A stretch of 64,000 bases of DNA from an uncultured Corynebacterium sp. (GTDB lineage Bacteria > Actinomycetota > Actinomycetes > Mycobacteriales > Mycobacteriaceae). The stretch is taken from the NCBI RefSeq assembly GCF_946222305.1, contig NZ_CAMIHZ010000006.1, forward strand, positions 17,139 through 81,138, given 5' to 3'. The notes under the pieces were generated by a model. It did not search any database and had not been told where the DNA came from. It saw nothing but the letters and a program-made list of their open reading frames with translations. Below, one piece after another: positions 1 through 64,000 of this stretch (positions within the stretch are counted from its first letter, which is position 1; each line of letters starts with the position of its first letter). The position numbers were made by a program, and so were the translations under genes.

Positions 1-1841
1 TCATCGGGCCGCCCGCCAGCGCTATGGAGAAGATGGGCGATAAAATTACGGCCCGCGCCACCGTGGAATCCCGTGATGTGCCCACCGTACCCGGCATTTC
101 CCGCCCGGGCCTCAGCGACGACGACATCATCGCCGCCGCGCCCGACATCGGATTCCCCGTGTTGATCAAACCTTCCGCCGGTGGTGGCGGAAAGGGTATG
201 CACCGCGTGGAAGAAATCGCGCAGCTGCCCGCAGCGCTGAAATCCGCGCGCCGTGAAGCGGCGAGCTCATTTGGCGACGACACCCTGTTCATGGAACATT
301 TCGTGGACACTCCGCGCCACATCGAGGTGCAGATTGTCGCCGATTCCCACGGCAATGTCGTACACCTCGGAGAGCGAGAATGCTCCCTCCAGCGCCGGCA
401 TCAGAAGGTGATCGAGGAAGCACCTTCTGCACTCTTGGACGAGAAGACGCGCGCCGAAATCGGGCGGGCGGCGTGCGACGCCGCCCGAGCCTGCGGTTAC
501 CTGGGAGCGGGAACCGTGGAGTTCATCGTCTCTGCGAAGCAGCCGGAGAGATTCTTCTTTATGGAGATGAACACCCGCCTGCAGGTCGAACACCCCGTCA
601 CCGAATTGGTGACCGGAGTGGACCTAGTGGAATGGCAGATCCGGGTGGCCCGTGGCGAGGAAATCCCTCTACGCCAAGACCAAATCCACCTCAATGGTCA
701 CGCTGTGGAAGCCCGTGTGTATGCCGAGGATCCTGCCGCAGGATTCCTTCCTACCGGTGGCACCGTTGGCGAACTCAGCTGGCCCACCGGCGAAAGCGTG
801 CGGGTGGATTCGGGTATCCGTTCTGGCCAGATCATCGGTTCCGACTACGATCCAATGCTGGCCAAAATCATCACCTCCGCGGATAATCGCGAAGCTGCTT
901 TGGCGCGACTAGATCGGGCCCTAGGGCAGACTCTCATCGAAGGGGTAGTCACCAACCTCAATTTCAACCGCTTTCTCGTCACCCGGTCCGAGGTGGTTGC
1001 CGGCGATCTGGATACCGGATTGCTGGACCGCATTGTTGGTGACTATGCGGATCCCACGCCGCCAGTTGCTGCGTATGTCCGCGCAGTGTTGGCGCAGGTG
1101 GAACCCAGTCAGGAACACGAATGCGGCGGTTCCCTCGAGGGGCGGGACCCGCGCTGCGCCGTCGGTGGTGCCAGCGTCCTGTCTTCAGTGTGGACAGCCG
1201 GCGACGGCTGGCGCGGAAATGAGCGCCAGGCACCACTGCGCATGCTGTTCAAGGATGAAACCAGCGACGACGGCGTGGTCGAAGTCGACATGGCTCCAGC
1301 CGGAAGCTCAGTTGCTGCCAACGATGAGACCAGCGGTTCCAGTGGCGCTGGTGATACCGACCACTCCAGAGTTGGCAGCGGTGCTGGTGGCGGCGACACC
1401 GCCGGCTCTCGCGAGTGGACGGTGACGGTGGGCGGCAGCACGCATTCGGTCGTGGTTCAGAACCTCATCGGTGCGGAGCGGGCACGCAAGATCAGCGTGG
1501 ATGAAGTCGCGTTCACTACTTGGGCTGTTCCCGCGCCGGGCTATGTCACTGGCCCGGAGGGAACGTTTGAACTGACCCGCATCACCAAGGCCGCCCAGCT
1601 GGAAGCAGCAGTTGGAGCGGGAAGTGGCAGCATCACCAGCCCCATGCCCGGCACCGTCATCGCCGTCGAGGTGGAATCCGGCAGCGAAGTCGCAGAAGGC
1701 CAAGCTGTCGTGGTCATTGAGGCCATGAAGATGGAGCACACCTTGAGCGCCGAAATCGCCGGTGCGGTCACCGTGGAAGTGAATGTAGGAGACAAAGTGA
1801 CCACGGGGCAGGTTCTGGCGGGCGTCGAACCAAAAGACTAA
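1..1841 (+). CDS. Acyl-CoA carboxylase biotinylated alpha subunit (biotin carboxylase + BCCP domain). The 5' end is truncated by the window edge.
   Basis: ATP-grasp/biotin carboxylase motifs (GGGGKGM, EMNTRLQVEHPVTE) and C-terminal biotinyl-lysine motif EAMKM. The ORF stays open to position 1. Confidence 0.9.
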   Translation, partial: IGPPASAMEKMGDKITARATVESRDVPTVPGISRPGLSDDDIIAAAPDIGFPVLIKPSAGGGGKGMHRVEEIAQLPAALKSARREAASSFGDDTLFMEHFVDTPRHIEVQIVADSHGNVVHLGERECSLQRRHQKVIEEAPSALLDEKTRAEIGRAACDAARACGYLGAGTVEFIVSAKQPERFFFMEMNTRLQVEHPVTELVTGVDLVEWQIRVARGEEIPLRQDQIHLNGHAVEARVYAEDPAAGFLPTGGTVGELSWPTGESVRVDSGIRSGQIIGSDYDPMLAKIITSADNREAALARLDRALGQTLIEGVVTNLNFNRFLVTRSEVVAGDLDTGLLDRIVGDYADPTPPVAAYVRAVLAQVEPSQEHECGGSLEGRDPRCAVGGASVLSSVWTAGDGWRGNERQAPLRMLFKDETSDDGVVEVDMAPAGSSVAANDETSGSSGAGDTDHSRVGSGAGGGDTAGSREWTVTVGGSTHSVVVQNLIGAERARKISVDEVAFTTWAVPAPGYVTGPEGTFELTRITKAAQLEAAVGAGSGSITSPMPGTVIAVEVESGSEVAEGQAVVVIEAMKMEHTLSAEIAGAVTVEVNVGDKVTTGQVLAGVEPKD

Positions 1842-1943
1842 AAACCAACGGCCGCAACACACCTGCCGGCCACGAGACCAATAAAAACCGCAGGCCAGCC
1901 AACACGCACAATCAACAATCGACCGAAGAAAGAGAGATGAACA

Positions 1944-3089
1944 ATGGCTATCTTGAGCGACGAACTGGAGCAGCTGCGCAAGAGCGTGGAGGACTTCGCC
2001 AACAACGTGGTAGATCCCGTGGCGGCGCAGCATGACCGCGACCATAGCTTCCCCTACGACGTGGTACGTCAAATGGGTGAAATGGGGCTGTTCGGCCTGC
2101 CCATCAGCGAAGAATTTGGTGGCATGGGCGGCGACTATATGGCGCTGTGTGTGGCGCTAGAGGAACTCGCCCGCGTGGACCAATCCGTAGCGATCACCCT
2201 CGAAGCGGGTGTGTCGCTGGGCATCATGCCCATCTACCGCTTCGGCACCGAGGAGCAGAAGGAAAAGTGGCTGCCCGATCTGGTGGCCGGAAAGGCCCTC
2301 GCGGGATTCGGCCTGACAGAACCGGAAGCCGGCTCGGACGCCGGTGGCACTAAGACCACGGCAAAGCTGGAAGACGGTGAATGGGTAATCAACGGTTCCA
2401 AGCAGTTCATTACGAACTCCGGAACGGAAATCACCAAGCTGGTGACCGTCACCGCCGTCACAGGGCAGCGAGATAACGGTAAGAAGGAGATTTCCGCGAT
2501 CATTGTGCCCAGCGGAACCGAAGGATTCGTCGCCGAGCCGGCCTATAACAAGGTCGGCTGGAATGCCAGTGATACCCATCCATTGACGTTCAACAACGTT
2601 CGCGTGCCCGAGGAAAACCTCGTCGGCCAGCGCGGCCGTGGCTTCGCCCAGTTCCTGTCCATTCTGGAGGAAGGTCGCATTGCTATCGCCGCGTTGGCGT
2701 GCGGTGCTGCCCAGGGATGCGTTGACGAATCCGTGCGCTACGCCAAGGAACGCACCAGTTTCGGCAAGCCCATCAGCGATTACCAGGCGATTTCCTTCAA
2801 GATCGCCCGCATGGAAGCTCGCGCGTGGACTGCCCGCCAAGCATGGCACGCCGCCGCAGAAAAGATGGTCGCCGGCCAAGACTGTGCCAAGGAGGCATCC
2901 ATCGCCAAGATGATCTGCTCCGAAGCAGCCATGGACAACGCCCGTGACGCCACCCAAATCCACGGTGGCTACGGCTTCATGAACGAATACCGAGTCTCCC
3001 GCCACTACCGCGATTCCAAGATCCTCGAGATCGGCGAGGGCACCACCGAGGTCCAGCAGATGCTCATTGCACGCCACCTTGGGCTGTAA
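1944..3089 (+). CDS. Acyl-CoA dehydrogenase (isovaleryl-CoA dehydrogenase-like, FadE family)
   Basis: 381 aa with typical ACAD N-terminal, middle and C-terminal segments (GLTEPEAGSD, QFITNSG, IYEGTTE-like IGEGTTEVQ). Confidence 0.9.
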   Translation: MAILSDELEQLRKSVEDFANNVVDPVAAQHDRDHSFPYDVVRQMGEMGLFGLPISEEFGGMGGDYMALCVALEELARVDQSVAITLEAGVSLGIMPIYRFGTEEQKEKWLPDLVAGKALAGFGLTEPEAGSDAGGTKTTAKLEDGEWVINGSKQFITNSGTEITKLVTVTAVTGQRDNGKKEISAIIVPSGTEGFVAEPAYNKVGWNASDTHPLTFNNVRVPEENLVGQRGRGFAQFLSILEEGRIAIAALACGAAQGCVDESVRYAKERTSFGKPISDYQAISFKIARMEARAWTARQAWHAAAEKMVAGQDCAKEASIAKMICSEAAMDNARDATQIHGGYGFMNEYRVSRHYRDSKILEIGEGTTEVQQMLIARHLGL

Positions 3090-3192
3090 GTCCACACCGC
3101 AAATCCCATACCAAGCCACTGGCATGCATCACAGCTCGGCCACCACGCGCGTGAGCCCGGAACCGAGTACGAAATCGAAGGAAATGTGAAAG

Positions 3193-3708
3193 ATGACGGA
3201 GAAAAAAATCTTGCAGCGGGGCCTGTGGTTCGAAGAATTCGAAGAAGGCGTGACCTACTTGCATCGCCCCGGCCGCACAGTCACCGAGGCCGATAACACC
3301 TTATTCACCACCCAAACCATGAACACGCAGCCTCTTCACCTCGACGCCGCCTGGGCCGCAGAACAACCTGGCTTTAAAGGCGAGCGGTTAGTGAACTCGA
3401 TGTTCACCCTGTCCGCGGTCGTGGGGCTCAGCGTCTCCCAGCTGACTTTGGGCACGATCGTGGCGAACCTGGGATTCACGGAGGTGAAATTCCCCGCGCC
3501 GATGTTCCACGGGGACACGCTCTACGCCGAAACCACGTGCGTGGCCAAGCGACTCAGCAAGTCCCGCCCGAACCAAGGCATCGTGGAGCTCAAACACATC
3601 GGCCGTAACCAAGACGGCACAGTGGTGTGCGAGGCCATACGATCCACCATGATGCAGTGCCGCCCAACAGGGGAGACGGCTGCTGAGACAGGAGGGGATG
3701 AGCAATGA
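3193..3708 (+). CDS. MaoC-family (R)-specific enoyl-CoA hydratase/dehydratase
   Basis: 171 aa hot-dog fold protein. Its stop overlaps the next ORF start (ATGA). Confidence 0.8.
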   Translation: MTEKKILQRGLWFEEFEEGVTYLHRPGRTVTEADNTLFTTQTMNTQPLHLDAAWAAEQPGFKGERLVNSMFTLSAVVGLSVSQLTLGTIVANLGFTEVKFPAPMFHGDTLYAETTCVAKRLSKSRPNQGIVELKHIGRNQDGTVVCEAIRSTMMQCRPTGETAAETGGDEQ

Positions 3709-4595
3709 CAACCACATGGATTCCGGCAGGTCCTGCACTGTTGTTCGCGCCAGCGGATCGTCCTGAACGTTTTTCCAAAGCAGCGGACCGGTCGGACATG
3801 GTGATCCTCGACCTCGAAGATGGCTGCCGTGTGGAAAACCGCGACGATGCTCGGATGCATATCGCTGAAGCCGACCTCGATCCGGAAAGAACCATCGTTC
3901 GGGTGAACCCCGCAGCCAGCGAGGACATGCCCCACGACATCGCAGCCGTGAGCCGTACCGCATTCCGCCGCATCATGCTGCCCAAAGTGGAAAGCGCGGG
4001 TGACATTGACCAGGTCCTGCGCGAATGCGATGGCGTCACTCCCGATGACATTCGCGTGATCGCATTGATCGAAACTCCGCGCGGAGTACTTAACCTCGGG
4101 GAGATCGCAGCGCACGACAACGTGGACGCGCTGTTTTGGGGCGCCGAAGACCTTACTGCGGCATTGGGTGGAACCAGCTCACGCTACGGCGTAGATGAGG
4201 GGGCCACCCCAGGCGGAGGCATTTCCGGCAACCCCGGCGGTTACCGCGAAGTTCCCCGCCACACCCGCACCATGGTGCTGCTGCACGCCGCTGCGGCCGG
4301 CAAAGTCGCCCTCGACTCGATCCACGCCGATACCAGCGACGTGGAAGGCGCACACGCTGAAGCTGTCGATGCAGCTGCGAGCGGCTTCGCGGCAACCGTG
4401 GCCATCCACCCTGGGCTCGTACCCGCGATCCGGGAGGCCTACCGCCCCACGGAGGAACAGCTGACGTGGGCGCGCAAAGTCACCGAAGGCGCGAAAAACA
4501 ATTCCGGTGCCTTCGCCGTGGACGGCGAGATGATCGACGCTCCACTCCTACGCCAAGCCGAGATCATTGAGGCCAGGGCGGCGTCGGTGAAATAA
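3705..4595 (+). CDS. citE: CitE/HpcH-family CoA-ester lyase (citrate lyase beta-like; HMG-CoA/citramalyl-CoA lyase type)
   Basis: 296 aa with an N-terminal PADRPERF motif characteristic of the CitE family. Translationally coupled to the MaoC gene. Confidence 0.8.
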   Translation: MTTTWIPAGPALLFAPADRPERFSKAADRSDMVILDLEDGCRVENRDDARMHIAEADLDPERTIVRVNPAASEDMPHDIAAVSRTAFRRIMLPKVESAGDIDQVLRECDGVTPDDIRVIALIETPRGVLNLGEIAAHDNVDALFWGAEDLTAALGGTSSRYGVDEGATPGGGISGNPGGYREVPRHTRTMVLLHAAAAGKVALDSIHADTSDVEGAHAEAVDAAASGFAATVAIHPGLVPAIREAYRPTEEQLTWARKVTEGAKNNSGAFAVDGEMIDAPLLRQAEIIEARAASVK

Positions 4596-4657
4596 AAACC
4601 ACAATCCCACAACAACACCTAAACCAATTCGGCAAGAGAAAGACCAGGGAAGCGATC

Positions 4658-6307
4658 ATGACTACAGCCACGGATACGAATGTGAAACTATCCATCGCCG
4701 CCGGCAATACCGATCTCCCCCTGCTGGAAGAAACGCTGGGGCAGAATCTGGCCAGGTCGGTGGCCAAATACCCTGATAACGAGGCTGTGGTGGACCTCTA
4801 CGGCGATGTGCGATTGACCTACGCCGAATTCCACCGGCGCGTTTTGCGACTCGCTAGTGGTCTGCACGCCGCGGGATATCGCAAGGGCGACCGCATTGGA
4901 ATCTGGGCACCCAACCGGTGGGAATGGCCGATCGTGCAATACGCCACCGCCGAAATCGGTGCAATCCTGGTGTGCATCAACCCCAGCTACCGGCGCCGCG
5001 AACTGAATTACGTCATGAATCAGGCCGGTATCAAGGCCCTGTTCTCTGCGGGTCGGTTCAAGGATTCCAACTACCGCGCGATGGTTAGCGCGACTGAGCA
5101 CGAATTCGATAACAACTACAAAGAAGTCATCTACTTCGGTTCGGAGCGGTGGGACGAACTATCGAACCACGCGATCCTAGATTTGAACGCAGTGCGGGAG
5201 GAGCTGGAGCCGAACGACGCGATTAACCTGCAGTACACCTCCGGTACCACCGGGTTGGCCAAGGGAGCCACGCTGACCCACCGCAATATCCTGAACAACG
5301 GCTACATGGTCGGCGAGCGGTTGCGATACACCGATAAGGACCGCGTGGTCATCCCCGTGCCTTTCTTCCACTGCTTTGGCATGGTGATGGGGAATATTGC
5401 GGCATTCAGCCACGGGGCGACGACGATCATCACAGGGCCGGTGTTTAGTCCGCGCGCCACTTTGGAAGCGGTGCACCACGGGGAGGCGACCAGCCTGTAC
5501 GGAGTGCCCACCATGTTCATCGCGGAACTGCAGGAGCTCGAAGAAATTGGCGAGGGCAAGCTGGATCTTTCCACACTGCGTACGGGAATCATGGCCGGTA
5601 CCAGCTGCCCCACTAAGACGATGCGTGAGGTCATCGACATCTTGGGCATGGAGGAAGTGGGCATTTGCTACGGCATGACCGAGACTTCCCCCGTTTCTAT
5701 TCAGACGCTGCCGGACGATCCGCTAGATAAGCGCGTGGAGACGGTGGGCCGGCCCGGACCTCACCTCGAGGTCAAGATCATCAACCCCGACACAGGCGAG
5801 ATCCTGCCACGCGGGGAGCAGGGCGAGATCTGTGTGCGCGGATACTCCGTGATGAAGGGGTATTGGGATATGCCGGTGAAAACCGCGGAGGCCATTGATG
5901 AAGATGGCTGGATGCACACCGGTGACCTAGGGCTGATGGACGATGAGGACTACGTGCAGATCACGGGCCGCATCAAGGACATGGTGATCCGTGGTGGAGA
6001 AAACCTCTATCCCCGCGAGATCGAGGAATTCCTGTACTCGCACCCCGATATCTCCGATGCGCAGATCATTGGCGTGCCAGATGAGAAGTACGGCGAGGAG
6101 CTGATGGCGTGGATCATCATGCACCCCGGTGCAGAACCTTTGACCGTGGAATCGCTGCGGGAGTTCTGCGATGGTCACCTCGCCAGACACAAGGTGCCAC
6201 GCTACGTGCATATCGTGGAGGAATACCCCATGACGATGTCGGGCAAGGTTCGTAAGGTTGAGATGCGTGAAAAGGCCATCGAAATTTTGGGGTTGTACGC
6301 CAATTAA
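4658..6307 (+). CDS. AMP-dependent acyl-CoA synthetase/ligase
   Basis: AMP-binding signature YTSGTTGLAKG; 549 aa. Confidence 0.9.
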   Translation: MTTATDTNVKLSIAAGNTDLPLLEETLGQNLARSVAKYPDNEAVVDLYGDVRLTYAEFHRRVLRLASGLHAAGYRKGDRIGIWAPNRWEWPIVQYATAEIGAILVCINPSYRRRELNYVMNQAGIKALFSAGRFKDSNYRAMVSATEHEFDNNYKEVIYFGSERWDELSNHAILDLNAVREELEPNDAINLQYTSGTTGLAKGATLTHRNILNNGYMVGERLRYTDKDRVVIPVPFFHCFGMVMGNIAAFSHGATTIITGPVFSPRATLEAVHHGEATSLYGVPTMFIAELQELEEIGEGKLDLSTLRTGIMAGTSCPTKTMREVIDILGMEEVGICYGMTETSPVSIQTLPDDPLDKRVETVGRPGPHLEVKIINPDTGEILPRGEQGEICVRGYSVMKGYWDMPVKTAEAIDEDGWMHTGDLGLMDDEDYVQITGRIKDMVIRGGENLYPREIEEFLYSHPDISDAQIIGVPDEKYGEELMAWIIMHPGAEPLTVESLREFCDGHLARHKVPRYVHIVEEYPMTMSGKVRKVEMREKAIEILGLYAN

Positions 6308-6365
6308 GACTGTTCAGCACTAGGCTGGCAACCAGTAATAAAAGTATGAAGAAAGGTGTCGTGCG

Positions 6366-7562
6366 ATGACTGAACTCAAGAAATCCCCACAGGACGTGGT
6401 GATCGTGGGTGCCGCCCGCACCCCGCAGGGCCGCATGCTGGGCGGACTCGCCCCGAAGACTGCAGTGGACCTGGGTGCGTTGACCATCAGCGCAGTGTTG
6501 GAGCGCGCCGGGGTCGCTGCCGACAAGGTGAATTACGTTTTCATGGGCCAGGTCGTGCAGGCCGGCAGTGGGCAGAATCCTGCCAAGCAGGCGGCGGTGG
6601 CTGCTGGCGTGCCCGCTGTGGTCCCAGCCATCACTTTGAACAAGGTCTGCTTGTCCGGATTGAATGCCGTGATCAACGGTGCACGTCTGATCAAGCTGGG
6701 CGAGGCCAAGGTAGTAGTCGCGGGTGGTCAGGAATCTATGACCAACGCTCCCCACGTCGCGCGGGGTGTGCGGGCGGGCAAGGGCTTTGGTGCCCTGAAG
6801 CTGGAAGACACGCTCGAGCGCGATGGGTTGACGGACCCCATTGAAAACTCCTCCATGGGTCTGGAAACTGACGAAGGCAACGTCACCCGCGGCATCACCC
6901 GCGAGGAGCAAGACCACATCGCGGCCCTGTCCCACCAGCGGGCGGAGGCTGCTACCAAGGATGGCGTTTTTGCTGAGGAGATTGTGCCCGTGGAAATCCA
7001 AGGGCGCAAGGAAACCGTTACCGTGAGCGAGGACGAGGGCATCCGCCCAGGCACCACGGCTGAAGGCTTGGCCAAGCTGCGTCCGGCATTCCGCAAGGAA
7101 GGCACGATTACAGCTGCATCGGCGTCTCAGATTTCCGATGGTGCCGCGGCAGTCGTATTGACTTCCCGTGAATACGCAGAAGCAAACGGGTTGGAGATCC
7201 TGGCAGTTGTCGGCGAGCACGGCGAGACCGCCGGCCCAGATACTCAGCTGCACTCGCAACCATCCCAGGCGATGAAGGCTGCTTTGGATAAGGCTGGCTG
7301 GTCCGTTGGGGATCTCGATTTCCTCGAGATCAACGAGGCCTTTGCGGCCGTCGTGGCGCAGTCCATCAAGGATCTGGACTACCCGTTGGATAAGACCAAC
7401 ATTCACGGTGGTGGCATTTCCTTGGGCCACCCCATTGGTTGCTCCGGTGCACGCCTAGTTGTTCACGCAGCTCACGAGCTCAAGCGACGTGATGGTGGCA
7501 AGGCTGGTGTGAGCTTGTGCGGTGGTGGCGGTCAGGGCGACGCGTTGCTGCTGTGGCGCTAG
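6366..7562 (+). CDS. Acetyl-CoA C-acyltransferase (thiolase)
   Basis: 398 aa. Carries the thiolase active-site region (NKVCLSG) and the C-terminal GGGQG motif. Confidence 0.9.
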   Translation: MTELKKSPQDVVIVGAARTPQGRMLGGLAPKTAVDLGALTISAVLERAGVAADKVNYVFMGQVVQAGSGQNPAKQAAVAAGVPAVVPAITLNKVCLSGLNAVINGARLIKLGEAKVVVAGGQESMTNAPHVARGVRAGKGFGALKLEDTLERDGLTDPIENSSMGLETDEGNVTRGITREEQDHIAALSHQRAEAATKDGVFAEEIVPVEIQGRKETVTVSEDEGIRPGTTAEGLAKLRPAFRKEGTITAASASQISDGAAAVVLTSREYAEANGLEILAVVGEHGETAGPDTQLHSQPSQAMKAALDKAGWSVGDLDFLEINEAFAAVVAQSIKDLDYPLDKTNIHGGGISLGHPIGCSGARLVVHAAHELKRRDGGKAGVSLCGGGGQGDALLLWR

Positions 7563-7630
7563 ATTCGCGGCAAAACAACTAGGGCAGCGCTGCCCGCACC
7601 CTTTCAATTGGGCAGTGCGGTCGCAACAAA

Positions 7631-8572
7631 TTAATTCAGCAACACCATGATGATGGCCATGCATGGGATGGCCATCGCTGTGGAAATCACAGCAGTATCA
7701 CGGGCCAGAACCTTGTTCACGCCAAACCTTTGGGCATAAGTGAACACGTTCTGGCCCGTTGGCAATCCAGCAAGTAACGCCATGGCCAAAAGTAGCTGGC
7801 CGGTGGCGTCGAATAGAAAAATCCCCAATCCCAATGCAATGGCCGGGTGAACAACGGTCTTGACCACAGAGGCGGCGAGCACACTGCGGCGGGGGCTGCG
7901 GCCACGTTGAAATACGCGCACCTCCGCCATCGACATTCCGAACGCAATCAGCGCTACTGCAACGGTGGCATTGGCGATGATCTCTATGGGTTCGGCGACG
8001 ACGGTGGGCAGTTGGAAAGCGAAGCGCAGCTTGGCAAACGATAGCGCTATACCGACGCCAGCGCCGATGATGAGCGGGTTTTTCAGGATGGTGAGGGCGA
8101 GGTCGCGCAGAAGGCTTTGTGAACGCTGCCCGGAATTGAGGTCCAGCAATAGGACGGAGATGGGCCCGTAAAAACCGACCTGGAAAAGGATGACCGGCAG
8201 CGTGAGGGAGGGATTATCGAGTAGATGCGTGGCAAGCGGAATGCCTAGGTTGGATCCGTTGCAGTAAGAGCAGGCCAGCATCGCTACGAGAGAATCGCTG
8301 GTGCTGCGACGCGCGATGAAGCGATAACCGATGTAGCCGATGGCACCTGCCGAAAGCGTGCTGAGGGCAACGACTGCGAGGTTGGACCCGAAGAGATCAC
8401 CAACATTCGTGTTGGCCATAAAGTGTACGAGGGTTGCCGGCAGCGCAATCCAATACACGAACATGTTGAGCGTATAGACCGCGTTAGGGCCTAGAACGCG
8501 AAAACGCCCCACCGCGAACCCGAGCGCAATGATCGCGATGACGACGGCAAAACCGGTCAGGACTTGGATCAT
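7631..8572 (-). CDS. AEC (auxin efflux carrier) family transporter
   Basis: 313 aa polytopic membrane protein with the AEC-type N-terminus. Confidence 0.75.
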   Translation of the reverse strand: MIQVLTGFAVVIAIIALGFAVGRFRVLGPNAVYTLNMFVYWIALPATLVHFMANTNVGDLFGSNLAVVALSTLSAGAIGYIGYRFIARRSTSDSLVAMLACSYCNGSNLGIPLATHLLDNPSLTLPVILFQVGFYGPISVLLLDLNSGQRSQSLLRDLALTILKNPLIIGAGVGIALSFAKLRFAFQLPTVVAEPIEIIANATVAVALIAFGMSMAEVRVFQRGRSPRRSVLAASVVKTVVHPAIALGLGIFLFDATGQLLLAMALLAGLPTGQNVFTYAQRFGVNKVLARDTAVISTAMAIPCMAIIMVLLN

Positions 8573-8636
8573 GTATCAGCGGCTATTTCGGGAGAGGCGC
8601 GGTGGGGCGTGGGAAACGAGGGCCGGTGCTAGGAAG

Positions 8637-9305
8637 TTACTTCTTGACTACCAGTGCAGGGGCTGGCTTGTCGGTGAAGGATTGCTTGGTTGGGGACTTA
8701 GAGATGGAAACACCGATTACGATGTAGAAAACAATCTGCAGCCATGGTCCCAAGATTGGAATCAAGTTGATGATGGTGGCAATAGGGTAGAAGATGTTGC
8801 GCTTCGCAGCGGTGGCGAAGTCTACAGGTTCCCCGGTTGGCTTGACGACGCGGGTACCGGTAGCCATTCGGCCGAGGCTGCCTCCGACCTTTGCCTCCAT
8901 GGTGACGCGGTAGGCGTACCACACGATTACGCCGATGACGGCTCCGCCGAACTTTACCGACATTGGTATTTGGCGAGTTTCGCCCGACATGAGGTCTTGG
9001 AACTGGGAGTGGAAAATTACCCAGACCACAATGAAGCTAAGGAGGCCGGAGACGATGGAATCCAACAGGAAAGCGAGGAAGCGCGAGCCCGCGCCAGGGT
9101 ATTCGTGACCGGTTTGTTGCAGGCCGAGGTTGTTGTGGTGCTGCGCGTTAGGAAAAGCCTCGAAGCCCTGTCCGGCGGTGTTGCTTCCCTCGGTTGGCTG
9201 GGAGTAACCCTGATCCCCGAGACCTTGGTTGTAAGGATTCTGACCGTCGCCACCTTGAGGTGGATTATCGCCAGAAAAAGGATTATTTGAATTGAAATTT
9301 GTCAT
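8637..9305 (-). CDS. RDD-family membrane protein with a Gly/Pro/Gln-rich disordered N-terminus
   Basis: C-terminal RDD-like two-TM domain. N-terminal ~90 aa is low complexity. Confidence 0.6.
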   Translation of the reverse strand: MTNFNSNNPFSGDNPPQGGDGQNPYNQGLGDQGYSQPTEGSNTAGQGFEAFPNAQHHNNLGLQQTGHEYPGAGSRFLAFLLDSIVSGLLSFIVVWVIFHSQFQDLMSGETRQIPMSVKFGGAVIGVIVWYAYRVTMEAKVGGSLGRMATGTRVVKPTGEPVDFATAAKRNIFYPIATIINLIPILGPWLQIVFYIVIGVSISKSPTKQSFTDKPAPALVVKK

Positions 9306-9437
9306 GAAGAAAGGCTAGCAGAACTGACATCCACTAGCTGGATGGGGAACTACGTGCGGGCAAAGTAGCAGATTGTGTGTTATGCGGAAATGACGAATGT
9401 TGGGGTCGCATGCGATAAATTCGGTGCTTGGATACGC

Positions 9438-9495
9438 AAAAGGCCCGCCCGGCTAAGCTACCTTTCCAATGAAGGTACTGGCCGGCGGGCCTTTT
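9438..9495 (-). terminator. Intrinsic terminator hairpin downstream of rpsR, flanked by T-tracts on both strands
   Basis: Arms aaaaggcccgcccggc ... gccggcgggcctttt, followed by T-runs on either strand. Confidence 0.7.
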
Positions 9496-9539
9496 AACGT
9501 GTCTGTTAAACGTCTTAGTGCTGAGTCCTAAATTAAGGA

Positions 9540-9788
9540 TCAGCGGCTGTGGAATGGCAGGAGAGCCATTTCACGAGCGTTCTTCACAGCGGTAGCAACC
9601 TGGCGCTGCTGCTGTGGGGTCAGACCGGTGACGCGGCGAGAGCGGATCTTGCCACGGTCAGAGATGAACTTGCGCAGGAGAGCGTAGTTCTTGTAGTCAA
9701 CCGTCTCGATGCCTTCAGCCTTGAGAGGGTTCTTCTTTGGGCGGCGGGACTGCTCCATCCGCGCCTTCTTAATGTTGTTGCGCTTCAT
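9540..9788 (-). CDS. rpsR: 30S ribosomal protein S18 (cysteine-less form)
   Basis: 82 aa; the conserved S18 core is present and the protein has no Cys. Confidence 0.9.
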
Positions 9789-9803
9789 TTCGCAGTGCTC
9801 CTT

Positions 9804-10109
9804 TTACCAGCTGGACTTGCGAACGCCTGGCAGCTCACCGCGGTGAGCCATCTGGCGAACACGGACACGGGACAGACCGAACTTACGCAGGTAACCGCGT
9901 GGACGGCCGTCAGCGGCGTCACGGTTACGAACGCGCACTGGGGAAGCGTCGCGAGGCTGACGGTTCAGCTCCCACTGTGCCTCCATGCGATCCTCGTCGG
10001 ATGTGTTCGGATTCTTGATGATCTTCTTGAGCTCAGCGCGACGCTCCGCGTAGCGGGCGACGATTTCCTTGCGCTGCTCGTTCTTCGCGATCATAGACTT
10101 CTTAGCCAT
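9804..10109 (-). CDS. rpsN: 30S ribosomal protein S14, long non-zinc (C-) form
   Basis: 101 aa; shows S14 motifs but no CxxC pairs. Confidence 0.9.
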
Positions 10110-10112
10110 AGA

Positions 10113-10277
10113 TTATCGCTCCTCGCGGAATTCGACGTGCTTGCGGACTACCGGATCGAACTTCTTAATGGTCAGACGATCTGGGTTGTTGCGCTTGTTC
10201 TTACGGGTGACATAGGTGTAACCGGTGCCAGCCGTAGACTTCAGCTTGATGATTGGACGGATATCGTTACGTGCCAT
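10113..10277 (-). CDS. rpmG: 50S ribosomal protein L33 (C- form)
   Basis: Hand-translated 54 aa [54 protein letters not shown]. It is missing from the ORF track because it is shorter than 60 aa. Confidence 0.85.
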
Positions 10278-10279
10278 GT

Positions 10280-10516
10280 TTAGATCTTCTCCCCACGGGC
10301 GCGGATCTTGGCAACGACAGACTCGATGCCGTCACGGTCAATGGTCTTCAGGCCCTTGGTGGACACGTTCAAAGTGATCGTGCGTCCTTCGGAGGGCAGG
10401 TAGAACGAGCGGCGCTGGATGTTTGGGTTCCAACGGCGGCTCGTACGGCGGTGAGAGTGGGAAACGGTCTTGCCGAACTTCGGCGTCCGTCCCGTCACCT
10501 GGCAGTATGCCGACAT
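10280..10516 (-). CDS. rpmB: 50S ribosomal protein L28 (C- form)
   Basis: 78 aa; L28 motifs; a single Cys only. Confidence 0.9.
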
Positions 10517-10924
10517 GGGTTTTCTCCTTCCACCGTTTGCAAACGTGGCTCGTCGCGGCAGCGTTCACTCGGTTAGACGGGCCGGTGAAAGCGCGCGGAG
10601 CTGCACGATGAAACGGTGATGACGTTTACTTAGACAACAGCGGGGGTAAACATTACCGCAAGGGGGTGCCGAAAACCTAATTGCTTTAAGCTTGCTGTCT
10701 CAACTAGGTTTCTGCCTTTGTTTTCGACGCCCCGCGGGCCGCCTGGCCACGAATTCAGTAGGGCGGTGATTTCCCATTGAGGGCGTGAAGAAGTAAGATT
10801 CTCCGATTGTACGTATCCTCGGCCACCGTCGAGGAGTGCTGTAATTCTAGCCCGACTCGGGCACGACCACGTTCCAACCGTGAATTGTGGACCGACCCGA
10901 TGTAGACAACCTGAGGGATTAATT
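10517..10924. promoter_or_regulatory. Divergent promoter region between the rpmB-rpmG-rpsN-rpsR and rpmE2-rpmF operons. It carries a perfect 12-bp palindrome CGTTTGCAAACG at 10535-10546 and AAACG(N7)CGTTT at 10609-10625.
   Basis: 408 bp of non-coding sequence between divergent start codons. The palindromes were read directly from the sequence. Confidence 0.5.
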
Positions 10925-11188
10925 ATGAAGAAGGATATCCACCCTGATTACCACGCAGTGGTATTCAAGGATGCGAGCACCGGACACCAGTTCCTGACTC
11001 GCTCTACCGCCACTTCTGACCGCACCGTTGAGTGGGAAGACGGCAACGAGTACCCGCTGATCGTCGTCGACGTCACCAGTGAGTCCCACCCATTCTGGAC
11101 CGGCGCACAGCGCGTTATGGATACTGCAGGCCGTGTGGAGAAGTTCCAGCGTCGCTACGGTGCAATGGCTCGTCGCAAGAAGAAGTAA
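10925..11188 (+). CDS. rpmE2: 50S ribosomal protein L31 type B (no zinc ribbon)
   Basis: [10 protein letters not shown]... with no CxxC motifs. The ATG at 10925 is preceded by GAGGGA. Confidence 0.9.
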
Positions 11189-11215
11189 GCTTAAGAGAAA
11201 GAGAAGGGTTAAACA

Positions 11216-11383
11216 ATGGCTGTTCCAAAGCGCCGCATGTCCCGCGCAAATACCCACTCCCGCCGTTCCCAGTGGAAGGCCGACAATGTCGCCCTCTCCA
11301 ACGTGAAGGTTCAGGGCCAAGAGGTTCAGATCCCACGTCGTCTGGTCAAGGCTGCACAGCTGGGTCTGATCGACCTCGACTAG
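11216..11383 (+). CDS. rpmF: 50S ribosomal protein L32 (C- form)
   Basis: Hand-translated 55 aa [55 protein letters not shown]. Shorter than the ORF-track cutoff. Confidence 0.85.
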
Positions 11384-11440
11384 TGGTCATCTAGAAGGGG
11401 AGATCATCTGAAGTTATCGACTTCTACTCTCCGAAGAGCA

Positions 11441-11473
11441 CTGCCCACCGGCTTTTCCGGTGGGCAGTTTTTT
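11441..11473 (+). terminator. Rho-independent terminator after rpmF
   Basis: ctgcccaccgg-cttttc-ccggtgggcag followed by TTTTTT. Confidence 0.85.
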
Positions 11474-11611
11474 ATGGGGATCTGCAACCAAGGCTTAACC
11501 AATGAGGTTTCTTACCTTCTTGGCGAGTAAATGTTGTGTGAGACATAAGTTTTTCTGGAGGGTAGGCCGAATTCGCGATAAGATGGCTCACACAACAGCA
11601 GGTCGAAGTGA

Positions 11612-12349
11612 GTGAGTTTTCACTTCATGCTGAAACGGGGCAAAATGGTGAGCATGAAAATTCTTGTTGCCGATGACGACCAAGCGGTTCGGGAGTCTCT
11701 TCGCCGATCGCTCATTTTCAATGGCTACACGGTGGTTCTCGCCACCGATGGTGCTGAGGCCTTAGAAATGATTGAGTCCGAACGGCCTGACTTGGCGATC
11801 CTCGATGTCATGATGCCGAAACGTGATGGTCTCGAAGTCTGCCGAGAACTGCGCAGCCACGGCGACGATGTTCCTATTTTGTTGCTCACGGCTCGAGATG
11901 CAGTTTCTGAACGTGTCGCTGGTTTAGATGCCGGTGCTGATGACTATCTGCCAAAGCCGTTCGCGCTCGAGGAATTGCTGGCTCGTACGCGGTCGCTATT
12001 CCGTCGTGCTACCCGCCCGGCCATTAACGAAACGCAGAGCAACGAGCCACTGCGCTTCGAGGATCTCACCCTCAACCCAGATACTCGCGATGTCCGTCGT
12101 GGTGAGCGCCAGATTAGCCTGACCCGAACGGAATTCGCCTTGCTGGAATTGCTGATCCGAAATCCGCGCAAGGTGTTGTCCCGTAACAATATCCTTGAGG
12201 AGGTCTGGGGTTACGATTTCCCAACCTCCGGTAATGCCCTCGAGGTTTACATCGGCTACCTGCGTAAAAAGACCGAGCAAGATGGTGAGAGCCGCTTGAT
12301 TCATACGGTTCGCGGTGTCGGCTACGTTTTGCGTGAGACTGCACCGTGA
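11612..12349 (+). CDS. mprA: OmpR-family response regulator, MprA/CgtR2-like. The true start is probably the internal ATG at 11645 or 11654.
   Basis: Receiver domain (ADDD...D...K) plus a winged-helix domain. Synteny RR-HK-HtrA protease-moaB as in Mtb mprAB-pepD-moaB2. Confidence 0.85.
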
Positions 12350-13899
12350 TTCTCCGGAGGCTTCCTGCAGAAGCCTCCCCCTGGGATAAGCGCTCCACCG
12401 AGGGGCGGGAAGACGACCTTTTCGAAGACCGAGCGCTATCCGGAGGGGCCGGAGGCAAGTCTGACCATACGAGCTGGATTCACGTCGCTCGTTTTTCGGT
12501 TCGCGGGCTCTCGCTCCGCGCCCGCCTGTCCATTCTCGTGGCGCTGATGGTTCTGTTGACCATTCTGGTCATCACCATCACCGCCTATAAGTCCGTTAGT
12601 CAGGTGCTCTACACCGAGCTGGACAAGAACTTGCAGACCCGTGCCCAGGCCGCGATTGACCGCTCGGAGCAGCCTTTTCCGGATGATTTTGACGCCCAAG
12701 GGCATTACCGACCTCGATTCCACGAGATCTCGAGCAATATGCGGATCATGATCATCCCCTCGAGCTACACGGGACAATCCACCCCTGTACGCGAGTTTGA
12801 ATCCGTCCTGCAGTCGAAGCAGATTTCCGTGATGCGGGGTGAGGAGCCCTTTAACTTCGACACGACCGATCATGAACGGATGTTCGCGGTGCGTACCGTG
12901 GACGGTCGTGTCATTGTGGTGACCCAGGATCTGGCTTTCACGAAGCAGACCTTGAATGCATTGGAACTTGTGTTGATCCTGGTTGGCGTCTCCGGTGCCT
13001 TGGGCGCGATCATTCTGAGTATCGCTATCGTCAACGCCGGGTTGCAGCCCATTGGTCGACTCCGCCGAGCAGCCGACCATGTGACAGAAACAGGTGAGCT
13101 GCGCAAGATTTCGGTGTACAGCCACGACGAGCTTAGCTCGCTTACGCAGTCTTTCAACGACATGATGAGTGCGCTCGAGGACGCTCAAACTAAGCAGCGC
13201 AACCTCGTGGCGGATGCCTCCCATGAGCTCAAGACCCCACTTACTTCGATGCGCACGAATATTGAGTTGCTTATGCAGGCATCGAAAAACAAGCACGCGA
13301 TAATCAGTGAAGCTGACCGCGCAGATATTGAGCGAGACGTTATCGCCCAGATCGAGGAAATGAGCTCCCTCATTGGTGACCTTGTGGAACTGGCCCGCGA
13401 GGAAACTCACGAGGTGCCACTCAGCAGCATCGACGTTGGCGACATTCTGCAGGGATGCATCGGACGTGTGCAGCGCCGTAGGCCGGATGTGCGTTTCGAA
13501 TTCCGGGAAACGGAATGGACTCTCGAAGGGGACAGCTTCGGCCTGAGTCGCGCTCTACTGAATCTCCTAGATAACGCCGCAAAATGGTCTCCGACGGATG
13601 GCACGGTGCGTATCGATATGATTCCTGACGGCAGGGAGCTGGAGTTACGGATATCCGATAGCGGTCCAGGCATTCCGGTGGAGGAGCGCGAGCGCGTATT
13701 CGACCGTTTCTACCGCTCCATCGGATCGCGATCGATGCCGGGATCTGGTCTCGGGCTGTCCATTGTGAAGCATATGGTGGAGCGTCATGGGGGCAGCATT
13801 CGCGCCGACGAGAGTGATGACGGTGGCACGATGATGGTTGTGCGGTTGCCTGGGGATCCCGTCATGGTGGTAGATGAGGGCGTCGAGAAAGAAAAGTGA
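12346..13899 (+). CDS. mprB: Sensor histidine kinase (HAMP-HisKA-HATPase), MprB/CgtS2-like
   Basis: H-box [14 protein letters not shown] plus N, G1 and G2 boxes, and two N-terminal TM segments. Its GTG start overlaps the regulator's stop codon. Confidence 0.85.
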
Positions 13900-14085
13900 A
13901 GCGATAGAAAGCGAGCGGCTCTGAACGTTTACTGTGAGCTTTCTGTATGCCATCGCGCTGGGTAGATTGGACTTCCAAGAGACTCCGCAGCCTGAATTGG
14001 GCTGGTCTTCACAATTTGGGGGCACAATTGGATCTATCTTCTTAGGGTGCCGACGGTGGCCCGAAAACATGGAAAGGCAATCGAA

Positions 14086-15735
14086 ATGACGACACATAAT
14101 CCCGGTGAAAACGACTTCGGAAATGCGAAGCGGGATCAAAAGAAAGGTCCTGCCGATAACCGTTCACCGCAAGGGATGTCGTCTCCGATGGGGTGGCGGC
14201 AGGACCAAGCCGAGTCGCACACGTCGCAGTTTGGGGCGATGGGCGGCCAGCCGGTCGGTGCTGCGAGTCAGGCTGAAGGCCCGGGGGCTGGACAACAGGG
14301 CGGACTGCAGGCTGGTGCTGCGCAGCCCCAGTTGAATGACTACGGTGCTGGTGCGCGATCCATGGGCCAACCGGGCCAGCCAGGCCAACTGGGCCGGCCA
14401 AGTCAATCTGCGCCAATGGGGCAACCCGGCCAGCCAGGTCAATCTGCGCCAATGGGGCAACCCGGTCGGTTAGGTCAATCTTCGCCAATGGGGCAACCCG
14501 GCCAGCAGGGCCAGGCGGGTCCCACCATGACAGGCCAGCCCGGACAATTTGGACACCCTGGCCAGGCCGGACAGTTCGCCCAGCCCGGTCAATTGGGTCA
14601 ACCCGTTCCACCGGCACCCCGTCAGCCGAAGCGTTGGTCCACCACCAGCTTGGTCGCTATGGTGCTTGCCGGGTCGCTCGTCGCCGGCGCGGCCACGGCG
14701 GTAGTGGGCAGTGAGCTCAACGGCAATGGCTTGGGCAACAGTACTGTGACTTCCTTCGACCAAGGTAAGCCCACGAGCGATACGAAGAACACCAACGGTC
14801 GCCCGCCAGCGGAAGGCAGCGTGGAAGAGGTCGCGTCCAAGGTCTTGCCCAGCGTGGTCTCCATCCAGGTGCAGACAGCTGATTCGGGTGCCGACGGTTC
14901 CGGATCCATCATTAGTAACGATGGTCTGATTGTGACGAATAATCACGTCGTTTCGGGGGCAGAGAATGGCCGAGCCAAGATCGCGGTGCAGCTGCACGAT
15001 GGCCGGGTGCTGCCTGCGGACCTCGTTGCATCAGATCCCACCACCGATGTAGCCGTCATCAAGGCTCGTGGTGCTAACGACCTGCAACCGATCAAGTTCG
15101 GCGACTCCAACAAGCTCAACGTGGGGCAGGAAGTTGTGGCGATTGGCTCTCCTTTGGGGCTGTCCTCGACGGTGACACGCGGGATCGTCTCTGCGAAAAA
15201 CCGTCCCGTTCAGGCCGGTGGTGAAAAGGGCGGCGAAGCTTCTCTGATCGACGCCATCCAGACCGACGCTGCGATTAACCCCGGTAACTCTGGTGGCGCG
15301 CTGGTCAACATGAATGGTGAGCTCGTGGGCATCCCATCGGTCATTGCCTCTCTCGGCGGTGGCGAAGGGCAGCAATCTGGATCCATCGGATTGGGTTTTG
15401 CCATCCCGGTAAACCAGGCGCAAGACATCGCCAAACAACTGGTGGAAAAGAAGAAGGTCGACCACCCCGCCATTGGTGCGCAGGTGAACACCAGCCGTTC
15501 CGCCTCCAGCCAAGGCGCTGAAATCGTGAAGGTCGAAAGTGGCAGCCCAGCGGATAAGGCCGGACTGAAATCCGGTGACGTGGTGTTGAAGGTGGATGAC
15601 CGCTTGGTTGAAGGCGGCGTGGGATTGATCGCTGCGATCCGTTCGCACCGCGTGGGGGACAAGGTCACGCTGACTGTCCTCCGCGATGGCAAGGGATCGG
15701 AGAAGCAGGTGGAGGTCACACTCGGGTCGCGGTAG
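14086..15735 (+). CDS. pepD: HtrA/PepD-like trypsin-type serine protease with a C-terminal PDZ domain and a Gln/Pro/Gly-rich repetitive N-terminus
   Basis: Catalytic-triad context TNNHVV ... D ... GNSGGAL and a PDZ domain. The preferred ATG at 14086 has a GAAAGG RBS. The longer ORF from 14047 is less likely. Confidence 0.85.
   Translation: MTTHNPGENDFGNAKRDQKKGPADNRSPQGMSSPMGWRQDQAESHTSQFGAMGGQPVGAASQAEGPGAGQQGGLQAGAAQPQLNDYGAGARSMGQPGQPGQLGRPSQSAPMGQPGQPGQSAPMGQPGRLGQSSPMGQPGQQGQAGPTMTGQPGQFGHPGQAGQFAQPGQLGQPVPPAPRQPKRWSTTSLVAMVLAGSLVAGAATAVVGSELNGNGLGNSTVTSFDQGKPTSDTKNTNGRPPAEGSVEEVASKVLPSVVSIQVQTADSGADGSGSIISNDGLIVTNNHVVSGAENGRAKIAVQLHDGRVLPADLVASDPTTDVAVIKARGANDLQPIKFGDSNKLNVGQEVVAIGSPLGLSSTVTRGIVSAKNRPVQAGGEKGGEASLIDAIQTDAAINPGNSGGALVNMNGELVGIPSVIASLGGGEGQQSGSIGLGFAIPVNQAQDIAKQLVEKKKVDHPAIGAQVNTSRSASSQGAEIVKVESGSPADKAGLKSGDVVLKVDDRLVEGGVGLIAAIRSHRVGDKVTLTVLRDGKGSEKQVEVTLGSR
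14404..14511 (+). repeat. Three tandem 36-bp repeats encoding QSAPMGQPGQPG units inside the protease N-terminal region
   Basis: caatctgcgccaatggggcaacccggccagccaggt repeated three times with minor variation. Confidence 0.8.
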
Positions 15736-15851
15736 CGCTATCCCCCGATAGACCCCTCATTCCTCAGCTTGTCTGTACAGCTGTCGCAATGGCGGGATAC
15801 GGTTAGTAGGACAAAATTCAGTGCAAGCCTGATCGGAAGAATTCTAGAGTC

Positions 15852-16448
15852 ATGAATATCCCGAAAGTAGGGGAAGTAGATAACGAGGAGCTGGAGCGTG
15901 TCACGGGCGATATTCCAGAACCCGACGATTCCCTGTTCCACACGTTGGATGCCGAATCCCGCCTGTACCACGACCACACTCGTCGCGCCCTGCTGCACGC
16001 CATGGTTGTTCTCGTCACCGATGAGCCGGAAAAGCATGCCCGATACGGGGAACTGGTGGGCGAGCTGCTGACAGAAGAAGACTTCATCGTCGATGCCGTC
16101 TTGGAAGTCGAGAGTCGTAAGTCCGCCATCCGTCAAGCTATTCAAACGGGTGTTGTGGGTGGAACCGACTTGGTGGTGACCATCGGCGGGACCGGCATGG
16201 GGCCACGCGACAAGACCCCGGAAGCAACGCACAAGGAATTGGATCGCAAGATCCCAGGCATTGCAGAAGCACTTCGTTCTTCCGGCTTGTCCGCTAATTC
16301 ACTGCATGCTGGCCTCTCCCGGGGCATCGCTGGCGTGTCCGGCTCCACCGTCATCGTGAATATCGCGGGCTCGCGTGAGGCAATTCGTGACGGCATGGCC
16401 ACGCTGGGCCCCCTTGTGCGCCACGTCATCAGCGAGTTGAATGTCTAG
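15852..16448 (+). CDS. moaB: Molybdenum cofactor biosynthesis protein MoaB/MogA family
   Basis: MoCF_biosynth domain (GGTGMGPRD). Synteny with Mtb moaB2. Confidence 0.8.
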   Translation: MNIPKVGEVDNEELERVTGDIPEPDDSLFHTLDAESRLYHDHTRRALLHAMVVLVTDEPEKHARYGELVGELLTEEDFIVDAVLEVESRKSAIRQAIQTGVVGGTDLVVTIGGTGMGPRDKTPEATHKELDRKIPGIAEALRSSGLSANSLHAGLSRGIAGVSGSTVIVNIAGSREAIRDGMATLGPLVRHVISELNV

Positions 16449-16520
16449 CACTCCTCGCCGCCGCCCTCGCCGTACGTTTGGAACCCTAGGTTCTCGTCGG
16501 CAGGGGCTTTCTCAATACTT

Positions 16521-16554
16521 TGACGCCACGGGCTCAGTGGAACCCGTGGCGTCA
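16521..16554. terminator. Hairpin between the convergent moaB and mscL genes (a possible bidirectional, T-tract-poor terminator)
   Basis: tgacgccacggg-ctcagtggaa-cccgtggcgtca. Confidence 0.45.
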
Positions 16555-16667
16555 AGTGAACCATTCGACGAACAGTTCTGGCGGGAGCAAAAGCCCCCGC
16601 ACTGGGGTTGATCCCGTGCAACCGGGGCTATGGGCTGAGGTAGCTCACAGCCGGTGTTGCTGGGGGA

Positions 16668-17180
16668 TTAGTTACCAGCGTGACGACCGTAGTTGTCAGC
16701 GGAGTCTGGGGTGGCATCGTCACCGTGAGGGGTGATGGTCTCCGCACGATCCAGGCGCTCCTGCAAAGCTGGGTCGGTTGGGCGCTCGCGCTGCTCGCGC
16801 AGCAGGTCGCGGATTTCGGCCAGCAGCTCAACATCGGTAGCGGCAGCCTCTTCTGGGGCGATGCCCTTACGGCGAGCGTTCATCTCAGCGATCTTGTTCA
16901 TCGGTGCGATCATGAGGAAGTAGATGACAGCTGCAACGATGAGGAAGTTAAGGATGGCGGTGATGATGGCACCCAGGTTAATGAAGGTTGCTGGGTTGCC
17001 CTGACGCAGGAAGAAGCCGAGACCAACTTCTGGGCTGCCGCCGATGGCAGCCAGTAATGGCTCGACAATGCCCTTCGTGAAGGAGGTCACGATAGCGGTG
17101 AACGCAGTACCCATGACAACGGCGACCGCAAGCTCGATCACGTTGCCACGCATGATGAAGTCCTTGAACCCCTTGAGCAT
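16668..17180 (-). CDS. mscL: Large-conductance mechanosensitive channel MscL with an extended acidic C-terminus
   Basis: N-terminal MLKGFKDFIMRGNVIELAVAVVMG is diagnostic for MscL. Confidence 0.9.
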   Translation of the reverse strand: MLKGFKDFIMRGNVIELAVAVVMGTAFTAIVTSFTKGIVEPLLAAIGGSPEVGLGFFLRQGNPATFINLGAIITAILNFLIVAAVIYFLMIAPMNKIAEMNARRKGIAPEEAAATDVELLAEIRDLLREQRERPTDPALQERLDRAETITPHGDDATPDSADNYGRHAGN

Positions 17181-17183
17181 GAC

Positions 17184-17777
17184 TCAAATTCCTTTCTTCT
17201 GGACCACGGCAGCCCCCGAGATGATGTAATCCACAGCCAGGTCGTGGTCTTCCGTGGGAACGTGGTCGATGATTTCGATGTCGTCGACAATTGCGCAGGA
17301 AATGATCCCGCGAGGTTTCCGGGCAAAGACGGTGTCGTAGAATCCTCCACCTTGTCCAAGTCGACGTCCGTCATAGTCTATAGCAAGAGCCGGCAAAATC
17401 ATCAGTGGTTCATAAGCAAAAGCATCGGAAACTGGTTCTCCGACGGGCTCGGGGATGCCCCAATGGCTGACCTCTAACTCACCGCTGAATTGAACCCATT
17501 CCATCGACCGGTCGGCCTGGGAAATGACTCGGGGTAGGAAAATCGGAACGTCCGAAGGCAGAACGGAGGTCAAGTATTGAGGCAGATCAGGGCCCCCTGG
17601 CTCGCCGGGCATAGGAGAGAAGGCGCAGACAGCCTTGGGGTAGAGTTGATCCAGAAGGGAGCGCAGATTCTTCTGGATATTGCGATCTGATAGAGCACGT
17701 TCTTGGCACGAAACCGACGTGCGTCGCTGGCGAATTTCACTTCTCAACCGGCGTTTTTGCTCCTTGATAGTGCTCAT
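17184..17777 (-). CDS. fthC: 5-formyltetrahydrofolate cyclo-ligase (MTHFS) family protein
   Basis: MTHFS fold motifs. The start was set at MSTIKEQ because the longer ORF would run into the galU promoter. Confidence 0.7.
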   Translation of the reverse strand: MSTIKEQKRRLRSEIRQRRTSVSCQERALSDRNIQKNLRSLLDQLYPKAVCAFSPMPGEPGGPDLPQYLTSVLPSDVPIFLPRVISQADRSMEWVQFSGELEVSHWGIPEPVGEPVSDAFAYEPLMILPALAIDYDGRRLGQGGGFYDTVFARKPRGIISCAIVDDIEIIDHVPTEDHDLAVDYIISGAAVVQKKGI

Positions 17778-17891
17778 AATCACAGAATTTACCCGTCGGG
17801 CCACCTCGCCACGTGGGTGGGTTATGACACGCACGATGGGCCGGAGTGTAGTTCACGCGGAAAACACTCTTTTCGCGGTACGATTCTTGGC

Positions 17892-18815
17892 ATGTCTTCT
17901 ACCCCTACGACTGATCGAGAAACGGTGCAGGCGCACGTGCGCACCGTGGTTGTTCCCGCCGCGGGCCTCGGAACAAGGTTCCTTCCCGCAACCAAAACTG
18001 TTCCTAAGGAATTGTTGCCTGTGGTGGATACCCCAGGCATCGAATTGATTGCTAAGGAAGCGGCTGCCGCGGGTGCAGATCGACTGGCCATCATTACCGC
18101 CCCCAAGAAGGACGGAATCATGGCCCACTTCCGCACCGATATTGAGCTGGAAGAGACCCTCGAGGCCCGCGACAAGCAAACCCAGCTGGACAAGGTGCGC
18201 GCAGTCGACGGCTTGATCGACGCTGTTCCAGTCGAACAGGAAAAGCCCCTTGGCTTGGGCCACGCCATTGGGCTCGCTGAAACCGTCCTCGACGAAGACG
18301 AAGACTGCTTCGCGGTCATGCTGCCCGACGACCTTGTTTTGCCCTTCGGTGCAATGGAGCAAATGGTTGCCATCCGTCAGAAGTTCGGCGGTTCCGTGCT
18401 GTGCGCCTTCGAAGTTCCGCGCGAGGACGTCAGCAAATACGGGGTATTCGATATCGACGACGTTGGCGAAGACAACGTCAAGGCCGTCAAAGCCATGGTG
18501 GAAAAGCCAGAGGTCGACGAAGCGCCAAGTAACTTCGTGGCTACCGGCCGTTACCTGCTGGACCGCCAGATCTTCGATGCTCTGCGTCGCACCAAGCCCG
18601 GCAAGGGCGGTGAAATCCAAATCACGGATGCCATCGAGCTGCTTATTGAGGAAGGCCACCCAGTTCACATCCTGGTGCACCACGGTCAGCGCCACGATCT
18701 GGGAAACCCCGGTGGCTACATTCGCGCCTGCGTTGATTTCGCACTGCAGGACGATACCTACGGGCCATCCTTGCGCACGTGGCTCGAAGCGCGGTTAGCA
18801 GAGGATCGCAACTAA
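17892..18815 (+). CDS. galU: UTP--glucose-1-phosphate uridylyltransferase
   Basis: PAAGLGTRFLPATK nucleotidyltransferase motif. Start set at MSSTP (ATG 17892). The longer ORF overlaps the divergent fthC. Confidence 0.9.
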   Translation: MSSTPTTDRETVQAHVRTVVVPAAGLGTRFLPATKTVPKELLPVVDTPGIELIAKEAAAAGADRLAIITAPKKDGIMAHFRTDIELEETLEARDKQTQLDKVRAVDGLIDAVPVEQEKPLGLGHAIGLAETVLDEDEDCFAVMLPDDLVLPFGAMEQMVAIRQKFGGSVLCAFEVPREDVSKYGVFDIDDVGEDNVKAVKAMVEKPEVDEAPSNFVATGRYLLDRQIFDALRRTKPGKGGEIQITDAIELLIEEGHPVHILVHHGQRHDLGNPGGYIRACVDFALQDDTYGPSLRTWLEARLAEDRN

Positions 18816-18914
18816 CGCGCACCTAGCTAACGCTTGGCCCCACACTCAAGGTCGCCCCACAAGCTAAAGGTCGATAGACCCGGCCACCAGCGGTCGAGGA
18901 AGGAACGCTAACTC

Positions 18915-20231
18915 ATGCGGACAGTAGAGGAGCAGCTGTCGATCATCACCGCTGCAGCGGTCACCCCTGAGCCTGTGCGCGTGGCCATCTCCGAAGCGCT
19001 GGGCTTGAGGTGCGCGGAACAGGTAGAAGGAACCGAGCACCTTCCGGGATTCGACCAAGCCGCCATCGATGGCTACGCGGTGCGCTGCGTGGATGTCCGC
19101 CAAGCACTAGACCCCACACCCACCGAAGAAGCCACGTCGTCGAGTGATCGCCGCGATCCCCACGAAGACGATCCCGCCCGTCGCGACAGCCAACGTCGCG
19201 CTGCCCTCCCTATTGTTGGTGAGGTCACCGCGGGCTCCCACCGCCCGGTGCGCTTGCAGCCGCGGCAATGTGTTCGGGTACACGCCGGCGCCCCTATGCC
19301 TACTTTGGCCGACGCCGTGCTGCCCCTGGATTGGGCGGAAACCCAGGGCCGAAGAATCATCCCGCTCGAGCACATCCAGCCGGGTGAATTCGTCCACCGC
19401 AAGGGATCGGACGTACAGCCAGGCGATGTGGTCGTAGAGCAGGGCGCGGTCATCGGTGCAGCTCAGGTTGGTCTGTTGGCAGGCGTGGGTCGGTCCAAGG
19501 TGTTGGTTTATCCACGGCCACGCATGGCAGTTTTGGCCTTCGGCCAAGAACTGATCGACATCGACCGCGAACCTTCCTTGGGCAAGACTTACGATGTGAA
19601 CTCATACGCGTTGACCGCAGCGGGACGTGAAGCGGGAGCGGAAGTTCACCGCCTCGGCATCGTCGGGGGTGAGCCACGCCGAATGAAAGACATCATCGAA
19701 GGCCAACTCATCCGCTCGGAAGTCGTGGTGATCGCAGGCGCCGTCGGTGGCGCCGCTAGCGCAGAGTTGCGGGAAGTTCTTTCTGAACTCGGTGATCTGG
19801 AGATTACGAGGATCGCAATGCATCCTGGTTCGGTTATGGGCTTCGGAACGCTAGGGGCGGACAAAGTACCAACCTTCCTGTTGCCGGCGAACCCATCGGC
19901 TGCACTCGTCGCATTTGAAGTCATGGTGCGTCCACTGATTCAGCTCATCCGCGGGCAACGGCAGTCCAACCGCCGGGTTGTACGGGCCCGTACCATCGCA
20001 GCCATTGAGTCCACTCCACACCGTCGCGGATTCATCCGCGGTCAGCTCATGCGCGATCGCGGCACGGGCGACTTCCTCGTGGATCCTCTGGGCGCGGCCG
20101 ATGGGGGCGAACCCACACACCTGCTGGGTAGCCACGGACGCGCGAACTGCCTCATTGTTGTGCCGGTGGACGTCGACCACTTGGCTCCCGGAGCGGTCGT
20201 TGACGTCATGTTCCTGACGAACCGAACCTAA
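18915..20231 (+). CDS. moeA: Molybdopterin molybdenumtransferase MoeA
   Basis: MoeA N-terminal/linker domain plus a MoCF_biosynth domain; 438 aa. Confidence 0.85.
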   Translation: MRTVEEQLSIITAAAVTPEPVRVAISEALGLRCAEQVEGTEHLPGFDQAAIDGYAVRCVDVRQALDPTPTEEATSSSDRRDPHEDDPARRDSQRRAALPIVGEVTAGSHRPVRLQPRQCVRVHAGAPMPTLADAVLPLDWAETQGRRIIPLEHIQPGEFVHRKGSDVQPGDVVVEQGAVIGAAQVGLLAGVGRSKVLVYPRPRMAVLAFGQELIDIDREPSLGKTYDVNSYALTAAGREAGAEVHRLGIVGGEPRRMKDIIEGQLIRSEVVVIAGAVGGAASAELREVLSELGDLEITRIAMHPGSVMGFGTLGADKVPTFLLPANPSAALVAFEVMVRPLIQLIRGQRQSNRRVVRARTIAAIESTPHRRGFIRGQLMRDRGTGDFLVDPLGAADGGEPTHLLGSHGRANCLIVVPVDVDHLAPGAVVDVMFLTNRT

Positions 20232-20253
20232 GCCCCGGGCCGGGCAAGGATAT

Positions 20254-20952
20254 GTGGCGAGTGGTCGAAGAACCATGAATTTTCTCAGTTTCCTCACCGG
20301 GGCCGGACCCGCCCGGTTGGGGTGGCCAGTGGACACCCCAACCGTCACCACCCGAACAGGTCGGCGCGTGCGCCTAAGGAGTATTGAACGCGGGGATGGT
20401 GTGGCGTGGCGTCGGTACAGAATGGAAGACCGCAGCCTACTAGAACCAGTCGAGCCAACCGCTTACCAAGGTTGGGAAGAGGCACACAATACCCAGGGGT
20501 GGAAGTACACCTACCGCAACCTAATGGAGTGGGTGGATAAAGGTGTTGTGGTGCCTGCAGTCATCGAAGTTGATGGGGAATTCGCAGGGCAGTTGACATT
20601 GGGCAATATCCAGCACGGGGCGATCCGTAGCTGCTGGATCGGGTACTGGGTCTACAGCGGCTGGCAAGGTCAAGGGGTGGCGACGGCAGCAGTAGCGCTG
20701 GGAGTGGATCACGCCTTTCGGCGCGTGGAGATGCACCGCGTAGAGGCCACGGTCATGGAAAGCAATGTGGCATCTAGGCGGGTTCTGGAAAAAGCCGGTT
20801 TCCGCCACGAGGGAACTCTGCGGCGCAATCTGCACATCAATGGCGAGTGGACTGACCACATGTTGGTGGCGGTGACCATCGAGGAGGTCGCGCAATACGG
20901 TTCTTTGGTCCGCAAAATGCTCAATGATCGGGTGCTCATCGGCGTGGCTTGA
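20254..20952 (+). CDS. GNAT-family N-acetyltransferase (RimJ-like)
   Basis: GNAT acetyl-CoA binding region (QGQGVATAA). Synteny with Mtb rimJ downstream of moeA1. Confidence 0.75.
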   Translation: MASGRRTMNFLSFLTGAGPARLGWPVDTPTVTTRTGRRVRLRSIERGDGVAWRRYRMEDRSLLEPVEPTAYQGWEEAHNTQGWKYTYRNLMEWVDKGVVVPAVIEVDGEFAGQLTLGNIQHGAIRSCWIGYWVYSGWQGQGVATAAVALGVDHAFRRVEMHRVEATVMESNVASRRVLEKAGFRHEGTLRRNLHINGEWTDHMLVAVTIEEVAQYGSLVRKMLNDRVLIGVA

Positions 20953-21075
20953 ACCCCATAAGGTGGGGGAAACGCTAGCGTGGAATGCGCTGCTAAATTT
21001 TTTTATCACCACGGTCCCTGGGGTGCGTTGCCCGAGGGATGTATTACCCAATCAACTTGAGGAGAAGCGAAACTC

Positions 21076-22578
21076 GTGCCCGGTTCACTGCTTCTAATTG
21101 CTGTCGTCTGGATCGTGTTGCTCACGCCATTGGTGCTGTTTAACCGCCGACCGGTGCGCAAGACGTCCGAGGCTTTGACAGAGACCCGCCTGGTGCACTC
21201 CGGGGGCTCTGAGCTGCGCGGAAAGCGGAAGTTGCGCCCGTCGCCCGCACTGTACACCGCCGATGACAGCGACGAAGAACTTGAATTGGTCGATGCTGAA
21301 CCCGAGTATGTGCTGCTGGACGACGAGGGCACTGAGTCCACGCAGCCTGCATCGGGCAAAGGTCATACTGCGGGCAAGAGTGTAGCCGTCGCGCGCCAGG
21401 GCAAGCGTGCGGTCGACGTTACTGGCGCGGAGGTCGTCGATGGCGAGCTGGTTGAGGATGAGGAACTTGACGCCAAGTCCAGCGACAACGCCTCCGTTCG
21501 GGAAGCTGAAGAGCGCGCCGATGAAGCCGTTGTCGATTCCGACATCGTCGACCAGGAGGCTGGCGACGAAGATGCCGACAGCGCCGCTGTAGAGGCCACC
21601 TTGACTGGTGATACCTCGCCTGCAGATGCCAACTCGGATGAAGACACGACCTCCGAGGACATTAGTGATGAGCCCGCCGAAACCGGCATGGCACACAAGG
21701 TGGATGCCAGCTCCTACAAGTCCCAGGACGAGACCGACACCGGCGAATTCGAACCAGTCGCAGAAGAAGATGTCGTTGCTGCGCTGAAGCGCAAGAAGGG
21801 CTCCACCAAGCTTTCGAAGAAGCGCTTCTCGAAGTCGAAGGACACCCGCACCGGCGATGCCAAGGCTTACGGGATGGAAAAAACTGACGAGGCTAACACA
21901 TCCGACGTGCACGACGATGCTGCACAGGAAACCCCCAAGCCCGTGGAGGTTCCGATTGGGGTTTTGCGTGGCGTCGATTATGACGATTCCCGCGGCCGCG
22001 AAGACCACGTCCGCGAACTAGCCAATGTAGGCACCGCCCGTCCAGTAGAGAATCTCTACGAATCGATGGAACTGTCCGAGGACGACATGAACTACATCGC
22101 AGCCCGCCGGGGCCGCGGTGTCTACGACCCCGTCGCTAGTGCCGAAGCCAACCGTCGCCGCCAGCAGCGCCGTAAGCACGTCCTGCTGGGCATGGTTGCT
22201 CTGCTGATGCTCTCCCTTGCCTTCGCGATCTGGCGTGGCGGCGCCCTGTGGTTGGCGCCCGTCCTCATGACCGGCCTGACCATCTTCTACTTGGTAGCTC
22301 TGCGCAAGAACGCTATCGAGGAGGCCAAGCTGCGCCGCCGTCGCCTGGCCCGCATGCGCCGTGCGCGACTGGGCGTGCGCAACACCGAGGACCGCGAACT
22401 GGGTGTGATCCCGGAGCGTTTGATGCGCCCCGGTGCCGTCATCATCGAGCCCGATGAGGCGGATGTAGAGCTGCACAACCTCGCTATCGTCGACAGCCAC
22501 GAGTTCTTCCACGACGATGATCACGACCGTGAATATCACGACCGTGACTACTACGACGACCACATCCGCGCGATCTAA
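21076..22578 (+). CDS. Hypothetical membrane protein with a long acidic disordered region and a His/Asp-rich C-terminal tail
   Basis: N-terminal TM helix, ~300 aa rich in D/E, a TM pair near residue 360-400, and the C-terminal tail HEFFHDDDHDREYHDRDYYDDH. Confidence 0.6.
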   Translation: MPGSLLLIAVVWIVLLTPLVLFNRRPVRKTSEALTETRLVHSGGSELRGKRKLRPSPALYTADDSDEELELVDAEPEYVLLDDEGTESTQPASGKGHTAGKSVAVARQGKRAVDVTGAEVVDGELVEDEELDAKSSDNASVREAEERADEAVVDSDIVDQEAGDEDADSAAVEATLTGDTSPADANSDEDTTSEDISDEPAETGMAHKVDASSYKSQDETDTGEFEPVAEEDVVAALKRKKGSTKLSKKRFSKSKDTRTGDAKAYGMEKTDEANTSDVHDDAAQETPKPVEVPIGVLRGVDYDDSRGREDHVRELANVGTARPVENLYESMELSEDDMNYIAARRGRGVYDPVASAEANRRRQQRRKHVLLGMVALLMLSLAFAIWRGGALWLAPVLMTGLTIFYLVALRKNAIEEAKLRRRRLARMRRARLGVRNTEDRELGVIPERLMRPGAVIIEPDEADVELHNLAIVDSHEFFHDDDHDREYHDRDYYDDHIRAI

Positions 22579-22998
22579 ATGAACCACCCAGTCGTACGGG
22601 ACACTGCACTATTTTTGCTGCGCGCCGTGCTGGGCGTGGTGTTCATCGCTCACGGTTGGCGCAACGTATTCGGCGTCGGCATGGTGGGCGACCGCAGTAC
22701 CATCACAGAATTTGCACGGCACGGCTATCCCAACCCGCAGGTATTCGCCTGGACGGTTTCAGTCCTCTTCATGCTGTGTGGCGCGATGCTCATCGCTGGG
22801 GTCCTCACCACCGCGGCCGCTGGAGTTCTGTTCGTAGTGGTCGCCGCAATGCTATACTTTCAGTTCTTCAAACACGGGTTTTATGTGTCTGAGGGGGGCA
22901 TGGAATACATTCTTGTGTTGATGGCCAGCTTGCTGATGATCGTGGTCTTTGGCGCAGGACGGGCTAGTTTGGATCGCGCCTTGGCGCGGTTCGCCTAA
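22579..22998 (+). CDS. DoxX-family membrane protein
   Basis: 139 aa with 4 TM segments and a DoxX-like N-terminus. Its ATG abuts the upstream stop codon. Confidence 0.7.
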   Translation: MNHPVVRDTALFLLRAVLGVVFIAHGWRNVFGVGMVGDRSTITEFARHGYPNPQVFAWTVSVLFMLCGAMLIAGVLTTAAAGVLFVVVAAMLYFQFFKHGFYVSEGGMEYILVLMASLLMIVVFGAGRASLDRALARFA

Positions 22999-23061
22999 TC
23001 CAACGCCGCCTTGACAACCAAGCTGCAACTCCGAATCCGAGAAAGTTGGTGACCCGAGGCG

Positions 23062-23901
23062 GTGGAGTGCGACAAGGTACGCGCAGCGCTTTCTGCGCGG
23101 CTGGATGGCGAGCAGACCGACCTTCCCGATGAGGTCATCGATACCCACTTGGAAGTCTGCGAGGACTGCCAGCGCTGGTACACAACCGTGACGGCACTCG
23201 GCCGATCGCTGTCCATTGGCCCCATCGATTCGGCGCCCGACCCTGCAAAATCTGCTTCCGATCCAACTCAGATCACCGAACGAGTTCTCGCCGCCGCAGA
23301 CAGCATGCCGGTTGTTGCCTCGCGCGTTTCCAGCCGGCAGCTACCCATGGCGATCGCACGCATTGTGCTGATTCTTGTTGCCTTGGTGTACCTCAGCTGG
23401 GCGGGGGTGCTGCTGTTTGCCACTCCTTACGACTCGGCCTCTTTGGATACCGACGCCAACGGCCCCCTCATCACCAGGCTCATCATGGATGCCGCAGTCG
23501 GCAAGTTCGCTTTGGCGGTGGGATTGGCATGGTCGGCGGTCCGGCCCAAGGTTACTAGTGCGGTGCTGCCGATCTATCTTGCGCATTGGGCCTTTGGCGC
23601 GGGCTTTGCTACCCGAGAGGTAGTGATGGGATTCGTGGAATCCACTGGTGGACGCGGCTTTTTCGCAAACCCACTGTGGGGACTGATCGTCCACCTGTGT
23701 GCCGTCCTCGCTTTGCTGACGTGCTGGGTGGGGCGCAACCACATGTTCACACCCCTCAAACAGTCTTGGCGGGCGCTTGCTGCCCGTCCAGTGAATTTCT
23801 CCCCGGCGGATATGGATGAACACTCCACGTACCGTTTGGGCGACAAGAACGGTCACGGTTTAGGCGACCGAAAGAGCAACGCGAGCGACTCGGAAGAGTA
23901 A
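23062..23901 (+). CDS. zf-HC2 (anti-sigma-factor-like zinc finger) domain fused to a multi-TM membrane domain
   Basis: N-terminal H-x3-C-x2-C (THLEVCEDCQ) preceded by a CDKVRAAL helix, which is typical of zf-HC2 anti-sigma factors. About 4 predicted TM helices. GTG start. Confidence 0.55.
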   Translation: MECDKVRAALSARLDGEQTDLPDEVIDTHLEVCEDCQRWYTTVTALGRSLSIGPIDSAPDPAKSASDPTQITERVLAAADSMPVVASRVSSRQLPMAIARIVLILVALVYLSWAGVLLFATPYDSASLDTDANGPLITRLIMDAAVGKFALAVGLAWSAVRPKVTSAVLPIYLAHWAFGAGFATREVVMGFVESTGGRGFFANPLWGLIVHLCAVLALLTCWVGRNHMFTPLKQSWRALAARPVNFSPADMDEHSTYRLGDKNGHGLGDRKSNASDSEE

Positions 23902-23910
23902 AACGGGTTA

Positions 23911-25518
23911 CTAACGCCAGCTCGGCAACCACATCCGAGCTGCAAATTCCGCGTTGCTCATCGGCATGCCGGTGTAGAGGGGCAAGAAGAACAGGAAGTT
24001 CCATACCACCACTGCCACATATCCGATGACGAGAACCAGCGGCCAGCGGGTGTTCTCCACCCGCGCCTTGCGGATCAGTTGGCAGCACGCAATGGCTAGG
24101 GCGATGACGACAAACGGCGCTAGGTTCACCGCGTAGAACAAGTACATCTGTCGATCGAGGTTGGGCAACCACGGCAGGAAACCCGCAGCGAATCCCACTA
24201 CCGGAACCGCCCAGCGGGCGTCGCGGTGAATAAAGAGGCACCAGATTCCCCACAACAACACCGGTACACACAGCCACCATATGGCCGGGGTGCCCACCAA
24301 CAGCACCTTGTGAACCACCCCGTCTTTTTCCGGTGGGCTGTAGTACAGCAGCGACCGGCTGCTGACTAACCACGACCAAGGCTTAGACTCCCACGAGTGG
24401 TGATGGCCGTTGGAATTCGTCAGTGCAGTGTGAAACTTCAACACAGACGAGTGGTAGTAGATGAAGTTCTGCAGGGCATCCGGCAAGAAACTCAGACCGG
24501 AATCCTTCAGCTCGTCGTAACGGCCACTTTCCACCGCGTGGCGGTACACCCCGGTTTCAGAGGCAAACCAGGCACGCCAGCTAACCAGATAACCCACGAC
24601 CGGAACAATTACCAGGCTGGCGAAGGAGGGCACGCAATCCAGCAATAGAGTGCCCCGGAGGGGTTCGGTGACTCCGAAGCGGCGGCGTCGGAAATAATCC
24701 AGCACCACGATCGCCACACCGGCGAAGGCGATGTAGTACAAACCAGACCACTTCACCGACAGAGCGCCTGCCAGCGCCACCCCAGTAGCGAAGCGCCACC
24801 AGCGATAACCCATGCGGGGACCAATAGCGTGATCGGAGATGCGACCTTCGGTGAAAACTTTTTCGAAGCGATGATCCATCTGTTGGGCGTCACGAACCAA
24901 GAAGTAGGTGGCCGCTACGACAAACAATGTCTGGAAATGATCCAACATCGCCGAACGCCCCGTGACGAACAAGATGCCATCGCACAGAGCAAAGATGCCC
25001 GCCAGCATGCCGGCCAGTTCCGAGTGAGTCACCCGGCGAGCAATCGCTGCGATCAGCAAAATGACGATTACGGAACACACCGCAGAAGCTGCTCGCCACC
25101 CCACGGGCGAATAATCAAACAGCTGCATGCCCAGGCTCTCCAGCTGCTTACCAAGTGGTGGGTGCACCACCAGGCCATAAGCTGGGTTGTCCTCGATGCC
25201 GCCGATCAACGGATTCTCGAAACTCTGCGCGATCTGCCATGACTGGGGCGCATAGTGCTTTTCGTCGAAAACCGGCGTGCCGCCATCGGTGGGCTTGCCG
25301 AGGGAACTGAGTCGACTAACCATAGCGAAAACCGCCAAGCAGAGCTGGATCAAAGTCCAGCGGCTCGGGCCGCGCTTCGCATGGGCACCAGTGCGCGCGG
25401 TTTTCGACGTGGCGGACGCACGGTCGCCGGCCGGTTCCTCTGCTGTGGAACCCTTGCGCCGATGCGACTGGCGTGGATGTGGGGCGGAAACTGTCACAGG
25501 CAACAACTCTAGTGGCAT
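23911..25518 (-). CDS. pmt: Protein O-mannosyltransferase (dolichyl-phosphate-mannose--protein mannosyltransferase family)
   Basis: 535 aa polytopic GT-C/PMT protein. Synteny with Mtb Rv1002c next to rsmI. Confidence 0.8.
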   Translation of the reverse strand: MPLELLPVTVSAPHPRQSHRRKGSTAEEPAGDRASATSKTARTGAHAKRGPSRWTLIQLCLAVFAMVSRLSSLGKPTDGGTPVFDEKHYAPQSWQIAQSFENPLIGGIEDNPAYGLVVHPPLGKQLESLGMQLFDYSPVGWRAASAVCSVIVILLIAAIARRVTHSELAGMLAGIFALCDGILFVTGRSAMLDHFQTLFVVAATYFLVRDAQQMDHRFEKVFTEGRISDHAIGPRMGYRWWRFATGVALAGALSVKWSGLYYIAFAGVAIVVLDYFRRRRFGVTEPLRGTLLLDCVPSFASLVIVPVVGYLVSWRAWFASETGVYRHAVESGRYDELKDSGLSFLPDALQNFIYYHSSVLKFHTALTNSNGHHHSWESKPWSWLVSSRSLLYYSPPEKDGVVHKVLLVGTPAIWWLCVPVLLWGIWCLFIHRDARWAVPVVGFAAGFLPWLPNLDRQMYLFYAVNLAPFVVIALAIACCQLIRKARVENTRWPLVLVIGYVAVVVWNFLFFLPLYTGMPMSNAEFAARMWLPSWR

Positions 25519-25527
25519 GCTGGGGGA

Positions 25528-26421
25528 ATGACTGTAGAGTCCCTCCTACAACGCGCAGAAGAACAACGCCCACTGCCCGACGGGGGCATCATCTTGGCTG
25601 CCACCCCTCTGGGCAATCCGCTCGATGCCTCGATCCGTCTGCTCGATGCCCTGCGCAGCGCGGATATCATCGCCGCGGAGGATACCCGCCGCACCCGCGC
25701 GCTAGCCGAAAACTTGGGCATCGCCATCACCGGCACCATCGTTTCAAACTTCGATCACAATGAAGCCGACCGGGCCGAGTACTTCGTCAGCGAGGCGCGT
25801 GCGGGTAAGCGCGTATTGGTTGTCACCGATGCGGGAATGCCCGCGGTCTCCGATCCCGGATTCCCCTTGGTCGTTGCCGCACGGGAAGCCGATGTCCCCA
25901 TCACGTGCCTGCCCGGTCCTTCCGCGGTACCCACAGCGCTAGCGCTGTCGGGAGTTGGCATGGGCCACTTCACTTTCTTGGGCTTCGCCCCTCGCAAGGA
26001 TGGCGCGCGTCGGGAGTTTTTCACCCAGCTGCTTTCCTCGCAGGTGGCTACCTGTTTCTTCGAATCCCCTCACCGTTTGCAGGCGACTTTGGACATCGCC
26101 GTGGAGATTCTGGGGGACCGACGCCACATCGCCGTGGCCCGCGAATTGACTAAACGTTTCGAAGAGGTCCGTTCAGGTACGGCCTCGGACGTGGCCGAGT
26201 GGGCACGATCCCGGGAAGTGAAGGGTGAGATCTGTGTGGTGGTCGGCGCAGCGGACCCCGAGGACGCGGAAGTCGATACTGCGCATGTCGTCACGGAGGT
26301 CGAAACCCTGGTGGCTGGTGGCATGCGGTTGAAGGCAGCGGCTGGAGAGGTGGCGGGGCGGCATGATCTGAGCAAGCGCGAGGTCTACGAGGCTGTGCTT
26401 CGCACTCGAGAGGAGAGCTAG
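25528..26421 (+). CDS. rsmI: 16S rRNA (cytidine1402-2'-O)-methyltransferase
   Basis: Tetrapyrrole-methylase fold with ATPLGN and DTRRT motifs. Confidence 0.85.
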   Translation: MTVESLLQRAEEQRPLPDGGIILAATPLGNPLDASIRLLDALRSADIIAAEDTRRTRALAENLGIAITGTIVSNFDHNEADRAEYFVSEARAGKRVLVVTDAGMPAVSDPGFPLVVAAREADVPITCLPGPSAVPTALALSGVGMGHFTFLGFAPRKDGARREFFTQLLSSQVATCFFESPHRLQATLDIAVEILGDRRHIAVARELTKRFEEVRSGTASDVAEWARSREVKGEICVVVGAADPEDAEVDTAHVVTEVETLVAGGMRLKAAAGEVAGRHDLSKREVYEAVLRTREES

Positions 26422-26731
26422 GGCAGCGGTACTTCGTGCCCGCCGGGAGTGCTCGGGTGCGCAGGACTTCGTGCCCCAGAGAGGCAGAAGGAATAGCCGT
26501 AGCACTGAATCGTTATCGGATTGTTAAGTTCTGGGGGCAAAACACAAACCCCGCACGGTTGTGCTCGGTGAAAAATATGGCTCTAGCTGGGGGTATTGGC
26601 CGGGGAAGTTGGCGTCGGTAAATAAAGGGGCCGAGCCCATACAGCGGTAAAGGCCGTTGAACTGCCAGATTCGGTGCAGGTAAAGAGGCCGGAGGTTTGA
26701 TATTGGGCCGTGGGGCAACCACTGTAGAAAT

Positions 26732-28465
26732 ATGACGTTTTCGCAATATAGCCCTCAACAAGGGGAGAAATTGGATTCTGAGGATCAAGCTTTGGCCGAT
26801 GCCTTCGTGGATCCAACTAATGATCCGAAAGTTAGTGACCAATCGAGGCTGGATGACAATGCCCCCATCAACTGGTCGGTGACCATCGGCGCGCTGGTGT
26901 TGATTCTGGCGGTAGTGGTCTGGGGGCTCGCAGGGAAGAAGAGCTTCAATGCGTTCTCTGAGAAGGCATTGGCGTACATCACCGAGGACTGGGGTTGGCT
27001 GTTCGTGCTGGCCGGAACGGTCTTCGTGGGGTACATCTTGTTTATCGCGTTCAGTAAGTTCGGGCATATCCGGCTGGGCAAGGACGGCGAGGAACCCGAA
27101 TTCTCTACACCTTCGTGGGTGGCAATGATGTTCGCCGCCGGTATGGGAATCGGCTTGATGTTTTACGGCGTGGCGGAGCCGCTGAATTACTACCGCGAGG
27201 GAGTGCCCGGGGCGCAGCCGGGTGATGTGGGAGTGTCCATGGCGTCCACGATGTTCCACTGGGGTCTGCACCCATGGGCGCTGTACGCCATCGTAGGTCT
27301 GGCTATTGCGTACACGACCTTCCGCCTCGACCGGAAGCAGCTGCTTAGTGCTGCTTTCATCCCTTTGATTGGTGAGCGCCGGGCGCATGGGCCGTTGGGC
27401 AAGTTCATCGATATTTTCACGATCTTCGTGACCGTGTTCGGTACCGCTGCATCCCTGGGTATCGGTGCGACCCAGATTGCATCCGGTATGGATGCCACCA
27501 ACCTGCTGACCAACCCAGGTACGGGTGTGATGATCGGTGTAATTCTGGTGCTGGGTGTGTGCTTCTCGGCCTCGGCCGCGTCCGGTGTGGGGAAGGGCAT
27601 TCAGTACATCTCCAATGCCAATATGATCATGGCCGGGCTACTGGCGCTGTTCGTCCTCATCGTTGGCCCCACCGTGGTGATCCTGAACCTGATTCCCACG
27701 ACGTTGGGCAATTACCTTTCGAACTTCTTCTCCATGGCGGCGCGCACAGCCGATTCTGGCGAGGGCGCCGGTGAATGGTTGGGTACCTGGACGATTTTCT
27801 ACTGGGCATGGTGGGTGTCCTGGTCCCCATTCGTCGGCATGTTCTTGGCACGTATCTCCCGCGGTCGCACGATTCGCGAGTTTGTCACAGTGATCCTGAT
27901 GGTTCCCATGGCCGTGACTGTCGTGTGGTTCTCCATTTTCGGTGGTTCCGCCATTCACGCTGAGGAGACCGGTAACTCCATCTGGGGTGATGGCGACGCC
28001 ACGAAGCAGCTGTTTAACCTGTTGGATACGGTGCCCGGTGGCTACGCGGCTTCGCTGCTGGCCATGGTTTTGCTGGGAACGTTCTTCATTACTTCGGCGG
28101 ATTCCGCTTCGACGGTGATGGGTACGATGTCCCAGAACGGTCGAGTCGAAGCCAACCGGATGGTTACCGTGTTGTGGGGCATGATGACTGCCCTCATTGC
28201 GATCGTCATGATTTTGACTGGCGGTGAGGATGCGCTCACGAATGTGCAGAACATCACGATCATTGCGGCCAGCCCGTTTGTGCTGATCATCATTGCGCTG
28301 ATGTTTGCAATTGTGAAGTCGCTTTCTAACGACCCTCTGTACTTGGATCACAAGGCACAGCGCCATTACGCGATTCGGGATGCTCGCGAAAAGCGCGTGG
28401 CAGCGTACTTGGACAAGCAACACCACAAGCGCGGCGTGCGCCGTTTCAATATGCCGGACAAGTAG
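26732..28465 (+). CDS. betP: BCCT-family glycine betaine transporter
   Basis: BCCT signature region (WTIFYWAWW) and a long hydrophilic N-terminal extension as in C. glutamicum BetP. Confidence 0.85.
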
Positions 28466-28490
28466 CGCCAAGCCCGAAGCTGGCTAGTAG

Positions 28491-28934
28491 CTAGACGAGC
28501 TTGGCCTTGGCGGGGGACTCGGGGATGAGATCATTCAAAGTGGTCTCGTCCAAAATGTCGAAGAATACATTGGCGGCGTGCCTCAGGACAGCGTGCAGGT
28601 TGCACTCCGGATCAAAGGGGCAAGGGTCATGCACGCGGTAGTTGGCTAAGCGCTCACCTTCTAGTTCCCGCATCAATGTACCTAGGCGCTTCGAGCGCGC
28701 TTCGGGGGCCAACGCAATGCCCCCGGTGCGCCCCCTAGTGGAATTCACCATACCGAGCTCAGCTAGCTTGGATACAACCTTCGCGACATGTGTTTGTGGC
28801 GCTGCTATTTCTTGGGCAATCTCGGAAGAAGTGTGTCGTGGGGAAACGACATTCGCCGCTGTTGCGGCGTCCTCCAGGGCAGCTAGCTGCATCAGGATTC
28901 TGATTCCTAGCTCCGTGGCGCGACTTGGTTGCAT
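28491..28934 (-). CDS. Rrf2-family transcriptional regulator
   Basis: wHTH Rrf2 N-terminus. Only two Cys (CPFDPEC) instead of the three-Cys Fe-S ligand set. Confidence 0.75.
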   Translation of the reverse strand: MQPSRATELGIRILMQLAALEDAATAANVVSPRHTSSEIAQEIAAPQTHVAKVVSKLAELGMVNSTRGRTGGIALAPEARSKRLGTLMRELEGERLANYRVHDPCPFDPECNLHAVLRHAANVFFDILDETTLNDLIPESPAKAKLV

Positions 28935-29201
28935 GGGGGTCCTTTGAAAGAGTGTGGGGCAACGTTGGCCGAGAAAGAGGGGGCTGCAGATAAGCTAATC
29001 TTAGGCTACCTCCAAGGATTTATTAATCTCAGGGGAGGGTAGCGGGGGTTATTTCCCACTTTTATGCTGAGAATATGGCATCAAGTCTGCTATTTAAAAA
29101 TCTACGGGATCAGGATTATTTTGCCCCTCTGTTGACCTGTGGGTTTTAGGGGGTGGGGTCAAGTGTTTCATCGCTGGTAGCAATACCTTAGTGTTGTAAG
29201 C

Positions 29202-31037
29202 ATGTCTCAACGCGTTCTCACCTCTGTTGCTTGGCCATACGCCAATGGTCCCCGCCACATCGGCCACGTTGCTGGCTTCGGTGTTCCCTCGGATGTTTTC
29301 GCTCGCTACCAGCGAATGATTGGGAACGACGTCCTTATGGTCTCCGGCACGGATGAGCACGGCACTCCATTGCTCGTGCAGGCTGAGAAGGAAGGCGTGA
29401 GCGTCCAAGACTTGGCCGATTGTTACAACCGCATCATCGTGGAAGATCTGGTTGGCCTAGGCTTGTCCTATGACCTATTTACTCGCACCACCACCCGGAA
29501 TCACTACGCGGTAGTGCAGGAACTCTTCCGCGGTCTGCACGATAACGGGTACATGGTCACCCAAACCACCCGTGGTGCGATTAGCCCGTCCAACGGGCGT
29601 ACCTTGCCGGACCGTTATATCGAAGGCACCTGTCCGATCTGCGGTGCCACAGATGCCCGTGGCGATCAGTGCGATAACTGCGGTAATCAGCTGGATCCGG
29701 AAGATTTGATCAACCCAGTCTCCAAGATCAATGGCGAGACTCCGGAATTCGTTGATACTGAACACTTCATGCTCGACCTTCCGGCGCTCGCCGATGCTTT
29801 GACTGAGTGGCTCAAGGGGCGCACCGACTGGCGCCCGAACGTGTTGAAGTTCTCCCTGAACTTGCTGGAGAACATTCGTCCCCGCGCCATGAGCCGCGAT
29901 ATTGACTGGGGCGTGCCCATCCCCATCGAAGGCTGGCAGGACAACAACGCGAAGAAACTTTACGTCTGGTTCGATGCGGTGGTCGGCTACTTGTCGGCGT
30001 CGATTGAATGGGCCTGGCGCACGGGCGACCCAGAAGCCTGGCGCAAGTGGTGGAACGACCCAGAAGCCGTGTCTTACTACTTCATGGGCAAGGACAACAT
30101 CACCTTCCACTCCCAGATCTGGCCAGCTGAACTGCTGGGATACGCAGGCGAAGGGTCTCGCGGTGGGGAAGCTGGCGACCTCGCACAACCCACCCTCAAC
30201 CTTCCCACCGAGGTAGTTTCCAGTGAGTTCTTGACCATGTCCGGGTCGAAGTTCTCATCCTCCAAGGGTGTGGTCATTTACGTGCGCGATTTCCTCAAGG
30301 AATTCGGTCCCGACCCACTGCGCTACTTCATCGCCATGGCCGGCCCTGAGACCACGGATACCGACTTCACCTGGGACGAGTTCGTTCGCCGCATCAACTC
30401 GGAGCTCGCCAACGAGTGGGGCAATCTCGTCAACCGCACGGTGTCTATGGCTCACAAGAACTTCGGCGAGGTGCCACCCCTTGGCACCCTTACCGACGCC
30501 GACAAGGCCCTCTTGGATGAATCGGAGCGGGCTTTCGAGATCGTCGGCGACGCGCTGCAGGCTTCCCGCTTCAAAGCCGGAATCACCGAGGCCATGCGGA
30601 TTGCCGGGCGTGCGAACCAGTACATCGCTGCGCAAGAGCCTTGGAAGTTGGCGAAGGACGAAACCCAGCGGGAGCGCCTAGGCACCGTGTTGCACGTGGC
30701 ATTGCAGGTGGTCAGCGACATCAACACGTTGATGACCCCCTACCTGCCGTTTAGTGCCCAGAAGATTTTCGAAACCCTGGGTGGCGAAGGCCTATGGGCC
30801 GCGCAGCCGAAGATCGTCGAGGTCACCGACGACTCGCCACGCGAACCGGTAGGCACGGGCGTGCCCGAGGCAGGTCGCGCTTACCCCGTAATCATGGGCG
30901 ACTACGACGACCAGAAGGCCACCTGGAAGCGCGTCGAGGTGCAGCCGGGAACGCCGCTGCAAAAGCCCAAGCCACTGTTCGCCAAGTTGGATCTTGAGCT
31001 GGCAGAGACCGGCCCCGAGTGGGCCAAGATCGGCTAA
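29202..31037 (+). CDS. metG: Methionine--tRNA ligase
   Basis: HIGH motif (PRHIGHV), KMSKS-like KFSSS, and the zinc knuckle CPICG...CDNCG. Confidence 0.95.
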
Positions 31038-32317
31038 TGCAGGCCCCCCAGGAGAGAAAACCAGCCGTCACCGCCATTTCCATCATCGCGGTCGCGGCCG
31101 TGTTGCTCACCAGCGTTAATCTACGCAGCCCGGTGAGCTCGTTTTCTCCCATCGCGGATCAGGTTTCTGATGATCTTGGGGCGTCCTCCCTTTTCGTCGG
31201 ACTCGTGGGCATGGCCCCCACCTTGATGTTCGCTCTGGCCGCGGCACTGAGCGCGCCGCTGTCACGGGCGATGACTTTCCGCAAGACCGCAGCCACATCC
31301 ATGGTGGTCGCTGCCATCGGTTTTGGTGTGCGAACGTTTGCAAACAACGAGTTGATCTTCCTCATCGGCACGATGGTCGGGCTGATGGGCGTGGGCTTTA
31401 CCAATACCTTGCTACCCGCCGTCGTTAAGGATTACTTCCCATTTCGAATCACCGTGATGTCTATGGCCTACCTCGTGGTCGGTAATACCGCGATGGCCAC
31501 GGCATCCGTCGTCGCGGTTCCCTTGGCAGACTGGGGCGGGTGGCGTTTGGCCTTGGGATTGTGGGCGATCCCGCCAGTGCTCGCAGTCGCGTGTTGGGTT
31601 TTGCTCGTGCGCGTAGTGGGGCCCGAGGTGGGTGGCCGTCGGCGTCGAGAAAGAATCAAGGCCCAACGAGCAGCTGATAAAGCAGCCGGAGTGGCCAAGC
31701 AAAGCTACCGCCACATCTGGAAGCACCCAGTGAGCTGGGGCATCGTTCTGATGTTCGCGATGACGTCTTCGATGTCGTACTGCTTCATCACCTGGGCGCC
31801 GAAGATAGTGGTGGAATCCGGTGGTAGCGAGCAGCTCGGAGGAGTGGTGGGCGGGACCTTCGCACTGACCGGCATCGGGACGAGCGTGCTGGTGCCGTGG
31901 ATGGTCGGACGGTTCCAGCGCGGTTCATTGATGGTGACGCTGTACTCCTTCGTTGCGATGATGGGCGCACTGGTGTTGCTGCTGCGCGATCCGATGGAAG
32001 CGCCGTTTGTGTGGATTGTGCTGGTGGCGCTGGGATGCTCCACGTTTAACTTGGGGTTATTGCTGGTGGCTACTCGCACCCATGCGGCGGCCGCGGCGGC
32101 GGTGTTGTCCAGCGGGGCGCAGGCGGTGGGTTATTCCATCGCGAGTGTGGGGCCGTTCTTGTTTGGTCTGTTGTTTGAAGCCACTGGAAGTTGGAACGCG
32201 GGAATTTTCATGCTCATGGGGTTCAATGTGGTGCTGTTGGCCGCGGGCGTGGTGGCGAGCCGTGTGGTGTTTGTGGATGAACAGCCCGACCAGAAGGCAG
32301 CCACAGCTCGCGCGTGA
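31037..32317 (+). CDS. MFS transporter (CynX/NimT-like)
   Basis: 12-TM MFS protein. The preferred ATG at 31037 overlaps the metG stop (TAATG). Confidence 0.75.
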   Translation: MQAPQERKPAVTAISIIAVAAVLLTSVNLRSPVSSFSPIADQVSDDLGASSLFVGLVGMAPTLMFALAAALSAPLSRAMTFRKTAATSMVVAAIGFGVRTFANNELIFLIGTMVGLMGVGFTNTLLPAVVKDYFPFRITVMSMAYLVVGNTAMATASVVAVPLADWGGWRLALGLWAIPPVLAVACWVLLVRVVGPEVGGRRRRERIKAQRAADKAAGVAKQSYRHIWKHPVSWGIVLMFAMTSSMSYCFITWAPKIVVESGGSEQLGGVVGGTFALTGIGTSVLVPWMVGRFQRGSLMVTLYSFVAMMGALVLLLRDPMEAPFVWIVLVALGCSTFNLGLLLVATRTHAAAAAAVLSSGAQAVGYSIASVGPFLFGLLFEATGSWNAGIFMLMGFNVVLLAAGVVASRVVFVDEQPDQKAATARA

Positions 32318-32387
32318 CGGCTGCGGCTGTCGTTCGCCAGCCACGATTGGGGCAGGGATGCCTTCTTGGCGCGTTAGGGTAGTGGAC

Positions 32388-33263
32388 ATGGCTAAGAAGA
32401 AATCCCGTCCTACCCCAACGATTCCCGAAGCTGTTCCTTCTTTATTCGACGCCCATACGCACCTGTACGCCACGGTGCGGAAAATGGGTTTTGATGTAGC
32501 GGGGGATCCTAGCGCCTACCGCGAGGGTGTGCAGCACATCATGGAACGCGCCGGCCAAGCTGGTGTGCAGGGCGTGTGCACGGTGGGTGATGGGATCGCG
32601 GAAACGGAACGGGCAGTAGAGGCTGCTGGGTTCCACGATCGTGTGTGGGCTGCTGTGGCGGTGCATCCTACGGAGGCGCATACCGGGACGGAACCCGTGC
32701 GTGCTCGTTTAAAGGAATTGGCCAAGGATCAACGCTGTGTAGCCATTGGCGAGACTGGGTTGGACACGTACTGGATTGGCAAAGATGAGGACACCCCTAG
32801 CCTCGAGGTTCAGGAAGAAGCGTTCAGGTGGCACATTGATCTAGCGGTGGAGACGGGCAAGCCCCTGATGATTCACAATCGCGAAGCCGATGAGGAGATT
32901 CTGCGTGTCTTGGAGGATGCTCCGAAGCCGGAGACGGTCATCATGCATTGTTTTTCCTCCCCGCTAGCGGTGGCCAAAGAATGCTTGGAGCGGGGGTATG
33001 TGCTGTCGTTCTCGGGCAACGCCACTTTCAAGCGCAACGATGACCTGCGAGAGGCGCTGCGGATGGCCGATGCAGAGCAGATCTTGGTGGAAACCGATGC
33101 CCCTTTCATGACGCCGGAGCCTTACCGCGGTGCCAGGAATGAGCCGGCATTTGTGGGGCATACGGCACGGGCGCTGGCGGAAGTGCGCGGCATGGAACCA
33201 GAGGAGTTTGGCCGGCTGATTACTGCCAATGCACAAAGGATTTACGGAATTACATGGGAGTAA
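32388..33263 (+). CDS. tatD: TatD-family metal-dependent hydrolase/DNase
   Basis: FDAHTHL and HCFS motifs. Start set at MAKKK (ATG 32388). The longer ORF from 32007 overlaps the MFS gene. Confidence 0.85.
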   Translation: MAKKKSRPTPTIPEAVPSLFDAHTHLYATVRKMGFDVAGDPSAYREGVQHIMERAGQAGVQGVCTVGDGIAETERAVEAAGFHDRVWAAVAVHPTEAHTGTEPVRARLKELAKDQRCVAIGETGLDTYWIGKDEDTPSLEVQEEAFRWHIDLAVETGKPLMIHNREADEEILRVLEDAPKPETVIMHCFSSPLAVAKECLERGYVLSFSGNATFKRNDDLREALRMADAEQILVETDAPFMTPEPYRGARNEPAFVGHTARALAEVRGMEPEEFGRLITANAQRIYGITWE

Positions 33264-33541
33264 TTCGATAACGGTCTGTTATCTTTGGGGCGCTGTTTAA
33301 CCAAGTTACATCTGTGGCCTGTGTGATTTTTGTGACGGAAGAGAATTTGAGATAGCGATGTTTTCCCTGTTGAGACTGGGGAAGTGATTTGAGTGACATC
33401 TGGAACCAGTAATTTTGAAATGAACCTTTTGTTACCGTACTGTGACAAACTATCGAAAGAGGAAACCGCCCTCGCCGCTACGCGAGGACACAATAGCTCC
33501 ACAGAAAAACGGGCTGAATAGCACGAGAGGTTATCGATCGA

Positions 33542-34729
33542 GTGTCTCCTAAGAAGAAGTCTTCCCTGCACCGCATCAACAACACCAACTCCACGCCACT
33601 GCGTGTGGCGACCGGTGGCATGCTCGCCACCCTCGTCGTTGGTGGCGGTGTCGCCGTAGCGGGTCAAAAAGATGTCACCGTTGACGTTAACGGCAAAATC
33701 GTCGAAGCCAGCACCATGTCTGGCACCGTTGAAGGGGCGCTGAAGTCCGCAGGTGTCAATGTCGACCAGCGCTCCATGGTTACCCCAGCTCTGGGTGAAT
33801 CCATCGGTGATTCGGATACCATCACCGTCCGCACCCCACGCCAGGTCAGCTTGGTCGTGGATGGTCGCAAGCAGACCGTCGATACCACTGCCCTGACTGT
33901 CGGCAACCTGCTCGATCAGCTGGGTCGTTCCGATGCAGCCGAGCTGCTCTCCGATGCCCGCGGGGAGCGTATCCCAGAAGAGGGCATGACCCTAGAGGTC
34001 ACCACCCCAAAGAAGTTCACCCTCAACGATGGTGGCGAGTTCGGCAAGATGAGCCTGCCAGCACGCACTGTTGGGGACATCTTCAAGCTGCGTGGTACCC
34101 CGCTGGGTAAGGCCGATGTCGTCAAGCCAGCCGCCAACACCCCGTTGAAGGATGGCATGCACATCGACGTCACCCGCGTGACCAAGAAGCGCGTGACCGC
34201 AGATCGTGTCGTCGAGGCTCCAGTGAAGGTCAAGGAAGATTCTAACCTTCCCAAGGGTGAAGAAAAGGTTATCCGCGCAGGTAAACCGGGCAAGGCTCGT
34301 GATGTCTTTACCGTTCGCAGCGAAAACGGCAACGAAACCTCCCGCGAACTGATCAAGACCCGCGAAATCGTCAAGCCTCAGGTTCGTATCGTTATCCGCG
34401 GAACCAAGGTAGAAGAAACCAAGTCAGCTGCAGACGACAAGTCAGGTGGCAACACCGGTGCAGCAGCACCAGCTGTTGCAGGCGACTCCGTATGGGACCA
34501 GATTGCACAATGTGAGTCCACCGGTAACTGGTCCATCAACACCGGCAATGGATTCTCCGGTGGTCTGCAGTTCACCCCATCCACCTGGGCTGGCTTCGGT
34601 GGTACCGAGTACGCACCAGCAGCTCACATGGCAACCCGCGAACAGCAAATTGCAGTGGCGAAGCGCGTGCAGGCTGCCCAGGGTTGGGGCGCATGGCCGG
34701 CATGTACCTCTAAGTTGGGACTGCGCTAA
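33542..34729 (+). CDS. rpfB: Resuscitation-promoting factor RpfB (DUF348 repeats, G5 domain, transglycosylase-like catalytic domain)
   Basis: C-terminal Rpf domain with the catalytic motif CESTGNW...[10 protein letters not shown]. Confidence 0.9.
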
Positions 34730-34738
34730 GCTGCTGGA

Positions 34739-35680
34739 GTGGCCCAACCTTCCCAACCTATCCAGCTTTTAGGCCCAGCTCAGGTCCGCGAACTCGCGGC
34801 GGAGCTGGGAATTACGCCTACGAAAAAGCTGGGGCAGAACTTCGTTCACGATCCCAACACGGTCCGCAAAATCGTCACGGCGGCCGACGTTGGTTCCCAC
34901 GACCACGTCATTGAGGTCGGTCCCGGATTGGGTTCGCTTACTCTGGCTCTGCTGGAATCGGTAAATACCGTCACTGCCGTTGAGATTGATCCGCGCCTAG
35001 CCCAAAAACTCCCCGCGACGGTGCACAAATACGCTGCGGGGGCAGCGGAGAAGCTGGGCGTCATTGAAATGGACGCCCTCAAGGTGACCCGCGCCGATTT
35101 TGAAGCAGCCGGTCGACCCCTGCCCACGGCATTGGTGGCAAACCTGCCGTACAACGTGTCGGTACCGGTGCTGCTGCACCTGCTGGAGGAATTCCCCACC
35201 ATCGACCGCGTGCTCGTGATGGTGCAACTGGAGGTTGCCGATCGATTGGCGGCCAAACCAGGTTCGAGAATTTACGGAGTCCCCAGCGTCAAAGCTGGCT
35301 ACTACGGTGCTGTCTCGCGGGCGGCAACGATCGGCAAAAACGTGTTCTGGCCAGCGCCGAAGATTGATTCGGGATTAGTGCGCATCGATCGTTACGCCAA
35401 CGACGACCGGCCATGGGCGAATACCGTGCCACAGCTGCATACTTCGGCCGAACAGGCCTTGCGTAAAGAGACCTTCGCTCTGGCGGATGCTGCGTTCCTG
35501 CAGCGACGGAAGACCCTCCGCGCGGCGCTCAGCGGACATTTCGGGGGAGGTCAACAGGCTGAAGCTGCACTGCTAGCTGCCGGGATAGATCCCAAGGAGC
35601 GGGGAGAGAAGTTGTCTACTGCCGATTTCGTTCGGTTGGCGACGCCAACTCCAGTGAATAAGGAGACCCACGATGGCTAA
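34739..35680 (+). CDS. rsmA: 16S rRNA (adenine1518/1519-N6)-dimethyltransferase
   Basis: KKLGQNF ... [13 protein letters not shown]-binding motifs; GTG start. Confidence 0.85.
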
Positions 35681-36713
35681 CCCATCCGCGGCCCCGCATA
35701 CTGTGACCGCGCGTGCTTTCGGAAAAGTGAATCTGCACCTCGGTGTGGGCGATGCCCGCGAAGATGGCTATCACGAACTCACCACGGTGTTCCAAGCTGT
35801 CGATCTGCACGAGGATGTCACCTTGGTCCGGGAGGACGAACAACAGGGGACGTTGGGGTTGACCGTCGATAGTGTTTTCGGTGACGACGTGCCAACCGAT
35901 CCCTCCAATCTGGCATGGCGTGGTGTGGAACTCGTGCGCGAGATCGCCAGGGAACATGTTCAGCGGGGCGAGGTTGTGCTGAGTGATCCCGAAGTGGGCT
36001 TGCGCATCGACATCGCCAAGGGAGTGCCCATGGCTGGTGGAATGGCGGGTGGTTCCGCGGATGCCGCCGCGGCGATGGTGGCAGCCGCAGCCTTCTTTTG
36101 GCCTGCAGATGCTATCCCCGAAGCAGAGCTGCGGTCCCGCGCTGTGAGTTTGGGTGCAGACGTACCCTTTTGCCTACTCGGCGGCACCGCCTTAGGAACG
36201 GGCATCGGCGAAAACCTATCCCCAGTGCTGACCCGCGGAAAATACCACTGGGTAATGGTGACGAACAAGAAGGGGCTATCCACCCCGAAGGTGTTCAAAA
36301 AGCTCGATGAACAGCGCGAACTTATTGCTCAAGGAGAGCGCCCAGACGTGCGCGCCGGGGATCCCGGGGCGGTCATCACGAGCTTGCGCAGCGGTGATCC
36401 GGAGCAACTGGCACAACACCTCGCCAATGACCTCCAGGCCCCTGCCGTGAGCTTGTTCCCAGAGCTCCGGGAAACCCTGGGGATCGCTCGCCAAACGGGA
36501 GCGCTACAGGCAATCGTTTCGGGCTCGGGCCCGACCGTGGCGGTCCTGTGCCGTGACGAAGACCATGCTGGGGAAGTCCTTGGCGGCATCACGGGTGCAG
36601 CTCGCGGGGTTCGCGCGGTGCTAGCGACCTCGCCTGCCGGTGGTGCCCGCGTCATTGAACGTTATTCGAACAACAACACAGAAAGGTGCGTGCCCCTTGG
36701 CCGGCCCGACTAA
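35673..36713 (+). CDS. ispE: 4-diphosphocytidyl-2-C-methyl-D-erythritol kinase
   Basis: GHMP kinase motifs ([18 protein letters not shown]). Overlaps the rsmA stop by 8 nt. Confidence 0.85.
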
Positions 36714-38586
36714 CCTCATCAACCTCGAGAATGTCTCCAAGACTTACGGTCTGAAGACACTGCTGGATGGCGTGAGTCTCGGTGTCAACGTGGGCGATCG
36801 CATCGGCGTGGTTGGCTTAAACGGTGGTGGAAAGTCCACCTTGCTGAAGATTCTCAGTGGCGCGGACACCCCCGACTCGGGCCGCGTCGCGGTGATGAAC
36901 GACCTCCGGCTTGCCATGGTTACCCAGGATGTGCTGCGGGAAGTCTTGGTGGATGACTCGCGTGCGGGAACTACTGTTGGCGACGCCGTTCTGGGCCCCT
37001 TAGATCTCGAAGTGTACGAATGGGCCTCCAACCCTAAGGTCCGCAATGTCCTCAATGGGCTTGGCGTTGCAGAACTCGGTTTGGACACCCCCGTTCGAGA
37101 TCTTTCCGGTGGCGAGCGCCGTCGCACAGGCTTGGCAGCGGCACTCGTGCGTGACCTCGACCTGCTCATTCTCGATGAGCCCACCAACCACCTCGACGTG
37201 GAAGGTGTGCAGTGGTTGGCTGAGCACCTGTTGAGCCGAAACACGGCACTGGTGGTCGTTACTCACGACCGTTGGTTCCTCGATACGGTCGCAACGACCA
37301 CCTGGGAAGTTCACGATGGTGCGGTGGATGTGTACGAGGGTGGCTATAACGATTGGACTTTCGCGCGAGCCGAACGCGCCCGGCAAGCCGATGCCGCGGA
37401 ACAGCGCCGCCAAAACTTGGCGCGGAAGGAATTGGCGTGGCTGCGTCGAGGTGCCCCAGCCCGAACCTCCAAACCCCGCTACCGGATCGAGGCGGCCGAA
37501 GCCCTGATCAACGATGTTCCACCGATGCGAAACAAGGTGGAACTCATGGCGTTTTCCGCCCGCCGTCAGGGCAAGAAAGTCATCGACTTGGAAAACGCTA
37601 CGGTCACCACGCCCGACGGTCGGGTGTTGGTCGAAGACCTCACGTGGCGGTTGGGCCCGGGTGAGCGCATCGGCCTGGTTGGTGTTAACGGCAGTGGTAA
37701 AACCACTTTGCTGCGCACGCTTGCGGGTGAATACCCCTTGCAGGCTGGTCAGCGCAAGGAAGGCAAAACCGTCCGGTTGGGTTGGCTGCGCCAGGAATTG
37801 GATGACCTCGATCCGCAGCGGCGACTGCTGGATGCAGTGGAAGACGTCGCCACGTACGTCACCATTGGCGACAAGGAACTCAGCGCCTCCCAAATGGCGG
37901 AGCGGCTGGGCTTTTCTGCCAAACGCCAGCGCACCCCGGTCGGGGATCTCTCCGGTGGCGAGCGCCGTCGCTTGCAGCTGACCCGCGTGCTCATGGCGGA
38001 ACCGAACGTGCTGTTGCTCGACGAGCCCACCAACGACCTAGACATCGACACCCTCCAGGAGCTCGAAAGCTTGCTGGATGGCTGGCCGGGCACGCTCGTG
38101 GTTATTTCCCACGATCGCTACCTCATCGAGCGCATCTGTGATTCCACTTGGGCGCTATTCGGGGACGGCAATCTGACCAACCTGCCCCGCGGCATCGAAC
38201 AATATTTGGAGCGCCGCTCTGAGCTGGCCCGCGCCGCCGGCAAGAACGACAACGTGCTGCATTTCGGGGAGGCTCGCGGCAGTTCCGGTGGATCTTCTTC
38301 GGATTCTTTATCTGACGCCAAATCTTCCGATACACCGCGCCTGAGCAGCCAAGAAGAACGCCAGCTGCGCAAGGACATGAACGGCATTGAACGGAAAATG
38401 GGCAAGCTCGACGACAAAATTGCGGATTTGCACAAGCGGATGGAAGCAGCGGCTGCCGAGGCGTCTTCCGGCAATATCGATACCGAGAAACTCAGCGCGC
38501 TGGATGCAGATCTCCACGCCGCGCAAGGAGAGTACGAGGAGCTGGAAATGCAGTGGCTGGAGCTGGGGGAGCAGCTAGAAGGCTAG
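36697..38586 (+). CDS. ABC-F family ATPase (two ABC cassettes and a C-terminal coiled coil, Uup/EttA-like)
   Basis: Two Walker A sites (GLNGGGKST, GVNGSGKTT), two LSGGE signatures, and a Ser-rich linker with a coiled-coil tail. Start proposed at TTG 36697 ([15 protein letters not shown]) with a GAAAGG RBS. The alternative ATG at 36640 lies deeper inside ispE. Confidence 0.8.
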   Translation: MAGPTNLINLENVSKTYGLKTLLDGVSLGVNVGDRIGVVGLNGGGKSTLLKILSGADTPDSGRVAVMNDLRLAMVTQDVLREVLVDDSRAGTTVGDAVLGPLDLEVYEWASNPKVRNVLNGLGVAELGLDTPVRDLSGGERRRTGLAAALVRDLDLLILDEPTNHLDVEGVQWLAEHLLSRNTALVVVTHDRWFLDTVATTTWEVHDGAVDVYEGGYNDWTFARAERARQADAAEQRRQNLARKELAWLRRGAPARTSKPRYRIEAAEALINDVPPMRNKVELMAFSARRQGKKVIDLENATVTTPDGRVLVEDLTWRLGPGERIGLVGVNGSGKTTLLRTLAGEYPLQAGQRKEGKTVRLGWLRQELDDLDPQRRLLDAVEDVATYVTIGDKELSASQMAERLGFSAKRQRTPVGDLSGGERRRLQLTRVLMAEPNVLLLDEPTNDLDIDTLQELESLLDGWPGTLVVISHDRYLIERICDSTWALFGDGNLTNLPRGIEQYLERRSELARAAGKNDNVLHFGEARGSSGGSSSDSLSDAKSSDTPRLSSQEERQLRKDMNGIERKMGKLDDKIADLHKRMEAAAAEASSGNIDTEKLSALDADLHAAQGEYEELEMQWLELGEQLEG

Positions 38587-38733
38587 GCACTGCCCTCGGG
38601 GCGGGTGGCCCCAGGGTTCCGACAGCCTTTCGAGCGGTTGGTTTTTCCGTATCGCGCAAGACCGTTGCCCGCACTGTGTTGCGCACCTGTAGACCACACC
38701 GTGCTGTTCTGGTCGTTGTCTGCAACGTACCAA

Positions 38734-39366
38734 TTACATGTTGTCCACACCGTATTGAGCTTGCGCAGGTGTGAATCCTTCGTAAATCAGCTGGTCTACC
38801 AAGCCGTTGTCGGAAAGTCCCAGGCCGGTGCTGTCGTAGGAACGAGCTTTGAGCACGGCCTGTTGGTTCCAATCGACACTGATATTGGCCATCGCGTAGT
38901 CGATGGCCGATGGAGGAAATTGTTCAAATTGGAGCTGCTTCCGTAAACCGGAAGCGGAAAATGGCATCGTATTGAGGTAGCTTTCCGCCTTCAGCAGCGC
39001 ATTTCGATTCTCACGGGCCACACCGTTATCGCTGGCTGAACCTTGGTTGGAAAACGGATTTCCACCGGATACGAAGTCTCCAGATTCATCTTCCCCGGTT
39101 TGCCCCACAGGCTCCGGTTGTGCAGCTTGATTCAGTGATCCCTGATTCGTGTCGCCTGAACCTATGGCATTTCCACCAGCGGAAGCTCCGGGAGTTGGAT
39201 TAGGTTTTGCGCTCTCCCGTGGCTTGGGCTTGACGATCGACGTGCTAGGAGTGGTCTCCACGTGGGAAGCAGTGGGTTCGGGAGAGCTACAGGCGCTCAG
39301 GAGGAAGAGCACGGCAGATCCGGCGATGATTAGTGAGCGACGGGGATGCATGGGGATGCTGTTCAT
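38734..39366 (-). CDS. Lipoprotein with a duplicated C-terminal Ltp-like (host cell surface-exposed lipoprotein, PF07553-type) domain
   Basis: Signal peptide with a lipobox (LLSAC), a Pro/Ser/Gly-rich linker, and two ~45-aa repeats of the type AESYL...F(S/T)...L..QL..EGFT...A.YG. Confidence 0.6.
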   Translation of the reverse strand: MNSIPMHPRRSLIIAGSAVLFLLSACSSPEPTASHVETTPSTSIVKPKPRESAKPNPTPGASAGGNAIGSGDTNQGSLNQAAQPEPVGQTGEDESGDFVSGGNPFSNQGSASDNGVARENRNALLKAESYLNTMPFSASGLRKQLQFEQFPPSAIDYAMANISVDWNQQAVLKARSYDSTGLGLSDNGLVDQLIYEGFTPAQAQYGVDNM

Positions 39367-39752
39367 AGAGCCAGAACCTTTCGAAGAAAATCTCGCCTGA
39401 TCACCGTGTCAGGAGAGTGGCTGTATCGCGCCTTCACATGAGCAGTCGAAGCAGCGGCCATGATCGAGCGCAGAACTGAGGAGGGTGGTTGCAATCGACT
39501 TCGGTTCTTCGCCTTAAGGTGAGTAACTGGCTTCGTTATAACCACGATGACACTATCTCACTGGACCCGGACACCGTCGATCGAACGTTCGGTTTTGTGT
39601 TCTAAAGATGAGGTCATGCGGCTTGTTCGATCTGCAATTCTTAGTCGACGTCGCACGCTTCCATTCGCACCAAGACTCGCTCTGAGCTTGTGTTTTCTGC
39701 CACTGACCTCGAATGATGCGAATGCGCCCCGCATCGGCCTACAGTCGGAACC

Positions 39753-40079
39753 ATGATTTTGATTAACGTTCGATTCAAGCCACTGCCCGAGTACGTCGAT
39801 AACTTCCGTGAGGTCGTGACCGAGTTCACCGAGGCGACACGCAAGGAAGACGGTTGCCTGTTCTTCGACTGGTTCCGCAACACCGATAACCCCGACGAGT
39901 ACATCCTCATTGAAGGCTTCAAGGATGACGCTGCGGAGGCTCACGTTAACTCCGAGCACTTCCAGAAGGCCACGGAATTGTTCCCCAAGGTGCTGACCGA
40001 AACCCCACAGATCGTCAACACCACTATCGAGGGCAAGACAGAGTGGGACCGTATGGCGGAGTTCCGAGTAGAGAACTAA
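39753..40079 (+). CDS. Antibiotic biosynthesis monooxygenase (ABM) family protein
   Basis: 108 aa ferredoxin-like fold resembling YgiN-type quinol monooxygenases. Confidence 0.65.
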   Translation: MILINVRFKPLPEYVDNFREVVTEFTEATRKEDGCLFFDWFRNTDNPDEYILIEGFKDDAAEAHVNSEHFQKATELFPKVLTETPQIVNTTIEGKTEWDRMAEFRVEN

Positions 40080-40100
40080 CCGCCCCTCGGCCTTTTGGGA

Positions 40101-40168
40101 TCCGCAGCACTGTTGAACTCTTTGGGGGTTCGCAGAACTGTTGAAAAAGGGTCGCAGCTCTGTCGGAG
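40101..40168 (+). repeat. Three imperfect direct repeats (consensus tCGCAGnaCTGTtGaa) in the leader region upstream of sdaA
   Basis: tccgcagcactgttgaac (40101-40118); ttcgcagaactgttgaaa (40129-40146); gtcgcagctctgtcggag (40151-40168). Confidence 0.6.
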
Positions 40169-40189
40169 ATAATCATTACACTGGCAACC

Positions 40190-41704
40190 ATGACTGTCAG
40201 CGTTTTTGATCTCTTCAAGATCGGTGTGGGACCATCCTCATCCCACACTGTCGGACCCATGCGCGCGGGGTGGGCGTTCGCCACCGAACTACGCAAACGC
40301 TGGATCGCTGCTGCGGGAAGCGAAGGCGAGGCCACGCAGAGTGAAAGCAGCGCAGAAGACGCACCCGATCATGCCCTCGAGCCTGTTACTCAGGAAAAGA
40401 TCGCCGGTGTGGTTTCCCCGGTGACGTCGCAGCAAAGCCCCGTGGGTCGTTCCATCTCCGTGGTGTTATACGGTTCGCTGGCTGCCACCGGCGCTGGACA
40501 CGGAACCCTCGATGCCTGCCTTCTGGGGCTTGATGGATCGGATCCCTCAACGGTTGATCCCGACTACATGACCATGCGGATCAAGCAGATCCGCGAGACA
40601 CGTACCATCTACCTCGCAGGAGATAAGAACCTGCCGGTGACCTGCGGCTTCGAAGACATCATCCTTCGTCCCGCTGTTCGTCGTACGATCCACACGAATG
40701 CTGTGACGTTTGTAGGGATCCCCGATAGCGAGCACGACGGTTTCAAGCAGACCTATTACTCCATCGGCGGTGGTTTCATCCGCACCGAGCAGGAAGTGCC
40801 CACCCTCGACGGCATCACCGGCGAATGGGTTTTCGATTCCGGTGACAAGCTCATTGCACTCGCCGAGAACTCCGGTGTTTCCTTTGGAACCGTGCAGCGC
40901 GAGTGCGAGCGTTCGCTGCGCAGCGATGAAGAAATCGACCGGCTCCTTGACGAAATTGCCCAAGCCATGCAGGACTGTGCCAAGCGCGGAATCTCCTACG
41001 ATGGCCTGCTGCCGGGCAACCTTCATGTTCGACGCCGCGCCAAGCGCTGGTATGACCAATTGCAGGACGAAGATCCTCACCGGTCAGCGGAGTTCTCGGA
41101 AGACTGGGTGAATCTCGTTGCCCTCGCTGTTAACGAGGAAAACGCCGCCGGTGGGCGTGTTGTCACCGCACCCACCAATGGCGCTGCGGGCATCATCCCC
41201 GCCGTCATGTTTTATGCCCGTGAATTCACCACGGCGGGCAAGGAAGATCCCAAGGCAGCGGACCGCACATTCCTGCTGGCCGCGGGCGCCGTGGGGTCGC
41301 TGTACAAGGAACGCGCAAGCATTTCCGGTGCCGAGGTGGGGTGCCAAGGTGAGGTGGGCTCCGCGGCCTCGATGGCAGCTGCGGGTCTGGCCGAAGTCCT
41401 CGGCGGAACACCCCGGCAAGTTGCCAACGCGGCAGAGATCGCCATGGAGCATTCATTGGGTTTGACCTGCGATCCCATCGGCGGACTGGTACAGATTCCG
41501 TGCATCGAACGCAACGCGATCAGCGCCGGAAAAGCGATTAACGCAGCCAAGATGGCTTTGCGTGGCGATGGAGAACATCACGTCACCTTGGATGAGGTCA
41601 TAGAGACGATGCGCCAAACGGGTGCCGATATGTCCTCGAAGTACAAGGAAACTGCCGGCGGCGGACTTGCGGTCAACGTCGCCGTCAACGTGCCGGAATG
41701 TTAA
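40190..41704 (+). CDS. sdaA: L-serine ammonia-lyase (single-chain Fe-S L-serine dehydratase)
   Basis: N-terminal [19 protein letters not shown] beta-domain and a C-terminal alpha-domain carrying a cluster-ligating Cys. Confidence 0.9.
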
Positions 41705-41863
41705 ATCCGCTCGAGGGCAGGGGAGCATGGCGTCGGTATAAAGAAAAGGGGTAGAAGCCCCAAGAAGGCAGGGGGCGCCCACCGGAGTACAAAGGGTAGT
41801 AGCTGCGCGATACCTGAGAAGAAATTAGGGAAGCTAGCGAAAACCTAGGTAAAATGTGGACCC

Positions 41864-42868
41864 ATGAGTTCCTCCCTACCGAAACTGGATAAGAAGGCCT
41901 ACGAAGATCAGCTGGAGAAGCTGCAGGCCGAACTAGTCGAGATGCAGCAGTGGGTCGTGGAGACCGGCGCCCGCATCGTGATCGTTATGGAGGGACGTGA
42001 CGCAGCCGGTAAAGGCTCGGCAATTAAGCGCATCACTCAATACCTCAACCCCCGTGTGTGCCGTATTGAGGCGTTGCCGGCGCCGAACTCCCGCGAGCAG
42101 GGGCAGTGGTACTTCCAGCGTTATATCGAGAAACTGCCCACGGCTGGAGAGATCGTCATCTTCGACCGCTCCTGGTACAACCGTGCCGGTGTGGAACGCG
42201 TGATGGGCTTCTGCACCACCCACGAATACCGCCGATTCCTGCACCAAGCACCGATCTTCGAGCGCCTGCTGGTCGAGGACGGCATTATCCTGCGCAAATA
42301 CTGGTTCAGCGTGTCCGACGAGGAGCAGGTACGCCGGTTCCAGTCCCGCCAGTCCGATCCGATGCGGCAGTGGAAGCTGTCGCCCATGGATTTGCAATCC
42401 ATTACCCGCTGGGAGGACTACTCGCGGGCAAAGGATGAGATGTTCGTCCACACCGATATTCCTTCGGCACCGTGGTACACGGTGGAATCCGAGGACAAGA
42501 AGCGCTCGCGCATCAACGTGATTTCCCACCTGCTCAGCACCATTCCGTGGGAGTACGTGGAGAAGAGCATTCCGAAGATCCCCGAGCGGCCGGAGTCCAC
42601 CTCGAACTACGAACGCCCACCGCGCACGATGTTCCGCTATGTGCCGGATGTGGCTGCGGAGTTGGAAAAGGATCGTGTGAAGGCCCGTGAGGATGCTGCC
42701 GCGGCTTTGAAGAACGATGACGAAGACGACAAGCCGAAGAAGGCCAAGAAGTCTGCAAAGAAATCGTCGAAGAAATCGAAGAAGGCCACGAAGAAGTCCT
42801 CGAGTAAGGCGACTAAGAAGTCGGGCAAGGTTGCTAAGAAGTCTGGAAAGTCAGTCAAGTCCAGCTAG
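41864..42868 (+). CDS. ppk2: Polyphosphate kinase 2 (PPK2) with a Lys/Ser-rich C-terminal tail
   Basis: PPK2 Walker A (MEGRDAAGKGS) and lid motifs. C-terminal ~60 aa of KKAKKSAKKSSKKSKK repeats. Confidence 0.85.
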   Translation: MSSSLPKLDKKAYEDQLEKLQAELVEMQQWVVETGARIVIVMEGRDAAGKGSAIKRITQYLNPRVCRIEALPAPNSREQGQWYFQRYIEKLPTAGEIVIFDRSWYNRAGVERVMGFCTTHEYRRFLHQAPIFERLLVEDGIILRKYWFSVSDEEQVRRFQSRQSDPMRQWKLSPMDLQSITRWEDYSRAKDEMFVHTDIPSAPWYTVESEDKKRSRINVISHLLSTIPWEYVEKSIPKIPERPESTSNYERPPRTMFRYVPDVAAELEKDRVKAREDAAAALKNDDEDDKPKKAKKSAKKSSKKSKKATKKSSSKATKKSGKVAKKSGKSVKSS

Positions 42869-42928
42869 CAGTACAGCTAGCTCCAGCCGAGGGGGTAAGT
42901 CGCCACGGCCGGCGGTGTTCATGAGAAT

Positions 42929-43987
42929 ATGGAGCTTATGAGTACCGCCGATGTCATCATAACTAGGGTGGAGGGCAACACCGCGATCGTCGAACTCGAT
43001 CGCCCCAAAGCCCTCAACGCGCTGGATCACACCATGATCCTCGCGCTCCACGACGCTTTTAGCCAGTACGAATCCGACGATACCGTCGGCCAGTACATCA
43101 TCTGCTCTTCGTCGCCACGAGCGTATTGCGCAGGCGGCGACGTGCGCTGGGTGCGCGAGCAAGACTTGGCAGATAACCACGCCGCCGGTGACCGTTACTT
43201 CGCCGATGAGTACGAGCTGAACTACCGCCTTGCGAACTTCCCCAAGCCGGTTGCGGCAATCATGGAGGGGTTTGTCATGGGAGGCGGCATGGGAATCTCC
43301 ATGCACGGCTCGCATCGAATTGTCACCCCCACCACGGCAGCGGCCATGCCGGAGATGCACATTGGCTTCGTCCCCGACGTCGGCATTAGCCACGTGCTGA
43401 CCCACATGGATGCCGCTAACCCCGTTGCCATGGGTGTATTCGCCGGAACCACAGGCTGGCGCATGAACGCCGCTGACATGGTAGCCACAGGCCTGGGCAC
43501 CAACCTCATCGCTGATCCAGAGGCCTTCAAGGAAAGTGTCCGCACCGAAGATTTCGTTGAGGCCCTCGACAAGCACTCCACCAGCCCGGAAGCACTCGAC
43601 CTGCAGCCTACCGGCATGATCACCTATGCCGAATGGATCTCTGATGTTTTCTCGGGTGATTCTTGGCTGGAGATTGAACGCCGTCTCAATAAGTTCTCTA
43701 CCTCCGACGCCGACCTGGACGACTTCGTCAAGCACGTGAAGTACCAGATTGAAGCCTGCAACCCGACCAGCCTGGTGTCTTGCGTGGAGTTGTTCCGCCG
43801 CGCCGCCGAGGTGGATCTGCGCACGGCTTTGGACAATGAACTCGCCGTCGGTAGCGCCCTGCGCCGCGAGCCGAACTTCGCCGAGGGAGTGCGGGCAGTC
43901 CTCATCGACAAGGACCGCACCCCGAAGTTCTCCCCGGACAACGCGGCAGACGTCGATGTGGAAAAGTGGCGCGCTCTGCTGAAGTAG
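42929..43987 (+). CDS. Enoyl-CoA hydratase/isomerase-family protein, 3-hydroxyisobutyryl-CoA hydrolase-like
   Basis: Crotonase fold (AYCAGGDV ... EGFVMGGGMG). The ~350 aa length and C-terminal extension are typical of HIBCH. Confidence 0.8.
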   Translation: MELMSTADVIITRVEGNTAIVELDRPKALNALDHTMILALHDAFSQYESDDTVGQYIICSSSPRAYCAGGDVRWVREQDLADNHAAGDRYFADEYELNYRLANFPKPVAAIMEGFVMGGGMGISMHGSHRIVTPTTAAAMPEMHIGFVPDVGISHVLTHMDAANPVAMGVFAGTTGWRMNAADMVATGLGTNLIADPEAFKESVRTEDFVEALDKHSTSPEALDLQPTGMITYAEWISDVFSGDSWLEIERRLNKFSTSDADLDDFVKHVKYQIEACNPTSLVSCVELFRRAAEVDLRTALDNELAVGSALRREPNFAEGVRAVLIDKDRTPKFSPDNAADVDVEKWRALLK

Positions 43988-44053
43988 AGCACCAAGAGAA
44001 ACAGTAGTTAGGGGGGGGGACTCTCTCCGGGGGCGAGCAGATGCCTCGCTGGC

Positions 44054-44761
44054 TCATACAGATGTGCGCTGTACCCGCAGCCACGTGGCAAAGCCCCACA
44101 TCACAAACAAGCCGTACACCACGTACAGCGCCGCGCTGGGGTAGTAGCCCGCCATAAGCAACAGTGGCACACCTACAATGTCCACTGCAATCCAGATCAG
44201 CCAGAACTCAGTCCAGCCGCGAGCCATGCCAAACGTCGCCAGCATGGAGCCGACAAAGATCCACGCATCGGCCCATGGCCCCCACGAACCCAGGGCGTCA
44301 AAAATCAAAGCGCACACCACCGTGCCCAGCACTGCGACCGCAAGCATTCCGATGCGCTGCTTTCCCGTAGCCCACTTGGGTTGCACTGCAGTCGTATCCT
44401 CATGCGGTTCGGAGACAATGGAACGGCTGGGATCAGTGTGATCGGGTTCCTGCATGCCGGTCTTGCGCGCTTTGGACCAGCGCCACCAGCCGTAGACGGA
44501 AACGATGAGGAACATTACCTGGCGACCGGCCTGGCCGTAGAGATCCAAATCCTGCGGGGTGTGGAACAGCCCGCCCAAAAACACGGTGAACAGCAACAGG
44601 TTGCCGATGATGCCCACCGGCCACGCCCACACCACGCGGCGCATCCCGCCGACCGCGGAGGCCAAGCCAAAAAGGTTGCCGATGACCTCGCGCACCAAAA
44701 TCGGCGCCCCCGCGATCGTCCACGTGGCGTTGAGCAAGTTGGTGAGCACGGAATCGGTCAT
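44054..44761 (-). CDS. pnuC: Nicotinamide riboside transporter PnuC family
   Basis: 235 aa, 7-8 TM helices, and PnuC-type conserved W/G-rich helices. Confidence 0.7.
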   Translation of the reverse strand: MTDSVLTNLLNATWTIAGAPILVREVIGNLFGLASAVGGMRRVVWAWPVGIIGNLLLFTVFLGGLFHTPQDLDLYGQAGRQVMFLIVSVYGWWRWSKARKTGMQEPDHTDPSRSIVSEPHEDTTAVQPKWATGKQRIGMLAVAVLGTVVCALIFDALGSWGPWADAWIFVGSMLATFGMARGWTEFWLIWIAVDIVGVPLLLMAGYYPSAALYVVYGLFVMWGFATWLRVQRTSV

Positions 44762-44834
44762 CGGAAAATTCTCAAGCTTTCTAGGGAGCAGGTCGGTGGT
44801 TCGGCTGCGAAGCTAGGGCGGGGACTAGGTGGCG

Positions 44835-45539
44835 TCAGGATAAAGAAAACCCCGACTGCAGCAACCGGTAACTTTCAGTCACCATGTCCTCGGGCGTGCG
44901 ATCGCCGGCAAGGAGGGGATCTTGCGACAGCTCCCACACCGAGTGGCACACCATTAACAGCGTTTGCACCAGCATCGTGGCCGTGAACATGTCCACTCGA
45001 TTGTCGTAGTACCGACGAATGGCGTTCACTAGCGGCACCAAGAAGCGTTTGCCAGCGTGGCATTGTGCGGGCGTATTGGTGGCCGCGCGGGCATCTCGGG
45101 TGATCATATCTTCGAGGATGTCCAAATCCAGCCCGAGGATCACGCTCGCCAGTCGGCCGATGGCGGACATGCTGTACAGCTCGTCATTCGGATTGTTGTA
45201 GAACCGCAGAGTCAGCGATTGCGCCAGTTCCAAGGGCTCGAGCCCGGCATCGGTGGTTTCTACCTCGCCACACAGCCAATCCATCATGGAGTGCAGGAAA
45301 TCCATCACCGCTGCTTCCCGGTGGGGGAAGTAGTTGTGGAATGTGCGCTGGGACACTCCGGCGCGCTCGCAGATGCTGGTGATCGTTGCCAGATCTACAC
45401 CTTGTTCCAAGATCATTTCCACGGTGGCGCGGGTGATCGCATGCCGCGTTTCAGCCTTCTTCCGGTCGCGCAGGCTCAACCCCTCCACGGCCGAGGTCGC
45501 CGTGGGGCGGTGTTGTGGAGAAGGGGAGGCATTCATCAC
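44835..45539 (-). CDS. TetR/AcrR-family transcriptional regulator
   Basis: N-terminal HTH (TRHAITRATVEMILEQGVDLATITSICERAGVSQRTFHNYF). Its stop overlaps the upstream MMPL gene (ATGA-type coupling). Confidence 0.8.
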   Translation of the reverse strand: MMNASPSPQHRPTATSAVEGLSLRDRKKAETRHAITRATVEMILEQGVDLATITSICERAGVSQRTFHNYFPHREAAVMDFLHSMMDWLCGEVETTDAGLEPLELAQSLTLRFYNNPNDELYSMSAIGRLASVILGLDLDILEDMITRDARAATNTPAQCHAGKRFLVPLVNAIRRYYDNRVDMFTATMLVQTLLMVCHSVWELSQDPLLAGDRTPEDMVTESYRLLQSGFSLS

Positions 45540-47941
45540 TTACTCACTTTAGAAACCGACGCCCCATTGGATTCCTTCGAGGTCTCGAAATCGGGTTGCA
45601 GTCCCTGCAGGCTCTCGCCCTCAACGTCCACCTTGGGCAGGATGCGGTCTAGCCACTTCGGCAGCTTCCAGGCGCGTTCGTCCAGTAGGTACATCACAGC
45701 CGGAATCAATGTCATGCGGACAATGAACGCATCGATGAGCACGGCGGCAGCCAAGGCAAAGCCCATGACCTTAATGAATGGTTCGTCGAGCAACATGAAG
45801 GCGGAGAACACCGAGATCATGATCAGTGCGGCGGCGGTGACCACGCGGGCACCGTGCTTGTAGCCGTTGGAGACCGCGTTGCCCGGAGTTTTGCCGTGCG
45901 CCCAGCCTTCGCGCATGCGGGTGACGAGGAAGACCTGGTAATCCATCGCCAGGCCGAAGACGATACCGATGAGCATGATCGGCAGGAAGGAAATAATTGG
46001 CTGAGGATCGTTGATGATGCCGCCCCAGCCCAGCTGCCACAAGGCAACTGTCACACCGAAGGTGGCGGCGACGGACAATCCGAAGCCCAAGGCCGCGACC
46101 AGTGGCACCCAAATGGAACGGAAGACGACCATGAGTAGCAGGAAAGCCAGCAGAATCACGATGCCGACATAGGGCAGGAGGGCATCGGAGAGGCGCTGGG
46201 AGATGTCCTCGTACATCGGTGTGACGCCCGTGATGCGGTAGCTGGCGCCGGTGTCTGCGGAGAACTTGCCCTCAGCGTCGCGCATCGCTGCCAGCACATC
46301 AGCTGCACGCGCATCTGTCGCCCCATAGGACGGGGTGATCATCAGCTGGGCTGCGTCACCGAGATCGCGGGGGTCTTTCTGGTTGCCGTTGGTGGCGACG
46401 ACCTGGACATTGTCCACGCCTTCGACCCCACCGATGGTCTTCACAGCTTCGGCGGTGGCCTTCGCGCGCTGAGCCTTATCGACATCCTTGTAGTCCAGCA
46501 ACGCGATCATTGGCGCATTGCGGCCAGGGCCGAAAGCTTCGTCGGTCATCTCGTAAGCGGTTCGCGTGGGGGACCCCAGTTTGGTGGAGCCATCGTTGGG
46601 CATTGCCAAGCGCAGCTGCGCTGCGGGAATTGCCAGCAGAGCCAGAACCACTACGCCTGCGATTAGGAATAGCGCGGGGCGCTTGCGGATCGTGCGTGCC
46701 CATTTCAGGCCCATCGTGGGCTTGTCGTTTTCTGGATCCGGCGCTTTCACCAGGGGTGCACGGCCGGCGAATACCTTGGTGCCGATGGCACCGATGATGG
46801 CGGGCAGCAAGGTGATGGACACGATCACGGCGATCGCCACCGTGCCCGCGGCGGCCAGTGCCATGGCCGTCAGGAACGGAATGTTGATAATGGTCAGCGC
46901 TGCCAGTGCGATCAGCACCGTGAGGCCGGCGAATAGCACAGCCGAACCGGCCTTACCCACGGCTAATCCGGCCAGGTGAGCGCGCTCGCGGAAGCTGATG
47001 GTCTTGAGCTTTTGGGCGAGGTCCTTGGGCTCCATATTGGAACCATCCACGTGAGCGATGAGCTCATTGCGGAATCGAGCCAGGATAAACAGGGCGTAGT
47101 CGATGCCCACGGCCAAGCCGATCATGGACGCCAGGGTTGGGGTCATGTTGTTGATGTTGTCGCTGAAGCGAGTTGCAGCGAACACTAGCGCGATGCCGGT
47201 TCCCACCCCCGTCACTGCGGTGACCAAGGGAAGGCCAGCAGCCACGAAAGACCCGAACGTGATGATCAGCACGACGGCGGCCACAGCCATACCGATCAAT
47301 TCGGACGTGCCGTCCATTTCACCGCCGGCCTGGAAAGCATTACCGGACCAGCCAACCTTTAGATCGCCCTTGTTGTTTTCGACGACCTGGCTGAACTTGT
47401 CCTTGTCGGCAGCATCGATGTCCATGGCCTTGTCGGCGTCGAAAGCGACATCAATCTGGCCGGTGGTCTTGTCCTTGCTCAGCGGGCTGAGTGCCTGCAG
47501 ATCTTCTGCGATCTGCTGCTTTGGCATACCTTGGGCGGCCTTAGCCTTGCCCATTTGCGCTTCCAGGCCATTGGCGGCCAGAACAGGGGAGACGATCTTG
47601 TCCTTATCGGTGAGGTAGTCCTCGCCCTGTAGAGCCTTGGTCAGGGCGTCCACTTCGGCTGCTACGTCTTTATCCGCCAGGGTCTTGCCCTCTGGTGCCT
47701 GGATGACGAGTTTGCCGGTAGGGGCCTCGAGCTGATCTTGTTCCTGGGTGTTGAAACGCGACTTGAGTTCATTTTGCGTTTCCACCGATTCAAGACCGGG
47801 AATGCTAAACGATGTGCTGGTTGGTTTCTGCAGGGTTGCTGCAGCCACGCCCACCCCGATGAGGATGAGCAGCCATAGCGCCAACACTTTCCAGCGGTTG
47901 GCGTAGGCTCCGCGGCCTAACTTGTAGAGGAATTTTGCCAT
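45536..47941 (-). CDS. MMPL-family RND transporter
   Basis: 801 aa with 12 TM helices and two periplasmic loops; MMPL architecture. Confidence 0.85.
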   Translation of the reverse strand: MAKFLYKLGRGAYANRWKVLALWLLILIGVGVAAATLQKPTSTSFSIPGLESVETQNELKSRFNTQEQDQLEAPTGKLVIQAPEGKTLADKDVAAEVDALTKALQGEDYLTDKDKIVSPVLAANGLEAQMGKAKAAQGMPKQQIAEDLQALSPLSKDKTTGQIDVAFDADKAMDIDAADKDKFSQVVENNKGDLKVGWSGNAFQAGGEMDGTSELIGMAVAAVVLIITFGSFVAAGLPLVTAVTGVGTGIALVFAATRFSDNINNMTPTLASMIGLAVGIDYALFILARFRNELIAHVDGSNMEPKDLAQKLKTISFRERAHLAGLAVGKAGSAVLFAGLTVLIALAALTIINIPFLTAMALAAAGTVAIAVIVSITLLPAIIGAIGTKVFAGRAPLVKAPDPENDKPTMGLKWARTIRKRPALFLIAGVVVLALLAIPAAQLRLAMPNDGSTKLGSPTRTAYEMTDEAFGPGRNAPMIALLDYKDVDKAQRAKATAEAVKTIGGVEGVDNVQVVATNGNQKDPRDLGDAAQLMITPSYGATDARAADVLAAMRDAEGKFSADTGASYRITGVTPMYEDISQRLSDALLPYVGIVILLAFLLLMVVFRSIWVPLVAALGFGLSVAATFGVTVALWQLGWGGIINDPQPIISFLPIMLIGIVFGLAMDYQVFLVTRMREGWAHGKTPGNAVSNGYKHGARVVTAAALIMISVFSAFMLLDEPFIKVMGFALAAAVLIDAFIVRMTLIPAVMYLLDERAWKLPKWLDRILPKVDVEGESLQGLQPDFETSKESNGASVSKVSK

Positions 47942-48048
47942 GAGGGCAGGTTCTCCTTGCGAGACGACATGGGAAAGCCCGGAATCATCCGGGGAACAAC
48001 ATTCGCAAGCTTACCTACCCTGTGCAATTTTGCACAACGGGTGCAAGA

Positions 48049-48720
48049 TTATTTTTTTGTGTGAATTTCGTGCTGCGCCTTTTGTAGGCCAGATGTCACC
48101 AACAACTCAACAGCCCGTACCGATTCTTCAATGAGCGCATCTGTTCTGGGACCGCTCTCAATAGGGGACAGGACGTGCTCGATCACAGTTTGACCCTGCG
48201 CAGGCCGACCAATCCCCATCCGCACACGCAGGTAGTCCCGGGTCCCCAACTCCGCGGTGGTGGATTTCAATCCATTGTGGCCATTTTCATTTCCCCCTTG
48301 CTTCACCCGCACCCGGCCGTGCGGGATGTCGAGCTCATCGTGCATCACGATGATCTTCTCCGGTGGGACCCCGTAGTATTCGGCGGCTGCCTTGATCGCT
48401 TCCCCAGATTCGTTCATGAAGGTATTGGAACGAATGATCGCGAGCGGATGCGCCCCCAGTTGCACCCTTGCTTCGGTGAATGGCTGTCCTTGGACGGGCC
48501 TCAAATAATCGAGTGGGCAGGCATCGGTATTCAATCGTTCGAATAGCAGGTTTGAAGCCATGTAGCCCACGTTGTGACGGGTTGTTGCATACTTCGCACC
48601 CGGGTTGCCGAGGCCGATGATGATCCACTCTGGCGGGGGTTTTCGGACTTCTTGGGTCGACGCCACGCGCTGCCCATTAAATAGCTTGCTGAATAGGCCC
48701 TTGATGCTCATTTCATACAT
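48049..48720 (-). CDS. pth: Peptidyl-tRNA hydrolase (paralog 1)
   Basis: IIGLGNPGAKYATTRHNVGY and HDELD motifs. Confidence 0.85.
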   Translation of the reverse strand: MYEMSIKGLFSKLFNGQRVASTQEVRKPPPEWIIIGLGNPGAKYATTRHNVGYMASNLLFERLNTDACPLDYLRPVQGQPFTEARVQLGAHPLAIIRSNTFMNESGEAIKAAAEYYGVPPEKIIVMHDELDIPHGRVRVKQGGNENGHNGLKSTTAELGTRDYLRVRMGIGRPAQGQTVIEHVLSPIESGPRTDALIEESVRAVELLVTSGLQKAQHEIHTKK

Positions 48721-48841
48721 GTTAGTGCCGAAAGTCCCTAGATAGCAGGGAACCCCACCTGCTTAGGGCGTTAATTTTGTGTAAAGCAGATGAGGTTCTG
48801 AAATGCTCCTGACCAGCACAAGGCGCGGGTCTAGGTGGATT

Positions 48842-51067
48842 TTATGCGCGCTCCCAAACGCGGTGGTTTTCCATCAGTGGAACCAAAGCATCCACACCGG
48901 CCTTGGCGTCGGAGACAAACTCCACACCGGCTGGAGTGTCGTCCACTAGCTTGCGCAGAGCGTGCTGACCGTCAGCGGGCTTGACGTCCTCCAATACGGC
49001 GATGGCCTTGAAGTGCTGCGTCAGCTCCTCGATCAGAGTGTTGGTCTCCGGGGTGTCTGGCAGGCTGATCACAATCGCGGCATCGAATTCAATCGAACGG
49101 GCTGCCGTGTAGGTGCGGGACACGGGGATGTCCTTGCCCTCGGAATCATCGGCAGACAATGTGCCACCGGTGGTGGCGGTGACGAGGGGCGTCATCCCCG
49201 CATCAACAATCGCCTGCACCGCAGGCTGGATGGCCTCAGCTGGGGTGGTGTCATCGGCCAGGATGGCAACCTTACGGCCATCGACTGGGTAGGTCTTGCC
49301 CAGCTGAGACAGTGCAGCGCTGGTGTCCACGGAGCCGACTTCAGCTGGAGCGTCCGCGGAAACCTGCAGACCCAAGCCCTCGGCAACAGCATCCGCGAGT
49401 CCGCGGTCCACGCGAGCTAGCACATCCACGGCGCGTTGGCGGATCGGAGTTTCGTAGCACTTGCTCAGCTCGAATGTGTAGGCACTGATGACGTGCTGCT
49501 GCTCAGTCTCGGTCAGGCTGCGGTAGAACATTGCCGGCTGAGAGTAGTGATCCTCGAAGCTGACCGGCTTACGACGCGTCTGCGTGGACTTGGCAACAAC
49601 AACCTCGGGATCAACGAAAGCACCGATGCCGTCTTCAGCGCGAGTGAACTTCTCCTCGGCTGGCAGCGGGTTATTAGCCTCCAACGAGTTCGGGCGGTAG
49701 GCGGTCTTGCCCGCGTGGATCGCCTGCTGAGCACGGCCATCACGCTGGTTGTCGTTGACCTCCGCGCGTGGGCGGTTGATCGGCAGTTGGCCGTGGTTCG
49801 GTCCACCCAAGCGGTTGAGCTGCGTGTCCGAGTAGGAGAACAAACGACCCTGCAGCAATGGATCAGCAGTGACATTAATGCCTGGGGGCAAGACTCCTGG
49901 GTGGAAGGTTGCTTGTTCAGTCTCCGCGAAGTAGTTGGTGGGGTTCGCGTTCAACGTCATTGTGCCGATGATCGTGACAGGAGCGAGCTCCTCTGGAACC
50001 AGCTTGGTTGGATCCAGTAGGTCGATGCCCTCGAACATCTCGTCTTCAGTGTCCTCAAACACCTGAACACCCAAGTCCCACTCAGGGTATGCGCCGGCCT
50101 TAATGGCGTCGGAAAGATCCCGGCGATGGAAGTCAGGGTCGAAACCACCGGTCAACTGGGCTTCCTCCCACACCAGGGAGTGCACGCCCAAGCGTGGTTT
50201 CCAGTGGAACTTGACCAGGTGGGTCTTGCCGTCTTGGTTGGTGACGCGGAAGGTGTGAACACCGAAACCTTCCATCATGCGGAAGGAACGAGGGATGCCA
50301 CGATCGGACATGTTCCACATGGTGTGGTGGGTGGCCTCCGTGTGGAGAGTCACGAAATCCCAGAAAGTATCGTGCGCACTTTGAGCCTGAGGAATCTCCA
50401 GGTCGGGCTCCGGCTTCACGGAGTGAACAACATCTGGGAACTTTATGCCGTCCTGGATGAAGAACACGGGGATGTTGTTGCCCACCAAGTCCCAATTGCC
50501 TTCGGCGGTGTAGAACTTCGTGGCGAAACCGCGCGTATCGCGAGCGGTATCCATGGATCCACGGAAACCGGCGACGGTGGAGAAACGCACGAAAACTGGG
50601 GTTTCCTCGCCCTTGTCGAATACCTTCGCACGGCAAATTTCAGCACCCTTACCGTTGGCGACGAAAGTGCCGTGGGCGCCGGCACCGCGGGCGTGGACTA
50701 CGCGCTCCGGGATGCGTTCGTGGTCGAAATGCTGCAGCTTATCGCGCAGCTGGTGGTCCTGGATCAGAACCGGGCCACGCTCACCGGCGCGCAAGGAGTG
50801 ATCGGCGGTAGTGATGCGAGCGCCCTGGCTGTTTGTTAGGTAACGGCCCTGCTGATGACGTGGATCTGGATCACCTGCACCGATGTGGAATGGGCAACCG
50901 GTAGCGCTGCGAGGCTCTGGGGTTCCTTGGTCGGGGTTGGGCTTTGGTGGATCAACCGGAGTGGTGGGTTCCTGAACTTCAGGGGTGTGGCTGGAAGGCG
51001 ACGGCGCAATTCCCGTCGTGTCGACATTCTTGTCGTTGTCCTTCGGTGATGGTGTGGTGGAGCTCAT
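48842..51067 (-). CDS. katE: Large-subunit (HPII/KatE-type) catalase with a C-terminal DJ-1/PfpI-like domain
   Basis: Catalase core ([22 protein letters not shown]) and a ~150-aa C-terminal extension. Start chosen at ATG 51067 with a GAGGAG RBS. The longer ORF track begins at TTG 51085. Confidence 0.85.
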
Positions 51068-51353
51068 CAGAGTCTCACTCCTCAATGAGGTATCGGTGAT
51101 AAATGCGGTGACGTTGTGGTGGCGGGGTGCGCGAATCGTGAGTCATGACTCGCGACACACGCGCCTGCCCGACGTTAGTTCTCGACGGTACCGACTCCTA
51201 CACGGCGCGACAACAAGTTCTTTCGCCCTACACCCGCGAAAAATTAGTGGGGCGCAACCACCATCGAGCAGTGCATTTGCTATTTCCTCATCGCTGGAGG
51301 ACCACCGGGGCCAAAACCTTACGAGCTCCTGGTGGGTTAAGCTACGCGTCTTA

Positions 51354-53009
51354 TTAGTCCGCTACCAGCGTGTGCAGCTCGAATTCGGGGTGTTCCTTCT
51401 CGATGAATGCCAGCTTCCACTTATCGCCGAACAGTGCAATGAGCTCACCATCGGTGCGCGTGAAAATCTCCACGCCGCGTTGCTTGGCCAATTCCGGCGC
51501 GGTCTCGGGGGTGGTTCGGCGAGCGACGGAGTAAGGGATTGGTTCCGTGACCGTCTCCACGTTGTACTCGTTTTCCATGCGCGCCTGCATAACCTCGAAC
51601 TGCATTGGGCCCACCGCTGCCATCACAGGTGCGGCATCGCCGCGAGCGTCGTTACGCAGAATCTGCACCACGCCCTCGGAATCGAGCTGCTCTAGTGCCT
51701 TGCGGAACTGCTTGTACTTGCCCAAGGACTTGGCACGCAGGGTACGGAAGTGCTCCGGGGCGAACTGAGGCATCGGAGGGAATTGCACCTTCTTGCCCGC
51801 GTAAATCGTGTCACCGGGGGCCAGGGAACCCGCGTTAACCAGGCCCACAATGTCACCGGGGAACGCCGATTCCACCGTCGAACGCGTGCGACCGAACACC
51901 GTCAACGCGTATTTCGTCGAGAAGCTGCGGCCGGACTGCGCATGGCTGACCTGCATGCCTCGCTCAAATTCGCCGGAGACCACGCGCATGAACGCCAACG
52001 AATCGCGGTGGTTGCGGTCCATGCCAGCCTGCACCTTGAACACCACGCCAGCGAACTCGTCATCCGTCTCGCGGAACTCAGCGATAGCTGCAGAATTACC
52101 ACCGGCAGCCGCTTCCAGGGCCTTCTTGTCGCTGGCTCGGCCTTGTGGTGCCGGGGCGAGCTCGCACAGAGTATCCAGAATTTGGTGGACGCCGAAGTTC
52201 AGCATTGCCGAGGCGAAAATCAATGGCGAAGTGGTGCACTCAAGGAATAATTCCCGGTCGTGAATCGCTCCGTCGGCAGCCAACAGCTCCGCTTCCTCGG
52301 CTGCGGTTTCCCACACGTCCTCCTCACGCTCCAAGGCTTGCTCAGGCGTGTAGTGCTCCTCGGGTGCAATGGTGGAGCCGCCAGAGGTGCGTTCGAAGTG
52401 GATGTACTCTTCGGCCTCGCCGTCTTCGTTAATGCGGGCTAGGCCCCGGAAGTCACCGGCTTCACCCACCGGCCAGAACAGGGGAGTGGGCTGCAGCTGA
52501 ATCTCGTTAACAATTTCATCGACGAGTTCCAGCGGAGTTCTACCCGGGCGGTCCCACTTGTTGACGACGGTGACGATGGGCAAACCGCGTGCTTTACACA
52601 CACGGAAAAGTTTCAGCGTCTGCGGCTCGAGACCTTTAGCACCATCGATGAGCATGACCGCGGCGTCAACGGCCGAAAGAACACGATAGGTGTCCTCCGA
52701 AAAGTCGGCGTGACCTGGAGTATCGACCAGGTTAATCATGTAGGGCTCGCCCTCGTGGCCCTCGGGGGCGTATTCGAACTGCAGGGCCGAGGACGCGATA
52801 GAAATACCGCGGTCTTTTTCCATGTCCATCCAGTCGGAGACAGTGGACTTACGGCCGGCCTTGCCGTGGACGGCGCCGGCTTCATTGATGATGTGCGCGT
52901 GCAGCGCCAGCGCTTCGGTGAGCGTGGACTTACCGGCATCCGGGTGAGCGATGACGGCGAAGGTTCTACGCCGCGTGGCTTCGGATTGGATGGTGCTGGT
53001 ATCGCTCAT
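51354..53009 (-). CDS. prfC: Peptide chain release factor 3 (translational GTPase)
   Basis: G1 AHPDAGKST, G3 DTPGH, G4 NKWD; 551 aa. Confidence 0.9.
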   Translation of the reverse strand: MSDTSTIQSEATRRRTFAVIAHPDAGKSTLTEALALHAHIINEAGAVHGKAGRKSTVSDWMDMEKDRGISIASSALQFEYAPEGHEGEPYMINLVDTPGHADFSEDTYRVLSAVDAAVMLIDGAKGLEPQTLKLFRVCKARGLPIVTVVNKWDRPGRTPLELVDEIVNEIQLQPTPLFWPVGEAGDFRGLARINEDGEAEEYIHFERTSGGSTIAPEEHYTPEQALEREEDVWETAAEEAELLAADGAIHDRELFLECTTSPLIFASAMLNFGVHQILDTLCELAPAPQGRASDKKALEAAAGGNSAAIAEFRETDDEFAGVVFKVQAGMDRNHRDSLAFMRVVSGEFERGMQVSHAQSGRSFSTKYALTVFGRTRSTVESAFPGDIVGLVNAGSLAPGDTIYAGKKVQFPPMPQFAPEHFRTLRAKSLGKYKQFRKALEQLDSEGVVQILRNDARGDAAPVMAAVGPMQFEVMQARMENEYNVETVTEPIPYSVARRTTPETAPELAKQRGVEIFTRTDGELIALFGDKWKLAFIEKEHPEFELHTLVAD

Positions 53010-53170
53010 GAAAACGCTGATCCTTCAAGGTTGGGGGCGGTATTGACGCGCCCAACATGATAACCCAGCACTACCGCAGGGCTTTAATGCGTTGTCTTCA
53101 ACGCTGAAAAATCTGCGAGCTAACCGATGAGCAACTTCGCGTTCATACCGGCGCAGTGAGTCGGCGAACG

Positions 53171-53839
53171 CTAGCCCCTAGATTCCGCATAACGCATTCC
53201 CGCTTCCACTCCCTGTTGCACACAGGCTCGGGTGGCATCTGCGGCGTCGGCCACGGCGATAGGTAGCCAGGCGTTTTCGGCCTTGCTAAAGGGTTTTAGT
53301 ACGTACGACGCCACATCCATCCGACCCGGTGGACGACCAATTCCCAGGGCAATTCGAACGTATTCTTTTGTGCCGAGCGCTTTGGTGATGGAGCGCAAAC
53401 CGTTGTGGCCGTGATCGCCACCGCCGATCCGCACCCGCACTTTTTCGGGATCCAAATCCAGTTCGTCGTAAATCACGATCACGCGTTCGGCGGGCACTTT
53501 GAAGAACTTCGCTAGGTTGGCCACTGGCGCGCCAGATTCGTTCATGTACGTCCGGGGACGTGCCAGCACAACTGGGATATCGCCAAAACGTGTTTGGCAA
53601 ATCAAGCTATTAGTTTTGCGGTGCTGCGCCAGCGATCCCGGAGCGGGCAGTAAATCTCCCAGTAGTTCGTCAACTACCAGGTAACCGGCGTTGTGGCGGG
53701 TGGTGGCGTACTTATCGCCGGGGTTGCCCAGCCCCACAATCAGCCACGGTGCGGATTCGGATCCTTGCGTCGCCTTATTCGCTCCGCCTTGCGGACGATG
53801 ACCTGTAGAAAAGCGAGTAGCTGCCATGCGAGTAATCAT
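53171..53839 (-). CDS. pth: Peptidyl-tRNA hydrolase (paralog 2, adjacent to rplY as in the Mtb pth-rplY arrangement)
   Basis: LIVGLGNPGDKYATTRHNAGY and YDELD motifs. The N-terminus may begin later, at MAATRF. Confidence 0.85.
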   Translation of the reverse strand: MITRMAATRFSTGHRPQGGANKATQGSESAPWLIVGLGNPGDKYATTRHNAGYLVVDELLGDLLPAPGSLAQHRKTNSLICQTRFGDIPVVLARPRTYMNESGAPVANLAKFFKVPAERVIVIYDELDLDPEKVRVRIGGGDHGHNGLRSITKALGTKEYVRIALGIGRPPGRMDVASYVLKPFSKAENAWLPIAVADAADATRACVQQGVEAGMRYAESRG

Positions 53840-53973
53840 CTCACATGACAGCTTCGGTTCTCTTCCGCACCTACACCCCCAGTTTCCTCCCGGGTGCTAG
53901 GTGTTGGCCATAGACTGGGAGCAGCGGGGCGTCGATATCAGAAAAGAAATAAGAAGGGGAGGGGGAGAAGAAA

Positions 53974-54645
53974 TTACTCCTCGTCCTTGCCCTCGGACTC
54001 CTCGGAGTCGCCTTCGGCAACCTCGCCAGCTGGAGCCTCGCCCTCGGCAGCCTCCTCCTCGGAGACCTCGCCTTCCTCGCCTGGCTCTGGGAGATCCTCC
54101 TCGATTGGCTCGATGACGTTGACGATCAGCATGTCTTCCTCGGATACCAGGGTTGCGTTGCCTGGGATCTGCAGGTCGCCGGCCAGGATCTGGTCGCCGA
54201 TTTCCTTGCCCTCGACAGAAACCTCGATCTCTTCTGGAATGTCCAGAACGTCGGCCAGAACCATAACGAAGTCGCTGTCCTGCATGACCTGGGAACCTGG
54301 AGCAGGCTCACCGGTGACGACAACAGGAACCTCAACCTCAACCTTCTCGCCGCGCTTAACGTTCAGCATGTCAGCGTGGTCAACATCGAGGGTCAGGACG
54401 TTCTGGTCCACAGCCTTAATCATGACCAGGTGATCCTGGCCTTCAACCTCGAGCTCGATAACGGCGTTAACGCCCTCGTTACGCAGGATGGCCTGCAACT
54501 CTAGGATGTCGACGTGAACGTGCATTGGGTCCAGGTGGTTGCCGTATACAACCACTGGAACGCGGAAATCGCGGCGCAGGCGGCGGGAAGCGCCCTTGCC
54601 GAACTCGGTGCGGACTTCACCCTTCAAGCGGGTCAATTCAGCCAT
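53974..54645 (-). CDS. rplY: 50S ribosomal protein L25/general stress protein Ctc with an acidic C-terminal tail
   Basis: Start at MAELTRLKGEVRTEFGKGASRRLRR (ATG 54645) with an AGGAGA RBS; acidic Glu-rich tail. Confidence 0.85.
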   Translation of the reverse strand: MAELTRLKGEVRTEFGKGASRRLRRDFRVPVVVYGNHLDPMHVHVDILELQAILRNEGVNAVIELEVEGQDHLVMIKAVDQNVLTLDVDHADMLNVKRGEKVEVEVPVVVTGEPAPGSQVMQDSDFVMVLADVLDIPEEIEVSVEGKEIGDQILAGDLQIPGNATLVSEEDMLIVNVIEPIEEDLPEPGEEGEVSEEEAAEGEAPAGEVAEGDSEESEGKDEE

Positions 54646-55161
54646 GTTGGTCTCCTTAACAAGTTGGTTACCCACAGGTAGTGGGTCTGTTTTCAACGTG
54701 TGGTGCTAAAACCGTGCCCATTGTTGCGGCGCCGTTTTTTTGGGGGCGGCGGGCAGCAGGCGGGCCTTAGCCTTAATTGTCATGAACTCGGTGCCACGGA
54801 CGCAAGGGCTACCCGACTAGTTTCGTGCCATCGCCGCACTGTTTTTGCCGGGGCGGTCACTGGTGCGATCACCCTAGCCAAGGCGGATGCGGGCATGAAA
54901 AAAGCCGCGAACTCTCGCGGCGTGAAAGCGTTCCCACACATCTTCGCCAACCTGCCGGAATTGCTTGTCCAGGCACAGAGAAGCTGAAGCTTAAAGTTCG
55001 TGGGTGTTATTCAGTCGCGCCGATAACGGCTAGTACCTTTATCCATGTGGGATTGCTCCACGTGGAGTTGGTACCGGCCCTCGCCGAGATCAACACCACA
55101 TCTTACAGGGGTGTGGGGAAGGGGCCAAAATCGGCCGGGGTGCAGATATATCGTTTATTTC

Positions 55162-55548
55162 TCAAGCAACCGTACGGTTTGGATACCTTGTTCTTTCCGG
55201 TGGTGTTTTTACGGCAATTACGTAGGCTTTAACGACGTCCTCCAGGACCTCGCAACTACCATCGCCACGGGCCAAATGGGTGTCCACTTTCGTCCCCTGC
55301 GGACCACTCACTAGCCCACACACCTTGCACAACGATTCTTTGCTGTCATCGATGCGTAAAAGATCTCGGGTTATAAGTCGCGGACAGGTAACCGACGCCC
55401 AGAGTTTCGGATACACGTCACCCACCGCGAAGCCTGCTGCCACGGCAGAACTGGCTAGAAACACTGAAGTCACAGCTCGGGTGCTGCATCGCAAGAACTG
55501 CAAAATCAATTCAAAATCGGGGCGCTGTGTAGAGGTGCACAGCGCCAA
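55162..55548 (-). CDS. Hypothetical small protein (doubtful) divergent from the TrxR-like gene
   Basis: 128-aa ORF in a lower-GC non-coding-looking stretch. No recognisable domain. Confidence 0.2.
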   Translation of the reverse strand: MALCTSTQRPDFELILQFLRCSTRAVTSVFLASSAVAAGFAVGDVYPKLWASVTCPRLITRDLLRIDDSKESLCKVCGLVSGPQGTKVDTHLARGDGSCEVLEDVVKAYVIAVKTPPERTRYPNRTVA

Positions 55549-55740
55549 TTGTTCGAGAATGACAGTGAGTAGGGTTCGGCGTTTTTGTCAGGATGGTCGT
55601 TGGATCAGCGGGAAAAGGGAGGGGCAAAAGTACGTATAACGGTCTCCCTGCGCTGGTCTGAATCCGGCCAGGTTTCAGCTGACGGGGCTAGCAGTTTAGT
55701 TGATATTCTGGGCCCGTTATCGACAGTGAGGAAAACTCCC

Positions 55741-56685
55741 ATGGACACTCCATCTTTCGATGTCATTATTGTCGGCGGCGGATTCGCCGGTAATGCAACA
55801 GGCGTAACTTTAGCGAGAGCACTACGGTCCGTAGCGATCTTTGACACAGGACGTCCGCGTAATCGTTTCAGTTCTCACGCACACGGTGTATTGGGACAAG
55901 ACGGTGCCAATCCGCTTGAACTTCTTAGGCGAGGAAGCGAAGAGTTTTCTGCTTTCGGCGGGGCACAATTCTCGGACGAAATCTTAAAAATTCAGGCTGT
56001 TGAGACGTCTGCTCCCCACGGAAAAACTCTTTGGGAGGTTCATTCTGCCCAGGGTAAAAAATATCGGGCTTCGCACGTTCTAGTGGCTACTGGCATCTCC
56101 GATAAGCTGCCCGCCGTCCCCGGTTTGGAGGACCTTTGGGGGCAACGTGTTTTTCACTGTCCCTATTGCCATGGATTTGAGATTCGCGACACGGATTGTG
56201 CAGTGATCGGAGGTCTCAACCCAGGATTTACTTTCCGGATGGCGCACATGCTGAGAAACTGGACGAGTCAATTGACGTTCTACACAAATGGCCTAGTTCT
56301 GGATGCTCAACAACGCGCCCTCTATGCTGCGCGCGGCGTGATTGTCGATGACACACCTGTTATAAGTGTTGAAGCGGACCAAAACTCACCTAGCGGAGTT
56401 GTAGTAAATGCAGAGTCAGGATGCAGTCGATTTGAATCCTGTTTTACAGGTCCAGACTTTCTCGCTAACCATTCGCTACTGTTGGATGCAGGCTGCGAGC
56501 ACGCCAATGGTTGGGTCCTACAAGACGGTGGTAAGACTTCGGTGCCTCGTCTTTGGTCAGCGGGAAATGTCACCAGCTCACCTGACCAGATTAGTCAGGC
56601 GATGGGCAGTGCAGTGGCAACTGCCATCGCAATAGACCAGACGCTCCTGAACGATGAACTCGCCGCTCTGGCTTCCTCGTTCTGA
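55741..56685 (+). CDS. Thioredoxin-reductase-like FAD/NAD(P)-dependent oxidoreductase with a CPYC redox motif
   Basis: FAD-binding site GGGFAGN. The redox-motif position carries HCPYCHGFE followed by a CAVIGG NAD(P) site, which differs from the CATC of TrxB. Start at MDTPSF (ATG 55741). Local GC is about 50-52%. Confidence 0.75.
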   Translation: MDTPSFDVIIVGGGFAGNATGVTLARALRSVAIFDTGRPRNRFSSHAHGVLGQDGANPLELLRRGSEEFSAFGGAQFSDEILKIQAVETSAPHGKTLWEVHSAQGKKYRASHVLVATGISDKLPAVPGLEDLWGQRVFHCPYCHGFEIRDTDCAVIGGLNPGFTFRMAHMLRNWTSQLTFYTNGLVLDAQQRALYAARGVIVDDTPVISVEADQNSPSGVVVNAESGCSRFESCFTGPDFLANHSLLLDAGCEHANGWVLQDGGKTSVPRLWSAGNVTSSPDQISQAMGSAVATAIAIDQTLLNDELAALASSF

Positions 56686-56890
56686 ATCGGGTCAAAGCGA
56701 AAGGGGCCAGCGCCACTTATGGTTTTGGGGTCTCAACCGCATGACATCTCTCGTAGAAGCACTTAAAGATTTGTGCACGCGAGAAGTTGAGGACGATGTT
56801 CCATCTTTGCGTGCTGAGTTGCGCCTTTTAAGGTGTTGAGGCTTCGGGCTCCATGTGGTGAGCTGCCTCAACCCATTTGCCTTGGTGACC

Positions 56891-58006
56891 TTACAGGTCG
56901 GGTGGGGTATTGGCAGTATCTGCTGACAAAGCGACCGCAGGGGTGTGCCGTGCCGCGATTGACCGCGCTGCAGAATTGATCATCGCTGTGATTGGCACAG
57001 CGAACAGGGCGCCCGCTAGGTGGAACAAGTACGTGCCCGCGGCGACCACAACAACTACCGCCAGCGGGTGAATGCGTACCGCATGGCCCATGAGGAATGG
57101 CTGCAAACCGTGCGTCTCAAGGAAGTGAACACCGATGACAATGAGAGTCATGATGATGGCGTGGGAAAGTCCACCGTCGACGAAGGCGATGAGCGCCGCG
57201 ACGGCACCGGATGCCACGGCGCCGACAATCGGCACGAACGAGCAGATAAACACTACCGCCGTGATGGGGATAACCAGCGGGGTTCCTAGCATCCACGCGC
57301 CGATGCCAATGCCGAGCGCGTTGATGAAAGCCACGACGATCTGCATTCTGGCGTAGGCCTTGAGGGTTAACCACGCGGCCTCGCCCGCGGCGGTGATGTC
57401 CGGGCGCGACCGGCGGGGGAACAGGTTGATGAGGAATCCACTGATTTTCGCGCCGTCGTGTAGGAAGAAGAACGTGGCGATCAGGCAGATCAACAACGCG
57501 GCAAACGTGTCGATAGTCGTCGTTCCGGCATCGACCGCATTGGAATACAGCGAATGACTATTGGATTGCGCCCATTGACTGATTTGGGAGACCAAGCTTT
57601 CTTGATTGTGCGATCGCGGAACTTGAAGTGGTCCTTCGTGTACCCAGTCGGCAGCCGCCGTGGCACCTTCTTGCGCCTTGTCCGCCAGGCTCTGGTAGCT
57701 CGAGGCAAATTGGTTGATTGCAAATACGACGCCGAGCGTCACGAGCCCGAGCAGGCCAAACAAGCTGACCAATGCGGATAGCGCTCGTGGAAAATGTAGT
57801 CTCTGCGTGAGGGTTTGGTGCACTGGCGAAAGTAGTGCTGCGAGGAGCGCGGCGATTGCCAAAGGGATGATGACCAGCGAGATCTTACCGAGAGCTGAAC
57901 CCGCTACCCACACCGCCGCGACGATGAGTAGGAGGCACAGCGACCAAGCTGCCGCCATCACCACGGGGTAGGGCATATCTTTAGATAGCCGTTGAGCGAA
58001 CTTCAT
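56891..58006 (-). CDS. AI-2E family transporter (UPF0118/PerM-like)
   Basis: 371 aa with 7-8 TM helices and AI-2E topology. Confidence 0.7.
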   Translation of the reverse strand: MKFAQRLSKDMPYPVVMAAAWSLCLLLIVAAVWVAGSALGKISLVIIPLAIAALLAALLSPVHQTLTQRLHFPRALSALVSLFGLLGLVTLGVVFAINQFASSYQSLADKAQEGATAAADWVHEGPLQVPRSHNQESLVSQISQWAQSNSHSLYSNAVDAGTTTIDTFAALLICLIATFFFLHDGAKISGFLINLFPRRSRPDITAAGEAAWLTLKAYARMQIVVAFINALGIGIGAWMLGTPLVIPITAVVFICSFVPIVGAVASGAVAALIAFVDGGLSHAIIMTLIVIGVHFLETHGLQPFLMGHAVRIHPLAVVVVVAAGTYLFHLAGALFAVPITAMINSAARSIAARHTPAVALSADTANTPPDL

Positions 58007-58252
58007 TCACCAATGATAACGCCGTCGTATGTCGTGGATTCGACATTGATTTCGGCAAGGTGGATCAGCTGGACAGAGGTGGTGCAAGGTGGATGGGGGT
58101 GCCAAGGGGGGGCGAGCGTGCAGATGCCGAGAGTGAGCGCGGACGTGGTGCAGATACAGCTGCGCCCCAGCCGATCCATATCCAACAATGGCCTGTGGCT
58201 GGGGCGAGCGGTGATCTATTCGCGGATGTTTGATCCGTTCGAAACCGGTGGT

Positions 58253-59224
58253 CTACTCGAACAGTGTAGTAACGGAGCCGTTTTCGAAGATCTCGTGAAT
58301 GGTCTTTGCAACCAGTGGGGCGATGGACAGCACGGTGAGGTTGTCCCAACCCTCGGTGGATTGTGGCAGCGTGTCCGTGGTGATGATCTCACGGGCGCCA
58401 CATTCGCTCAGGCGCTCGCGGGCAGGACCAGAGAATACACCGTGGGTGGTGGCGATGATAACGTCCTCGGCACCAGCTTCACGCAGTACGCCGACAGCAC
58501 CAGCGATTGTTCCGCCGGTGTCGATCATATCGTCGAGCAGGACACACGTGCGACCCTTCACGTCTCCAACCACGCGGTTAGCGGTGACCTTGTTGGCTAC
58601 ATCGATATCGCGGGTCTTGTGGATGAAGGCCAGTGGGGCATCGCCCAGAACGTTGGCCCACTTTTCTGCGACCTTCACGCGGCCGGCGTCTGGGGAGACT
58701 ACGCACACGTTGTCTAGGTTGTAGTTGTCCTTGACGTAGTCGGTCAGGATTGGCATCGCGTGCATGTGATCAACAGGACCGTCGAAGAAGCCCTGGATCT
58801 GATCGGTGTGCAGATCCACGGATACGATGCGATCAGCGCCGGCGGTCTTAAGCAGGTCTGCCACCAGACGGGCAGAGATGGGCTCGCGGCCACGGTGCTT
58901 CTTGTCCTGGCGAGCGTAAGGGTAGAAGGGCAGCACAGCAGTGATGCGCTTAGCGGAGCCACGCTTCAGCGCGTCGATCATGATGAGCTGCTCCATCAGC
59001 CAGTTGTTGAGTGGCTGTGGGTGAGACTGCAGGACGAACGCATCCGAACCACGGACGGACTCTTCGAAGCGGACGAAGATCTCGCCGTTAGCGAAGTCAC
59101 GTGCGGTGGTCGGGGTTACCTCGATGCCGAGTTCGCGGGCGACGGCGTGACCCAGCTCTGGGTGTGCACGGCCGCTGAACAGCATAAGGTTCTTCTGGTT
59201 GTCGATCCAGTGAGTGGTTGACAC
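58253..59224 (-). CDS. prs: Ribose-phosphate pyrophosphokinase
   Basis: PRPP synthetase motifs (VLLDDMIDTGGT) and an N-terminal divalent-cation region. Confidence 0.95.
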   Translation of the reverse strand: MSTTHWIDNQKNLMLFSGRAHPELGHAVARELGIEVTPTTARDFANGEIFVRFEESVRGSDAFVLQSHPQPLNNWLMEQLIMIDALKRGSAKRITAVLPFYPYARQDKKHRGREPISARLVADLLKTAGADRIVSVDLHTDQIQGFFDGPVDHMHAMPILTDYVKDNYNLDNVCVVSPDAGRVKVAEKWANVLGDAPLAFIHKTRDIDVANKVTANRVVGDVKGRTCVLLDDMIDTGGTIAGAVGVLREAGAEDVIIATTHGVFSGPARERLSECGAREIITTDTLPQSTEGWDNLTVLSIAPLVAKTIHEIFENGSVTTLFE

Positions 59225-59329
59225 GTAAATTGGCCTTCCTGGCGCCTACATACGGATACTTGCACTTAGCATTCTCATGATATGTGCGTGACCAGCCATC
59301 CAACAAGAAACGGGGGCACGCAGCAGCTT

Positions 59330-60784
59330 CTAGTCGCCTTCGCTGCTTTCTGGTTTGTCTGCCGCTGCGGCTGCCTCGGCAGCGGCGGTGCCCGGTCGTT
59401 TGCGCTGCACCCAGCCTTCGATATTGCGCTGGTGACCGCCGGAAACCACTAGTGCACCGGGTGGAACGTCTTCCTTGATGACCGTGCCGGCACCCGAGTA
59501 GGCACCGTCTCCCACCGTCACTGGGGCGATAAACATCGTGTCCGAACCAGTGCGCACATGGTTGCCCACCGTCGTGTGGTGCTTGTTCACGCCGTCGTAG
59601 TTCACGAACACGCTGGAAGCACCGATGTTGCTGAACTCGCCGATGGTGGCATCGCCCACGTAGGTAAGGTGCGGAACCTTGGAACCGCGACCAATGGTGG
59701 CGTTCTTGGTTTCCACGAATCCGCCGAGCTTGCCCTTCTCGCCAAGCGAGGTGCCTGGGCGCAGGTAAGTGAACGGCCCAACGTTGGCATCTTCACCGAT
59801 CGTGGAATCGATACCGTGCGTGCGGATAACTTCCGCGCCGCGACCGACCTTGACGTTTTCCAAGGTGGTGTCCGGTCCGACTGTCACGTCATCGCCCAGC
59901 ACCGTGGTTCCCAGCAGTTGCGTGCCCGGCAGGATGGTGACGTCTTGGCCGACCTCAACCTGCACGTCAATGCGGGTAGTGGAGGGGTCAACCACGGTCG
60001 CGCCAGCGCGCATCGCGGCCTCCACGGTGCGACGGTTCAGCTCCGCGCCGGCCTCGGCCAGCTGCACGCGATCGTTAACTCCGGCGAGCTCACGGGCATC
60101 CGAGGCCATGTGGCTGCGCACCGGATGGCCCTCGCTGCGGGCAATGCCCAATACATCGGTCAGGTATAGCTCGCCTTGGGCGTTATCGGTATCGAGTTGG
60201 CCCAAGGCACTGCGCAAAATGGCGGCATCGAAGGCGAAGACACCGGAGTTCACCTCGGTGATCTCCTTCTGGTCGTCGTCGGCATCCTTCTCCTCGACGA
60301 TGGCGGTGACCTCACCATCTTCGGTGCGGATAATGCGACCGTAGCCGGTGGGATCCTCCTGGTGTACGGACAAAACCGTCACTGCGGTAGGCACCTGGGT
60401 GTGCGCTTCGTGCAGCCCCAGCAGGGTATCCGCAGTCAGCAATGGAACATCCGCGTTGGTCACGATGATCGTGCCTTCAAAGTCCTGCAGGCTGCGGATA
60501 CCGCACTGCACTGCGTGGCCGGTACCGTTTTGTTCTTCCTGCACCTCGGTGGCGATCGGGCGACCCAGGTCCTCGGCCACAGCCTCCACAGCTGGTCCCA
60601 CTTGGTCCCGCCCGTGGCCGATAACGGTCACGATAGAAGCAGGATTGATCGCAGCGGCGGCGTGCAGACTGTGTGACAGCAGCGTGCGCCCTCCGATTGC
60701 ATGCAGAGTCTTTTGGGTCTTCGACTTCATGCGGGTGCCCGCGCCGGCAGCGAGGACAACGACTGCTACGGGAGAATTTGCCAT
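59330..60784 (-). CDS. glmU: Bifunctional N-acetylglucosamine-1-phosphate uridyltransferase/glucosamine-1-phosphate acetyltransferase
   Basis: N-terminal LAAGAGTRM nucleotidyltransferase motif and C-terminal left-handed beta-helix hexapeptide repeats. Start set at [14 protein letters not shown] (ATG 60784). Confidence 0.9.
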
Positions 60785-60918
60785 GGTGTTGGACGTCCTT
60801 GGATTTTCGGGAATTTTCGACACTATGTAACTTTCGAAGAAAACCGCAGCCACTAACAGCAACGGTTTCAACGAAGTATTTTTAGGCTTCCTACACTAGC
60901 CAACATCTGGGAGGGCAA

Positions 60919-62337
60919 CTACGCGAGCGAGCTCTTATCTACTGAGACATCGGGCAGCCGCTTCGCCAATACCGCACCCAACAAGCCCAAACCGGCTAGC
61001 GCTGCCAGTGGCCATACCGGGTTGAATACCGCCAGCAGGGAGGTCACGGCACCCACAATCAGCAACAGCACGCCCATCAGGGTATTCGCCACGGAGACAT
61101 AACGTGTGCGCTGGTCGCCCTCGGCCATATCCACCACATACGTGGAACGTGCAACGCGGATCGCGGCATGGGCAAGGGAAACGACAAAGAATGCCACCGG
61201 CAGCCACCACATCAGGGCATTCGGCAACCAGCTGGGGGTGGCGTTGGGGGTTTGGGCGGCGTCGGAAATAGAGATGAAAGCAGACAGAGCCACCGTGATC
61301 ACCAAAACCACCGTGGCGAGAAGCGCCGCACCCGCCAACGTATTGCGGCTGGACACATCAGAGAGCCACCCTGCCACGCGCCCGGCAAGCAGCGACGCCA
61401 CTCCGGAGGCGATCACAAACGTACCCAGCCCCGTGAATAGCGCCGCGGCAACGGAGTTTCCGGCGCGCTCTTGGTTGGAAGCAGCCATGGCTACCAGGAA
61501 GGTCGGTGATAGTGCTGAAGTTAGCAGCAGTGTTCGCACCAGCACAAACATGCGGAAAGTCTTATCGCCCGCCAGCAACTCCCGGATGTCGTTGATTACC
61601 TCGCGTACGTACGCGCCGGGCGTTTGCATGGCTTCTTGGGCCTGCTCTTGGTCTTTCTTTTCTTCTCTTACTTGCTTTCTTACCGACGCCGACCCGCCCA
61701 GCTCCCGGATTCCCCGGAAGAACCACAGGCTCAGCGCCCACGAGGCGGCGGCGAGGATGAACAGGATCGCGAACAGCGTTGGGGTGAGCTTGGACTGCAG
61801 CGCTTGCAGCGCGATTCCCACGACGATCGCCACACCTCCGGAAACCGTGGTCGCGAACCCCGTCAAGCGGCCGCGGTAGCCCTTGGGGACCACGCGCCCG
61901 GCGATGTCCTTGCTGGTCAGAGAGACCAGCGCGCGGCATAGGGACAGCTGCGCCAAGCTGGCGAGTATTAGGATTCCCGCGAGTGTGCCAGATGCGAAGA
62001 GCGCGGTCAGTGCCATAAAGAAGCACGCCAGCGCCTGGCCCGCGGATCCCAACAGCAGCAGCGGCAGTCGACGAGTGCGGGATTGGATCCAGGGGCGCAG
62101 CGCAGCTTGGGGCAGCATCGAGCCGGATTCGCGGATCGGCACCAGCAGGGGCAGAACCCAGGCGGGCGTGGCGACAAGGCCCAAGAACCACGGCAACACG
62201 GTCTTGGCGGAAACGATCTGATCGCCTATGTTCTGGGCGCCGAAGCCGAGGGAATAGCGCCCGGCGTTTTCTTCCACATATTCCAGATCGGACTCCGGGG
62301 GAGTGCCGATGAACTTGTGGGTAAAGGAATTCCACAT
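60919..62337 (-). CDS. MFS transporter
   Basis: 12-14 TM MFS topology. The longer ORF to 62523 adds a Pro-rich, non-protein-like N-terminus, so the start at M(WNSF) is preferred but remains uncertain. Confidence 0.65.
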   Translation of the reverse strand: MWNSFTHKFIGTPPESDLEYVEENAGRYSLGFGAQNIGDQIVSAKTVLPWFLGLVATPAWVLPLLVPIRESGSMLPQAALRPWIQSRTRRLPLLLLGSAGQALACFFMALTALFASGTLAGILILASLAQLSLCRALVSLTSKDIAGRVVPKGYRGRLTGFATTVSGGVAIVVGIALQALQSKLTPTLFAILFILAAASWALSLWFFRGIRELGGSASVRKQVREEKKDQEQAQEAMQTPGAYVREVINDIRELLAGDKTFRMFVLVRTLLLTSALSPTFLVAMAASNQERAGNSVAAALFTGLGTFVIASGVASLLAGRVAGWLSDVSSRNTLAGAALLATVVLVITVALSAFISISDAAQTPNATPSWLPNALMWWLPVAFFVVSLAHAAIRVARSTYVVDMAEGDQRTRYVSVANTLMGVLLLIVGAVTSLLAVFNPVWPLAALAGLGLLGAVLAKRLPDVSVDKSSLA

Positions 62338-62799
62338 GTCGAGAACCTTAGTGGAGGTTCGCGACAGTCCAAGTTGGGGAGGGACCGCAGGAGGTGGCCG
62401 AGACGGGGGTTCGTGCTGTACTGAAGCGGTGGAGTTAGCACTGTACTTTGGGATAGAAGTTTTGTGGGGCAACGTGACAAACGAGTAAGCCGAAGCCTCT
62501 CCATCAAGTCGAGCAAGCCCCAATGAAAGGTCACGTCGCCAACCCCGAACTCTACCCCGTTGAGTGGGTGGACTGTCTAGGCAGACGGTGTCAGTAGATC
62601 GGAAGAATGATTCTATCTACTTACTAGTTTTAATGGAAAGTCGGAAAACCATACGGAAATGTTTTCCCTAGGGTAATGTGGCCCATGGCACTCCAATCAC
62701 TGAAGTGCATTCAGCGTAAGACTCTCGTTAGACATTGAAATCCGTTTGACGAACGCCTGTTCGCTTTTGCTGTCACTACATTCCCCTCTAGGAGAACTC

Positions 62800-63999
62800 A
62801 TGATTACCTATAAGCAGCTCCATGAAGCTTGCACCGCTGGTGGAGCTACGGTTCTGACTTCCATCACCCACCTTCAGTCAGCAGCAGGCAAGCATGCTTC
62901 TGTGGCTCCAGCTAAATTTGTGGACCGCCGTGGCTCGGTGTTTGCATTTGAAACCCGTTACATCGACGGTCGGCCCCAAACGGTCGTACTCATTGACTCC
63001 AAGCAGTCCATGAACAATCGAGGTGAAGTGCACACTATTCGAGATGTGAAGGGTGGGCACACCACCTTGTCGCAGATGCCTATCATGGAGGTGGAATATC
63101 CCAACGGTCAGACTTTCACTGACCTCGAGCTTCCACATCGATTCGCTGATGGTCATTTGAGGGCGGCAACGATTGACGGTCAACCAGCCACTCAGCACTC
63201 TGATTACAAGGCTGTCCGCAACTCGACCATGGCGAATATTTCCCCGTTGGTAAACGCCTCACCAATTTCCGCTTTGCTCGGTGTATGGGATTCGACACGG
63301 CCGGAGAATCAGCTTCGAATTCCTAGTGCGCTTACGGGTGAGATCATCGGTGTGCTGGCAGATCAAGATAAGACAGGGCAGGAACAGCAGTCCAAGCGGG
63401 GCGGGGCTCGAGTCGATCCTTTGGCTATGAGCGTGCGACTGGCTGGTGGACAAATGCAGGATCTTCTCGATGCCCAGCGCGAGGAGCTGAGCCCCAACAA
63501 TGTTGAATCCATCGAAACTCAGATTAAGAAAGCGAAGAAGGGGGACAAGATCTCCGCAGCTGGCCTGGGGCTCGGTGGAATTCCCCCTCAGCTGGAAGCC
63601 CTTGGTGGTGTGTCGTGCAGCGATATCATTCGTTCGTGGGTACTCAGCTTCGCTAGCCTGCGCCAACTTCGCTTTGGGGGCAGTGCGCAGCAAGACGCAA
63701 CGGGCCGTGCGGTATTGGCAGCACTTGGTATCGCCATCATCGCGCGGGCGGAACAAGAACTCTACTTGCGAGCGAATTGCCACCTAGTCGAGTCCGAAGC
63801 TCCCGTAGTCACCTTGGATAAGCGTTTCGGCGAGACTGAAACACTTGACCCAATCACTGTAGAGGCGGCTGACGCTCTACTGGCAGAGGCACTGGACGCG
63901 GCCCACGCTGAGGGGGTTGTCGATTGGCATGGTCAGGTCATGAAATTCGAAGGCAACCCTGCCATTCTTGGTGGTGCCGTGGAAGAAGCTGAGGACTAA
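62800..63999 (+). CDS. Putative RAMP-superfamily Cas7 protein, most similar to type I-G (I-U) Csb1/GSU0053
   Basis: ATG 62800 with a GGAG RBS, 399 aa. Carries LIDSKQSMNNRGE, which matches the Cas7 'S-x-S-[LM]-[KN]-x-R' motif after beta-1. This is comparable to Cas7e SSQSLKRAMR and, as I recall, to the Csb1 consensus VESAQSMANRLE. There is a glycine-rich loop AAGLGLGGIPPQLEALGG. GC is lower (about 52%) than the flanking sequence. Confidence 0.45.
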   Translation: MITYKQLHEACTAGGATVLTSITHLQSAAGKHASVAPAKFVDRRGSVFAFETRYIDGRPQTVVLIDSKQSMNNRGEVHTIRDVKGGHTTLSQMPIMEVEYPNGQTFTDLELPHRFADGHLRAATIDGQPATQHSDYKAVRNSTMANISPLVNASPISALLGVWDSTRPENQLRIPSALTGEIIGVLADQDKTGQEQQSKRGGARVDPLAMSVRLAGGQMQDLLDAQREELSPNNVESIETQIKKAKKGDKISAAGLGLGGIPPQLEALGGVSCSDIIRSWVLSFASLRQLRFGGSAQQDATGRAVLAALGIAIIARAEQELYLRANCHLVESEAPVVTLDKRFGETETLDPITVEAADALLAEALDAAHAEGVVDWHGQVMKFEGNPAILGGAVEEAED

Positions 64000-64000
64000 G

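Follow-up and report, generated by a model that had tools for sequence, protein, structure and literature searches.

Among the loci most closely resembling the one described here are the alternative ribosomal protein (AltRP) loci of Mycobacteriales, which in mycobacteria consist of the operon rpmB2-rpmG1-rpsN2-rpsR2 plus a divergent rpmE2 and encode C- forms of the ribosomal proteins (RPs), lacking the CxxC pairs of a zinc ribbon. In the AltRP loci of Mycobacterium, Nocardia and Rhodococcus, rpmB2 is preceded by a single Zur box or by a pair of them, and a COG0523 gene separates the operons (it is located between rpmB2 and rpmE2 in Nocardia locus L014 and Mycobacterium locus L022). C+ paralogues occur alongside these loci, those of L28 being the C+ loci L059-L086. 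RP genes are included in the Zur regulons of mycobacteria and Streptomyces. The Zur regulons published for Corynebacterium glutamicum (from a delta-zur microarray) and C. diphtheriae are without RP genes, and a published scan that applied a matrix to eight genomes of the genus, those of C. jeikeium, C. urealyticum and C. kroppenstedtii among them, placed no RP genes under Zur.

The corresponding genes of C. glutamicum ATCC 13032 form two divergent groups, cg0988-cg0991 (rpsR-rpsN-rpmG-rpmB) and cg0994-cg0995 (rpmE-rpmF). Transcription start sites (TSSs) of rpmB and rpmE have been mapped in exponential-phase cells, with operons cg0988-cg0992 and cg0994-cg0995 and terminators after cg0988 and after cg0995 (PMC3890552 supplement). 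Upon amino-acid starvation, rpmG and rpmE drop along with the bulk of the RP genes. A described RNA element, the L31-Corynebacteriaceae leader (RF03129), occurs only with non-CXXC L31 (0/100 genes have CXXC) and the L31-Actinobacteria leader only with CXXC L31 (2052/2052), both leaders never being found in one organism (Eckert & Weinberg 2020, PMC7247131). L31 is the predicted ligand of RF03129, and a zinc role for L31 leaders was judged unlikely, though left possible, by the same authors (PMC7247131).

A locus of this kind was analyzed in a 64-kb window (the whole stretch of DNA under study, 64,000 nucleotides) from an uncultured Corynebacterium, represented by MAGs or contigs only, near C. 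resistens and C. auriscanis, its S14 being identical in sequence to that of C. resistens DSM 45100. With a probability of about 0.87, we consider it to be the standard Corynebacterium RP locus, made up of two divergent constitutive operons that most likely hold the only genes for L28, L33, S14, S18, L31 and L32, all in C- form. For this organism, we infer from homology to C. glutamicum and to other members of the genus both that expression is constitutive and that the copies are the only ones. A preliminary description of the locus had left sole housekeeping copies and Zur-repressed alternatives side by side, and all indirect evidence favours the former. Housekeeping C- copies in Corynebacterium are already known biology; the candidate leader upstream of rpmB may be new.

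Gene content and kinship with the alternative ribosomal proteins

The preliminary description had recognized a minus-strand group of genes (for S18, S14, L33 and L28) and a plus-strand pair (for L31 type B and L32), and all six ORFs lie exactly where it had placed them ( Table 1 ). Every protein scores above the curated cut-off of its own NCBIfam and Pfam family. L33 and L32, which had been reported as absent from the ORF track, correspond to normal ORFs, 54 and 55 aa long, and would be missed only if a length cut-off of 60 aa were applied. The set had also been called complete, a slight overstatement, since a seventh protein that has C+ and C- forms, L36, lies outside the locus. Searches of the 64-kb window by tblastn with the six proteins as queries detected no paralogues elsewhere in it.

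Counting of cysteines in the translations confirmed that CxxC pairs are missing from all six RPs. The further statement that the proteins are cysteine-less is accurate for S18, S14, L33, L31 and L32, with no cysteine each, and not literally true of L28, because a single cysteine (C5) is retained. C+ L28 proteins of other loci have four cysteines, at positions 5, 8, 51/52 and 54/55, and C5 is kept in every C- L28 examined, being common to the window and the mycobacterial AltRP form. This residue is a relic of the first cysteine of the ancestral zinc ribbon.

Table 1. Coordinates of genes and of detected or predicted regulatory features in the window.
Feature	Position	Strand	Length	Evidence
Intrinsic terminator downstream of rpsR	9438..9493	minus		hairpin then UUUUG
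rpsR, bS18 C- form	9540..9788	minus	82 aa	ORF; TIGR00165 78.3 bits, PF01084 87.8 bits
rpsN, uS14 long C- form	9804..10109	minus	101 aa	ORF; NF006477 147.8 bits
rpmG, bL33 C- form	10113..10277	minus	54 aa	ORF; NF001860 86.1 bits, PF00471 63.9 bits
rpmB, bL28 C- form	10280..10516	minus	78 aa	ORF; TIGR00009 84.5 bits
rpmB-rpmG-rpsN-rpsR 5'UTR, candidate RP leader	10517..10641	minus	125 nt	
rpmB Shine-Dalgarno GAAGGAG	10524-10530	minus		
Closing helix, 3' strand AAACGGUG	10531..10538	minus		ends 1 nt before Shine-Dalgarno
Closing helix, 5' strand CACCGUUU	10611..10618	minus		covariation, MFE folds
Conserved 9-mer GCUGUUGUC, 5'UTR start	10633-10641	minus		conservation; C. glutamicum TSS
Putative rpmB promoter -10 TAATGT	10650..10655	minus		homology
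rpmB -35-like TTAGGT	10675-10680	minus		
Possible rpmE-rpmF -10 TAAGAT	10794..10799	plus		weak; analogy with C. glutamicum TAAGGT
L31-Corynebacteriaceae RP leader RF03129	10855..10918	plus		covariance model, 57.5 bits (gathering score 36), E = 5e-8, model positions 1-64 of 64
rpmE, bL31 type B (C-)	10925..11188	plus	87 aa	ORF; 'type B' exception model NF002462 142.7 bits (cut-off 86)
rpmF, bL32 C- form	11216..11383	plus	55 aa	ORF; TIGR01031 33.8 bits, PF01783 40.1 bits
Intrinsic terminator of rpmE-rpmF	11440..11468	plus		12-bp stem, 9 GC pairs, then T-run

The closest solved structures are chains of the M. smegmatis C- ribosome (6DZI, 6DZK, 6DZP and 9E16; E values of 1e-35 to 1e-42), while primary C+ mycobacterial chains were matched only at about 1e-12 to 1e-13. 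The nearest solved chain to S14 is the alternative S14 of M. smegmatis, and those nearest to L28 and L31 also belong to its C- ribosome. The locus shares with the mycobacterial operon the order of its four genes and the divergent rpmE. Synteny extends to loci of Rhodococcus and Prescottella that bear Zur boxes, and the Nocardia locus is positionally equivalent. The earlier equation of the gene set with the mycobacterial C- set is thus upheld by best PDB matches, conserved gene order and synteny, and the six proteins are, on sequence comparison, orthologues of the Zur-repressed alternative RPs of mycobacteria.

Gene order and divergence are also those of C. glutamicum; between its L28 and that of the window, identity is roughly 80-88%. 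Genes resembling MprA, MprB and PepD follow rpmF, and the corresponding downstream genes of C. glutamicum, cg0996-cg0998, are cgtRS2 and a pepD-like gene. One difference resides in the extra small genes cg0992 and cg0993 that C. glutamicum has between the operons. The locus architecture is constant in all of the more than 30 Corynebacterium loci compared, and many MAGs share an identical L28.

Absence of Zur boxes

Orthology to the mycobacterial alternative RPs and positional equivalence to the Zur-box-bearing loci of Rhodococcus and Nocardia would both fit a Zur-repressed zinc-starvation set, with C+ paralogues serving zinc-replete cells. The Zur box expected of an AltRP operon is a 21-bp palindrome with core TGAAAATGATTTTCA that overlaps the promoter. 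A Zur weight matrix was trained on 31 boxes from loci of Nocardia, Mycobacterium, Rhodococcus and Gordonia, where they precede C- rpmB at positions near -35 and -90. The training boxes score between 17.4 and 31.4 bits, and four EMSA-verified C. glutamicum Zur boxes reach 17.2-26.1 bits with the same matrix. Scanning of 10517-10924, the interval the preliminary description had singled out for a search of this kind, yielded no Zur box, the top site scoring -5.1 bits. Across the whole 64 kb the top site scored 7.8 bits, and in the Corynebacterium and Dietzia loci the maximum was 2.4 bits. Mismatch counting and two weight matrices were used in the scan of the window, all with negative results. Also, the COG0523 gene of the AltRP loci is absent between the operons, where the spacer spans only 408 bp.

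Against scores of at least 17 bits for controls that include verified corynebacterial boxes, and considering the missing COG0523 gene, the Zur-repressed reading is very improbable. The published corynebacterial Zur regulons, the transcription of the orthologous C. glutamicum operons in exponential phase, the RP leader on rpmE and the empty canonical S14 and S18 slots of other corynebacteria (both described below) argue against it as well.

Canonical C+ gene slots in other corynebacteria

In other corynebacteria, the canonical C+ slots covered are those of S14 and S18, which support the sole-copy status of the C- genes, and that of L36. The canonical S14 slot is empty in C. glutamicum, where transcription of the rplE operon terminates and rpsH, with a 235-nt UTR, starts from a TSS of its own (published data). 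The rplI, ssb and rpsF locus tags of this organism are consecutive (published data), leaving no room for a canonical rpsR. Non-ribosomal genes precede rpsH in six C. frankenforstense-type genomes or MAGs, and tblastn detected no S14 within +/-10 kb of infA in these six. Between infA and rpsM, the canonical place of L36 is likewise empty in six Corynebacterium loci, and in C. glutamicum these two genes have successive tags, cg0651 and cg0652, which suggests that the genus has lost C+ genes wholesale. A protein-database search with the type-Z S14 of Mtb gave no match named Corynebacterium among the best 120 of 3601, and a genome-contig search with L28 as query gave C+ L28 loci with no Corynebacterium among the matches listed. 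No explicit statement that corynebacteria have C- forms only was found in the literature.

These results also bear on a mixed situation, in which the constitutive locus would hold the only S14, S18 and L31 genes, with one or more C+ paralogues elsewhere, e.g. of L28, L33, L32 or L36, and a ribosome that is not wholly zinc-free. The position of L36 outside the locus and the coverage of 64 kb of the genome are compatible with such a case, but the empty L36 slots and the consecutive cg0651 and cg0652 tags make it unlikely.

Under the preferred reading, that of sole housekeeping copies, corynebacterial ribosomes would be built with zinc-ribbon-less forms of these RPs; the ribosome would therefore not serve as a zinc store, nor would there be a C+/C- zinc-starvation switch of the mycobacterial style. 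This has a bearing on the zinc physiology and nutritional immunity of skin- and host-associated corynebacteria. The locus may nevertheless respond to zinc, through a non-Zur regulator or through the leaders themselves.

The rpmE-rpmF operon and its L31 leader

Upstream of rpmE, the full length of the RF03129 model was matched well above its gathering score ( Table 1 ). The match stops 6 nt before the rpmE ATG and includes in its 3' tail the rpmE Shine-Dalgarno GAGGGA. RF03129 was found in five of the six other Corynebacterium loci searched and in none of the Dietzia, Nocardia and Mycobacterium loci. The context is exactly as described for the family, namely the 5'UTR of rpmE-rpmF in Corynebacterium with a non-CXXC L31, and nothing differs notably from it. 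The leader sequence ACUCGGGCACGA...CCUGAGGGA is common to C. glutamicum and the window. Single-sequence folding of the leader region was unremarkable (z = +0.38). A longer rpmE ORF, starting at 10880, represents an upstream GTG extension.

The promoters of both operons were placed from the mapped start sites of C. glutamicum, by homology, and a generic sigma-70 consensus scan of the intergenic region recovered no promoter. For rpmE-rpmF, the C. glutamicum counterpart of the possible -10 is TAAGGT, which serves a TSS located 108 nt upstream of rpmE (PMC3890552 supplement).

A candidate leader upstream of rpmB

The promoter and mRNA start GCUGUUGUC of rpmB are common to C. glutamicum and the window. 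This 9-mer occurs once in each of 15/15 Corynebacterium/Dietzia loci and in 0/71 other loci, and was encountered again upstream of rpmB in 22 metagenome loci. Its first G is the main rpmB TSS of C. glutamicum, from which the -10 TAAACT is 8 nt distant (PMC3890552 supplement). All Corynebacterium/Dietzia loci have the arrangement (G)ATTAGG - N17-19 - TAnnnT - 8 nt - GCTGTTGTC.

The 5'UTR that begins at this point matches no Rfam 15 family on its strand and contains a helix of two distant strands ( Table 1 ). In an alignment of the joined strands, with the register fixed by sequence anchors picked by the analyst, the helix covariation score was 0.452 versus 0.189 for shuffled data, with 0/500 shuffles as high, and slid-register controls gave 0.08-0.23. 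A fixed-register count over 19 distinct sequences found 83.6% of the cells paired; compensatory changes affect 7/8 pairs, and the first five pairs are formed in 19/19 sequences. The identical closing helix was recovered in 17/17 independent MFE folds. Also, cognate helix strands average -24.7 kcal/mol compared to -17.9 +/- 0.8 for permuted partners, none of 20000 permutations being as low as the cognate pairing. The gap between helix and Shine-Dalgarno is 1-4 nt in every lineage, and this proximity to the ribosome-binding site suggests feedback by an encoded protein. Outside the helix the UTR differs between species, measuring 111 nt in C. glutamicum versus 125 nt here, with a UCAC apical loop in the former and a GCCCGUCUAACC loop in the window; CCUCAC and GCCCGUCUAACC are conserved loop motifs.

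We assign about even odds to the rpmB 5'UTR being an undescribed RP leader, specific to Corynebacterium/Dietzia, that arose together with the L31 leader upon loss of Zur control, when the S14/S18/L28/L33 operon became the sole source of these proteins. A competing explanation is that the helix is a 5' stem that stabilises the mRNA, or a site of RNase III processing, instead of a protein-binding leader, the 9-mer at +1 being a promoter or initial-transcribed element that acts at the DNA level. The exact coincidence of the 9-mer with the TSS agrees with this, as do the folding energy of the 5'UTR, which is unexceptional in the window sequence (z = -1.19), and the failure of RNAalifold to find a consensus structure on MAFFT alignments of the rpmB 5'UTR. 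This last result is explained by misalignment of the centre, which is variable, and of the 3' ends, which fall into two classes. However, covariation of the helix, its constant position 1-4 nt from the Shine-Dalgarno and the location of the 5'UTR ahead of an operon for four rRNA-binding proteins speak against the competing explanation, which we hold to be plausible but somewhat short of even.

A precedent exists in the E. coli rpmB-rpmG operon, a known autoregulated case that adds to the points in favour of a leader, and in which L28 is the repressor. Its autogenous control is credited to Aseev et al. 2016, listed as reference 32 of PMC7247131. As in E. coli, the corynebacterial operon begins with rpmB-rpmG, and a structured 5'UTR beside the ribosome-binding site would suit translational feedback. 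Unlike that of E. coli, it encodes S14 and S18 too, so that any of the four proteins is a candidate ligand, and likeness in sequence or structure is not expected. If the 5'UTR does bind protein, it would constitute a new RP leader, possibly for a ligand (L28, L33, S14 or S18) with few or no leaders known.

In C. riegelii locus L025, the palindrome TGGCAATCATTTGCG at -43, with four mismatches, was considered as a degenerate Zur box and rejected (0.4 bits); it belongs to the 3' strand of the helix in the rpmB leader.

Proposed regulatory turnover at the locus

The ancestral locus would have been common with the Zur-repressed zinc-starvation backup of Nocardia, Rhodococcus, Gordonia and Mycobacterium. 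The lineage of Corynebacterium and Dietzia would then have lost the Zur operators together with the intervening gene for a COG0523 zinc chaperone, its C- genes becoming the housekeeping set. Control may now be of the ordinary RP type, each operon being driven by a predicted sigma-A-type promoter, with rpmE-rpmF under the L31-Corynebacteriaceae leader, which presumably binds L31, and the rpmB operon under its 125-nt structured 5'UTR, which may mediate feedback by binding an encoded protein.

Nocardia, Rhodococcus, Gordonia and Mycobacterium, with their Zur boxes and COG0523 gene, thus contrast with Corynebacterium and Dietzia, which have a conserved promoter and structured leaders, RP-type leaders (that of rpmB being a candidate) setting the Corynebacterium locus apart from the AltRP loci. 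This represents regulatory turnover at one orthologous locus across Mycobacteriales and, should the leader reading of the rpmB 5'UTR be correct, the replacement of Zur repression by autogenous feedback would be documented at a single locus.

Codon bias and termination

The effective number of codons (Nc) is 35.7 for the RP genes versus 46.8 for 19 neighbouring genes, with AAG used at 100% and CGY at 96%. Judging from these values, codon bias of the RP genes is strong and of the type of highly expressed genes, which, like the constancy of L28 and of the locus architecture, speaks for housekeeping copies. The terminator hairpin downstream of rpsR has a folding energy of -40 kcal/mol (z = -6.2 versus 200 shuffles).

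Gene content and genomic neighborhood

The six ribosomal protein genes of the preliminary description are borne out as ORFs at 9540-11383, and each product exceeds the curated NCBIfam and Pfam thresholds of its own family. None of the six contains a CxxC zinc-ribbon pair (C- forms) by direct count, and five have no cysteine at all, so that "cysteine-less" fits all but L28, which keeps C5. C+ L28 proteins encoded in fetched loci of other Mycobacteriales have cysteines at positions 5, 8, 51/52 and 54/55, and Cys5 is the sole cysteine in all C- L28 compared; C5 is a relic. L36, the seventh family with C+ and C- forms, lies outside the locus. With these minor corrections the observation is confirmed. 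No paralogues of the six proteins were found elsewhere in the 64-kb window. Clear intrinsic terminators close both operons, and the strong codon bias of the six genes (Nc 35.7 versus 46.8 in 19 neighboring genes) is of the type of highly expressed genes.

Features of the locus and its surroundings (window coordinates)
Feature	Position	Strand	Basis or remark
rpsR	9540-9788	-	ORF; NCBIfam and Pfam
rpsN	9804-10109	-	ORF; NCBIfam and Pfam
rpmG	10113-10277	-	ORF; NCBIfam and Pfam
rpmB	10280-10516	-	ORF; NCBIfam and Pfam
Shine-Dalgarno sequence of rpmB	10524-10530	-	
Helix 3' strand	10531-10538	-	AAACGGUG
Helix 5' strand	10611-10618	-	CACCGUUU
L31-Corynebacteriaceae leader RF03129	10855-10918	+	Rfam, 57.5 bits (gathering score 36)
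rpmE (type B)	10925-11188	+	ORF; NCBIfam and Pfam
rpmF	11216-11383	+	ORF; NCBIfam and Pfam
MprA-like response regulator	11612-12349		downstream of rpmF
MprB-like HAMP histidine kinase	12346-13899		downstream of rpmF
PepD/HtrA-like protease with PDZ domain	14047-15735		downstream of rpmF

The equation of the locus with the mycobacterial alternative set holds. The nearest solved structures of S14, L28 and L31 come from the C- (alternative) ribosome of M. smegmatis (6DZI, 6DZK, 6DZP, 9E16; E 1e-35 to 1e-42), against about 1e-12 to 1e-13 for primary C+ mycobacterial chains. Also, among at least 80 genome loci fetched with L28 as query, the order rpmB-rpmG-rpsN-rpsR with divergent rpmE(-rpmF) is shared by loci of Corynebacterium, Dietzia, Gordonia, Nocardia, Rhodococcus and Mycobacterium, and in Rhodococcus aetherivorans and Prescottella rpmF is followed, as in the window, by an MprA orthologue. 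Position and sequence are both shared, and the locus is therefore orthologous by both.

Exact-sequence look-ups assign the window to an uncultured Corynebacterium sp.: S14 matches its C. resistens DSM 45100 counterpart residue for residue, and L28 groups with C. auriscanis; C. falsenii is the top genome match for L28 (95%) among the matches listed. The upstream flank has genes for biotin carboxylase, acyl-CoA dehydrogenase and other proteins, followed by those for an AEC transporter and an RDD protein. Downstream, the two-component system and protease are followed by MoaB, MscL, 5-FTHF cyclo-ligase, GalU, MoeA, RimJ and others, and then by Pmt and RsmI. This neighborhood corresponds to the M. 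tuberculosis Rv0973c-Rv1003 region, where rpmF (Rv0979A) likewise lies upstream of mprAB, in the same rpmF-mprA-mprB-pepD order. A Gly/Pro-rich N-terminal stretch gives the protease a weak Pfam "Collagen" match, a 500-aa ORF (21076-22578) matches nothing in Pfam at E <= 1e-5, and a 279-aa ORF (23062-23901) carries an N-terminal zf-HC2 zinc finger of the anti-sigma-factor type. Besides the L31 leader, an Rfam scan of the 64 kb at gathering thresholds recovered no RNA family, tRNA and rRNA included.

Zur control

One or two palindromes matching TGAAAATNATTTTCA with up to 3 mismatches stand at about -35 and -90 from rpmB in loci of Nocardia, Mycobacterium, Rhodococcus, Prescottella and Gordonia. 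Nocardia and Mycobacterium also have a COG0523 gene with a GCVSC motif between the operons (rpmB and rpmE2), whereas the 408-bp spacer of the window has none. A symmetrised 21-bp matrix derived from 31 boxes of the fetched loci scored these at 17.4-31.4 bits and four C. glutamicum Zur boxes verified by EMSA (Schroeder et al. 2010, PMC2823685) at 17.2-26.1 bits, against -5.1 bits for the top site in 10517-10924, where the preliminary description had proposed looking for a box. The top sites of any Corynebacterium or Dietzia locus and of the entire window reached 2.4 and 7.8 bits, respectively. With a C. glutamicum-only matrix the intergenic region scored 5.0 bits versus self-scores of at least 21.8, and neither matrix recovered a Zur box in 10517-10924. 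The Zur apparatus is absent at this locus, and the proposal that the genes are Zur-repressed alternatives is not supported. In one of the fetched loci, from Mycolicibacterium senegalense, a cobalamin riboswitch (RF00174, 3981-4077, 38.4 bits) lies directly downstream of the Zur-regulated rpmB2-rpmG-rpsN-rpsR operon.

Probable sole copies in the genus

Whether the genes are sole copies or ALTERNATIVES was judged on genus-level evidence, from other Corynebacterium genomes. Ribosomal protein genes are part of the Zur regulons of mycobacteria, Streptomyces and others; none occur in those of C. glutamicum and C. diphtheriae, and none came up when eight Corynebacterium genomes, with the jeikeium, urealyticum and kroppenstedtii branch among them, were scanned with Zur matrices. 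Both operons are transcribed from mapped starts in exponential-phase C. glutamicum (PMC3890552 supplement), and its rpmG and rpmE fall along with most ribosomal protein genes under serine-hydroxamate. In the same species rplN-rplX-rplE ends in a terminator, rpsH heads a separate operon whose UTR is 235 nt long, and the locus tags of rplI, ssb and rpsF run consecutively, leaving no room for rpsR.

Six genomes or MAGs (L207-L212) that share the IF-1 of C. frankenforstense were inspected at positions 10220-10413 and 2066-2482. All six have divergent non-ribosomal genes ahead of rpsH and no L36 (rpmJ) ORF in the 195-nt infA-rpsM spacer, and tblastn across +/-10 kb around infA recovered neither type of S14. 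In these genomes the canonical C+ L36 and S14 slots are empty, suggesting that zinc-ribbon ribosomal proteins were lost genus-wide. As neither S14 nor S18 is dispensable, the operon encoding them, with which L28 and L33 are co-transcribed, would have to be constitutive. Taken with the Zur regulons, C. glutamicum expression and codon bias, the empty slots favor the other reading of the preliminary description, and the six genes as probable sole housekeeping copies are well supported. The locus is the genus's ordinary, already annotated ribosomal protein locus with a known Rfam leader.

Promoter and candidate leader of the rpmB operon

All Corynebacterium and Dietzia loci carry (G)ATTAGG - 17-19 nt - TAnnnT - 8 nt - GCTGTTGTC ahead of rpmB. 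The terminal 9-mer (10633-10641 in the window) occurs exactly once in 15/15 of these loci and in 0/71 others; in a metagenome scan it lay 135-160 nt upstream of rpmB in 22 of 120 matches, the remaining 98 being presumably chance. Its first G is the main rpmB start site in C. glutamicum by differential RNA-seq, with a -10 hexamer TAAACT and a 111-nt 5'UTR (Pfeifer-Sancar et al. 2013, PMC3890552 supplement). The 5'UTR begins with GCUGUUGUC at the TSS, as positioned on the 9-mer by the C. glutamicum mapping, and is conserved upstream of position 3001 in fetched loci L007-L012, L020, L025 and L026, and in the 22 metagenome loci (e.g. L087, L089, L137, L150).

A 5' strand that starts with (A/U)CGCC near +23 is paired to ...GGCG immediately before the Shine-Dalgarno sequence, enclosing a long irregular stem, in 17/17 independent minimum-free-energy folds. 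With one representative for each of 16 lineages, cognate strands averaged -24.7 kcal/mol versus -17.9 +/- 0.8 for permuted partners (0/20000 as low), a result that stands with the conserved core omitted, and 3'-strand shuffling gave z-scores of -1.5 to -4.7. Counted over 19 distinct sequences in a fixed register with analyst-picked sequence anchors, pairs 1-5 form in all 19, with the pair types GC/AU, CG/UA, CG/UA and CG/GC/UA/UG; compensatory changes affect 7/8 pairs, and covariation scores 0.452 versus 0.189 when shuffled (0/500 as high) and 0.08-0.23 in slid controls. RNAalifold on sequence alignments returned no consensus structure, the single-sequence folding z-score is only -1.19, and Rfam 15 gave no match on this strand in the window or in seven further loci, even with the cutoff relaxed to E <= 1-5. 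These comparisons make the 5'UTR (10517-10641, minus strand) a candidate new ribosomal protein leader, the main rival being an mRNA-stability or processing stem; as a structured, covarying element it is possibly the one new item here. The candidate leader is common to Corynebacterium and Dietzia, coinciding with Zur-box loss. Its apical loops frequently contain CCUCAC in main-lineage corynebacteria and GCCCGUCUAACC in the jeikeium/resistens group, window included.

The L31 leader

The ribosome-binding site of rpmE falls in the 3' tail of RF03129. Members of the family are present in 5/6 other Corynebacterium loci and in none from Dietzia, Nocardia, Mycobacterium, Rhodococcus or Gordonia. Its discoverers place it upstream of rpmE-rpmF in Corynebacteriaceae, with CXXC missing from 100/100 L31 genes under it; the L31-Actinobacteria leader precedes CXXC L31 in 2052/2052 cases, and the two never occur in one organism (PMC7247131). 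This partition is indirect evidence that corynebacteria are without C+ L31.

In two Dietzia loci (Dietzia cinnamea and Dietzia sp.) the operons are directly adjacent, with no Zur box or COG0523 gene; the rpmB promoter, 9-mer and helix of Corynebacterium are present, and RF03129 is not at threshold. Since Dietzia shares the Corynebacterium state without RF03129, loss of Zur control may predate the L31 leader. C. parakroppenstedtii is the only Corynebacterium locus examined that lacks RF03129, even at E <= 1 (upstream of rpmE, about 2425-2560); its intergenic region is longer (576 bp), and the rpmB 9-mer and helix are kept.

Follow-up and report, generated by a model that had tools for sequence, protein, structure and literature searches.

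A type I-G CRISPR-Cas operon of Corynebacterium and a probable CreR-type mini-CRISPR upstream of its cas7 gene

[quoted passage not shown] Judged from the genes read on related contigs, we are just as sure that the locus belongs to a complete and ordinary type I-G CRISPR-Cas immune system; neither gene nor island is new in itself, the locus being a textbook example of the subtype. The explanation as a whole, which joins cas7g, the type I-G operon and an added regulatory part, is held with high confidence, while for the upstream element taken alone a regulatory mini-CRISPR appears likely.

The open reading frame at the 3' end of the window occupies 62800-63999 on the forward strand, from an ATG at 62800 to a TAA at 63997-63999, and encodes 399 amino acids. 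This extent, proposed in the initial annotation, was borne out by both codons, by a Shine-Dalgarno sequence read 4-10 nt before the ATG (AGGAGAA, 62790-62796, forward strand, with the AGGAG core at 62790-62794) and by the start methionine that the homologues share. The two RAMP/Cas7 hallmarks pointed out there also held. The motif LIDSKQSMNNRGE corresponds to residues 64-76, of which 18 homologues with 58-94% identity share D66, K68, Q69, S70, N73, R74 and E76 without exception, and in the glycine-rich stretch AAGLGLGGIPP (approximately residues 253-263) L256, G257, L258, G259, I261, P262 and P263 are invariant in the same 18 homologues. Membership in the Csb1/GSU0053 family, which had been suggested on the strength of the motif together with a check against TIGR02570 and the other Cas7 models, was borne out by the profiles: the protein passed the curated cut-offs of PF09617 Cas_GSU0053 (109.3 bits, cut-off 25) and TIGR02570 Csb1/Cas7g (50.6 bits, cut-off 38), and matched the PADLOC Cas7g model with E = 1e-26. 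Searched by sequence against the PDB, neither the protein nor a profile retrieved a relative; only a fold search with the predicted structure found one, and its best match was a type I-G Cas7. The identical protein in RefSeq, WP_295643548.1, already carries the name type I-G Cas7g.

Since the window ends with the stop codon of cas7, the remaining genes of the operon were read on other assemblies. A metagenome contig (L001) is 100% identical to window positions 52800-64000 (11.2 kb), and its order is cas7g, csb2 (cas5/6), cas3g, cas8g, cas4/cas1, cas2 and then an array, with all genes intact. The same six genes are found on 6/6 contigs with an identical Cas7g (L001-L006), and an array on 4/6. 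Thus the genes and the array that had been predicted beyond the window do exist, while the predicted order does not stand, for cas3 precedes cas8g. Csb2, a Cas5-Cas6 fusion of 521 aa directly downstream of cas7 in all six contigs, matched TIGR02165 over its full length (251 bits); Cas3g scored 645.9 bits against TIGR02621 (cut-off 400) and has a helicase core at residues 195-418 followed by a C-terminal HD nuclease domain at 707-809. Cas8g (344 aa; PADLOC Cas8g, 9e-89) gave no match in the Pfam and NCBIfam profile searches and is recognised by the PADLOC model alone. The Cas4-Cas1 fusion (533 aa) contains both domains, with 1.5e-228 for PADLOC Cas1g and 477 bits for the cas4g_cas1g model, which is under the strict cut-off of 560; it is followed by Cas2g. 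A 238-aa call that suggested a truncated cas1 on L001 was a gene-calling artefact, the 533-aa frame being intact and without indels in comparison to L003. A cas11 gene was sought in the operon, and neither cas11 nor any further open reading frame was found there.

Interference by type I-G systems starts with Csb2, which cuts the transcribed array into crRNAs that bear an 8-nt 5' handle. Cas7g, Csb2 and Cas8g assemble on the crRNA, and once the resulting complex has located DNA next to a PAM, it recruits Cas3g to destroy that DNA. The L001 array has at least 33 repeats of 36 nt (GTCGCTGTCACTACGGTGGCAGCCTTTCATTGAGGC). Arrays of two contigs that are both 100% identical to the window hold at least 33 repeats and 3 repeats, respectively, and spacer content varies among the strains whose arrays were compared, which suggests past acquisition. 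No target was found for the whole arrays of L001, L002, L008, L010 and L017 among GenBank phages, for the L001 array among plasmids, or for five spacer cores in IMG/VR; one reconstructed protospacer junction had no match in JGI metagenomes, and the array spacers had none in the window itself.

The order found here is the actinobacterial one, with cas7 first, which is standard in more than 50 actinobacterial loci, while the Geobacter type I-G locus presumably starts with cas3. The gene set (Cas7g, Csb2, Cas3g with C-terminal HD, Cas8g, Cas4-Cas1, Cas2, and no cas11) is the same as that of the type I-G systems of Thioalkalivibrio sulfidiphilus (PDB 8ANE; PMC9638904), Geobacter sulfurreducens (GSU0051-0058) and Bifidobacterium animalis subsp. 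lactis, and so is the layout of the 36-nt repeat, a hairpin and then ...ATTGAGGC; the predicted Cas7 fold also matches that of the known systems. Relatives were found in no fewer than 15 named species or strains of Corynebacterium. A search of genome contigs with the single Cas7g protein returned nothing; one with the repeat and an alignment was successful. The initial annotation had considered type I-G rare in Corynebacterium and a variant island worth characterising; neither view is supported, given these relatives, the canonical architecture and repeat, and the name that the exact protein already has in RefSeq.

The non-coding region upstream of cas7 probably starts before 62524, the position given in the initial annotation. 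Only the longest possible open reading frame of the upstream MFS transporter reaches 62523; gene callers end this protein (472 aa) at 62337, so the intergenic region probably starts at 62338 and extends to 62799. It holds on the reverse strand a candidate CreR-like degenerate mini-CRISPR (62461-62544), supported by a covariance model and by covariation, in which the 3' half of a repeat, a pseudo-spacer of 38 nt and the 5' half of a repeat follow one another. Along the element are the 5' strand of an 11-bp long-range stem (62540-62530), a handle region of CTTTC followed by ATTGGGGC (62529-62517), the pseudo-spacer (62516-62479) and the 3' strand of the stem (62478-62468). The first pseudo-repeat keeps the 5'-handle nucleotides (CTTTCATTGGGGC in comparison to CTTTCATTGAGGC in the repeat), and the second begins with GTCAC. 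The 3' part of the repeat was found upstream of cas7 in 8 Corynebacterium loci. The covariance model (R1) gave a single match in the window, with 72.8 bits for a copy that belonged to the training set, and on loci outside that set it gave 64 bits (L076), 67.5 bits (L077) and 48 bits (L072). The stem is 97.7% paired with compensatory changes in 9/11 pairs, which 0/500 shuffles matched. The minimum free energy fold of the element includes the stem; thermodynamic support across the whole window is weak (z = -0.84), and the case for the fold therefore rests on covariation. No Rfam family was found for the repeat or for the mini-CRISPR.

A -10-like hexamer, TAGAGT (62549-62554, reverse strand), lies 8 nt upstream of the stem, and a TAnnnT hexamer is present 5-10 nt upstream of the stem in 11/11 Corynebacterium elements in comparison to a background of 2.3%. 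The -35-like hexamer TAGACA (62574-62579, reverse strand; 5/6 match, 19-nt spacer) is less well evidenced, since L076 and L077, both close relatives, are the only other loci with a comparable one. The putative target of the pseudo-spacer is a protospacer-like, AT-rich stretch at 62621-62658 on the forward strand, 142-179 nt upstream of cas7, and it is preceded by TAC (62618-62620, forward strand), the inferred PAM. The match is limited to the PAM-proximal 20-22 nt or so. In the window 15/24 positions are identical and 3 more are G:U-compatible, with position 6 mismatched; this is the weakest match of the set, is equalled in 4/2000 shuffles when TAC is required, and has about 14 equally good counterparts without a PAM elsewhere in the window. 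In 10/11 Corynebacterium loci a scan found TAC in front of the best partial match, at -136 to -187 from cas7; for the eleventh (L017), TAC fits only in a by-eye alignment which needs one indel. From locus to locus, changes in the pseudo-spacer go along with changes in its target, and position 6 of the pseudo-spacer is usually mismatched. In the window, L012, L076 and L077 the element is inverted, with target strand and PAM unchanged. The match, the TAC, the 11-bp stem with compensatory changes and the -10-like hexamer recur in 11 Corynebacterium loci. TAC was also the flank of one natural protospacer, reconstructed from all-against-all spacer overlaps and the sole informative flank, and it may be the PAM of corynebacterial type I-G systems; the PAMs reported elsewhere are TTN (G. 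sulfurreducens) and CAC (B. lactis).

CreR RNAs (Liu et al., 10.1101/2023.03.10.532045, tested in I-B, I-E and V-A) and regulatory mini-arrays (Shmakov et al., PMC10120712, tested in I-F1) provide the precedent, and as described in the main texts both papers propose mini-CRISPR self-regulation for type I systems in general. As here, a degenerate mini-CRISPR lies in a cas intergenic region, its first pseudo-repeat retains the 5'-handle nucleotides, and upstream of the effector genes there is a PAM-flanked site to which its pseudo-spacer is a partial match, with the sixth position mismatched. The present case, a predicted one, differs in subtype, which is I-G, and in architecture: each pseudo-repeat is half a repeat and the halves pair across the pseudo-spacer, whereas the second CreR repeat has a hairpin of its own. 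No such half-repeat, paired architecture is described in the main text of either paper, where mention of type I-G is confined to the term 'I-U' (Fig. S7) and a single table row, which gives a mini-array in 4% of I-G loci, with no example described. As far as these texts go, the autorepressing mini-CRISPR is a known principle, and its split architecture in type I-G may be previously undescribed.

The mechanism that we propose begins with transcription of the mini-CRISPR divergently from cas7, from the -10-like box. The two half repeats may then pair with each other and rebuild the hairpin substrate of Csb2, which cuts a few nt 3' of the hairpin and leaves an 8-nt handle (PMC9638904), so that a single cut, predicted between CUUUC and AUUGGGGC of the element, would yield a crRNA mimic; the unusual half-repeat architecture thus hints at how a guide could arise from one Csb2 cut. 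The pseudo-spacer would guide the effector to the site next to TAC, some 140-180 nt before cas7, where the partial match is expected to allow binding without triggering Cas3, and the bound effector could repress cas transcription as CreR-type autorepressors do. Sigma-70-type scans gave no cas7 promoter consistent across loci, and that the target overlaps the cas promoter is thus no more than conjecture. The comparative case that type I-G too uses a degenerate mini-CRISPR for self-regulation is well supported.

Other readings of the locus were weighed against this one. That the cas7-like gene is an orphan, or is repurposed outside CRISPR, was the refutation scenario named in the initial annotation, and the window itself indeed shows nothing downstream of cas7; with the full operon on every contig that has the identical protein, an array on 4/6 of them, and no disrupted gene on the contig that matches the window at 100%, this reading is extremely improbable. 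The downstream check that had been recommended for csb2, cas8g, cas3, cas4/cas1, cas2 and an array thus found each of them on contigs with an identical Cas7g. The repeat-like pieces upstream of cas7 might instead have no function and be what is left of a decaying old array or a recombination event, which we consider unlikely. Stand-alone repeat-like sequences occur in 46% of type I-G loci, often sporadically (Table, PMC10120712), the element has decayed in the close relative L079, and the pseudo-spacer match in the window is modest. Decay, however, does not readily account for an element kept at loci whose Cas7 proteins are just 56-71% identical, for compensatory changes in the stem, for a pseudo-spacer and target that change together while TAC recurs, for a -10-like box in every one of the 11 elements, or for a target orientation that stays constant even at loci with an inverted element or, in L072, with one at a distance of 925 nt.

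The mini-CRISPR could also be the antitoxin half of a CreTA-type addiction module, with its target in the promoter of a small toxin gene before cas7. CreA RNAs are built like CreR and likewise lie in cas intergenic regions, and the roughly 140 nt between the target and the cas7 ATG contain several short open reading frames. Between target and cas7, however, no conserved small open reading frame or RNA was found, and the distance of the target from cas7 is constant, in the cas7 orientation, in all loci. The short frames are not conserved between the window and L079, the DNA of a palindrome described below excepted, and a toxin was therefore dropped as the main reading; we regard it as quite improbable.

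That palindrome, CGAAC-GCCT-GTTCG (62750-62763, 37-50 nt upstream of the cas7 ATG), resembles a LexA/SOS box, has no counterpart elsewhere in the 64-kb window and, lying near the ribosome-binding site, may add SOS control as a candidate repressor site. Its flanked form ACGAAC-GCCT-GTTCGC has the exact SOS-box core but differs at both outermost positions from the published boxes, which are TcGAAmAnnTGTtCGA in C. glutamicum and TCGAAC-N4-GTTCGA in M. tuberculosis; the core CGAAC-N4-GTTCG is what it shares with the actinobacterial box. GAAC-N4-GTTC is also found within 120 nt upstream of cas7 in L012, L017, L076 and L079, and these four together with the window make up 5/17 of such sites in 1.14 Mb of loci; among the roughly 12 Corynebacterium loci only 5 have the palindrome, three of them being close relatives. 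A literature search found no report of LexA control over a type I-G system. LexA control of cas7 through this site is only a tentative proposal, and we give no more and no less weight to an RNA hairpin (a leader attenuator or terminator) or a site for a regulator other than LexA. A terminator scan does flag the palindrome as a 5-bp stem followed by CTTTTGCTGT. Yet GAAC and GTTC are invariant in the five loci while the 4-nt loop varies, which fits a protein-binding site and not a covarying RNA helix, and apart from the outermost two positions the sequence fits the published actinobacterial SOS box.

Joining these parts, it is conceivable, though doubtful as a general statement, that actinobacterial type I-G systems are governed by a 'split-hairpin' CreR, to which the LexA box of some Corynebacterium adds DNA-damage (prophage-induction) control. 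If this is true, the split-hairpin CreR would supply a PAM (TAC) together with a repression module ready for use in the engineering of these bacteria. A testable TAC PAM would be useful for native-system genome editing in skin or clinical corynebacteria, and the possible LexA box would tie CRISPR expression to the SOS response.

The genes before this locus are those of peptidyl-tRNA hydrolase, ribosomal protein L25, prs, glmU and the MFS transporter, in keeping with the run of housekeeping genes noted earlier; glmU, the MFS gene and cas7 are arranged in the same way in C. auriscanis (CP168927.1). The drop in GC content reported for cas7 relative to its flanks is real, though modest: GC content is 55.5% in cas7 in comparison to 59.0% in the window, with 51.1% in the intergenic region upstream and 53.4% in the whole cas operon.

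The cas7g gene and its island are ordinary and annotated already, and the interest of the locus, which is modest, lies in a putative regulatory mini-CRISPR upstream of cas7g, and then in a probable TAC PAM and a possible SOS box. The ORF is intact (62800-63999, 399 codons, ATG start), its TAA is the final full codon of the window, and a Shine-Dalgarno sequence, AGGAG, was read 6-10 nt upstream of the ATG on the plus strand. The initial annotation had proposed the type I-G Cas7 (Csb1) family from two motifs of this gene product. Both are present, LIDSKQSMNNRGE as residues 64-76 of Cas7g and the glycine-rich stretch at about residues 253-271, and their core residues showed no variation among 18 homologues with 58-94% identity. 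The family was borne out by profile search, with scores of 109 bits against PF09617 (curated cut-off 25) and 50.6 bits against TIGR02570 (curated cut-off 38), and by PADLOC, in which four Cas7g models match the 399-aa protein. RefSeq WP_295643548.1, named [quoted passage not shown], is exactly the same sequence, and a C. resistens protein falls in its 90% cluster. The lower GC content noted for this region is real but small: the window has 59.0% GC, the intergenic region 51.1% and cas7 itself 55.5%.

A protein identical to the window Cas7g is recorded on 21 contigs, and the downstream operon was read from other contigs carrying it, six of which were fetched. One of these, L001 (JGI 3300012451), is 100% identical to window positions 52800-64000 over 11,201 nt, and another, L003, is identical to the window across 4,425 nt. 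The cas genes and array predicted to lie downstream were found on such contigs, L001 included, with the same gene succession after cas7g in all six: csb2 (cas5-cas6; 521 aa; TIGR02165, 251 bits), cas3g (890 aa; TIGR02621, 646 bits; helicase 195-418, HD 707-809), cas8g (344 aa; L001:15430-16464; PADLOC Cas8g 9e-89), a cas4/cas1 fusion (533 aa, Cas4 and Cas1 domains; PADLOC Cas1g 1.5e-228) and cas2 (99 aa; PF09827 and TIGR01573). Cas8g had no match in Pfam or NCBIfam and is recognised by one PADLOC model alone, and routine annotation would therefore label it "hypothetical". After cas2 follow a 177-nt leader and the CRISPR array, with a 36-nt repeat, GTCGCTGTCACTACGGTGGCAGCCTTTCATTGAGGC, and spacers of 34-39 nt. 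With its 8-bp hairpin and the 3' end ATTGAGGC, the repeat fits the published cleavage by Csb2 that leaves an 8-nt 5' handle (PMC9638904).

The array of L001 (18539-20994) has at least 33 repeats, that of L002 (18539-19658), a further contig with the identical protein, has 16 repeats and spacers almost all unlike those of L001, and that of L003 (11763-11946) has two intact repeats and a degenerate terminal repeat, GTCATTGCTGCTTCGGTAACAGCCATCCATTGCGGG, on a contig still identical to the window. The arrays thus differ among contigs and the population has therefore acquired spacers. L001 and L002 have only one old spacer in common, as well as overlapping spacers from a single target. The latter, L002_s11 and L001_s6, come from different strains and together reconstruct a target that reads GTCTC, TAC and then GTACAAGACC, which is a single natural observation (n=1) of TAC as the PAM. 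No spacer target was found in GenBank phages, PLSDB plasmids, IMG/VR or JGI metagenomes, and no spacer matched the window. In the L001 array, spacer 6 recurs as spacer 12 with its flanking repeats included (18894-19433), and a 61-nt "spacer" (20580-20640) holds a truncated repeat, CCTTTCATTGAGGC, between duplicated CCGGTGCCGTCAT; these oddities could be due to recombination or to an assembly artefact.

The suggestion that type I-G is rare in Corynebacterium and that the island may be a variant was not upheld. In the 68 actinobacterial loci retrieved with the Cas7 profile, the order cas7, csb2, cas3, cas8g, cas4/1, cas2 and array is kept nearly throughout, and the Corynebacterium hosts include C. 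resistens, auriscanis, amycolatum, flavescens, gallinarum, pelargi, frankenforstense, cystitidis, freiburgense, xerosis and diphtheriae, as well as several further strains; type I-G has also been reported for C. gottingense in a survey of skin isolates. The C. auriscanis locus (L076, CP168927.1) occupies the same glmU-MFS-cas7 position as in the window, whereas in the relatives L077 and L079, whose Cas7 is 85% and 90% identical, a tRNA-synthetase-like or CMD-family gene adjoins the operon. Because neighbourhoods differ among relatives and the GC content of the cas operon is 5-6 points under that of the window, horizontal mobility fits, and the locus appears to have moved between genomic contexts.

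The upstream MFS transporter gene encodes 472 aa and ends at 62337 in three independent gene-call sources, so that the non-coding region upstream of cas7 is 62338-62799 (462 nt). The start of 62524 given in the initial annotation came from taking the long 534-aa ORF, and was corrected to 62338. This longest MFS ORF, with a TTG start at 62523, adds an extension over 62338-62523 on the minus strand which would cross the mini-CRISPR; gene callers use the 472-aa form in C. auriscanis as well as in the window's species. The region, which had been called an AT-rich promoter region, was scanned for repeat-derived sequence, and repeat comparison located the 3' part of the repeat, CCTTTCATTGGGGC, with one change at 62530-62517 on the minus strand. 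The same part lies 245-345 nt upstream of the cas7 ATG on the plus strand in L007-L011 and L017, about 240-285 nt upstream on the minus strand in the window, L012, L076 and L077, and about 925 nt upstream on the plus strand in L072. The 24 nt after this motif, which belong to the pseudo-spacer, are partly matched by a plus-strand site at -136 to -187 from cas7, with 20/24 identical positions in L010, 19/24 in L007, 18/24 each in L009, L076 and L077, 16/24 in L012, and 15/24 each in the window, L008, L011 and L072; three further positions of the window pseudo-spacer are would-be G:U pairs. TAC stands directly before the target in 10 of 10 tabulated loci, while in L017 a TAC-flanked site fits only a by-eye alignment with one indel, the ungapped scan being not significant.

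As for chance, 4 of 2000 shuffled pseudo-spacers equalled the window score in the window's intergenic region when TAC was required, and about 14 sites in the whole window score similarly without the PAM requirement. The window copy taken alone is only moderately convincing, and the argument for a mini-CRISPR rests on the comparative pattern. Pseudo-spacer and target vary between loci yet change together: at positions 7-13 both read AAATTGT in L076, and L077 has TACTTCG in its pseudo-spacer and TACTTTG in its target. The mismatch at position 6 in most loci is expected because type I effectors flip out every sixth base, as the passages on mini-arrays in PMC10120712 state. The sole sigma-70-like match of the scan (TTTCCA, 18 nt, TAGAAT; 62610-62639, minus strand) overlaps the TAC-flanked target, and was given no weight because it is absent from L076 and L077; promoter scans across loci gave no consistent location for a cas7 promoter.

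In addition, two stretches of 11 nt pair with each other, one immediately 5' of the motif and the other beginning 38 nt beyond it. Across eight Corynebacterium loci this long-range stem has 97.7% of its cells paired, and both partners have changed in 9 of its 11 pairs; 0 of 500 shuffles were as good, and sliding the partner abolishes pairing. A covariance model trained on these eight loci has a single match in the window (62461-62544, minus strand), whose 72.8 bits follow by construction because the window copy was in the training set, and it gave 64 bits for L076, 67.5 bits for L077 and 48 bits for L072, all outside training. It also matches ordinary repeat-spacer-repeat units of true arrays weakly (15-35 bits), which shows the make-up of the element: the 3' half of a repeat, followed by a spacer and then by the 5' half of the next one. 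All 11 of 11 elements have a TAnnnT hexamer 5-10 nt upstream of their stem (background 2.3%), in the window TAGAGT at 62554-62549 on the minus strand, which suggests a putative dedicated promoter with a transcript beginning at the stem. In a relative with 90% identical Cas7 (L079, 1623-1706, minus strand; also L080) the mini-CRISPR is decayed, at 24 bits; its stem complementarity is lost, its handle motif carries an insertion and no target with a TAC flank turned up, which looks like a natural loss-of-regulation variant.

In the proposed mechanism, the two half repeats in the transcript would fold to rebuild the hairpin substrate of Csb2, with single-stranded CUUUC and then AUUGGGGC 3' of the hairpin, and a single Csb2 cut would yield an RNA in which an 8-nt handle precedes the 38-nt guide and a 3' duplex holds Csb2. 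The effector would bind the TAC-flanked site upstream of cas7 (62618-62658), where the lack of pairing over the PAM-distal 14-16 nt would keep Cas3 from being licensed, and the bound effector would hinder transcription of the operon from cas7 onward. We infer that this is the principle of CreR, the cas-autorepressing crRNA-like RNA demonstrated for I-B, I-E and V-A by Liu et al. (10.1101/2023.03.10.532045), and of the regulatory mini-array demonstrated for I-F1 by Shmakov et al. (PMC10120712). In the accessible part of Liu et al., type I-G appears only as "I-U" in a list citing a supplementary figure, while a table row in Shmakov et al. gives repeat-like sequence in 46% and a mini-array in 4% of 235 I-G loci; mutually pairing half pseudo-repeats are described in neither text as far as accessible. 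The repeat 3' part was also found upstream of cas7 in type I-G loci of Rothia, Nesterenkonia, Actinomyces, Nostocoides, Micromonospora, Phytohabitans, Nocardia, Pseudonocardia and Bifidobacterium (L014, L015, L020, L023, L026, L028, L030, L040, L042, L046, L048, L050, L053, L059 and L064), where the 24 nt after it agree at 14-21 positions with a site close by that has a TAC or TAT flank, and where the long-range stem is often present. This suggests that the mini-CRISPR may be widespread in actinobacterial type I-G, well over the 4% in that table row. The proposed mini-CRISPR, comparatively well-supported by these sequence comparisons, is a new case in type I-G of a principle already known, and its build from half repeats is unusual.

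A LexA-box-like palindrome, CGAACGCCTGTTCG, lies at 62750-62763, 37-50 nt before the cas7 ATG. CGAAC-N4-GTTCG occurs once in the window, and at least once in 12 of 100 shuffles. In L012, L017, L076 and L079, too, GAAC-N4-GTTC is found no more than 120 nt upstream of cas7. Over 1.14 Mb of loci it occurs 17 times, and 5 of these, the window included, are in such positions, where about 0.1 would be expected. The invariant half-sites and varying 4-nt spacer point to binding by a protein and not to an RNA helix, and the palindrome agrees with the published SOS boxes of C. glutamicum (TcGAAmAnnTGTtCGA) and M. tuberculosis (TCGAAC-N4-GTTCGA) save two outer positions. Because three of the five palindrome-bearing loci are close relatives, control of cas7 by LexA through this candidate site is considered possible, though rather doubtful. 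Between the palindrome and the gene, GCTGTCACTAC (62769-62779, plus strand; 20-31 nt before the ATG) equals repeat positions 4-14, that is, the 5' stem half and loop, a match equalled in about 2% of random 300-nt locus stretches. TCACTACAT is also present in the close relative L079 and absent from more distant loci, and GCTGTCACTAC could be either chance or another repeat remnant.
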